From: a virus
Lineage: Duplodnaviria; Caudoviricetes
DNA: 30,280 nt
Reading direction: 5' to 3' (one strand)
Virus record (IMG/VR): IMGVR_UViG_3300023176_004599
Location: 1 to 30,280 of that record
In this document: piece after piece, positions 1 through 30,280 of the stretch
Layout of the letters: every line of letters starts with the position of its first letter
Numbering within the stretch: position 1 is the first letter of the stretch
Translations under genes and position numbers: made by a program
Notes under the pieces: model-generated
Told to the model about the DNA's origin: nothing
The model's database searches: none
Seen by the model: the letters and a program-made list of their open reading frames with translations, nothing else

Positions 1-291
1 GTAGACGAAATGCGAAGTCATGCATTGTTACAACTAAGTCAAATTGGCTTAAAGTTTAACGAAGCAAAAAGCCAAAATCCATTTGCATACTATACTGCCG
101 TTGTAACTAATAGTTTTACTAGAATATTAAACTTGGAAAAAAGGAATCAAAACATACGTGATGATTTACTACAAGAAAACGGATTCAATCCTAGCTTTAG
201 CCGACAACTTGATCACGAAGCAGCTGAAAAAGCGAAGTGGGATGATCAAATGGAAAAAGAACGTAAAGAAGCAACGGGCACTAATTTCTAG
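1..291 (+). CDS. gp55: T4 gp55-like late-transcription sigma factor, C-terminal part (5' truncated by window edge)
   Basis: Frame is open from base 1. KFNEAKSQNPFAYYT...NSFTRILNLEK resembles gp55-family sequences. It lies directly upstream of gp47/gp46 as in T4-like phages, and the window has many NATAAATA late promoters. Confidence 0.75.
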   Translation, partial: VDEMRSHALLQLSQIGLKFNEAKSQNPFAYYTAVVTNSFTRILNLEKRNQNIRDDLLQENGFNPSFSRQLDHEAAEKAKWDDQMEKERKEATGTNF

Positions 292-320
292 TTGACTTAT
301 CAACAACTTAGTTATATTCT
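292..320 (+). promoter_or_regulatory. sigma70-type promoter (TTGACT-N17-TATTCT)
   Basis: -35 at 292-297, -10 at 315-320, 17-nt spacer; the ATG at 327 falls at the expected start site. Confidence 0.5.
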
Positions 321-326
321 GGACTT

Positions 327-1334
327 ATGACATTTTTTAATCGAGCGGCTTGTTTTACCGATATACACTTCGGGAACAAGAATAATAGTAGACAACACAA
401 CGATGATTGTGCTGAGTTTGTTGACTGGTTCATATCAAACAGCAAAGACTGTGAAACATGTATTTTTCTAGGCGACTGGCATCATCATAGAGCAGGTGTG
501 AATGTAAGCACCCTTAATTACAGTGTAAACAATGTTCGCAAATTAAGTGAAAACTTTGAGCGTGTGTATATGATTATGGGCAACCATGATTTATACTATC
601 GAGAAAAGCGTGACTTGAATAGTTTGCCTTATGCTGGATTATTTAATAATGTAGATCTTATCGAAGATATATTAGTACAAGATGATGTAGCACTTATTCC
701 TTGGCTAGTTGGCGACGAGTGGAAGAAGATTTATAAAATTAAAGCCAAGTATATGTTTGGGCACTTTGAACTCCCACACTTTAAAATGAATGCTATGGTA
801 GAAATGCCAGATCATGGCGGCTTAAATACAGAGCATCTATCAGGTCCTGAATATGTTTTCAGTGGACACTTCCACAAACGTCAGCACAAAGGCAATATTC
901 ATTACCTTGGTTCTCCATTTCCACACAATTATGCAGATGCATGGGACGACGACCGTGGCATGATGAAGTTAGAATGGGGCGGTAAGCCTGAGTATATGGA
1001 TTTTGATGGTCCTAGATATAGGACTACACCACTTAGCCGTTTAATAGATGATGCTGATAATGTACTAAACAACAAAACATACTGTCGTGCTGTACTTGAT
1101 GTTAACATTACCTATGAAGAAGCAAACTTTATTAAAGAGACATTTGCTAACCAATATAAGTTACGTGACATCACACTTATGCCAAGTAAAAAAGAAGAAC
1201 ATGCGCAAGATTGGCGCCAAGTAGACGATTTAGAAGTTGAAAATGTGGACCAAATCGTGTATAATAGTCTTAACGCTGTCGACAGCGAAATGATAGACAA
1301 AAAAATGCTAGTGGATATCTATAACACCCTATGA
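327..1334 (+). CDS. gp47: Recombination endonuclease subunit, Mre11/SbcD-like metallophosphoesterase (T4 gp47-like)
   Basis: Motifs TDIHFG, GDWHH, GNHD, GHF, SGHFH; overlaps the downstream Rad50-like gene. Confidence 0.92.
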   Translation: MTFFNRAACFTDIHFGNKNNSRQHNDDCAEFVDWFISNSKDCETCIFLGDWHHHRAGVNVSTLNYSVNNVRKLSENFERVYMIMGNHDLYYREKRDLNSLPYAGLFNNVDLIEDILVQDDVALIPWLVGDEWKKIYKIKAKYMFGHFELPHFKMNAMVEMPDHGGLNTEHLSGPEYVFSGHFHKRQHKGNIHYLGSPFPHNYADAWDDDRGMMKLEWGGKPEYMDFDGPRYRTTPLSRLIDDADNVLNNKTYCRAVLDVNITYEEANFIKETFANQYKLRDITLMPSKKEEHAQDWRQVDDLEVENVDQIVYNSLNAVDSEMIDKKMLVDIYNTL

Positions 1335-3106
1335 TCATTATTAAAGACATCACAATTAAAAACTTTATGAGTGTTGGCAACGTTACACAGGCCGTTCGGT
1401 TTAGTGATAACGGCCTTACCCTCGTACTAGGCAATAATATGGACCTAGGAGGTGACGGAAGTCGTAACGGTACCGGAAAAACAACAATTATCAATGCATT
1501 ATCATACGCAATGTATGGAAATGCACTAACTAATATACGTAAAGACAACCTTATCAACAAAACAAATGGTAAAGGAATGTTGGTTACACTTGATTTTGAA
1601 AAGGATGGTGTACGATATCGTATTGAACGAGGACGTAGACCAAATATATTTAAATTTTATGTTGACAATATTAACACTGATGATGGCAATGAAGCGCAGG
1701 GCGAAAACCGCCAAACTCAAGAAGCAGTAGAAAAACTGTTTGGAATGTCGCATGACATGTTCAAACACATTGTCGCATTAAATACATATACAGAGCCATT
1801 TCTTAGTATGCGAGCTAACGATCAGCGAGCTATTATTGAACAACTGCTAGGCATTACTATGCTTAGTGAAAAAGCAGAAGCTCTGAAAGAACAGCAAAGG
1901 CTGACTAAAGATGCAATTAAAGAAGAAGAGTATCGTATTAAAGCAGTTGAAGATTCAAATGCCACAATTGAGAAAAGTATCAGTGATCTTGAACGTAGAC
2001 AGGCGATGTGGCAAAGCAAAAAACAAGAGTCACTGCAAGAATTAGAAAATGCAATAAACGTATTAGAAAAAATTGATATTGAACAAGAACTGGCAAATCA
2101 TAAACTGTTAGCAGATTACCTCGATAAGAAGTCACAAATAAGCACATTAGAGGCAGAAATTACAAAGCTAGATAATGCTATTAACAGAGAAAAGAAACGT
2201 CTAGAAAAAGCGCAGAAGGATTTGTTAGCAACCGAGCAACATGAATGTTATGCTTGTGGGCAGAAAATTCATGACAATAAGCATGAAGAAATACTCAAAG
2301 CAAAGCGGTTAGCAGTAGAAGAATCACAAGACCTAATTAATAACGATTTTACATTTAAAACTGAATATCAAAGTGCACTTGAACAGTTGGGTGAACTTGG
2401 AACAATGCCTGTAACACTATATAATACAGAACAGGAAGCATACCAACATCAGAGTCAAGTTGACAATTTACGCACAGAATATAATAACAAAGAAAATGAA
2501 AGTGACACTTATCAAGAACAAATTGACAGTTTAAAGGAAACTGCACTCCAAGAAGTTAGTTGGGAAACTATGAACGATCTAGTTAAGTTAAGAGAACATC
2601 AGGATTTCTTGTACAAACTATTAACAAACAAAGACTCGTTTATCCGTAAACGCATTATTGAACAAAACTTGCAATACTTAAACAGCAGACTTGCTTACTA
2701 TCTAACTAAACTAGGATTGCCACATGAAGTACAGTTTTTAAGTGACTTGAGTGTAGAAATTACAGAACTCGGTCGTGAACTAGATTTTGATAACTTGTCA
2801 CGTGGTGAACGAAATCGACTTATTCTTGGTCTTAGCTGGAGTTTCAGAGACGTATTTGAAACTATGAATACACCACTTAACTTCTTAGCTATTGATGAAC
2901 TTGTGGATAGCGGTATGGACACTAATGGTGTAGATGCTGCACTTAGCGTTCTTAAAAAGATTGAACGTGAACGTGGTAAAAACATTTTTCTTATCTCACA
3001 CAGAGATGAATTGCAAGGCCGTGTTAATACTATCTTGCAAGTTACAAAAGAAAATGGGTTTACCACGTTTAGTACTGACACGGAGTTTGTAGATGATGCC
3101 GCCTAA
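1331..3106 (+). CDS. gp46: Recombination ATPase, Rad50/SbcC-like (T4 gp46-like)
   Basis: Walker A GSRNGTGKTT, coiled coil with zinc hook CYAC, signature LSRGE, Walker B LAIDE, H-loop ISH. Confidence 0.93.
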   Translation: MIIIKDITIKNFMSVGNVTQAVRFSDNGLTLVLGNNMDLGGDGSRNGTGKTTIINALSYAMYGNALTNIRKDNLINKTNGKGMLVTLDFEKDGVRYRIERGRRPNIFKFYVDNINTDDGNEAQGENRQTQEAVEKLFGMSHDMFKHIVALNTYTEPFLSMRANDQRAIIEQLLGITMLSEKAEALKEQQRLTKDAIKEEEYRIKAVEDSNATIEKSISDLERRQAMWQSKKQESLQELENAINVLEKIDIEQELANHKLLADYLDKKSQISTLEAEITKLDNAINREKKRLEKAQKDLLATEQHECYACGQKIHDNKHEEILKAKRLAVEESQDLINNDFTFKTEYQSALEQLGELGTMPVTLYNTEQEAYQHQSQVDNLRTEYNNKENESDTYQEQIDSLKETALQEVSWETMNDLVKLREHQDFLYKLLTNKDSFIRKRIIEQNLQYLNSRLAYYLTKLGLPHEVQFLSDLSVEITELGRELDFDNLSRGERNRLILGLSWSFRDVFETMNTPLNFLAIDELVDSGMDTNGVDAALSVLKKIERERGKNIFLISHRDELQGRVNTILQVTKENGFTTFSTDTEFVDDAA

Positions 3107-3293
3107 TATTGAAACAGGAAATTTTACTTGGCTACAAGAAAAAGTAAAAGGGCCAATGATACATGAAAGCCCTGATGGCGGTAAAACTATTCGAAGTCGA
3201 GTAGCAGCAGATCATCCTATATTCATTCTTACACGTGGATTGTTACCGATTGACATATGGTACAAAGTTTATGGAGGTGGTTATGAAACCTGA
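3093..3293 (+). CDS. Small hypothetical phage protein (HESPDGGKT motif)
   Basis: 66-aa ORF overlapping the gp46 stop; shares a PIDIWxKxY motif with the next ORF. Confidence 0.6.
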   Translation: MMPPNIETGNFTWLQEKVKGPMIHESPDGGKTIRSRVAADHPIFILTRGLLPIDIWYKVYGGGYET

Positions 3294-3570
3294 AGATTAC
3301 ATGGGTACAACAATTTCAACAATTAGTATTGATACAGATAGTACTTGGCATAGTACTGATGATCTCACAGTTACTATATCTGATTATGTAGACACAACAC
3401 TAGATACACTAGATTTGTCGTCTATAACATCAACCATGAGTGGAATTACTTTAACTACTAGTAAAAAAAGAACAGATGTGAGAGATAACGGAAATATTCC
3501 GATTGACATCTGGGCTAAGTTGTATAACAATGGAGTTATAGAAGACGACGATGAAGAACTACCTTTTTGA
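3283..3570 (+). CDS. Small Thr/Ser/Asp-rich protein with acidic SSB-like C-terminus (DDDEELPF)
   Basis: ATG at 3283 follows GGAGGT, so it is a better start than 3235; overlaps both neighbours. Confidence 0.6.
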   Translation: MKPEDYMGTTISTISIDTDSTWHSTDDLTVTISDYVDTTLDTLDLSSITSTMSGITLTTSKKRTDVRDNGNIPIDIWAKLYNNGVIEDDDEELPF

Positions 3571-4255
3571 TTTAGACGGCACATTAACAGATGCTCGTCA
3601 ATATATCGACACAGATTTTAAGCAATTTATGCATGATTTTGCCGGCAAAAACTCATGCTATATTTGCACTGGTAGTGACTATCCAAAAGTAGAAGAACAA
3701 TTAGGCAAAGATTTAAGTGATAAATTTGTAGCTATATTTGCATGTAGTGGCAATCATCATTTTGTTAAAGGCACAGAAACATACAAATCAGACTGGCAAA
3801 TAAACGAACAAGAAGAACAATACTTTATTAACGAACTTGAAAAACTTAATTATCCACATAAAACTGGCAGACATATAGAAAAAAGAATAGGCACAGTAAA
3901 CGTAAGTATCCCTGGCAGAAACGCAACAGTAGAAGACAGAAAAATCTTTATACCCTGGGACGAAAAACACAATGCGAGAAACACACTAGCAGCAAAAATT
4001 AACCAAAAGTTTTCAAGGTTAGATGCTGTTATTGGTGGAGAAACTGGTATTGATATTTTTGAAAAGGGCAAGGATAAGTCACAAGTATTAAATGGCATAG
4101 ATAAAGAGCAAGACATTTACTTTTTTGGCGACAAATGCAATCCTGGTGGCAATGATTTTGCACTAGCGGTTGCAGTTAATAACTTAAACAATGGCACAGT
4201 ATATCAAGTAAAAAATTGGCAACACACTTATGAAATTTTAAAAAGTAACTTTTAA
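3551..4255 (+). CDS. HAD-IIB hydrolase, eukaryotic-type phosphomannomutase-like
   Basis: FDLDGTLT (DxD motif I), TGSD, GGETGIDI, FFGDK..GGND motifs typical of the PMM-like HAD family. Confidence 0.8.
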   Translation: MKNYLFDLDGTLTDARQYIDTDFKQFMHDFAGKNSCYICTGSDYPKVEEQLGKDLSDKFVAIFACSGNHHFVKGTETYKSDWQINEQEEQYFINELEKLNYPHKTGRHIEKRIGTVNVSIPGRNATVEDRKIFIPWDEKHNARNTLAAKINQKFSRLDAVIGGETGIDIFEKGKDKSQVLNGIDKEQDIYFFGDKCNPGGNDFALAVAVNNLNNGTVYQVKNWQHTYEILKSNF

Positions 4256-4301
4256 TACCATAATCAGTAGATTTATGAGGACATGTGATATATAGTAACG
4301 T

Positions 4302-4742
4302 ATGCATTGGTCATACCAAGGAAAACTTGTAAAAGAAATTCCTGAAGGAATTGTTGGATTTGTATACCTCATTACAAATCTGACTAATGGCAAAAAATAT
4401 ATTGGCAAAAAATTAGCACAATTTAAAAAAACTAGACCACCATTAAAAGGCAAAAAGCGTAAAAGGCGAAGTACTGTAGAAAGCGATTGGCGTACATATT
4501 GGGGCTCATCAGATAAACTACAAGCAGATGTAAATGAACTTGGCGAAGAAAACTTTACAAGAGAAATCTTATATTTTTGCACAACCCGAGGTCAATTGTC
4601 ATACCTAGAGGCACAAGAACAGTTTAACAGAAAAGTTCTGTTAACTGATGAATATTACAATGGCATAATAAACGTCCGAGTGGGCGGATCTAAGGCACTT
4701 ACTGAATCTCTCCAAAATAATTTAGACATACCCCCTCTATAA
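4302..4742 (+). CDS. GIY-YIG nuclease, T4 endonuclease II (DenA)-like
   Basis: GFVYLITN...KKYIGKK, DWRTYWGSS, catalytic-type E in YLEAQEQ, YYNGII; basic insert KKTRPPLKGKKRKRRS. Confidence 0.8.
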   Translation: MHWSYQGKLVKEIPEGIVGFVYLITNLTNGKKYIGKKLAQFKKTRPPLKGKKRKRRSTVESDWRTYWGSSDKLQADVNELGEENFTREILYFCTTRGQLSYLEAQEQFNRKVLLTDEYYNGIINVRVGGSKALTESLQNNLDIPPL

Positions 4743-4749
4743 AAGCATT

Positions 4750-5013
4750 GAGGAGGCGACACACTGTGTTTAGCCAACGGATCTTGCTGGGGGAAACAAA
4801 CCAAAAGAGTGGGCTCTCCTGAGCTATTGGAACCCACGAGTATTGCTGAGTTAGTAGCCGTTATTGCAACTCAGTAGCTTGCGTTGAAAGCAGCGTTTAA
4901 AGGGGTACAGCACAACCGCCTCTACCTGAAAAGGTTTCGCTATAACGGTGCACACGGTGACGGGTAATGACGTCTTTGTCGTGCTTGGCCTGAATCAGGC
5001 TAAGTGCGACTTT
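4750..5013 (+). ncRNA. Putative structured ncRNA of unknown family
   Basis: GC-rich with no credible ORF. Closing helix GAGGCG 4753-58/CGCCTC 4917-22, 10-bp helix 4843-52/4868-77, pseudoknot 4857-64/4942-49, GAAA tetraloop hairpin 4924-35, 15-bp hairpin 4978-5010 with G-U pairs. Confidence 0.6.
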
Positions 5014-5050
5014 AGTTCATGGTAATAACTAGATTATAGAAGAAAAAAAT

Positions 5051-5093
5051 TCAACCGAACGATAGTGAGGTTGATGATGAACGTAGTTCATCA
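5051..5093 (+). other. Tandem mini-hairpins with DNA-type features (tandem GA pairs; C-GTA-G triloop)
   Basis: TCAACC-GA-AC-GATA-GT-GA-GGTTGA (5051-74) and TGATGAAC-GTA-GTTCATCA (5075-93). Confidence 0.5.
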
Positions 5094-5105
5094 GATACAT
5101 GATAA

Positions 5106-5297
5106 TTAAAATGTTTTCTTACCTTTAGCTTGATCTAACATCTGTTTCTCCTTTTCCTGTTTCTCTTTAAATGAGTCTAGTATCTCTTGTATCTGATATA
5201 AAGGCAATTGGTAGAGCTCTTTAATAGTAAAACTTCCTTGACTGTATATAACAATTTCATAGACCTGTTTTCGCAGGTTCTTTAATGTATCGTTCAT
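5106..5297 (-). CDS. gp51-like baseplate hub/tail assembly chaperone segment, probably the -1 frame extension of the upstream gene (frame open to about 5354)
   Basis: EIVIYSQGSFTIKELYQLP followed by a charged helix resembles gp51-like proteins; the frame stays open back through the T9 run of the upstream gene. Confidence 0.55.
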   Translation of the reverse strand: MNDTLKNLRKQVYEIVIYSQGSFTIKELYQLPLYQIQEILDSFKEKQEKEKQMLDQAKGKKTF

Positions 5298-5329
5298 ATC
5301 CTTTACAATTTTTTCAGGATCTTTTGATA

Positions 5330-6166
5330 CTACGAGTTGTTTATGAAAAAAAAAGTTGGGTTTAACTCCACTGGTGTGGAAAAACTATGATTACATTCTT
5401 CGTTACTACAAACAAATGTAAAGTCGTTGTTTATGCCATTTTTATTGATGTCAGAATTTGACTTTTGTAGTTGACGTATTGTTGTGCTATCACTATTTGC
5501 TAACCATTCAAGTATTTCGTTTATGTCAGTAATTAAATCGCCATTAGGTGTTGTGATACTTTCAATAGTGTCAGCCAGTATAACCATATTAGCTGCGGTT
5601 GATTTTTCTAAGCTACTTTTGAATAGTTCATGTAGTTGTGCTTGGTCGTCAACGCCTTCCATCTTTCGCATAACTCTTGCATTTTCAGTTATTTTAATCT
5701 GATTGCTTGCTACTGATTTCAAGGTGTTTGGTTTAAACACAATACGTAAGCCATTTTTAAGTTCAGTTTCGATTGACTCGATTGTTTTAACTTTACTTAG
5801 GATGTCGACGATTTTAATTTCATAGCTTTCAGTATTACTACAATTAGGACATGTTGCGTCAACTGGAATATTGCCATCATTGGCACTAATACGACTAGCA
5901 AGTAAGACAACATCTACATCAGGCATACATATTTCATATGGATCTGACATGTCTGGCAGAATACTTTTTAGAATTTCAAACAGACTTTCACCATTGTAAA
6001 CACTGTCTGGTACTTGTAACAACATTTCATCCTTAAAGCTAAGTGGCATAACGCCAATTTCGCCTTGTTCTGTTAATTGTGGTTTATTTTTGTACCATTT
6101 TCCTTGTGTAGGAAGTTTTACATATATCTCTTTTGTTCTGTAATAGTCAGATAATACACTGGGCAT
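5330..6166 (-). CDS. T4 gp26-like baseplate hub subunit/assembly protein
   Basis: N-terminal YVKLPTQGKWY, KDEMLL, two Cys pairs (CPNC, CSNEEC) and a C-terminal PTFFF, matching the layout of gp26-like proteins. Confidence 0.65.
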   Translation of the reverse strand: MPSVLSDYYRTKEIYVKLPTQGKWYKNKPQLTEQGEIGVMPLSFKDEMLLQVPDSVYNGESLFEILKSILPDMSDPYEICMPDVDVVLLASRISANDGNIPVDATCPNCSNTESYEIKIVDILSKVKTIESIETELKNGLRIVFKPNTLKSVASNQIKITENARVMRKMEGVDDQAQLHELFKSSLEKSTAANMVILADTIESITTPNGDLITDINEILEWLANSDSTTIRQLQKSNSDINKNGINNDFTFVCSNEECNHSFSTPVELNPTFFFINNS

Positions 6167-6174
6167 TTTTCACC

Positions 6175-6182
6175 TATAAATA
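6175..6182 (+). promoter_or_regulatory. T4-type late promoter TATAAATA
   Basis: Exact T4 late consensus about 40 nt upstream of ATG 6222. Confidence 0.7.
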
Positions 6183-6194
6183 CTTATATACGTT

Positions 6195-6202
6195 TATTTA
6201 TC
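6195..6202 (-). promoter_or_regulatory. Late promoter GATAAATA driving the gp26-like gene
   Basis: Reverse-strand NATAAATA about 30 nt upstream of ATG 6166. Confidence 0.55.
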
Positions 6203-6221
6203 TTTATAAAGTGAGTAGTTA

Positions 6222-8141
6222 ATGGCAGTAATAAACATACCATATGGTGGACAGATGGTGGGAATAGAAGTCCCAGATTTTGCTATGGAAGCAACACAAT
6301 CTGATATTCTGTCTCAAGTTCAAAGGCAAAATGATACATTACAAGCAATTGCTAGTAGAATGGGTGTTGAGGCTGCAGCTACACAACAACAAACTAAAGA
6401 AATTACACAAACATTAAAACAAACATCAGACAATAACAACGATACCAATCGTAAAGCAATGCAAGATTTGGCTGCTGGTCTTCAAAAACCACTAACACAA
6501 GCAATGAGTCTGTCAGGAAAAGAAAAGTTTAGCGATTTAATTGGTCGTGGCGGCATTATGGGAACACTTGGGCTTACTACTATAGGTGCTCAATTAGGAA
6601 CACTTGTTGGTATACTTGAAGAATTTGGATCAAGTTTAAGTGCTTTAAGAAGAACTGGTGCTGGTCTAGGAATGGACTTTGTTGAGCTCAGAACACAAGC
6701 TGCTACTGTTGGCTTGGGAATGGAAACACTTGCAAAAGTTGTTACTGAAAATGGTCCTGCTATTAGGATGTTGGGCGACAACATGGTTGATAGTACCAAC
6801 AACTTTGTGCAATTCCAAAGGGAAATGCAAGACGCAACTAGAAATGCTGGTTATTTTGGAATGAGTGCAAATGAAATGGCAGCGTTCTTAGTAGACGAGC
6901 TTGAATTGAGACGTATGGAAAGTGGTGAAAGGTTAACAGAAGCAAATGCTCGTGCAGAAGTAATTGAAAGTTTGAAAGAAAACCTTAAACTAAACGAAAT
7001 TGCCGCAAGTATAACTGGTGAAGACATTCAAGATAGAATAAGATTGAGAAATGAATTTAGACGACAAGCAGTAGTAGCAGTAGCAGCAAGAAATCTAAAT
7101 GAAGACCAACTGCAAGCACAAAACAAATTGATTGAAGGATTTAATCAACTTGGTCCAACAGTAGGACCAGTACTTAGTGCAGCATTAACTAATATGGTTG
7201 CTGGATTAGCACCTGACATGGGGAATGAAGACTTTACACAGTTGGCTGCTGGTCTTGCAGCTAGAGGAGTTGACATTAGGTCGTTCTTGGAAGAAGGTGT
7301 TGCAAATGTTCAAGCTGGAATGGATCCAACACAGATAGAAGCAAATGCTATAGCACTTGCTGGACAAATTAAAAATATTGAGTTTAGTGCTAGTGATTTA
7401 GCACAAGCACAAGCTGGTGTTCCAAGTGCAATGTTAGCAATACAAGCAAGTGCTGAGGTATTTTCAGATGGAACAGACGATGTTGCAACAGCATTAGACC
7501 GTTTAAAAACAGGATTGATTAACTTTGCTGAGGCATTGGACAATGGTGATCTTTCAGCTTCTGCTATTCAATTAGATAGTAATATCATTGGAGAACAGGT
7601 AAGAGCTGGGATTATGGATGGTTTCCTAGATGCATTTAATGTTGACGATGTTACCAACAGCGGACTTGGTAAACTAATGGAAGGAATGAAGGATGCTACT
7701 TCACCAAGCGGTGCATTTACTAGTTTTATGAATGCCATGATTCAAGGCACCACATTACTATCTGGTGCACAATTTATTGGCGGCATAGCAGGCTTAGGAA
7801 ATAACGATACTCTAGATCATATTATTAATGCACTTGGTCCAGCTGCAATGGCCCTTTTTAGTGGCGGTGCTGGGTTATTTAATAGCGCAAGGGGCGGTGA
7901 TGCAACAGCCAGACAAAGTATTAGAGATCAAATGAATCCTAATAGTTCTAGTTTCATGGGCAATCAAAGTTTCTCACAACTATTACCAATGTTAGCTGGT
8001 GCTGGGTTAGGTGCTGCAGCAATGGCAACAGTTGATTCAACTTCATTAGCAGAAGCATTACGTGATACATTTACAGATGCTGACCCAATGCCAGTTAGAA
8101 TTGTAAGTTCTGCTATACCATTTGGTCCAAACAACAACTAA
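6222..8141 (+). CDS. Putative tape measure / baseplate hub-like helical protein
   Basis: 639 aa, Ala/Gly/Gln/Leu-rich, apparently helical with hydrophobic Gly-rich segments; lies next to the gp26-like frameshift gene. Confidence 0.5.
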   Translation: MAVINIPYGGQMVGIEVPDFAMEATQSDILSQVQRQNDTLQAIASRMGVEAAATQQQTKEITQTLKQTSDNNNDTNRKAMQDLAAGLQKPLTQAMSLSGKEKFSDLIGRGGIMGTLGLTTIGAQLGTLVGILEEFGSSLSALRRTGAGLGMDFVELRTQAATVGLGMETLAKVVTENGPAIRMLGDNMVDSTNNFVQFQREMQDATRNAGYFGMSANEMAAFLVDELELRRMESGERLTEANARAEVIESLKENLKLNEIAASITGEDIQDRIRLRNEFRRQAVVAVAARNLNEDQLQAQNKLIEGFNQLGPTVGPVLSAALTNMVAGLAPDMGNEDFTQLAAGLAARGVDIRSFLEEGVANVQAGMDPTQIEANAIALAGQIKNIEFSASDLAQAQAGVPSAMLAIQASAEVFSDGTDDVATALDRLKTGLINFAEALDNGDLSASAIQLDSNIIGEQVRAGIMDGFLDAFNVDDVTNSGLGKLMEGMKDATSPSGAFTSFMNAMIQGTTLLSGAQFIGGIAGLGNNDTLDHIINALGPAAMALFSGGAGLFNSARGGDATARQSIRDQMNPNSSSFMGNQSFSQLLPMLAGAGLGAAAMATVDSTSLAEALRDTFTDADPMPVRIVSSAIPFGPNNN

Positions 8142-8148
8142 AAAATAA

Positions 8149-8156
8149 GATAAATA
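8149..8156 (+). promoter_or_regulatory. Late promoter GATAAATA
   Basis: NATAAATA upstream of the portal gene. Confidence 0.65.
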
Positions 8157-8183
8157 CACTTATTAAAAGGAAAGAATAAACAT

Positions 8184-9869
8184 ATGTCTTGGAAAAAACA
8201 CTTTACAGTATATCAAGGACAGGATGCAAATGCATCAAGACCGAGTACTGCAAGCCGCTTTCAAAGTTGGCTACCTGAAGTATATAGTGGACAACCCAAT
8301 CGTGTTGAGCGTTATGCACAGTATGACCAAATGGATATGGACAGTGAAATCAATGCTGCCCTTGACATTATTGCTGAATTTAGTACACAAGTCGACGAAA
8401 CAACAAGTTTACCGTTTAATTTAAATTATTCAGGTGATGTTACTGAAAGCGAAGCAAAAATTCTAGAGCAAACTTTACGTCAATGGTGTAATTTGCAAGA
8501 CTGGGATAAACGCATTTTTAAAACATTTAGAAATGCAATCAAGTATGGGGATCAGTTTTTTATTCGTGATCCTGAAACTTGGGAATTATTTTATGCTAAT
8601 CCAGTTGATGTTACTAAAGTTATTATTAACGAAGCTGCAGGAAAAGAACCAGAACAATATGTATTTAAAAATTTAGATTTAAATATGCAAAATAAAACCG
8701 TAAGTGAACCTATTAGACATAGCGAGACTTACAGTAGTGTTAATAGTATGATGCGTGGTCAATCCACTGGTCAAACTGCGTTTGGAAACAACAGTGCAGT
8801 TCATAACACTATGGGAAACATACATGAATACAATGTTGATGCTGAACATGTTTTACATGCTGCACTTACAGAAGGTATGGACAGTAATTTCCCATTTGGT
8901 GCTAGTATTTTAGATCCAATCTTTAAAACTTACAAACAAAAAGAACTACTAGAAGATTCTATTATCATTTACCGTGTGCAACGTGCACCAGAGCGCAGAG
9001 TATTCTACGTTGATGTAGGCAATATGCCAGCTAACAAAGCTATGGGGTTTGTTGAGCGTGTTAAAAATGAAATTCACCAAAAGCGTATTCCAAGTAAAAC
9101 TGGTGGCGGCAATAGTATTATGGATGCTGCATATAATCCTCTATCAATTATGGAAGATTATTTCTTTGCACAAACTGCTGAAGGCAGAGGTTCAAAAGTT
9201 GAAGTTCTACCAGGTGGTGAGAACTTAGGTCAGATTGATGACTTGCGTTACTTTACAAATAAAATGCTAAGAGCATTGCGTGTACCTAGCAGTTATCTAC
9301 CAACTGGTCCAGATGATGGAACAGCAACCTATGTTGATGGTAGAGTGGGTACAGCGTTTATTCAAGAATACAGATTTAATCAGTATTGTCAACGTCTACA
9401 AAATATTCTTGGACCAGTTTTTGACAAAGAGTTTAAACTGTTTATGAAAAACAAAGGCATTAGTATTGATAGTAGTATCTTTAATCTTAAATTTGTTGAG
9501 CCACAGAGCTTTAGTGAGTACAAAGAAATTGAAGTACATGCTGCTCGTGCTAATGTGTTTAGTGCACTTGAGGGTGTTGACTATTTAAGTAGACGATTTA
9601 TGCTAGGAAAATATTTGGGCCTTACTGAAGATGAAATTCTTGAAAACGAACGTTTGTGGATGGAAGAAAATCAAAGTGGAACCAAACCAAGTGAAGACAG
9701 CGAGCCTGGGTTAGGAAGTGTTGGGGTACGTGGATTTGATATTGACTCCAATCCTGATATTCCAACCGGGGATGAATTAGACGCAGGAGAAACAGAGACA
9801 GGCGACTCACCGATCAGTGGTTCTGAAAATGTCACTGAGCCTGCAGGAGGAACACCGAATGCGCAGTAA
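8184..9869 (+). CDS. gp20: Portal protein (T4 gp20-like)
   Basis: LLEDSIIIYRVQRAPERRVFYVDVGNMP, MEDYFF, GRGSKVEVLPGGENLG, LRVPSS motifs. Confidence 0.95.
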   Translation: MSWKKHFTVYQGQDANASRPSTASRFQSWLPEVYSGQPNRVERYAQYDQMDMDSEINAALDIIAEFSTQVDETTSLPFNLNYSGDVTESEAKILEQTLRQWCNLQDWDKRIFKTFRNAIKYGDQFFIRDPETWELFYANPVDVTKVIINEAAGKEPEQYVFKNLDLNMQNKTVSEPIRHSETYSSVNSMMRGQSTGQTAFGNNSAVHNTMGNIHEYNVDAEHVLHAALTEGMDSNFPFGASILDPIFKTYKQKELLEDSIIIYRVQRAPERRVFYVDVGNMPANKAMGFVERVKNEIHQKRIPSKTGGGNSIMDAAYNPLSIMEDYFFAQTAEGRGSKVEVLPGGENLGQIDDLRYFTNKMLRALRVPSSYLPTGPDDGTATYVDGRVGTAFIQEYRFNQYCQRLQNILGPVFDKEFKLFMKNKGISIDSSIFNLKFVEPQSFSEYKEIEVHAARANVFSALEGVDYLSRRFMLGKYLGLTEDEILENERLWMEENQSGTKPSEDSEPGLGSVGVRGFDIDSNPDIPTGDELDAGETETGDSPISGSENVTEPAGGTPNAQ

Positions 9870-10059
9870 TGAATTTTTAAGAGAATACTATGAAGCAGAA
9901 GATGACGAGTACAGTAACCGTCATATAGACGATACCAGACGTAGTAGATTAACACTAAAGCATATTAATAGATTACGTAAACAACGTGAAATTCATAAAA
10001 CTGAACATGCTACTCGTACAGAACGAGTACAGCAAATTTACCGTAAATCAGTACAATAA
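9859..10059 (+). CDS. Small head-module protein (66 aa)
   Basis: ATG 9859 follows AGGAGG (9845-50) and overlaps the portal stop; DTRRSRLTLKHINRLRK. Confidence 0.7.
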   Translation: MRSNEFLREYYEAEDDEYSNRHIDDTRRSRLTLKHINRLRKQREIHKTEHATRTERVQQIYRKSVQ

Positions 10060-10061
10060 TC

Positions 10062-10122
10062 AGGTGTAAAAACTACTTATCTTGACTTTTTAGTCAAAAA
10101 GTACAGTTTTTACGCCTTTTTT
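10062..10122 (+). terminator. Long hairpin followed by a U-run (terminator-like)
   Basis: AGGTGTAAAAACT/AGTTTTTACGCCT 13-bp stem, inner TTGACT-TTTT-AGTCAA hairpin, then TTTTT. Confidence 0.5.
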
Positions 10123-10142
10123 ACATGGTAAAACGTATTGGT

Positions 10143-10150
10143 AATAAATA
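10143..10150 (+). promoter_or_regulatory. Late promoter AATAAATA
   Basis: NATAAATA upstream of the 10199 ORF, which has an AAGGAG RBS. Confidence 0.55.
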
Positions 10151-10198
10151 ATACTTGTAAACCAATAACGGTAAGCCTGAATTTTAAGGAGATAAAGG

Positions 10199-10963
10199 AT
10201 GAGCAATCATAAAGATTCACTAGTTAAAGTCCTTGAGTATCTTGTAAATGAAGAGCGTGAGAAGGCAGCAGATCTTCTTCACGATGTTTTCGTTGAGAAA
10301 GCAAAAAATCATTGGGCAGCACTTAGCGAAAGCGACGAAAGTGTTGAAGAAGATATTCAAGAAGAAGACCTTGACGAAACATATGACGTTGAAGTTGAAG
10401 AAGCAATCGACAACTATGACGCAGAAGAAGATTTTCTAGACGACATCGAGTCTGCAGAAGACGAAATTGAAGCTGAAGAAGTATTTGGCGAAGATGACGA
10501 CGAAGCAGAAATGGATCTAGAAATGTCAATGGACGACGAAGGCGAAGAAGCAGAAGAAGCTGACGCTGAAGAAGCAATGGCAAACGTAGAAGATGCAATT
10601 GCAGAACTACGTGCAGCATTTGCAGACCTAATGGGCGACGAGTCAGAAGAAGATGATGAAGAAGCAATGGAACCAGAAATGGAAGAAGTTGCATTTGAGT
10701 CAGATGACGCAGACGATGAAGAAGTCGAAGGTCTTGAAGAAGGTGCAGAACTAAAAGCAGTTAGCGTAAGCCATACAGATGGTAGCGACAGCAAAGGTTC
10801 ACCTGTAAACAATGCAGGTAATGACATGGGCAATCCACATCCAACAGATACAGCTGAAGAATCAAGTGCAGCAGCACCAGCAGCTAAAGACATGGGTGTA
10901 ACAGGTCCACAAGAAGCAGGCGATCCAAAGCCAGCACCAGCGCCAAAAAGAGAGATGAAGTAA
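10199..10963 (+). CDS. Highly acidic prohead core/scaffold-associated protein
   Basis: Extremely Glu/Asp-rich; lies between portal and prohead protease, the gp67/gp68 position in T4. Confidence 0.6.
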   Translation: MSNHKDSLVKVLEYLVNEEREKAADLLHDVFVEKAKNHWAALSESDESVEEDIQEEDLDETYDVEVEEAIDNYDAEEDFLDDIESAEDEIEAEEVFGEDDDEAEMDLEMSMDDEGEEAEEADAEEAMANVEDAIAELRAAFADLMGDESEEDDEEAMEPEMEEVAFESDDADDEEVEGLEEGAELKAVSVSHTDGSDSKGSPVNNAGNDMGNPHPTDTAEESSAAAPAAKDMGVTGPQEAGDPKPAPAPKREMK

Positions 10964-10964
10964 T

Positions 10965-11606
10965 ATGTTTACACCGCTAAAAGAACATTTAACTTATAGT
11001 CAGGCAAATATTGTCACCGAAGCTGTCGATGAAGCTAACGGTGGCAAAAGCCTCTATATGAAAGGTATCTTTATTGAAGGCGATGTACAAAACCAAAACG
11101 GTAGAATTTATCCTAAAGATGAAATTCATAATGCTGTTAGAGCAATTAATGAAAAAATCAAAAAAGGATATAGCGTATTAGGTGAAGCTGATCACCCTGA
11201 TGACCTAAATATCAACCTTGATCGTGTAAGCCACATGATTACAGAAATGGATATTAATGGTGCTAATGGTATCGGTAAACTTAAGATATTACCAACTCCA
11301 ATGGGAAACATTTGTAAAACCCTACTGGAGAGTGGTGTTAAACTAGGCGTGTCAAGCAGAGGCAGTGGCAACGTAAATGAAAGCGGTAAAGTCAATGATT
11401 TTGAAATTATTACTGTAGACATTGTTGCTAATCCAAGTGCTCCAGATGCTTACCCTGATCCAATCTATGAAAGAATTATGAATCATAGAAGGGGTAATGT
11501 GTTAATGGATGTTGCTTCTGCAGTAAGCCACGACGAAAGAGCACAACGTTATCTCCAGGAAGAGGTGACAAACTTTATAAACAACCTGAAGTATAGGAGA
11601 GATTAA
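10965..11606 (+). CDS. gp21: Prohead protease (T4 gp21-like)
   Basis: GIFI, NQNGRIYP, LGEADHP, TPMG, GVSSRGSG, DIVANPSAPDA motifs. Confidence 0.95.
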   Translation: MFTPLKEHLTYSQANIVTEAVDEANGGKSLYMKGIFIEGDVQNQNGRIYPKDEIHNAVRAINEKIKKGYSVLGEADHPDDLNINLDRVSHMITEMDINGANGIGKLKILPTPMGNICKTLLESGVKLGVSSRGSGNVNESGKVNDFEIITVDIVANPSAPDAYPDPIYERIMNHRRGNVLMDVASAVSHDERAQRYLQEEVTNFINNLKYRRD

Positions 11607-11607
11607 T

Positions 11608-12702
11608 ATGGCTCACTCAATTGATGAACTATTAAGCTCAGGTGCGCTCTCCGAAGAGGTTAGATCTTCAATCAGCGAAGCATGGGAAACTAAGCAAGCT
11701 GAACTACGTGAAGAAGTTGCTAGCGAACTACGTGAAGAATTTGCAGAACGTTATGAAAATGACAAAGCGCAAATCGTAGAAGCAATGGACACAATGATTG
11801 GCGAAGTTATTGCAAAAGAACTTGAAGAGTTCCAAGCAGACAAAGCCAAAGTAGTAGAAGATCGTGTTGAATATCGTAAGCATATGAAAGAACATGCAAA
11901 TGTTCTTGATGAGTTTGTGATGGAAACACTTCGCAAAGAAATTAATGAACTTCGCGAAGACCGTGAGGCACAAGACAAGAACATGGCCCAATTAGAAGGC
12001 TTTGTACTTGAACAACTTACTAAAGAGCTCAACGAGTTTCATGAAGACAAACGCTCACTAGTTGAAGCAAAAGTCAAAATGATTAAAGAAGGCAAACAAG
12101 TTATCGAGCAGACTAAACGTAAGTTTATTGAAAATGCTGCAAGCAAAGTTGAAAAGGTTCTTGAATCAACAATCAAGAGCGAACTAACATCTTTAAGAGA
12201 AGACATCCAAGTTGCTAAAGAAAACACATTTGGACGTAAAATCTTTGAAACATTTGCAGCAGAGTTTATGGGCAGCTACCTCAATGAAGGTACTGAAGTT
12301 GCTAAATTAAACAAAGCAATGGACAAACTAAAGTCACAGCTTGATGAAGCAAATAAAGCCGTAGTAGAGAAAGAAGTTCAGCTAACTGAATCAGCACGTA
12401 AAGCACGTATTGCAGCAGACCAAGCTGAGCGCAAGTCAATCATGTCAGAAATGATGAACCCGCTTTCAAAACAACAACGTGAAGTAATGGGCGCATTACT
12501 AGAGTCTACTAAAACAGCAGACTTACAGAATGCATTCAATAAGTATCTACCATCAGTATTGAAGGAAGATGCGAAACCACAAAAAACTAAGAAGGTGCTA
12601 AGTGAATCTACAAAAGAAGTCACTGGTGGAAAATCAACTGAAGCAGAAGCTGCGGTAGATACTAACATTGTTAACCTTCGCAAATTAGCCGGTATAAGTT
12701 AA
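11608..12702 (+). CDS. gp22: Prohead scaffolding protein (T4 gp22-like)
   Basis: Long acidic coiled coil between protease and capsid genes; C-terminal LRKLAGI. Confidence 0.8.
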   Translation: MAHSIDELLSSGALSEEVRSSISEAWETKQAELREEVASELREEFAERYENDKAQIVEAMDTMIGEVIAKELEEFQADKAKVVEDRVEYRKHMKEHANVLDEFVMETLRKEINELREDREAQDKNMAQLEGFVLEQLTKELNEFHEDKRSLVEAKVKMIKEGKQVIEQTKRKFIENAASKVEKVLESTIKSELTSLREDIQVAKENTFGRKIFETFAAEFMGSYLNEGTEVAKLNKAMDKLKSQLDEANKAVVEKEVQLTESARKARIAADQAERKSIMSEMMNPLSKQQREVMGALLESTKTADLQNAFNKYLPSVLKEDAKPQKTKKVLSESTKEVTGGKSTEAEAAVDTNIVNLRKLAGIS

Positions 12703-12713
12703 GGAGACCGAAA

Positions 12714-13874
12714 ATGGCAGACAACCTAATGGAAAATTGGGCAGAAACTAAAACAGCCCTAACAGACGGTCTAACTGGAACAAAGAAAAAAGTGATGGAA
12801 ACAACACTTGAAAACACTAAGCGTTACTTGTCAGAAAGTGCAAGTCCTGGTGCAACTCAAGCAGGCAACGTTGCAACACTTAACAAAGTGATTCTTCCAG
12901 TTATTCGCCGTGTGATGCCAACTGTTATTGCTAACGAGATCGTTGGTGTACAGCCTATGACAGGCCCAGTTGGACAAATCCACACACTACGTGTGCGTTA
13001 CGCTGAAACATTTGACAGCGCAACAGCAGGCGATGAGGCACTAAGCCCATTCCAAATCGCAACAGGTTACTCAGGTAATGCAACTACTAACCGTGCAGAC
13101 GCAACAGCGACTCTAGAAGGCACAGCTGGTAAGAAAATGAGTATCCAAGTCCTAAAGCAAACTGTTGAAGCTAAAACACGTAAGCTATCAGCACGTTGGA
13201 CTTTTGAGGCAGCACAAGATGCTAACTCAATGCACGGTCTAGACGTTGAAGCAGAAATCATGCAAGCACTTGCACAAGAGATTACTGCTGAAATCGACCA
13301 AGAGATCATCTCATCTCTATCATCGCTAGCAGGTTCAGCTACAGACACATACAACCAAGCTGGTGTAAGTGGTACTGCTACTTTTGTTGGTGACGAACAT
13401 GCAGCACTAGCAGTTCTAATCAACAAAAATGCAAACACAATTGCAGCACGTACACGCCGTGGCGCAGGTAACTGGGCAGTTGTAAGCCCAGACGTTCTAA
13501 CTGTTCTACAGTCAGCAACAACAAGCGCATTTGCACGTACAACTGAAGGTCCTTTCGAGGCACCAACAAACACAAAATTCGTAGGTACACTAAACGGTAC
13601 TATGCGTGTTTATGTAAACCAGTACGCAGCAAACGACGACATCCTAGTAGGTTATAAGGGTTCAACAGAAACAGACGCAGCAGCGTTCTATTGCCCATAC
13701 ATCCCACTAATGTCAAGCGGTACAGTACTAGACCCACAAACATTCGAGCCAGTTGTTAGCTTCATGACTCGTTACGGTTATGTGGAACTAAGCAACCAAG
13801 CATCATCGCTTGGTAACGCAGCAGATTACCTAAGTAAAATTGCTGTTACAACAAACAACCTATCATTCCAATAA
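12714..13874 (+). CDS. gp23: Major capsid protein (T4 gp23-like)
   Basis: IRRVMP, GVQPMTGPVGQI, VEAKTRKL, EITAEID, TRRGAGN, FYCPYIPL, MTRYG motifs; AAGGAG RBS. Confidence 0.97.
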   Translation: MADNLMENWAETKTALTDGLTGTKKKVMETTLENTKRYLSESASPGATQAGNVATLNKVILPVIRRVMPTVIANEIVGVQPMTGPVGQIHTLRVRYAETFDSATAGDEALSPFQIATGYSGNATTNRADATATLEGTAGKKMSIQVLKQTVEAKTRKLSARWTFEAAQDANSMHGLDVEAEIMQALAQEITAEIDQEIISSLSSLAGSATDTYNQAGVSGTATFVGDEHAALAVLINKNANTIAARTRRGAGNWAVVSPDVLTVLQSATTSAFARTTEGPFEAPTNTKFVGTLNGTMRVYVNQYAANDDILVGYKGSTETDAAAFYCPYIPLMSSGTVLDPQTFEPVVSFMTRYGYVELSNQASSLGNAADYLSKIAVTTNNLSFQ

Positions 13875-13890
13875 TAGGTTACAAATTAAG

Positions 13891-13917
13891 AAAAAAGGCA
13901 CTTCGGTGCCTTTTTTT
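13891..13917 (+). terminator. Rho-independent terminator with UUCG tetraloop
   Basis: AAAAAAGGCAC-TTCG-GTGCC-TTTTTTT. Confidence 0.92.
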
Positions 13918-13939
13918 GTGACTTTTTTTAAAAAAAGTG

Positions 13940-13968
13940 TTGACATTTGTTTCTGTATATACTATATT
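13940..13968 (+). promoter_or_regulatory. Strong sigma70-type promoter TTGACA-N17-TATATT
   Basis: Perfect -35 (13940-45), 17-nt spacer, -10 at 13963-68, A/T-tract UP-like element upstream. Confidence 0.8.
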
Positions 13969-13974
13969 ATAAAC

Positions 13975-14180
13975 ATAACAGAGACGACGGTCCGAGTTAG
14001 ATAGTGCAAGGAAGAGGAGTAGACAGGCTCCGAACTTGGCTAGTAGCTGTAGTAGCAGCGCATGAGCATGGAGACATGAAGATGCGTATTTTGGAAGTAA
14101 CTATCCGATGCTAGGCTCCTGGGTATATGACAGCGAGACTGTAAACCTAGGTTGAGGGTATTCTCGAGTCCCTCCTATCA
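13975..14180 (+). ncRNA. Putative structured ncRNA, domain 1 (pseudoknotted, unknown family)
   Basis: Helices 13992-98/14033-39, 14016-20/14027-31, 14040-45/14109-14, 14046-59 hairpin, CATG-GAGA-CATG, 14118-24/14145-51, 14154-58/14170-74; pseudoknot GATAGT 14000-05/ACTATC 14100-05; no credible ORF. Confidence 0.65.
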
Positions 14181-14183
14181 TAT

Positions 14184-14290
14184 ATTATAGTGTTTTAGTA
14201 TACACACCAGAGTAGATGCACCTACTTTCCTGTGCATAGGACAAGGGCCGAAAGGCTATCAAGTGAGTGTGTATACTAAAACATTATAAT
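14184..14290 (+). ncRNA. Putative structured ncRNA, domain 2: 24-bp stem capped by three hairpins, two with complementary loops
   Basis: 14184-207 pairs with 14267-290 (one G-U); loops ATGCAC (14216-21) and GTGCAT (14232-37); GGCC-GAAA-GGCT hairpin. Confidence 0.7.
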
Positions 14291-14322
14291 TGCTTTTCCT
14301 TTCAAATTGATAACTACAAAAG

Positions 14323-14347
14323 AGCTAGCCTTGTGCTAGTTTTTTTT
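14323..14347 (+). terminator. Rho-independent terminator
   Basis: GCTAGC-CTTGT-GCTAGT followed by T7. Confidence 0.75.
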
Positions 14348-14357
14348 GTCTCTATAC

Positions 14358-14365
14358 GATAAATA
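14358..14365 (+). promoter_or_regulatory. Late promoter GATAAATA
   Basis: NATAAATA upstream of ATG 14387. Confidence 0.65.
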
Positions 14366-14386
14366 TAATTAGTACGGAGACAAAAT

Positions 14387-14989
14387 ATGAGTTCGACAAA
14401 ATTTAATCAAGACTTAAATGTTACTGGTAATATCACATTGTCTGGTAATGTTACTGCAAATGGTAACGTTATATTGGGGGATGCAGATACAGACAGTATC
14501 AGTCTAACAGCAGACATTACTAGTAATATTGTTCCAAATACAAACGTGAGTTATGATTTAGGAACAAGTACTAAATCATGGCGTGAAGTTTTTACAAGCA
14601 AAATTAACAGTGTTACTGGAGATGATCTAGATATTCATAGTGGTAGTGATATTGCATTTTATCCCACAGGAAACATTTGGATTAAACAAGACACTAAACT
14701 TATATTCGAAGGCACTGTGCCAGACGATTATGAGATTAAACTACAAGCACTAGCAGCAACAGCAGATAGAAATATTATACTCCCGGATGAAGATGGAACA
14801 CTTGCTACTCGTGAATGGGTAAATTTAAATGGTACTGGTGGTAATTCTGTTGAAAGTTTTGACTTTGGTTATATAGATACAAACTATCATACTAGTGCAA
14901 CAGGATATCTATTATCTCTAGGATCCGATATTGATATGGGTTCATACGCTGCACCGAGTGCAACAACAGTTGACCTTGGGTCGATATAA
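14387..14989 (+). CDS. Virion structural / fibre-associated protein
   Basis: GDADTDSI...YDLG...WR module shared with the downstream fibre proteins; GGAG RBS. Confidence 0.65.
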   Translation: MSSTKFNQDLNVTGNITLSGNVTANGNVILGDADTDSISLTADITSNIVPNTNVSYDLGTSTKSWREVFTSKINSVTGDDLDIHSGSDIAFYPTGNIWIKQDTKLIFEGTVPDDYEIKLQALAATADRNIILPDEDGTLATREWVNLNGTGGNSVESFDFGYIDTNYHTSATGYLLSLGSDIDMGSYAAPSATTVDLGSI

Positions 14990-14992
14990 ATA
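14985..14992 (+). promoter_or_regulatory. Late promoter TATAAATA
   Basis: Exact consensus overlapping the upstream stop codon. Confidence 0.65.
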
Positions 14993-15019
14993 TTTTAAAA
15001 TAACTCTTTGGAGAAGAAA

Positions 15020-15562
15020 ATGGCTTTATTATTAAGAAGAGGATTAGATTCAGCTAGATCAGGAATTACACCTGCAGAAGGCGAACTAGTCTATACAACA
15101 GATACTAAAAAAGTATATGTTGGTGACGGAACAACCGCTGGAGGTAACGAAGTTACTGGATCCGGAGGCGGTGGTGGCACAAGTCCACGTACAACTGTAA
15201 GCGGTACAACTGCTAGTATTGCAAATGCAGCATCTGACAATGTTGATATCACAAGTGCAGCAAAAGCATATAGTGTATTATCAATTCAAGTAGATCAAGC
15301 AGCATGGGTTAGAGTTTATAGTAGTGCCGCAGCAAGAACAAACGACAGCGGACGTTCAGAAGGTGTTGATCCAGATCCAGATGCTGGTGTACACGCTGAA
15401 ATTATTACAACTGGTGCAACTACTGTTAAATTTACACCGGCAAGTGTTGGCTGGAACGATGAAAATCCTGTAACAGATACAATTTATTTGACAGTAACTA
15501 ACAAATCAGGAAGTACAAATACAATAACAACGACATTGTTAATTTTACCATTGGAAACATAA
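15020..15562 (+). CDS. Tail-fibre-type protein with Mtd/hyaluronidase-like N-terminal domain
   Basis: LRRG...PAEGELVYTTDTKKVYVGDGTTAGG; ATG 15020 follows GGAG and is preferred over TTG 15008. Confidence 0.7.
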   Translation: MALLLRRGLDSARSGITPAEGELVYTTDTKKVYVGDGTTAGGNEVTGSGGGGGTSPRTTVSGTTASIANAASDNVDITSAAKAYSVLSIQVDQAAWVRVYSSAAARTNDSGRSEGVDPDPDAGVHAEIITTGATTVKFTPASVGWNDENPVTDTIYLTVTNKSGSTNTITTTLLILPLET

Positions 15563-15563
15563 A

Positions 15564-18251
15564 ATGAACTTACACAAATATGCTGTTGTATTACACAACT
15601 ACGAAGACTTGGACGACTTTTATAATGATATGGAAACAGACGGTGGCTCTATTACTATTCCAGATAGAGCAGTGGATGTTCAGTTGAGAAAACCCAAAAG
15701 TCGTGTAACACATTATATGTTGACACCACAAGAAGCAGTAGAAGTTGTAAATGATGCAAGAGTAGAATTTGTAGAAATAGTAGATGATAATCCTCCGGAA
15801 AGAATGTTTACACAAACAGGACAATTTTCGAGAAGTTCAAGTTTAAATGCATCTCATAATCAATGGGGATTATGGAGACACATTGCTGGGGAAAACAATA
15901 ACAATTTTGACAGCGCAACTGATACTATTAATGGTACAATCGATTATCAATATACAGGAAGAAATGTTGACGTTGTAATCTTAGATGACCAGGCATGGGA
16001 ACCAAATCATAGAGAATTTTTAGATGGTAATGGTGTTAGCAGAGTTGTAGATTACAACTGGTGGCAACATGCCTCTGCAGTCGGTGACAGTGCACATGTT
16101 GGAAGAACATATGCACAGCGTGGTACAAGCGGAAACTTTCACAATATTCACTGTGCAGGAACAGTAGCAGGGCGTGAAGAAGGTTGGGCAAAGGATGCAA
16201 ACATTTATTTCTTTGCATTAAATTTTAGCGGCAATGATACAAACAACAGCATTTCACCGTCCCTTGCATTTGATTACATAAGAGAATTTCATAACAACAA
16301 GCCAATTAATCCTGCAACAGGATATAAAAACCCAACTATTGTAAACAACAGTTGGGGTTATAGTCGTGGTGCTACTGTAGCATCTAGTATTGCATCAGTT
16401 ACATATGATGGACAAACTTATGAACCTAGTGGTACTCAAGAAACTGAGTATAATGGATTCTACGGTGCATACAGTACTACAGGACAAATTGTAGCTAGAG
16501 TAGGTGATCCAGAAAATAGTAAAAACAGATTTACAACTACAGGTACTGCAACCAGTGTTACTGATAGAATGGTAGCATGGCCAGACGAATGGGATAAAAT
16601 TGTAAACCAAACATTTAGCTTTACGCAAACTGATCCAGCAGACAACTATGAGATTACAGTACTAACACCATGTGATGTTAGACAGAATAGTAGAATACGA
16701 GCAAGTTGTAACAGTGAAGATAGTTATATGATTATTAGACGTATTGTTAACAACGGTGCAAGTATTGCTACAACAGTTAGAGGTCCAGAGATTGATTTTG
16801 AACTAACTGGTGGTTTTGGATTTAGTTTCTTTGGTCCAAGTGGAAATGTTACAATTAGATATATTGTAGAAACATATCCTGCAGACGGTGATGAATTTAC
16901 ATTTGATGTTGCATGGACTGTTACAACAGGCGAGCGAGGACAGTTCTTTAGCGATTTTAATGCAGATTTAGGAAACGATGAGTTTGAAGAATTTACAGAA
17001 GACAACCCAGCACCAGAAACAAATGCATCAGGTTCAGTAATAACTCTTCCTCACACAGCAATTAACATAACAGGATTAACCGCAGACAGTTCACCAACAA
17101 GCGGTAATAATGATGATGGTTATTGGACATTAAGTTTACCATTTGACATTCAATATTTAGGTGTTACATACAATACAATACATGTTGGAACTAACAGCTA
17201 TGTTACATTTGGTAGTGGTTCTAGTACATATAACGTGTCTGCATCCAACCCGCTGTTACCTAAAATTATGATAGGCGCCAGAGATAGACGAGGTTATAGT
17301 ATCTGGCACGGAGTTTCAGGAATTACTCCTAATAGAGAATATAGGGTTGTATGGGAAGGTCATGATCGTTATTATATTAATACTCCTGATTCGCCAAATA
17401 TGCGTTGGGAATTAACATTTTTCGAAAATTCACCTAATGAATATGAAATAAATTGGGAACAAAACGGTGCAAAATCAATCTCAGGCAGCGGCGGCACGTT
17501 TACTACTGCACAATTAACAAGCTATGGGTATAACCTCAGCGGTAGACACACATCTCAAGTAGCATCAGTTGAAGCAGATATTGTTGATGCAATATCAGAC
17601 GGCGTTATTGTAGTAGCTAGTGCAGGAAATGGTCGTGTGCCAATGTACAGTTCTGATCATCCATACTATAATAACTATATAACAACAACTGGCGGTAGTA
17701 ATTCTTACTATCATAGACCACAAACACCAGCAGGTGCAGGCAATGGCACAGACAGTGCTGTTATTTGTGTTGGTGCACTGTCTAACGTACACTTAAATGA
17801 TAAAGAGCAAAGAGTTTACTTTAGTAATTTTGGAGAAAATGTTGACATATACGCAGCAGGACATTATATTCAAAGTGCAATGCCAGATTTATCAAGTAGA
17901 TCTAAAGCAGATAGAGGTGGCGGTAATTACTATGCTAAAGTAAGTGGTACTAGTATGAGTGGCCCACAGGTTTGTGGTATACTTGCATGTATGCTTGAAG
18001 AATATCCAGACATGACACAAAGACAAGCTAGAGAAATGTTACGAGTTATCAGCAAACCGGATCAAATCTATGATGATCCTGCAGGAACATATAACTTTGC
18101 TAATAGTTTAGAAGGTTCTGCAAACTTAACACTATGGATGCCAAGCTCTACAAATGAAAATAGACCTAGATGGCCAAAACAGCATAGAGGTCGTCCGAGA
18201 TCAGGTGCAGTATATCCACGTAGAAGAATACGTAGAAGAAGACGTGTCTAA
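15564..18251 (+). CDS. Subtilisin-like S8 serine peptidase with large insertion
   Basis: DVVILDD (Asp), HNIHCAGTVAG (His), ASAGN (oxyanion Asn), SGTSMSGP (Ser); N-terminal prodomain-like region. Confidence 0.88.
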   Translation: MNLHKYAVVLHNYEDLDDFYNDMETDGGSITIPDRAVDVQLRKPKSRVTHYMLTPQEAVEVVNDARVEFVEIVDDNPPERMFTQTGQFSRSSSLNASHNQWGLWRHIAGENNNNFDSATDTINGTIDYQYTGRNVDVVILDDQAWEPNHREFLDGNGVSRVVDYNWWQHASAVGDSAHVGRTYAQRGTSGNFHNIHCAGTVAGREEGWAKDANIYFFALNFSGNDTNNSISPSLAFDYIREFHNNKPINPATGYKNPTIVNNSWGYSRGATVASSIASVTYDGQTYEPSGTQETEYNGFYGAYSTTGQIVARVGDPENSKNRFTTTGTATSVTDRMVAWPDEWDKIVNQTFSFTQTDPADNYEITVLTPCDVRQNSRIRASCNSEDSYMIIRRIVNNGASIATTVRGPEIDFELTGGFGFSFFGPSGNVTIRYIVETYPADGDEFTFDVAWTVTTGERGQFFSDFNADLGNDEFEEFTEDNPAPETNASGSVITLPHTAINITGLTADSSPTSGNNDDGYWTLSLPFDIQYLGVTYNTIHVGTNSYVTFGSGSSTYNVSASNPLLPKIMIGARDRRGYSIWHGVSGITPNREYRVVWEGHDRYYINTPDSPNMRWELTFFENSPNEYEINWEQNGAKSISGSGGTFTTAQLTSYGYNLSGRHTSQVASVEADIVDAISDGVIVVASAGNGRVPMYSSDHPYYNNYITTTGGSNSYYHRPQTPAGAGNGTDSAVICVGALSNVHLNDKEQRVYFSNFGENVDIYAAGHYIQSAMPDLSSRSKADRGGGNYYAKVSGTSMSGPQVCGILACMLEEYPDMTQRQAREMLRVISKPDQIYDDPAGTYNFANSLEGSANLTLWMPSSTNENRPRWPKQHRGRPRSGAVYPRRRIRRRRRV

Positions 18252-18254
18252 TTA

Positions 18255-18806
18255 ATGAGCAACATAAAAGATCTAACATGGGAACATCACAAAGCAGCAG
18301 AAAGATGTGGCTTTGTGAAAATACTACTCAGTGGATCGATTGATCCAAAACTTTATGCAACATTTTTATGGAATCAATATATCAAATATACTGAACTTGA
18401 AAAACTAGCAGACAAATACGGATTACTTAAAGGTATAGAAACTGTTAAACGTAAAGACAGTATCTATGCAGACTTTTTAGAATTGTGGACGCCAAAACAC
18501 ACACCTCCTACATTTGCTAGCACACACGAATATATCAATCATATTAGACAATTACCAAACAAGCAACATATCTTTGCACACATATATGTGCATCATATGG
18601 GAGATTTAAGTGGTGGGCAAATTATATCAAAACGTGTTCCTGGTGCAGGAAGAATGTATAAATTCTTACATGATACAACCGAACTCAAAGAACAAATCCG
18701 TGCAAGAACAACGGACGAAATGGCAGAAGAAGCTGGTATTTGTTTTCGGTTTGCTATAAAACAATTTCAAGAATTAGAAAAATTGTCAATCAATATTACT
18801 GCATAA
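18255..18806 (+). CDS. Heme oxygenase (HO-1/HemO-like)
   Basis: N-terminal IKDLTWEHHKAAE (proximal His helix), AHIYVHHMGDLSGGQII distal-helix motif, C-terminal EEA..CF.F. Confidence 0.88.
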   Translation: MSNIKDLTWEHHKAAERCGFVKILLSGSIDPKLYATFLWNQYIKYTELEKLADKYGLLKGIETVKRKDSIYADFLELWTPKHTPPTFASTHEYINHIRQLPNKQHIFAHIYVHHMGDLSGGQIISKRVPGAGRMYKFLHDTTELKEQIRARTTDEMAEEAGICFRFAIKQFQELEKLSINITA

Positions 18807-18809
18807 ATA
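18802..18809 (+). promoter_or_regulatory. Late promoter CATAAATA
   Basis: NATAAATA upstream of ATG 18835. Confidence 0.55.
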
Positions 18810-18834
18810 CATTAAAGTATTGTGAGAGTAATAT

Positions 18835-21800
18835 ATGGCTATTAATTTTGATCATCAACGAGATAGAATTAGCACAAGTAGTGGAACATTAACGTTAAAT
18901 ACCACTGGTGCTTTTACAATTCCAGTTGGAAACACAGCACAGAGACCAAGTACGTTAAGTACTGGCCAAATACGTTTCAATAGTCAACAACAAACCTTTG
19001 AAGGTTATAACGGCGCAGGGTGGAGTTCACTCGGCGGCGTTCGTGATGTTGATGGTAACACATATGTTATAGCAGAAACTTCTCCTGGTGTCAACAATAA
19101 TGAAATAGATTTTTATACTGATGGTACACAGCGTATGCAAATTGGTGCTACTGGTATTATTACAATAGGCGATACTCTTACAGAATTTACAATTGACGGA
19201 TCAACCGGAGATACAACTGTTGGCGGTAACTTACAAGTTAATGGTACACTAACAGTTGACGGCATAGCAACATTAAAAGCAGGAACCAGCGGTACTATTA
19301 ACGTTGGCGATGACAATACAGATAATGTTGTGTTTAATGCCGATGTTAACAGTAATGTTATTCCAAATACAGACGCAACATATGACTTGGGAAGTACATC
19401 ACAAAACTGGAATGTAGCATATGTTCAAACGTTAGATAGTAATACAGAAACAATTACAGTTGACGTAACAGGATCTCTTGTGCTACCAGTTGGTACAGTT
19501 GGAGAACGTCCTGGTACACCAGCACAAGGTATGATTCGTTATAATAGCGATGATACAACTTTTGAAGGTTATGATGGTACAGCATGGGGATCGCTAGGCG
19601 GTGTTAAAGATGTTGATCAAGATACATATATTAGTGCAGAAGATACACCAGGCGCTGATAATGACGAGTTAGATTTTTATACTGGCGGCGTTACTAGAAT
19701 GACTATTGATAGTACAGGCCAAATCACAGCGGCGGCAACATATACACCAACAAATGCACAAGACTTGGTAACAAAAGACTGGGTTGAAAATAGTTTATCA
19801 TCTACAGCAGGTACACCAACAGATGGAAGTTGGCAGGATGGAGCATATTTGGGATTTACAGACGCAGATAAAGTAGTAGACGTATTAGACGAATTAAATG
19901 AGTCTATAGAAAATGTACGAAACAATACATTTGTACGTGCACTAACATTTACTGGTACACCAACTTCAGCAGGTGCTGGCTCAACTATTACACTTACCTT
20001 AAATGTAGATGGTAATGCAAACAAATACGATATCACATGGGGAGATGGTGGTACTACTATTGGTACAACTGATAGTACACCTAGTTATACATATACTTCA
20101 AACGTAAACAGTCCATTTACTGTAACTGTTAGAGCTTACAACGACAATGCTATTAGTGGCAGTGCTGGTAGCGAAGCAAGTTCTACACGTGAAGATTATA
20201 TTGTAATCTTTACAGCAAATGCTGTTGCAGCGTTCCAGCTTTATCGAGTTGTTACAGGGGGTACGGATTTAAACGGAAACGATGTTTATGTTATCGAAGG
20301 TGATAGTTTGTACATGCAAAACAATACATCAAACACCGGTGGCGCAAGTGTTACTTACGAAATGGATTGGGGTGATGGTACAAGTGCTGATTTCATTGCT
20401 AGCGATAATGATCCTGGTGGTGTTACTGGTTCAAGACTACAGCATACCTGGGCACCTGGAACAAGTTCTGGAACTAGTAGAGACAACTTAATATTAACGC
20501 TAACAACACATAGTACAGCAGATCCAGCAACACTTCCATCATCAGTGACATTGCCATTAAAAGTATACGATCCAAATATTGCTGTACCAGATGGGTTAAG
20601 CACAAAAAGTATTAACGGACCTAGTAGTGTAGGAACAAGTCCATTGTTAACGTCTGGATTTACAAACAACAATACTAGTGCTACGACACCAGGTTCTTCT
20701 GTAACACGTGTTGTTAATAGTGGTACTGTATCATCTAGTGTTATTTCAACATATGCATACGATGCAGATGCTGGTATACTTACTGCACTAGTTAATGGTG
20801 TAGACGATGGTAATGTAACATTTACAAATACAGACCAAACAGGCACATATACAAGTCTTGTTGTTACAGACGAAGAAGATTATAACTTATTAAATTCAGG
20901 AGGTAGTAGTACAACATTTAACAGTAGTATCTATCATCCAGGACTATACACAGGATTTAAAGCACAAATTAGTAAAAGCGGTGCTAGTTTATCATTAGGT
21001 ACAAATGATTATCAATTAAGTCATAGTACAACTGGAGATACGAATACTGTTGAATTTGTTGTTGACAATTTAATAAGTACACCAACTACTGCTAGCGGCA
21101 CACTAACTGAAAATGTAGGAAACTACAAATACATTAGTGGTGTTCCATATTACGACACTGGTAGCTCGTTAACATTAAGTGGTGTTACCATTGATAACTT
21201 TATTGGACAAACATATACAAATACAACTAATGTATTTGAAGTTACAAGCGGTGCAAATTTAGAAGGTACAGGTGCTAGCGCAATTAGTACACAAAATTAT
21301 TCTTATTCAGACATTGATGGAACTTCCACTTTCTTAACAGGTGGAATTCCAAATGCAAACACAGGTAACGGAACACCTTATGCAATTGGAGATGTAACAG
21401 TTAATATTACTAGTAGCAGTGTTAGAACAATTGAAAATTTAAGACATAGAGCATCTAATGTTAATGGCACAGGTAATTATAGTAATTTATTAGAAGCAAT
21501 TGCAGTGCATACTGCCAACCAAAGTGGTATCAGTGAAATTGCAATCGATGTTAGTAATAGTTTAGGTTCAACATATACAGACGATGGTGTTCGTATATTT
21601 GACTTTGGTGCAGCAACTACAGACAATCCTATAATACCAGGTGCAACAAACTTTTATACAAATAGTCCGTATACAGAAGCAGCAGATCCAGGCGTAACAG
21701 GAACAAAAGAAGCAACAATACGTTTAGGTGTACTAGAACATAATGTAGAAAACTACAGTACATTTTTACCAGCCGGTCCAGACAGAAGCGGCGATACTGG

Positions 21801-22185
21801 AGTGCAATATTTTACATTTGCATTCCGTAGAACAGTTGTTGCTAACTTTACGATTAACATCACAAGCGCAACAGGTGTTAGCGGTGTTTGGATTGCAGCA
21901 CCAGGTACAGCAATAGACAGTGCAAGTACAATTAACGGTTGGCTAGACTGCGGTATACAGTATGCTGGTTCTGGTGTGCCAGGTGCAGATACTGGCAATG
22001 GCGGTAATGGAAGCAACGGTTGTGCAGTAACAGGTGGAGATATTATTGCAAATAATACAGCATTAAGTGGAGGGTATACTATGACGCTAGGTACCGAAAA
22101 CTTAACAAATGCTACAGGTAATGTAGCACTAGTGCGTATTGCATTAAACACAAACCAAAGTATAACAGGATTGAGTATAACATAA
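18835..22185 (+). CDS. Large virion structural protein with PKD-like domains
   Basis: Two IPVG.T..RP...G.IR.N....FEGY.G..W modules, two WGDG PKD-like motifs, Thr/Gly/Ser-rich beta composition. Confidence 0.75.
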   Translation: MAINFDHQRDRISTSSGTLTLNTTGAFTIPVGNTAQRPSTLSTGQIRFNSQQQTFEGYNGAGWSSLGGVRDVDGNTYVIAETSPGVNNNEIDFYTDGTQRMQIGATGIITIGDTLTEFTIDGSTGDTTVGGNLQVNGTLTVDGIATLKAGTSGTINVGDDNTDNVVFNADVNSNVIPNTDATYDLGSTSQNWNVAYVQTLDSNTETITVDVTGSLVLPVGTVGERPGTPAQGMIRYNSDDTTFEGYDGTAWGSLGGVKDVDQDTYISAEDTPGADNDELDFYTGGVTRMTIDSTGQITAAATYTPTNAQDLVTKDWVENSLSSTAGTPTDGSWQDGAYLGFTDADKVVDVLDELNESIENVRNNTFVRALTFTGTPTSAGAGSTITLTLNVDGNANKYDITWGDGGTTIGTTDSTPSYTYTSNVNSPFTVTVRAYNDNAISGSAGSEASSTREDYIVIFTANAVAAFQLYRVVTGGTDLNGNDVYVIEGDSLYMQNNTSNTGGASVTYEMDWGDGTSADFIASDNDPGGVTGSRLQHTWAPGTSSGTSRDNLILTLTTHSTADPATLPSSVTLPLKVYDPNIAVPDGLSTKSINGPSSVGTSPLLTSGFTNNNTSATTPGSSVTRVVNSGTVSSSVISTYAYDADAGILTALVNGVDDGNVTFTNTDQTGTYTSLVVTDEEDYNLLNSGGSSTTFNSSIYHPGLYTGFKAQISKSGASLSLGTNDYQLSHSTTGDTNTVEFVVDNLISTPTTASGTLTENVGNYKYISGVPYYDTGSSLTLSGVTIDNFIGQTYTNTTNVFEVTSGANLEGTGASAISTQNYSYSDIDGTSTFLTGGIPNANTGNGTPYAIGDVTVNITSSSVRTIENLRHRASNVNGTGNYSNLLEAIAVHTANQSGISEIAIDVSNSLGSTYTDDGVRIFDFGAATTDNPIIPGATNFYTNSPYTEAADPGVTGTKEATIRLGVLEHNVENYSTFLPAGPDRSGDTGVQYFTFAFRRTVVANFTINITSATGVSGVWIAAPGTAIDSASTINGWLDCGIQYAGSGVPGADTGNGGNGSNGCAVTGGDIIANNTALSGGYTMTLGTENLTNATGNVALVRIALNTNQSITGLSIT

Positions 22186-23088
22186 GGGTGAGAGATGGCT
22201 ATAAATGAATCACAAAAAGTAGACTGGCTTTGGAAAAAGCTAGGTTACGGTGTAGCAAAAACAGATATTAATAGCATTAAGGCTGCAACTAACGAAAGTA
22301 TTGCTAGCCCACTATTAATACGTGGTGATAACATTTGGCAAGATGCATCTCAAATTCCAGCAACAAAACCAACAGCGTCAACAACTACTGTAGAAATATA
22401 CGATGATAGTGGAAACGGTCAAGCAACAGTTGAGTGTGCACCTGACTTAACAGCTAGTTCTAATAGAACATGGAAGACAAATTCTATAGATTGGATCCCC
22501 ACTGAATTTGGTAGTACATATCAGATTAAAGTTTATTTAGATAATAGTGGTGCTGCAACCCCACAATCAACAGGAACACAGTTGTTTGCAGCAGGTAGTG
22601 GCAATAACGATGAATGGTATTTTGATTATCAAAGCGGCGTTCTTAACTTTATTGGAGATAACTTACCATCTGGTATAGCAGGTAAAGTTATATATGTAGT
22701 TGGTGCACGTTACACTGGTAATAAAGGGTCTAATCTTTCTAGTGCAACAATTGCTAATTTTACATTTAATGGTAATACTATTGGTGTTACAAACACCAAT
22801 GGAGATATTATTTTAGATCCTGACGGCACTGGTAAACTTTCAGTATTAGCAGACAATGTTAGTATTACTGGTACAGGTGCACTTACTATCCCAGTTGGCA
22901 CAACATTAGAAAGACCAACACCACTAGAACAAGGTATGATCCGTTATAACACATCAGATGCAACATTTGAAGGTTATGATGGAACTAACTGGGGTTCGCT
23001 TGGTGGTGTTAAAGATGTTGACGGTGATACATATATTATTGCTGAAACAAGCGCAGGTGCAGACAACGACGAAATAGATTTTTATGCT
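18904..23088 (+). repeat. About 72-aa module repeated three times across two genes (about 18904-19125, 19468-19686, 22873-23088)
   Basis: TG...PVG....RP.....G.IR.N.....FEGY.G..W.SLGGV.DVD..TY..AE...G..N.E.DFY. Confidence 0.85.
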
Positions 23089-26000
23089 GCTGGTACACAT
23101 GTTATGCAACTTAATGCAGCAGGCGATCTAGCATTAGGTCCAAACTTAACAGAATTTACAGTTGCTGGCGCAACTGGTGATACTGCAATTTCCGGTAACT
23201 TGACAGTCACGGGAGATTTACAAGTTGATGGCATCACAACTACAGTAAACAGCACAGTTGTTACTATCGATGATCCTATTTTTACATTAGGTGGAGACGC
23301 AGCACCAACTACAGATGACAATAAAGATAGAGGTATTGAATTCCAGTGGTATAATACTCCTACATCATCTGCAAAAGTTGGTTTCTTTGGTTTTGATGAT
23401 AGCACTGGTAAATTTACATTTATTCCAGATGCAACTAATACAAACGAAGTTTTTAGCGGAACAGTAGGCGATGTTGACTTTGGCGCAGCAAGTTTAACAA
23501 GTTTAGTTGTTAGTGGTACTACACAGCTATTAGGTGATGTTACAATTGGTGATGCTGATACTGACACAATTACCATTAATGGTGATATACGTTCAGATGT
23601 ACTTCCAGATGTAACAGACTCATATGATTTAGGTGCTACAGGTAAAGCATGGAGAGATATATATCTAACAGAAGCATTAACATTTGAAGGTGCTACTACT
23701 GAAAACGAAATTGTATTTCCAACTAACTTAGCAGATGGATTGTCCATAACAGACGGAACTAATGACTTTATAGTTTTTGATAGCACTACAGGTTCTAATT
23801 TAATAACAATTACACCGAACACAGCTATCACAGGTACACTTGGTGTAACAGGCGAATCAACACTAGCAAGCGCAACAATCAGTGATGTTACAGCAACACA
23901 CATTATGTATGCTGGTACAGCAGGATCTGTTGACGGTGATGCTAACTTAGTTTGGGACGGAACACAACTAGCAGTTGGTGTTACTAACTTTACAGTGCAA
24001 CATGCAACAGGCAATGTTTATACAGCAGGTACATTAGAAACTGACGGGCAAGCGACATTAGCAAGTGCCAATGTGGAAGACTTAACTGATGATAGAATTG
24101 TTATTGCAGGTAACTTGGGTGAACTAGAAGACGATGCTAACTTCCGTTTCGACGGTACTAATTTTCATATTGGTCCAGCTGGTAGTGAAACATTTGATGT
24201 AACAGTTGCAAGTGGTAATACAGTAATTGCAGGTACACTTGATGTAGATGGACAAGCAACACTTGCTAGTGCAAATGTTGAAGATTTAACAGACAATCGT
24301 ATTGTTATCGCTGGTGCAGCCGGTGAACTAGAAGATGATGCTAATTTAACATTTGATGGTACTGAACTTAATATTGGTGCTGGTAACTTTACAGTACAAC
24401 AAGCAACAGGTAATACATATGCAGCCGGTGATTTACAAGTTGCAGGTAATTTACAAGTTGATGGTACAACAACTACTGTTAATAGTACAGTGGTTACAAT
24501 TGATGATCCCATCTTTACACTTGGTGGAGATCAAACTCCAACAGGAGATGATAACAAAGATAGAGGTATTGAATTTAAATGGCACGATGGTGTTAGTTCA
24601 AAACTGGGTTTCTTTGGTTATGATGATAGTGCTGAAGTGTTTACATTTATTCCCGATGCAACTAATACCAGCGAAGTGTTTAGTGGTACAGCAGGCAATG
24701 TTGCATTTGGTGATGGTACGTTTACAGGTGCTACAGCAGGTAACATACAAATTGGTATTACCAGTGATAATGAAATAGATACTAGCTCTGGCAATTTAAC
24801 AATTGACAGTGCAGATGGTACTGTTACTATTGACGATGATGCAGTTGTAACAGGCTCACTATCAGTAACAGGTTTGTCTAGTTTAGACGGTGGTATTGAA
24901 GTTGATACAAACTTTACTGTTGACGGAGCAACTGGTGCAGTATATACAGCAAGTACACTTGACGTAGATGGACAGGCAACATTAGCAAGTGCTAATGTAG
25001 AAGATTTAACAGATAATCAAATCGTTGTTGCTGGTGCACTTGGTGAACTAGAAGGCGATGCAAATCTACGTTACGATGGGACATCGTTTATGATAGGTCC
25101 TGCAGGAACAGAAACATTTAAAGTTACTGTATTAAGTGGTAATACAGAAATCTCAGGTAATTTGACACTTGGTGGAAATATTACCATTGGTGATTCCGAT
25201 ACAGATAATATTTCGCTAGGCGGCGAACTAACAAGTCATATTATTCCAGACGTCACTGATACATATGATTTAGGTAGTGCAACTAAAGGTTGGAGAGATT
25301 TATTCATTACTGAAGATATTCAGTTTTTAGGTGCAACAGGCGAAAATAGAATACTAATACCAGCTAATACTGCTGATGCATTAAGTATCACTGACGGAAC
25401 AAATGACTTAATAGTATTAGACTCTACTACAGGTGTACTAACAACTACTATCACTGCTCTTGCTATGGCAAATGTAGCAAGCACTACTACAATCGATAGA
25501 ATTTTAGATGAAGATAATATGGTAAGCGACAGCAATGTTGCACTTGCCACACAACAAAGTATTAAAGCATATGTTGACAATAGTGTAGGTAATGTTGACT
25601 TAAACTTCAACGGTGATGGACCAACCAATGGTACAGTTAATCTTGGCACACAGTCGTTTACATTGTCAGGCACAACAAATGAAATCGAAACATCTGCAGC
25701 CAACCAAACAATTACAATAGGTTTACCAGACGATGTTACTATTACTAATGATTTAACAGTATCTAATGATTTGGGTGTAACTGCAGCCGCAACTATTGGT
25801 ACAACATTACAAGTTGGTACTGATGCAACAATATTAAATGATTTAGGTGTAGGCAATACTGCACAAATTACAAACGATCTGACTGTAGGAAATGATGCTA
25901 CCGTATCACGTGATTTGTCAGTTACTAGAAATGTAACTATTACTGGTGATCTTACAGTTAGCGGCACAACAACATATATTAACACTACAACGTTAAATGT

Positions 26001-26199
26001 TGGTGATAATATTATTACACTAAACGCTGACATTACTAATGTTACTTCACCAACTGAAGATTCTGGTATTGAAGTATTACGTGGTTCTGAACCTACAAAG
26101 AGCTTTATCTGGGACGAAACAAATGACAAATGGACTGCTGGTAGTGACACTATTGAAGCAGGACTATTTGAAGGTGACATTGACGGCGGTACTTACTAA
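22195..26199 (+). CDS. Long repetitive tail fibre / virion structural protein
   Basis: Multiple internal repeats; C-terminal DNIITLN...SGIEVLRG...WDETNDKW...IDGGTY. Confidence 0.75.
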   Translation: MAINESQKVDWLWKKLGYGVAKTDINSIKAATNESIASPLLIRGDNIWQDASQIPATKPTASTTTVEIYDDSGNGQATVECAPDLTASSNRTWKTNSIDWIPTEFGSTYQIKVYLDNSGAATPQSTGTQLFAAGSGNNDEWYFDYQSGVLNFIGDNLPSGIAGKVIYVVGARYTGNKGSNLSSATIANFTFNGNTIGVTNTNGDIILDPDGTGKLSVLADNVSITGTGALTIPVGTTLERPTPLEQGMIRYNTSDATFEGYDGTNWGSLGGVKDVDGDTYIIAETSAGADNDEIDFYAAGTHVMQLNAAGDLALGPNLTEFTVAGATGDTAISGNLTVTGDLQVDGITTTVNSTVVTIDDPIFTLGGDAAPTTDDNKDRGIEFQWYNTPTSSAKVGFFGFDDSTGKFTFIPDATNTNEVFSGTVGDVDFGAASLTSLVVSGTTQLLGDVTIGDADTDTITINGDIRSDVLPDVTDSYDLGATGKAWRDIYLTEALTFEGATTENEIVFPTNLADGLSITDGTNDFIVFDSTTGSNLITITPNTAITGTLGVTGESTLASATISDVTATHIMYAGTAGSVDGDANLVWDGTQLAVGVTNFTVQHATGNVYTAGTLETDGQATLASANVEDLTDDRIVIAGNLGELEDDANFRFDGTNFHIGPAGSETFDVTVASGNTVIAGTLDVDGQATLASANVEDLTDNRIVIAGAAGELEDDANLTFDGTELNIGAGNFTVQQATGNTYAAGDLQVAGNLQVDGTTTTVNSTVVTIDDPIFTLGGDQTPTGDDNKDRGIEFKWHDGVSSKLGFFGYDDSAEVFTFIPDATNTSEVFSGTAGNVAFGDGTFTGATAGNIQIGITSDNEIDTSSGNLTIDSADGTVTIDDDAVVTGSLSVTGLSSLDGGIEVDTNFTVDGATGAVYTASTLDVDGQATLASANVEDLTDNQIVVAGALGELEGDANLRYDGTSFMIGPAGTETFKVTVLSGNTEISGNLTLGGNITIGDSDTDNISLGGELTSHIIPDVTDTYDLGSATKGWRDLFITEDIQFLGATGENRILIPANTADALSITDGTNDLIVLDSTTGVLTTTITALAMANVASTTTIDRILDEDNMVSDSNVALATQQSIKAYVDNSVGNVDLNFNGDGPTNGTVNLGTQSFTLSGTTNEIETSAANQTITIGLPDDVTITNDLTVSNDLGVTAAATIGTTLQVGTDATILNDLGVGNTAQITNDLTVGNDATVSRDLSVTRNVTITGDLTVSGTTTYINTTTLNVGDNIITLNADITNVTSPTEDSGIEVLRGSEPTKSFIWDETNDKWTAGSDTIEAGLFEGDIDGGTY
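23218..25083 (+). repeat. Internal repeats of the 1334-aa fibre: about 83-aa unit twice (23218-23469, 24451-24696) and about 39-aa unit three times (24043, 24247, 24967)
   Basis: LQVDG.TTTVNSTVVTIDDPIFTLGGD...DDNKDRGIEF; DGQATLASANVEDLTD..IV.AG..GELE.DAN. Confidence 0.85.
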
Positions 26200-26207
26200 C
26201 ATAAATA
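26200..26207 (+). promoter_or_regulatory. Late promoter CATAAATA
   Basis: NATAAATA in the intergenic gap before ATG 26275. Confidence 0.55.
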
Positions 26208-26274
26208 GTATTAAGCTAAAGTGGGTTATATAACCCCGGGCCTGGCTATATAGCCGTGTTAGAAGGTAAGACAA

Positions 26275-27606
26275 ATGTCAACGATTAAGTTAAGAAGAAG
26301 TGCGACTCCTGGAAAAACGCCTACAACAGCACAACTTGCTCTAGGTGAAGTTGCAATCAACACCCACGACGGTGTTATGTTTTTCAAACAAGATCAAACA
26401 AGCACTGGCGGACCAGTATCTATTGTAGAAGTTGGTAGACCAGACAGTGCTGAAAATGTTTATTACGTTAAAGAAAATGGCGATGATACACAAGATGGTG
26501 ACACTATTGCGGAAGCGTTTGCTACATTAAATGCCGCTATAGCAGTCGCAACCTCAGGTGATACAATTTTCCTTAAATCAGGAGATCACACAGTTGCCAA
26601 CAATCCTTTAGTTATTCCAGCAGGTGTTACTATTATCGGTGATAATCTTAGAAGCACAACTATACGTGGTGCTGTTGCAACCAATGACATTTTACATTTA
26701 AACAATGCTTGTTATATTGCTGGTGTTACGTTCCGTGGACATACAACTGGTGCTGCGGCAGTAGCATTTCCAGCAGCAGGTGCAGGAGCAATTACTACAA
26801 GCCCTTACGTACAAAACTGCTCAAGTATCACTAGCGACGGTGTAGGTATGAAAATCGATGGATCACTAGCAAGCGGAACACGTAGTATGGTTAGTGATGC
26901 ATTTACACAGATTAACTTAGGCGGTACTGGTGTACACATTTTAAACAGAGGCTATGCACAGTTAGTTAGTATTTTTACAGTTGCTTGTCAAGATGGTATT
27001 TTGTGCGAAAGCGGCGGACAATGTTCACTTACTAACAGTAACGCAAGTTTTGGAACATACGGATTAAGAGCAACCGGTAAAAGTGCAAGTTTATATACTG
27101 GTAGCACAACAACAAATACAGTTGAAACAGGAAATACAGTAACAATTGGTAGTTTATCAACAAGACCAAAATACGGCGATGCCATTAAAATTGATGGAGA
27201 CGCTCGTTACTATACTGTTGAAGCAAGTACTGCATTAAGTGCAGGATCAAGCGATGTTACTATACTAGAAACTTTTGAAACAAATGTTAGTAGCGGCGCT
27301 GGCGTAAACTTTTACGAAAGAAGTTTAATTCAAGCAAGTAGTATTACATTTGAATATGTGGGAAGTGGTAACAACTTTACTAGTGCGTTACCAGAAAATG
27401 GTGGCTTCCCAGTACAAGCAAACGAAGTAGTTGAAGACAGTGATGGTCAAGGCCAGGTATTCTTTACTAGTACTGACCAAAAAGGTGACTTTAGAATTGG
27501 CGGCGATTTGCTTATTAATGCAAGTGCTGGTATTATTGAAGGTACAACTTTTGACAGATCACTATTTGCAGTTCTAACACCATATATTCTAGCGATTGAG
27601 AGTTAA
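26275..27606 (+). CDS. Tail spike/fibre protein with pectin-lyase-like beta-helix region
   Basis: N-terminal IKLRRS..PGK.P....L..GE.AIN; YYV.ENGDD...G...AFAT...A, GDTI.LKSG, GDNLR, SPYVQNCS, FTQIN.GG motifs. Confidence 0.7.
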   Translation: MSTIKLRRSATPGKTPTTAQLALGEVAINTHDGVMFFKQDQTSTGGPVSIVEVGRPDSAENVYYVKENGDDTQDGDTIAEAFATLNAAIAVATSGDTIFLKSGDHTVANNPLVIPAGVTIIGDNLRSTTIRGAVATNDILHLNNACYIAGVTFRGHTTGAAAVAFPAAGAGAITTSPYVQNCSSITSDGVGMKIDGSLASGTRSMVSDAFTQINLGGTGVHILNRGYAQLVSIFTVACQDGILCESGGQCSLTNSNASFGTYGLRATGKSASLYTGSTTTNTVETGNTVTIGSLSTRPKYGDAIKIDGDARYYTVEASTALSAGSSDVTILETFETNVSSGAGVNFYERSLIQASSITFEYVGSGNNFTSALPENGGFPVQANEVVEDSDGQGQVFFTSTDQKGDFRIGGDLLINASAGIIEGTTFDRSLFAVLTPYILAIES

Positions 27607-27608
27607 CT

Positions 27609-27950
27609 ATGGCAACACCATTAAACGTTTTTAAAACAGTAACATTTGATATAACAACAAGTAATACAGTTGTATATACTGCACCAACAGGATTTACAGG
27701 TATTATTCTAATGGCACAAGTAGCCAACGTTGCAAGTACCAGTACTGAAACTGTAACATTTAGTCATTATGATACTAGTGCAGCGGTAGAAACTGAGCTT
27801 GTTAAAACCTTTAATATTCCTGAAGCAGATGCAGCAAGTTTGCTTACAGGTAAACTCATACTTGAAGATGGAGATAGTGTAAAAGCAGTAGCAAGTGCGA
27901 ATAGTACATTCAAACTTACATTAAGTGTCCTGGAGTCATTAAATGCGTAA
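27609..27950 (+). CDS. Small virion-associated beta protein
   Basis: VYTAP.G...I..AQVAN...GKLILE.GDS pattern; tightly coupled to both neighbours. Confidence 0.7.
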   Translation: MATPLNVFKTVTFDITTSNTVVYTAPTGFTGIILMAQVANVASTSTETVTFSHYDTSAAVETELVKTFNIPEADAASLLTGKLILEDGDSVKAVASANSTFKLTLSVLESLNA

Positions 27951-30280
27951 ACTCGACTTACTAAGCGGAAGAGTTAAAAAAGTTACAGGTACATCACTTG
28001 ATGCTAACCGCTATGATTTTTTAAACTTACAAAATGCAGAACCTGATGCAGGATTTCCTGCACAAACTAATAGTTTATTTGCTAGTACAAACACTGGTAC
28101 TAGAAGTTGGTTAACAACTAACAGCGCATTGTCAGGTTTAACAGTTTCTGCTAGTGATTTAAAAGTTGATGAAGATACAGTTTTTGTAGATACGTCAGGT
28201 TTTATTAATACTACTGCAAACAACTTACACCAAGTTTTGACAGATCTTGACGCAAACTTGGGTGCTACTACAGCAAACGCCTTGACTGCAGTTGTAACTG
28301 ATGGTACTATTGATGGTAACGGTACTACAGGCACGCCACTTAGCATTGGTCAAGGTGTGCGTACTACTGATGATCCATATTTTGCAGGACTACAAGTTGC
28401 ACCACAAGATGCAATTAGTGGTATTACATTGAGCAATCCTATTCGTGTTACTGTTTCAACAAGTCACGATTTAACTGACGGTGATTTAGTTACTTTTAGT
28501 GATATTGAAGGAACAACACAACTTAATGGTAATGATTATTATGTAGATGTTATTGATACAACTACAGTAGACTTATATAGTGACCAAGCACTTACTACTG
28601 GTATAGATGGAACTAGTGGCGGATATAGTTCATATACATCTGGAGGGTTTTTAATTGGTGGTGGATATAGATTTCCATCGCTAGACGGTACATCAGGAAG
28701 TTATTTAAAAACAGATGGACTTGGCCAACTTAGTTTTGATAGACCAGTTCAATATGGTGGTTCACAACCTACAAATCCAGACACTGGTGATTTATGGTAT
28801 GACAGCGTTACAGCACAAGACCTTCTTGTTTATAATGGTACACAGTTTATTAGTGCTACTGAAGGCGGAACACAAAGTGCATTTACACTAAGACAATTTG
28901 CAGGTGACGGTAGTACAACCGCATTTGACACACAAGCACCTTCGGTGCAAAAAGTACTTGTGTTCTTAAATGGTATTTTGCTTCGTTTAACAGACGACTT
29001 TACATTTAGTAATGGTATTATTACATTTAACAGTGCACCGTTAGCAAATGACACAATTGAAGTATTGCTTACTGGTGATGCTGACTTAGTTGGACTAGAA
29101 CTACTAGGTATTGCAAACCATGATTTAATTACAGTTGACGGAGCAGGAAATGTTACATTGTCAGGTGAGCTTGACATGGACGGAAACAAGATTATAAATC
29201 TTGGAACACCAACAATAACAACAGATGCAGCAACTAAAGCATATGTTGATGCACAAGCAGGTGCAGTAACAATCAATACTTCGGGTGATACTGGAACTGG
29301 TAGTGTACAAAGTGCAACACAAGTTCTTAATATTGCTGGTACAGCAAATGAAATTGAAACAACGGCAGCAAACCAATCAGTTACAATTGGATTACCAGAC
29401 GATGTAACAATCGGACAAGACTTAACAGTTACAAGAAACTTAATTGGTCCGAACTTATTTTCAGTCAATCCTGCAACAATAAGTGCAAGTACAGTAAATT
29501 ACACTGTTACTGTTGCTAGTGGAACATTGTATGGCGGCGGTACTGGAAATGTGTTTTACTTAGAAAACACAACTGAAGGCACAGCAAATACTGGTAACCC
29601 TGTGATAAATCTTTACAGAGGTAATACTTATGTATTTGACGTAAGTGATACAAGCAATAACGGACACCCGCTAAGATTTACAGCAGATGGTGGTACAACT
29701 GAATATACAACCGGTGTGACAACAAGCGGCACTGAAGGACAAGTAGGTGCTACTGTAACATTTGTTGTCCCATCAGATGCTCCTGCTAACTTACAGTACT
29801 ATTGTACAGTACACGGTACTGGAATGGGTAACTTAATTGCTACTAGATCGCTTGGTGGTACACTTATTATTTCAGGCGACTTACAAGTTGATGGATCGCA
29901 AACTGTTATTAATAGCACCGAACTGGTTATCGACGACAAAACTATTACAGTTGCAGAAGGTAGTGCAGATAAGGCAACAGCAAGTGGAAGTGGATTGCTT
30001 GTAGACTTAGGCACTGACGGATCAGCAAGTTTACTTTACACAAACAATGACAGATGGACATTTAACAATGCTCCGTATTTTAATACATTACGTTTACTTA
30101 CAACAGACGATTTAACTGGAAGTGACAACTATGCTTATAAAACTGTGTCAGTTACTGACACAGATAATATTTTTAGTTGGAGTGAAACTGGTAGTGTTGC
30201 AGCACCAAGTAATGTAGGAAACCTTACATTTGTGAGTGGCGGTGCTATAGATATTGACATTGACACAACACAGTATGCTA
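27943..30280 (+). CDS. Large mosaic tail-fibre/structural protein (3' truncated; absent from the supplied ORF track)
   Basis: ATG 27943 overlaps the upstream stop; reads MRKLDLLSGRVKKVTG... and I saw no stop before the window end (about 779 codons). Contains an FCCH-like beta domain (about 28415-28580), a DAATKAYVD motif and a cupredoxin-like domain (about 29590-29835). Confidence 0.85.
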   Translation, partial: MRKLDLLSGRVKKVTGTSLDANRYDFLNLQNAEPDAGFPAQTNSLFASTNTGTRSWLTTNSALSGLTVSASDLKVDEDTVFVDTSGFINTTANNLHQVLTDLDANLGATTANALTAVVTDGTIDGNGTTGTPLSIGQGVRTTDDPYFAGLQVAPQDAISGITLSNPIRVTVSTSHDLTDGDLVTFSDIEGTTQLNGNDYYVDVIDTTTVDLYSDQALTTGIDGTSGGYSSYTSGGFLIGGGYRFPSLDGTSGSYLKTDGLGQLSFDRPVQYGGSQPTNPDTGDLWYDSVTAQDLLVYNGTQFISATEGGTQSAFTLRQFAGDGSTTAFDTQAPSVQKVLVFLNGILLRLTDDFTFSNGIITFNSAPLANDTIEVLLTGDADLVGLELLGIANHDLITVDGAGNVTLSGELDMDGNKIINLGTPTITTDAATKAYVDAQAGAVTINTSGDTGTGSVQSATQVLNIAGTANEIETTAANQSVTIGLPDDVTIGQDLTVTRNLIGPNLFSVNPATISASTVNYTVTVASGTLYGGGTGNVFYLENTTEGTANTGNPVINLYRGNTYVFDVSDTSNNGHPLRFTADGGTTEYTTGVTTSGTEGQVGATVTFVVPSDAPANLQYYCTVHGTGMGNLIATRSLGGTLIISGDLQVDGSQTVINSTELVIDDKTITVAEGSADKATASGSGLLVDLGTDGSASLLYTNNDRWTFNNAPYFNTLRLLTTDDLTGSDNYAYKTVSVTDTDNIFSWSETGSVAAPSNVGNLTFVSGGAIDIDIDTTQYA

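Follow-up and report, generated by a model that had tools for sequence, protein, structure and literature searches.

The window analysed here is a single stretch of viral DNA, 30,280 bases long. It is a fragment of a T4-like jumbo myovirus with an estimated completeness of 8%, and its gene content includes a late sigma factor, portal, protease, capsid and tail genes. The late sigma factor gene, encoded by the phage itself, sits at 10-291. The gp23-like major capsid protein is encoded on the plus strand at 12714-13874 (PHROG 138, E 7e-104), and is about 70% identical to its counterparts in PA5oct/Paride-type jumbo phages. This gene is the 5' neighbour of an RNA unit of about 370 bases. Further long stretches without family-matched genes are found at 4743-5329 and at 27951-30280.

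The locus is no assembly artefact, since nearly identical copies (99.5-99.97%) are present in three further viral contigs. A pattern search of bacterial genomes gave 29 matches to the RNA unit, none of them full-length. When the unit was compared by blastn with 50,697 records of cultured phages, one 27-nt chance match was returned. A model (R1) had no matches in any of four cultured relatives, and it matched one of five partial viral records.

The capsid transcript ends in a bidirectional intrinsic terminator, a hairpin at 13890-13917 on the plus strand that was also picked up by a consensus scan. This is followed, on the same strand, by a sigma70-type promoter at 13940-13968, with its -35 element at 13940-45 and its -10 element at 13963-68. 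It reads TTGACA-17-TATATT, agrees with the consensus at 11 of 12 positions, and has a predicted start at about 13974-13976. One such site alone is at chance level, as shuffles contain 3.8 of them per 1.3 kb. Among 100 homologues of the RNA described below, 95 have a sigma70-type promoter just 5' of the RNA; shuffles give a mean of 5.3 and a maximum of 14, and 91 of the 95 promoters sit at one of three offsets. The conserved promoter sets the predicted start at the 5' end of the manA-like RNA.

No open reading frame of 50 amino acids or more lies wholly within the unit, and six-frame translation gives short frames only. A coding role was therefore rejected. The unit is closed by an intrinsic terminator at 14322-14347 on the plus strand, which is seen as a hairpin plus U-run in the fold; the consensus scan flagged the minus strand only. 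Next comes a T4-type late promoter motif, GATAAATA, at 14358-14365 on the plus strand, and then the next gene, which starts at 14387. The window has three matches to this motif, a number that alone is not above chance (25/100 shuffles); the other two are directly before the portal and baseplate-hub genes. The first-pass annotation had described a structured, non-coding unit with a host-type promoter, insulated between the capsid terminator and a late promoter, and in this it is borne out; the unit is also conserved.

The first part of the unit, 13976-14179 on the plus strand, is a diverged RNA of the manA family. An Rfam scan, which covered 13700-14600 of the window, matched 13977-14184 to manA (RF01745) over model positions 1-192 of 192, at 30.2 bits (E 8.9e-6). 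This is 25 bits below the Rfam gathering threshold of 55.2 bits. The helices P1 to P9 are found in the manA order: P1 at 13976-13999, P2 at 14000-04/14175-79, P3 at 14007-14038, P5 at 14046-56, P6 with its GAGA loop at 14071-74, P7 at 14091-14108, inner P8 at 14130-42 and P9 at 14154-74. P2 closes the domain, and P4 to P7 form a four-way junction. At least seven helices, the GAGA tetraloop and the 3' end had already been seen in the first-pass annotation, and all are present, with the helices now numbering nine. It had also taken the fold for a class that it did not recognise, a claim that by its own terms falls with a match to a known family: the first 205 nt are diverged manA.

Homologues were gathered in two ways, from the best 80 of 599 capsid-gene loci and from the first 120 of about 640 pattern matches; both samples are partial and biased towards the window's type. 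In two sets of 20 homologous loci, nine of the 40 (5/20 and 4/20) reach the Rfam cut-off, and 16 of the second set match RF01745 at E<=0.001. A profile gave 142 matches, of which 97 were distinct and full-length once duplicates and matches cut by contig ends had been dropped. A model built from 18 copies recovered all 100 input sequences, being the window, 96 of these 97, and three more. One model thus joins the window to the copies that do pass the Rfam cut-off, which means that the series is continuous.

In an unfitted MAFFT alignment of 18 copies, 24 of 33 predicted pairs show two-sided change. In the fitted alignment of 100 copies this rises to 54 of 59. There, 85% of cells are paired, against 33-46% for slid partners, a figure that the fitting inflates. 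P9 and P2 are the most conserved helices. The first 208 nt alone are not unusually stable compared with shuffles (z -1.35). The fold of the whole unit span has a z of -6.1, which is likely owed mostly to the terminator and to a second module (z -7.0), discussed below.

Kinship of this first domain with manA can be held with high confidence. It is a manA variant and not a curated member, because the architecture and both pseudoknots of the family are there and the score threshold and the 5'-UTR position are not. With manA as described in PMC2864571 it shares the nine-helix order, the GACG loop of P1, the closing P2 with P9, both loop-loop pairings and an aquatic T4-like phage setting. It differs in its J2/3 junction, which is GUGCAAGGAA where the model has GUGACUGAAUAA, and in having AGU/ACU for GGU/ACC in L5/L7. 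The window RNA, moreover, does not lead a metabolic gene but lies between a promoter and a terminator of its own, a second RNA follows it, and its carrier is of the PA5oct/Paride-related jumbo phage clade, not a cyanophage. In many copies (for example L113, L153 and L181, where such three-digit labels denote loci) the two outermost ends of the RNA, 5' and 3', seem to be paired with each other, one instance being AUAAGCAA with UUGCUUAU. By eye, this is an extra closing stem outside the Rfam model.

Two loop-loop pairings are present in the domain, and both covary. Loop L5 (14049-14053) pairs with L7 (14100-14104), which is SS_cons_1 of the manA seed. Loop L8 (CGAGA, 14134-14138) pairs with L9 (UCUCG, 14162-14166), which is SS_cons_2, and in the window this makes five Watson-Crick pairs. 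All four loops are on the plus strand. Among 54 distinct L8/L9 combinations, 27 have an exact complement of the L9 4-mer at L8 (mean 5.7, maximum 14, in 10,000 shuffles), and the L5 triplet finds its own at L7 in 27 of 38 (shuffled mean 10.7, maximum 20), where the L9 register was chosen after inspection of the data and the shuffles ignore relatedness. Crossed loop controls, at 0/52 and 8/53, are at chance. On a quick tree made without the loop columns, 38 of 53 clades that are uniform for the L9 triplet have its complement.

Many codes are in use. For L8/L9 these include CGAGA/UCUCG, AGGAU/AUCCU, AUGA/UCAU, CUGAU/AUCAG, CAGA/UCUG, AUGG/CCAU and GGU/ACC, and for L5/L7 AGU/ACU, GGU/ACC, UGU/ACA, UAU/AUA and UGC/GCA. 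Of 12 L9 triplet types, nine are matched in most of their copies and three fail, one apparently by a shift of register. An exact 3-base L8/L9 complement is absent from 27 of the 100 copies; matching is weak or absent in L037, L146, L170 and L226, and copies of the L037 type barely pair. Neither pairing is a new find: the original manA alignment (PMC2864571, supplementary file 5) marks both, and their presence here confirms that the RNA is kin to manA.

A different pseudoknot, 14000-05 with 14100-05, had been proposed for this domain and is rejected here. The bases are indeed complementary, but the 5' arm is a strand of P2 and is paired there in 96.6% of cells. Of 100 copies, 30 keep all six of the proposed pairs, every one of them among the 44 closest, and the pair at alignment column 191 fails in 41 of 84 copies under this proposal and holds in 78 of 85 under L5/L7. 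It does beat its shuffle (77.9 versus 70.8% paired), an effect of the constraint that L5 places on L7 and of the near-invariance of P2.

The unit contains a second RNA, which the first-pass annotation had missed. The 116 nt behind the first domain fold better than shuffles (z -7.0), and within them is a module of 107 bases, at 14184-14290 on the plus strand, that is not catalogued in Rfam. It is the only uncatalogued one of the unit's two RNAs; a scan at E up to 5 gave no match of note. A 24-bp stalk (14184-14207/14267-14290) encloses three hairpins: hairpin A at 14210-27, hairpin C at 14228-41 and a variable hairpin at 14246-57. The loops of A and C form a 6-bp loop-loop helix, 14216-21/14232-37.

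This module, called module 2 from here on, was searched for with three patterns. A loose first pattern had 25 matches, 20 of them real, every one behind manA-like RNAs. A pattern for the core had 65 matches, 64 of them real. A pattern free of loop constraints had 74 viral matches. Of these, 32 fill the stretch in permuted tmRNA genes that runs from the CCA end to the 5' G-run, 21 follow manA-like RNAs and 14 stand just 5' of a tRNA; seven are unclassified, and two of those look like chance. In other words, the other homes of module 2 adjoin tRNA and tmRNA ends. In L229-L293, many sister phages have circularly permuted tmRNA genes in which the spacer is module 2. The copy in the window is not in such a position, as ARAGORN makes no call in the window.

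In 23 hand-picked copies, 12 of 16 stalk pairs show two-sided change, while the core is near-invariant. The loop-loop helix is kept in every variant found (77 metagenome matches, five of them chance), with double changes at two positions (L320, L397, L429 and L433 at one, L448 at the other) and wobble changes at two positions as well (L356 and L384, and L411). The hairpin stems show one-sided changes only, and a few breaks. The loop-loop helix is therefore better supported than the stems.

The intervening sequence of permuted tmRNA genes is removed by tRNA processing enzymes (PMC11915505). By analogy, we infer that module 2 would be released in the window by the same tRNA-type processing. Its position is that of this intervening sequence in 32 of the 74 viral copies. 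Module 2 is unlike a mere tmRNA spacer in that it here follows a manA RNA and elsewhere precedes tRNAs, and a near-invariant core with a covarying loop-loop helix is not described for such spacers in the portion of PMC11915505 available to us. A role in stabilising, or as a processing aid, is a guess. Resemblances to HDV-like and pistol ribozymes and to the SRP Alu domain were judged by eye against consensus folds and found no Rfam support; the likeness to the SRP Alu domain would be a topological analogy only. A motif search of part of the supplementary files of PMC10690425 found neither of the unit's modules. Searches of the literature, largely that outside subscription, yielded no account of stand-alone manA units or of module 2. 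Module 2 is a candidate for a new family of small RNAs, one consistently linked to sites of tRNA-type processing.

Presence of the manA-like RNA behind the capsid gene is patchy. It is found at 18 of 50 sampled capsid loci with 1.3 kb of flank, and 41 of 65 copies with enough flank have a capsid gene at most 1.3 kb upstream, in a sample that was partly selected through that gene. Among capsid relatives whose flanks could be read, the five closest (88-91% identity) do not have the cassette. In L008, the capsid terminator is followed straight away by the late promoter of the same downstream gene as in the window. This makes the RNA unit an optional cassette at a variable site. The capsid neighbourhood is then probably a landing place rather than evidence of a joint function, because other elements, namely glutamine riboswitches and freshwater-2 leaders, are likewise present in some loci and absent from others at this site.

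The surroundings of the RNA vary in other ways. In L019, L031, L069, L077 and L130, a glutamine (glnA) riboswitch above the Rfam cut-off stands between the capsid gene and the manA-like RNA, and many loci have freshwater-2 leaders behind the manA terminator. A third conserved non-coding stretch, starting with CCGAACUGUAAC, is seen in L138, L209, L093, L207 and L226. It lies some 10-230 nt 3' of the manA-like RNA or module 2, and is followed by a leader and a gene whose product starts MQAQYF or MQANYI. L024, L146 and L175 share another structured-looking insert, unlike module 2, directly 3' of the manA-like RNA and before the terminator. L128 (1395-1881) has a manA-like RNA, a short ORF and a terminator-like hairpin, and then a tRNA-Trp/Pro/Met array. 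In L030 (4499-4570) and L102 (1388-1461), a tRNA-Gly follows the manA-like RNA without a gap, and the 3' end of the latter would therefore be set by RNase P cleavage.

Some expression data is available. Parts of 12700-15000 were found in 24 sequencing runs, 23 of which are recorded as RNA; these are mostly salt-marsh metatranscriptomes, and maybe from one campaign. At 80% likeness, all four RNA libraries examined have contigs over the manA body (13975-14180). These are mostly less than 95% identical and hence come from relatives, not from the window's copy. At the same likeness, library X16 has a piece of module 2 in a tRNA-leader context. At 95% likeness, X1 and X4 have mismatch-free capsid contigs that leave the manA part uncovered, where contig gaps are uninformative, and X2 has a 46-nt piece and X16 a 47-nt piece of module 2. 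Several contigs of relatives start at 13995-13997, preceded by adapter letters in two runs. These starts could be a processed end or a stop of reverse transcriptase, as neither ends nor strand nor level can be read from library contigs. A contig of low depth extends across the promoter region and may derive from DNA. Transcription of the unit, which the first-pass annotation had assumed, is therefore weakly indicated for the family by the contigs of relatives in all four libraries, and gains no support for the window's own copy.

Since 2010 the manA family has been classed as a candidate cis-regulatory riboswitch (PMC2864571), a view since repeated or refined (PMC9964418, PMC7779021, 10.1101/2020.02.04.933952). 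In July 2026, a preprint described RNA-only cages made in vitro (bioRxiv 10.64898/2026.07.01.735769). By cryo-EM, manA RNAs there form pentamer-based 8-, 10- and 60-mers; in the manA_A0F1 pentamer and 60-mer, different molecules contact each other through L5-L7' and L8-L9'. Assembly was shown in vitro, at about 3 mg/ml RNA and 10 mM Mg, and the part of the preprint available to us gives no natural role for the cages.

When helices are counted on the Rfam structure, the loops come out as the L5/L7 and L8/L9 of the preprint. The loop numbers used here appear to map onto those of the preprint through that structure, and the GAAA/GAGA loop of P6 agrees with the preprint's 'L6 GNRA'. The window RNA thus has the complementary L5/L7 and L8/L9 loops of the cage-forming A0F1 type, and a GNRA-type L6 as in the pho34 pentamer. 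The manA_A0F1 RNA was solved as a structure; the window RNA is known from sequence alone, which does not allow its stoichiometry to be predicted. There is also precedent in GOLLD and ROOL (PMC12286853), which are likewise phage-borne, often tRNA-adjacent and equipped with covarying kissing loops. These RNAs are several times longer than that of the window, and the Rfam scan matched neither.

We propose the following. The cassette is likely a diverged manA RNA and module 2 in one precursor of about 370 bases. Going by the type of promoter, it would be transcribed by the host polymerase, early in infection. The precursor would then likely be cut into two stable RNAs by the tRNA-type processing of the host, as is suggested by the same module being the excised spacer of permuted tmRNA genes. 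The L5/L7 and L8/L9 pairs would form between molecules, as they do in the published manA_A0F1 structure. The manA part would thereby likely act in trans, its copies joined loop to loop into pentamer-based cages. Such an assembly might resist nucleases and, by its multivalency, act as decoy or scaffold for some RNA-handling protein of the host while the cell is being taken over. This last step is the least certain and must be called doubtful. That a stand-alone manA RNA is present at the locus is quite probable; for the full mechanism of a two-RNA precursor with a manA part self-assembling in trans, we see the chances as evenly balanced.

The loop pairs need not join different molecules. In a free-standing monomeric manA RNA, L5/L7 and L8/L9 would be intramolecular pseudoknots, the RNA would bind a host or phage protein or a metabolite, and the cages would be an effect of concentration in vitro. 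The same loop covariation fits this as well, since inter- and intramolecular loop pairing leave the same trace in an alignment. The discoverers of the family drew both pairings as pseudoknots (PMC2864571), and the cages were made at around 3 mg/ml and vary from 8- to 60-mers. However, L5-L7' is intermolecular in both pentamers for which the preprint describes interfaces (bioRxiv 10.64898/2026.07.01.735769), and in ROOL and GOLLD the covarying loop pairs proved to be intermolecular (PMC12286853). We regard the monomer as possible, and somewhat unlikely.

A cis-acting leader or riboswitch, as catalogued, would control module 2 or the late gene at 14387. Rfam has the family typed as Cis-reg, as proposed in PMC2864571, and some copies do look like leaders. 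The closed fold has a terminator within about 70 nt behind it in 57 of 98 copies (a raw count, not corrected by shuffles). Among the other 41, six are followed by module 2 and two by tRNA-Gly, 18 sit 60-82 nt 5' of one gene without a terminator, four are about 20 nt before a start codon, and the remainder vary. The gene behind the 18 encodes a ssDNA-binding protein in the one case tested. These L089-type loci (18 of 100) have the manA-like RNA directly 5' of this gp32-like gene, and the end of the RNA there overlaps a motif that resembles a late promoter; this AAATA motif is found there in all 18, which speaks against a leader even in these. Downstream neighbours vary otherwise (freshwater-2 leaders, tRNA-Gly, module 2, other genes). 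The window itself lacks the potential 5' UTR position typical of the family: its manA RNA ends some 200 nt short of the gene, with a second RNA, a terminator and a distinct late-promoter motif in between. The promoter in 95 of 100 homologues and the terminator in 57 of 98 likewise argue against the catalogued role at this locus, where it is distinctly unlikely.

A tRNA or tmRNA-like RNA has a 7-bp acceptor, a 7-nt T loop and a CCA end. If the window RNA were a mimic of these, P2 stacked on P9 would be its acceptor and T arm, and it might engage synthetases, EF-Tu or the tRNA-cutting nucleases of host defence. P9 and P2 being the most conserved helices would suit this, as would the tRNA-Gly that directly abuts the RNA in L030 and L102, and the habit of module 2 of otherwise sitting beside tRNA or tmRNA ends. 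Against it, no such acceptor or T loop is found in the window RNA: P2 has 5 pairs, and L9 has 11-12 nt and is engaged with L8. The CCA end is not conserved, neither ARAGORN nor Rfam makes a tRNA or tmRNA call, and only 3 of 47 loci scanned have any tRNA. The resemblance to a tRNA T arm and 3' end that had been noted earlier is thus a loose one, and the suggested readings as tRNA/tmRNA mimic or ribozyme find no support in Rfam (to E 5) or ARAGORN. A tRNA or tmRNA gene in the window was rejected on the ARAGORN result, and a mimic is very unlikely.

That one module, more likely module 2, is a self-cleaving ribozyme that frees the RNAs from their precursor is highly improbable, for all its almost invariant core, covarying stalk, double pairing and constant place at processing junctions, since the 15 Rfam matches at E up to 5 include no ribozyme family, its strand order fits neither HDV-like nor pistol folds (by eye), and tRNA processing enzymes remove the spacer of permuted tmRNAs (PMC11915505).

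The manA family and both of its loop pairings had already been published. New here is the quantified covariation of the loop pairs that likely correspond to the cage contacts, and of the loop-loop helix of module 2. With its own promoter and terminator, the window RNA can hardly be a leader, which makes it a clean case for a trans-acting manA RNA. The 100 natural variants, with around ten loop codes, make it possible to test kissing within against kissing between molecules, and also whether cages form naturally.

Taken furthest, the self-assembling reading would mean that the jumbo phages of this clade build an early, RNA-only closed shell, with loop codes that drift from phage to phage so that each assembles only with itself, and that module 2 is a new class of mobile small RNA with a loop-loop contact of its own. 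We consider this speculative and rather unlikely as a whole. If true, a gene for an RNA shell would be parked behind the gene for the protein capsid, and module 2 would be moving among tRNA, tmRNA and manA junctions.

What the first reader, a model, noticed from the sequence alone, without database searches (positions are those of the whole stretch)
14184..14290. RNA domain with two exactly complementary hairpin loops: possible self-multimerising, pRNA-like element
Seen: a 24-bp stem (one G-U) topped by a junction with hairpin A (GAGTAG-ATGCAC-CTACTT), hairpin B (TCCT-GTGCAT-AGGA) and a GAAA-tetraloop hairpin. Loops ATGCAC and GTGCAT are perfect reverse complements, and A and B abut with no linker, which may disfavour an intramolecular kiss. 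Established: phi29 prohead RNA forms rings through intermolecular pairing of two complementary loops, and T4-like phages are not known to use one. Inference: a hand-in-hand oligomerising RNA encoded beside the head genes, possibly excised by cleavage of the long stem, or alternatively a kissing-loop aptamer or switch.
Basis: partly seen in the sequence, partly recalled or inferred. Interest (0 to 1): 0.8.

Follow-up and report, generated by a model that had tools for sequence, protein, structure and literature searches.

The report
Portable kissing-loop phage small RNA

Summary
In detail: a 24-bp stem (one G-U) closing hairpins A, B and C, with loops ATGCAC/GTGCAT. It is a conserved RNA family with no Rfam match. 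In 66 of 66 distinct cores all six loop-loop pairs are kept; the two outer pairs change together (five loop types) while the palindromic UGCA core never varies. Helices A and B also covary. The module is not tied to head genes. It occurs as the excised spacer of phage two-piece tmRNA, before tRNAs, or behind manA-family RNAs, as here (13977-14184, behind its own sigma70 promoter). It was absent next to the capsid gene in 80 related loci. On a tmRNA tree the spacer cargo is swapped between close relatives. A pRNA role is therefore unlikely. Best reading: a processed, trans-acting small RNA that likely oligomerises head-to-tail (0.4); an intramolecular kiss is the main rival (0.3). Comparative data cannot separate the two; expression as a free RNA and function are untested. 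The scan noted this same module before on another genome (e1-5678089).

The parts
12714..13874 (+). Major capsid protein gene (context only; T4-type, relatives are PA5oct/121Q-like jumbo phages)
   Evidence: phrog_138 E 7e-104; 70% identity to Pseudomonas phage PA5oct/MIJ3 capsid
13890..13917 (+). Intrinsic terminator-like hairpin ending the head-gene transcript
13940..13968 (+). Sigma70-type promoter (TTGACA-17-TATATT, 11 of 12), predicted to start the non-coding transcript near 13975
   Evidence: similar sites upstream of homologues
13977..14184 (+). Diverged manA-family RNA (RF01745), likely co-transcribed upstream of the module
   Evidence: full-length Rfam match, 30.2 bits (gathering score 55.2), E 5.6e-6; homologues in 20 of 80 capsid loci; aligned homologue L031 passes the gathering score at 61.9 bits
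14184..14207 (+). 5' arm of the carrier stem (stalk, P1)
   Evidence: stalk kept with different sequence in other contexts
14209..14228 (+). Hairpin A: 6-7 bp with a conserved G-U wobble (G14210-U14227), loop ATGCAC 14216-14221
   Evidence: five loop-proximal pairs kept in 66 of 66 cores with compensatory changes; G-U in 59 of 66
14228..14241 (+). Hairpin B: 3-4 bp, loop GTGCAT 14232-14237
   Evidence: pairs kept in 65, 66, 66 and 63 of 66 cores with several pair types
14242..14263 (+). Arm C: CAAG linker, variable hairpin 14246-14257, (AT)CAAG linker; A14244 invariant, A14261 at least 90% conserved; the two linkers may zip into an A-rich internal loop (inferred)
   Evidence: loop sequence and length vary
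14264..14290 (+). 3' arm of the carrier stem
14318..14347 (+). Hairpin plus T8 run, likely (bidirectional) terminator of the non-coding transcript
   Evidence: fold; the scanner listed it on the - strand only

Best explanation
Shown by comparison: the fold, the A-B complementarity, one copy per contig, and movement between three slots (tmRNA spacer, before tRNAs, behind manA). Inferred: release by RNase P plus 3' trimming in the tmRNA and tRNA slots, and by a double-strand cut or trimming of the long stalk here; coaxial stacking of A on B as a rod of constant length with sticky ends; and the job, most likely a multivalent decoy or scaffold that binds a host protein during infection (least certain step, about 0.2 overall).
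For: Loop-loop pairs kept in 66 of 66 distinct cores: outer pair 1 C-G 44 / A-U 22; outer pair 6 A-U 31 / C-G 26 / U-G 5 / U-A 4. Searches that left the loops free gave the same result: 31 of 31 members among 120 phage tmRNA loci, 25 of 25, 58 of 58 passing a loop-blind fold filter. On alignment A1, 0 of 500 shuffles reached the covariation score, and slid controls gave 0.03-0.19 against 0.52. Outer bases give Watson-Crick pairs only for A-with-B, never A-A or B-B, in all 5 loop types, which fits head-to-tail pairing. The spacer between the loops is 10 nt in 63 and 9 nt in 3 of 66, and is fully pairable. A crude phosphate model leaves a 32-34 A gap for a fully paired cis kiss at 30-degree bends and closes only near 90 degrees. 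The tmRNA spacer is absent from mature tmRNA (PMC11915505, passages). Precedent: manA RNAs, the upstream neighbour family, oligomerise through intermolecular kissing loops (bioRxiv 10.64898/2026.07.01.735769, parts 1-3 of 5), and covarying loop contacts of ROOL and GOLLD proved intermolecular (bioRxiv 10.1101/2024.12.08.627333, passages).
Against: Covariation cannot tell cis from trans pairing. In the same crude model, fraying about 3 junction pairs lets a cis kiss close at 30-degree bends, and the junction bases can pair with either A or B. The simple A-B hairpin is on average only 1.9 kcal/mol less stable than the two-hairpin form. The 66 cores fall into about three lineages, so independent compensatory events number only a few (at least 3). 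No data show a free, stable RNA, and no partner protein was identified.
Confidence: 0.4

Rival explanations
1. The loops kiss within one molecule, giving a compact monomer that acts as an aptamer or protein decoy, in the manner of loop-loop closed riboswitch or SRP Alu folds (recalled).
For: Same covariation. Conserved G-U wobble and junction adenines suggest tertiary docking. Closure is possible in the crude model if about 3 junction pairs fray. Glutamine-aptamer (glnA) matches sit in the same RNA cassette of relatives L019 and L031.
Against: No linker; arms of 3-7 bp; every spacer position shows compensated pairing; a fully paired cis kiss needs about 90-degree bends at both junctions.
Confidence: 0.3
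2. The module is a two-state switch: hairpins A+B versus the simple ATGCAC/GTGCAT hairpin or an A-plus-kiss pseudoknot, perhaps timing precursor processing.
For: All three helices covary, as mutually exclusive helices also would. RNAalifold's consensus is the simple hairpin. The energy gap is about 1.9 kcal/mol.
Against: The two-hairpin form wins in 50 of 52 sequences even without kissing energy. The alifold result is biased by a one-column shift of 12 rows. No fixed downstream gene to regulate.
Confidence: 0.12
3. The element is a passive, well-folded spacer or a DNA-level inverted repeat that only helps neighbouring tRNA, tmRNA or manA fold and be processed.
For: It always lies beside processed RNAs inside a stem, and other spacer types fill the same slot.
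Against: A passive spacer would not keep an invariant loop core, matched loop changes, a G-U wobble and junction adenines. G-U pairs favour the + strand RNA over a DNA cruciform.
Confidence: 0.08
4. The invariant UGCA loops read or mimic tRNA-Cys(GCA) or tRNA-Ala(UGC) anticodon loops, so the RNA binds tRNA or decoys an anticodon nuclease.
For: The core never varies although simple loop pairing would allow it. One subfamily has a 5-bp stem with a 7-nt CU-GCA-YA loop. Frequent location beside tRNA genes.
Against: Outer loop bases follow each other, not a tRNA. Most loops are 6 nt and lack the U33/purine-37 pattern (recalled anticodon-loop rule).
Confidence: 0.05
5. It is a prohead RNA that forms a ring in the DNA-packaging motor, like phi29 pRNA.
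For: Two complementary loops on a junction; here it lies 310 nt downstream of the capsid gene.
Against: Not linked to head genes in relatives. No match to any Rfam family. T4-type portal and capsid. pRNA is described as unique to phi29-like podoviruses, the large terminase taking its place in T4 (PMC5066667, passages). Predicted expression is from a sigma70 promoter.
Confidence: 0.03

Closest known systems
manA RNA motif (Rfam RF01745; Weinberg 2010 PMC2864571; assemblies in Ren et al. 2026, bioRxiv 10.64898/2026.07.01.735769)
   Same: Short RNA of aquatic T4-like phages, next to tRNAs; oligomerises through intermolecular kissing loops; a diverged manA lies directly upstream here.
   Different: The module has no manA match, is about 75 rather than about 200 nt, has one loop pair with a palindromic core, and mostly occurs without manA.
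Intervening sequence of permuted two-piece tmRNA (RF04321, RF01849; PMC11915505)
   Same: About 56 of 73 members are exactly this spacer, between the CCA and the GGGG of an alphaproteobacterial-type phage tmRNA. One published spacer carries a tRNA gene as cargo.
   Different: In the passages read the spacer is described only as absent from mature tmRNA. Here it carries conserved structured cargo that is swapped between relatives and also occurs outside tmRNA.
phi29 prohead RNA (PMC5066667, PMC4201828)
   Different: pRNA has a three-way junction, a CCA bulge, 120-174 nt and a phi29-type motor. This is a four-way junction with abutting hairpins in T4-type phages, unlinked to head genes.
GOLLD and ROOL RNAs (bioRxiv 10.1101/2024.12.08.627333)
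   Same: Phage RNAs of unknown function near tRNA islands, held in oligomers by kissing loops.
   Different: Several hundred nucleotides with many contacts; no sequence or Rfam match.

Membership tests
phi29-type prohead RNA | Match to a catalogued RNA family model | tested here: not met
   0 Rfam matches at gathering score in the window; among 19 weak matches at E<=10 only a miRNA model (E 1.1) covers the module
phi29-type prohead RNA | Two complementary loops | tested here: met
phi29-type prohead RNA | Three-way junction and CCA bulge in helix A | tested here: not met
   four helices meet; the stalk here is an unbroken 24-bp stem
phi29-type prohead RNA | phi29-like podovirus with gp16 ATPase motor | tested here: not met
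   T4-type portal, protease, capsid, late sigma factor, baseplate hub. The PF05894 search of 5 contigs was empty but had no positive control
phi29-type prohead RNA | Intermolecular ring that binds proheads and is needed for packaging | not testable with these tools
   needs biochemistry
manA RNA (upstream element 13977-14184) | Score above the RF01745 gathering threshold | tested here: not met
   30.2 versus 55.2 bits, E 5.6e-6, model positions 1-192
manA RNA (upstream element 13977-14184) | Homology to sequences that pass the threshold | tested here: met
   L031 scores 61.9 bits, is hit by the window's sequence at E 2e-6 and aligns end to end
manA RNA (the module itself) | Overlap with the manA model | tested here: not met
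   the match ends at 14184
Permuted tmRNA intervening sequence | Lies between the acceptor-piece CCA and the coding-piece 5' end | tested here: not met
   not in this window (no tmRNA); met for homologues
Known self-cleaving ribozymes and riboswitches in Rfam 15 | Covariance-model match | tested here: not met
   no match over the module in the window or in 5 module-bearing tmRNA loci plus L126 at E<=0.5

The most novel reading that the evidence does not exclude
Phages use the cut-out spacer of their two-piece tmRNA, and equivalent stems beside tRNA and manA genes, as a plug-and-play expression slot for a library of small RNAs; this module is one of the smallest natural self-assembling RNAs, a 75-nt four-way junction that builds protein-free rings or filaments through a programmable six-base kiss.
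Probability: 0.3. Interest if true: 0.8.

Novelty: new variant of a known kind. Interest (0 to 1): 0.6.

Why it matters
The tmRNA spacer is usually treated as discarded sequence; here it carries conserved, exchangeable RNA cargo in phages, which opens a small, easily tested catalogue of new phage RNAs. If the kiss is intermolecular, a 75-nt natural RNA with five natural, partly orthogonal loop pairs would be a minimal model for RNA self-assembly and a ready building block. It also argues that several phage motifs filed as cis-regulatory, such as manA, are members of trans-acting RNA cassettes.

Tried and rejected
blastn of 13930-14360 against 50,697 phage records found only promoter- or terminator-like matches. 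A tmRNA-anchored pattern in the prokaryote genome collection gave 84 stretches, none a member; this tests one context and one spacing only. Of 117 metagenome stretches 42 passed my tmRNA filter, which missed about ten further true members. In one search, 3 of 28 hits were chance, 33 of 91 failed the fold filter (one of them, L657, a true member). Sequencing runs: all holders share only small fractions of the stretch. Logan contigs of RNA libraries cover the manA part in 4 of 4 runs and the module in 1 of 4; on a tmRNA locus its core was covered in 3 of 4 runs, always joined to flanks. Contigs cannot show ends, strand or level, so this is no evidence either way. One contig (X4) joins a manA-type stalk to a tmRNA coding piece through the module and may be an assembly chimera. 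Capsid and terminase searches in 5 module-bearing contigs were empty because they are fragments or lack the region; G001 has a T4 gp32. The context classifier mislabelled 4 members (an extra TGCA in the stalk) and missed one tmRNA; corrected by eye and. The GAAA tetraloop as a docking motif was rejected: not conserved. Literature: searches for the loop sequences and for phage, tmRNA, intervening and kissing terms found no description of this module. Subscription journals are largely missing, and bioRxiv supplements (manA constructs of Ren et al.) could not be seen.

Full report
Observation. The structure is present at the stated coordinates: a 24-bp stem with one G-U (14184-14207 with 14267-14290), hairpin A with loop ATGCAC (14216-14221), hairpin B with loop GTGCAT (14232-14237) abutting it, and hairpin C (14246-14257). 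The + strand folds far better than shuffles (z -8.2; - strand z -5.8). The paired-loop feature arose in 1 of 200,000 shuffles of the interior. Rfam has no family for it.

Surroundings. The window is part of a T4-type large phage: late sigma factor, gp47/gp46-like nucleases, portal, protease, capsid, then tail and structural genes; the closest annotated capsids are those of PA5oct/MIJ3 at 70%. The capsid gene ends in a terminator-like hairpin (13890-13917), followed by a near-consensus sigma70 promoter (13940-13968). From about 13977 to 14184 lies a full-length but weak match to the manA motif (30.2 bits, E 5.6e-6). Homologues of that RNA occur after the capsid gene in 20 of 80 related loci; one, L031, passes the Rfam threshold and aligns end to end with the window. 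A hairpin with a T8 run follows at 14318-14347. The module is thus the 3' part of a predicted non-coding transcript of about 370 nt (inference), separate from the head-gene message.

Distribution. An exact pattern for the two hairpins found 25 viral stretches. In 14 the module is the intervening sequence of a permuted two-piece tmRNA (10 called by ARAGORN; 4 by eye); in 9 it follows a manA-like RNA; in 2 it lies between manA and tRNA-Pro. The tmRNAs match the alphaproteobacterial model, so hosts are likely alphaproteobacteria (inference). Further scans raised the set to 73 distinct members: about 56 in tmRNA spacers, 9 behind manA-like RNAs, 8 directly before tRNA genes (with 5 rows corrected by eye). 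None was found after the capsid gene in the 80 related loci, of which 60 hold at least 500 nt downstream by my count. Two manA-linked copies sit upstream of a small heat-shock-like gene (label recalled, not scanned). Five contigs searched whole hold one copy each; all five encode a permuted tmRNA, and in three the module lies outside it. On a tree of 82 tmRNAs built without their spacers, the spacer type needs 29 changes (minimum 5; shuffled mean 42), and starred branches force at least 4, 3 and 2 changes for the three module subtypes; near-identical tmRNAs such as L209 and L225 carry different cargo (loci with short flanks and duplicates were left out). The spacer is therefore an exchangeable slot. 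No member was found in the prokaryote genome collection with one tmRNA-anchored pattern.

Structure. Among 66 distinct cores all six loop-loop pairs are kept in 66. The loop types are CTGCAA/TTGCAG 31, ATGCAC/GTGCAT 22, CTGCAT/GTGCAG 5, CTGCAC/GTGCAG 4 and CTGCAT/ATGCAG 4. Some of my patterns fixed loop letters or the cores, so the loop-blind sets matter: 31 of 31, 25 of 25 and 58 of 58 had complementary loops and the UGCA core. Helix A keeps its five loop-proximal pairs in 66 of 66 with compensatory changes and a G-U wobble in 59; helix B keeps 63-66 of 66. On the MAFFT alignment of 52 members, 0 of 500 shuffles reached the observed covariation, and slid controls scored 0.03-0.19 against 0.52. 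These sequences fall into about three lineages, so independent events are few, though L283 shows both outer changes in the window's own scaffold. The spacer between the loops is 10 nt in 63 and 9 nt in 3. One junction base can pair with either A or B in every subfamily, as in one-step branch migration. Arm C varies freely in its loop, while A14244 is invariant. The module is enclosed by a long stem in all contexts: predicted enclosing pairs have medians of 21 (tmRNA, including the acceptor stem), 26 and 30.

Mechanism. In the tmRNA slot the module must be cut out, because the spacer is absent from mature tmRNA and tRNA-processing enzymes make the cuts (PMC11915505, passages). Before tRNAs its 3' side would be freed by RNase P (established knowledge, inferred here). 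Here the stalk is 24 bp, long enough for RNase III (recalled length rule; untested). One copy per genome in changing positions fits a trans-acting RNA. On cis versus trans pairing: the outer loop bases give Watson-Crick pairs only between A and B, never A-A or B-B; the arms are short and unlinked; and a crude phosphate-only model needs about 90-degree bends at both junctions for a fully paired cis kiss, but closes at 30 degrees if three junction pairs fray (recalled helix parameters). A constant 10-nt spacer with a mobile junction fits a coaxial A/B rod with loops at opposite ends. Precedent favours trans pairing: manA RNAs form pentamers, decamers and a 60-mer through intermolecular kisses (bioRxiv 10.64898/2026.07.01.735769, parts 1-3 of 5 read, supplements closed), and covarying contacts in ROOL and GOLLD proved intermolecular (bioRxiv 10.1101/2024.12.08.627333, passages). 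The simple hairpin is only 1.9 kcal/mol less stable on average but loses in 50 of 52. The job is inferred only: a multivalent decoy or scaffold for a host protein. The invariance of the UGCA core is unexplained by pairing alone and hints at recognition by a partner.

Comparison and novelty. Weinberg 2010 (PMC2864571, passages) and the S-CREM1 paper (PMC9964418, passages) describe manA in cyanophage RNA clusters but, in the passages read, not this module; PMC3978253 (passages) added nothing on spacers. Seven literature searches found no description. The scan's own notes describe the same module on another genome (e1-5678089) and other cargo in tmRNA spacers; I had recorded the tmRNA context before that look-up and tested it here. 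Verdict: a real, uncatalogued, portable phage RNA with a covarying kissing interaction, a new variant of the known class of phage structured RNAs; interest 0.6.

Noticed in passing
L185, L139, L244 and others, tmRNA spacers: A second recurring spacer cargo with GTCAGTAAGTC and CGCAACCTTG motifs (11 of 82 rows); no Rfam match in L185 or L138.
   Followed up: partly
L144, L200, L166 and others, tmRNA spacers: A third recurring spacer cargo with a CTGATAAA loop (16 of 82 rows); no Rfam match in L144 or L200.
   Followed up: partly
L019:3736-3782, L031:2935-2984, L019:4200-4284: Glutamine-riboswitch aptamer matches between the capsid gene and manA, and a freshwater-2 RNA after manA: the slot after the capsid gene is a variable RNA cassette.
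   Followed up: no
window 14050-14056 with 14098-14106 (manA part): Loops with UAGU and ACUA are complementary and read UGGU/ACCA in L036, like the L5-L7 kiss of manA assemblies; some homologues have mismatches (by eye).
   Followed up: partly
L606, L617, L628 around 700-790: Another conserved structured element found as a by-catch (terminator-like hairpin followed by a CTGCAT...ATGCAG hairpin); no Rfam match at E<=0.01.
   Followed up: partly
window 14357-14370: GATAAATA box before the next gene, recurring in relatives; resembles a T4-type late promoter (recalled).
   Followed up: no
L087, L091, L460 downstream of the module: A further conserved stretch and a weak ROSE-like match (L466, 34.8 bits, below threshold) before a small heat-shock-like gene.
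   Followed up: partly
window 5330-6166 and 6222-8141: Baseplate hub gene on the opposite strand, followed by a 639-aa protein with no PHROG match just before the portal gene.
   Followed up: no
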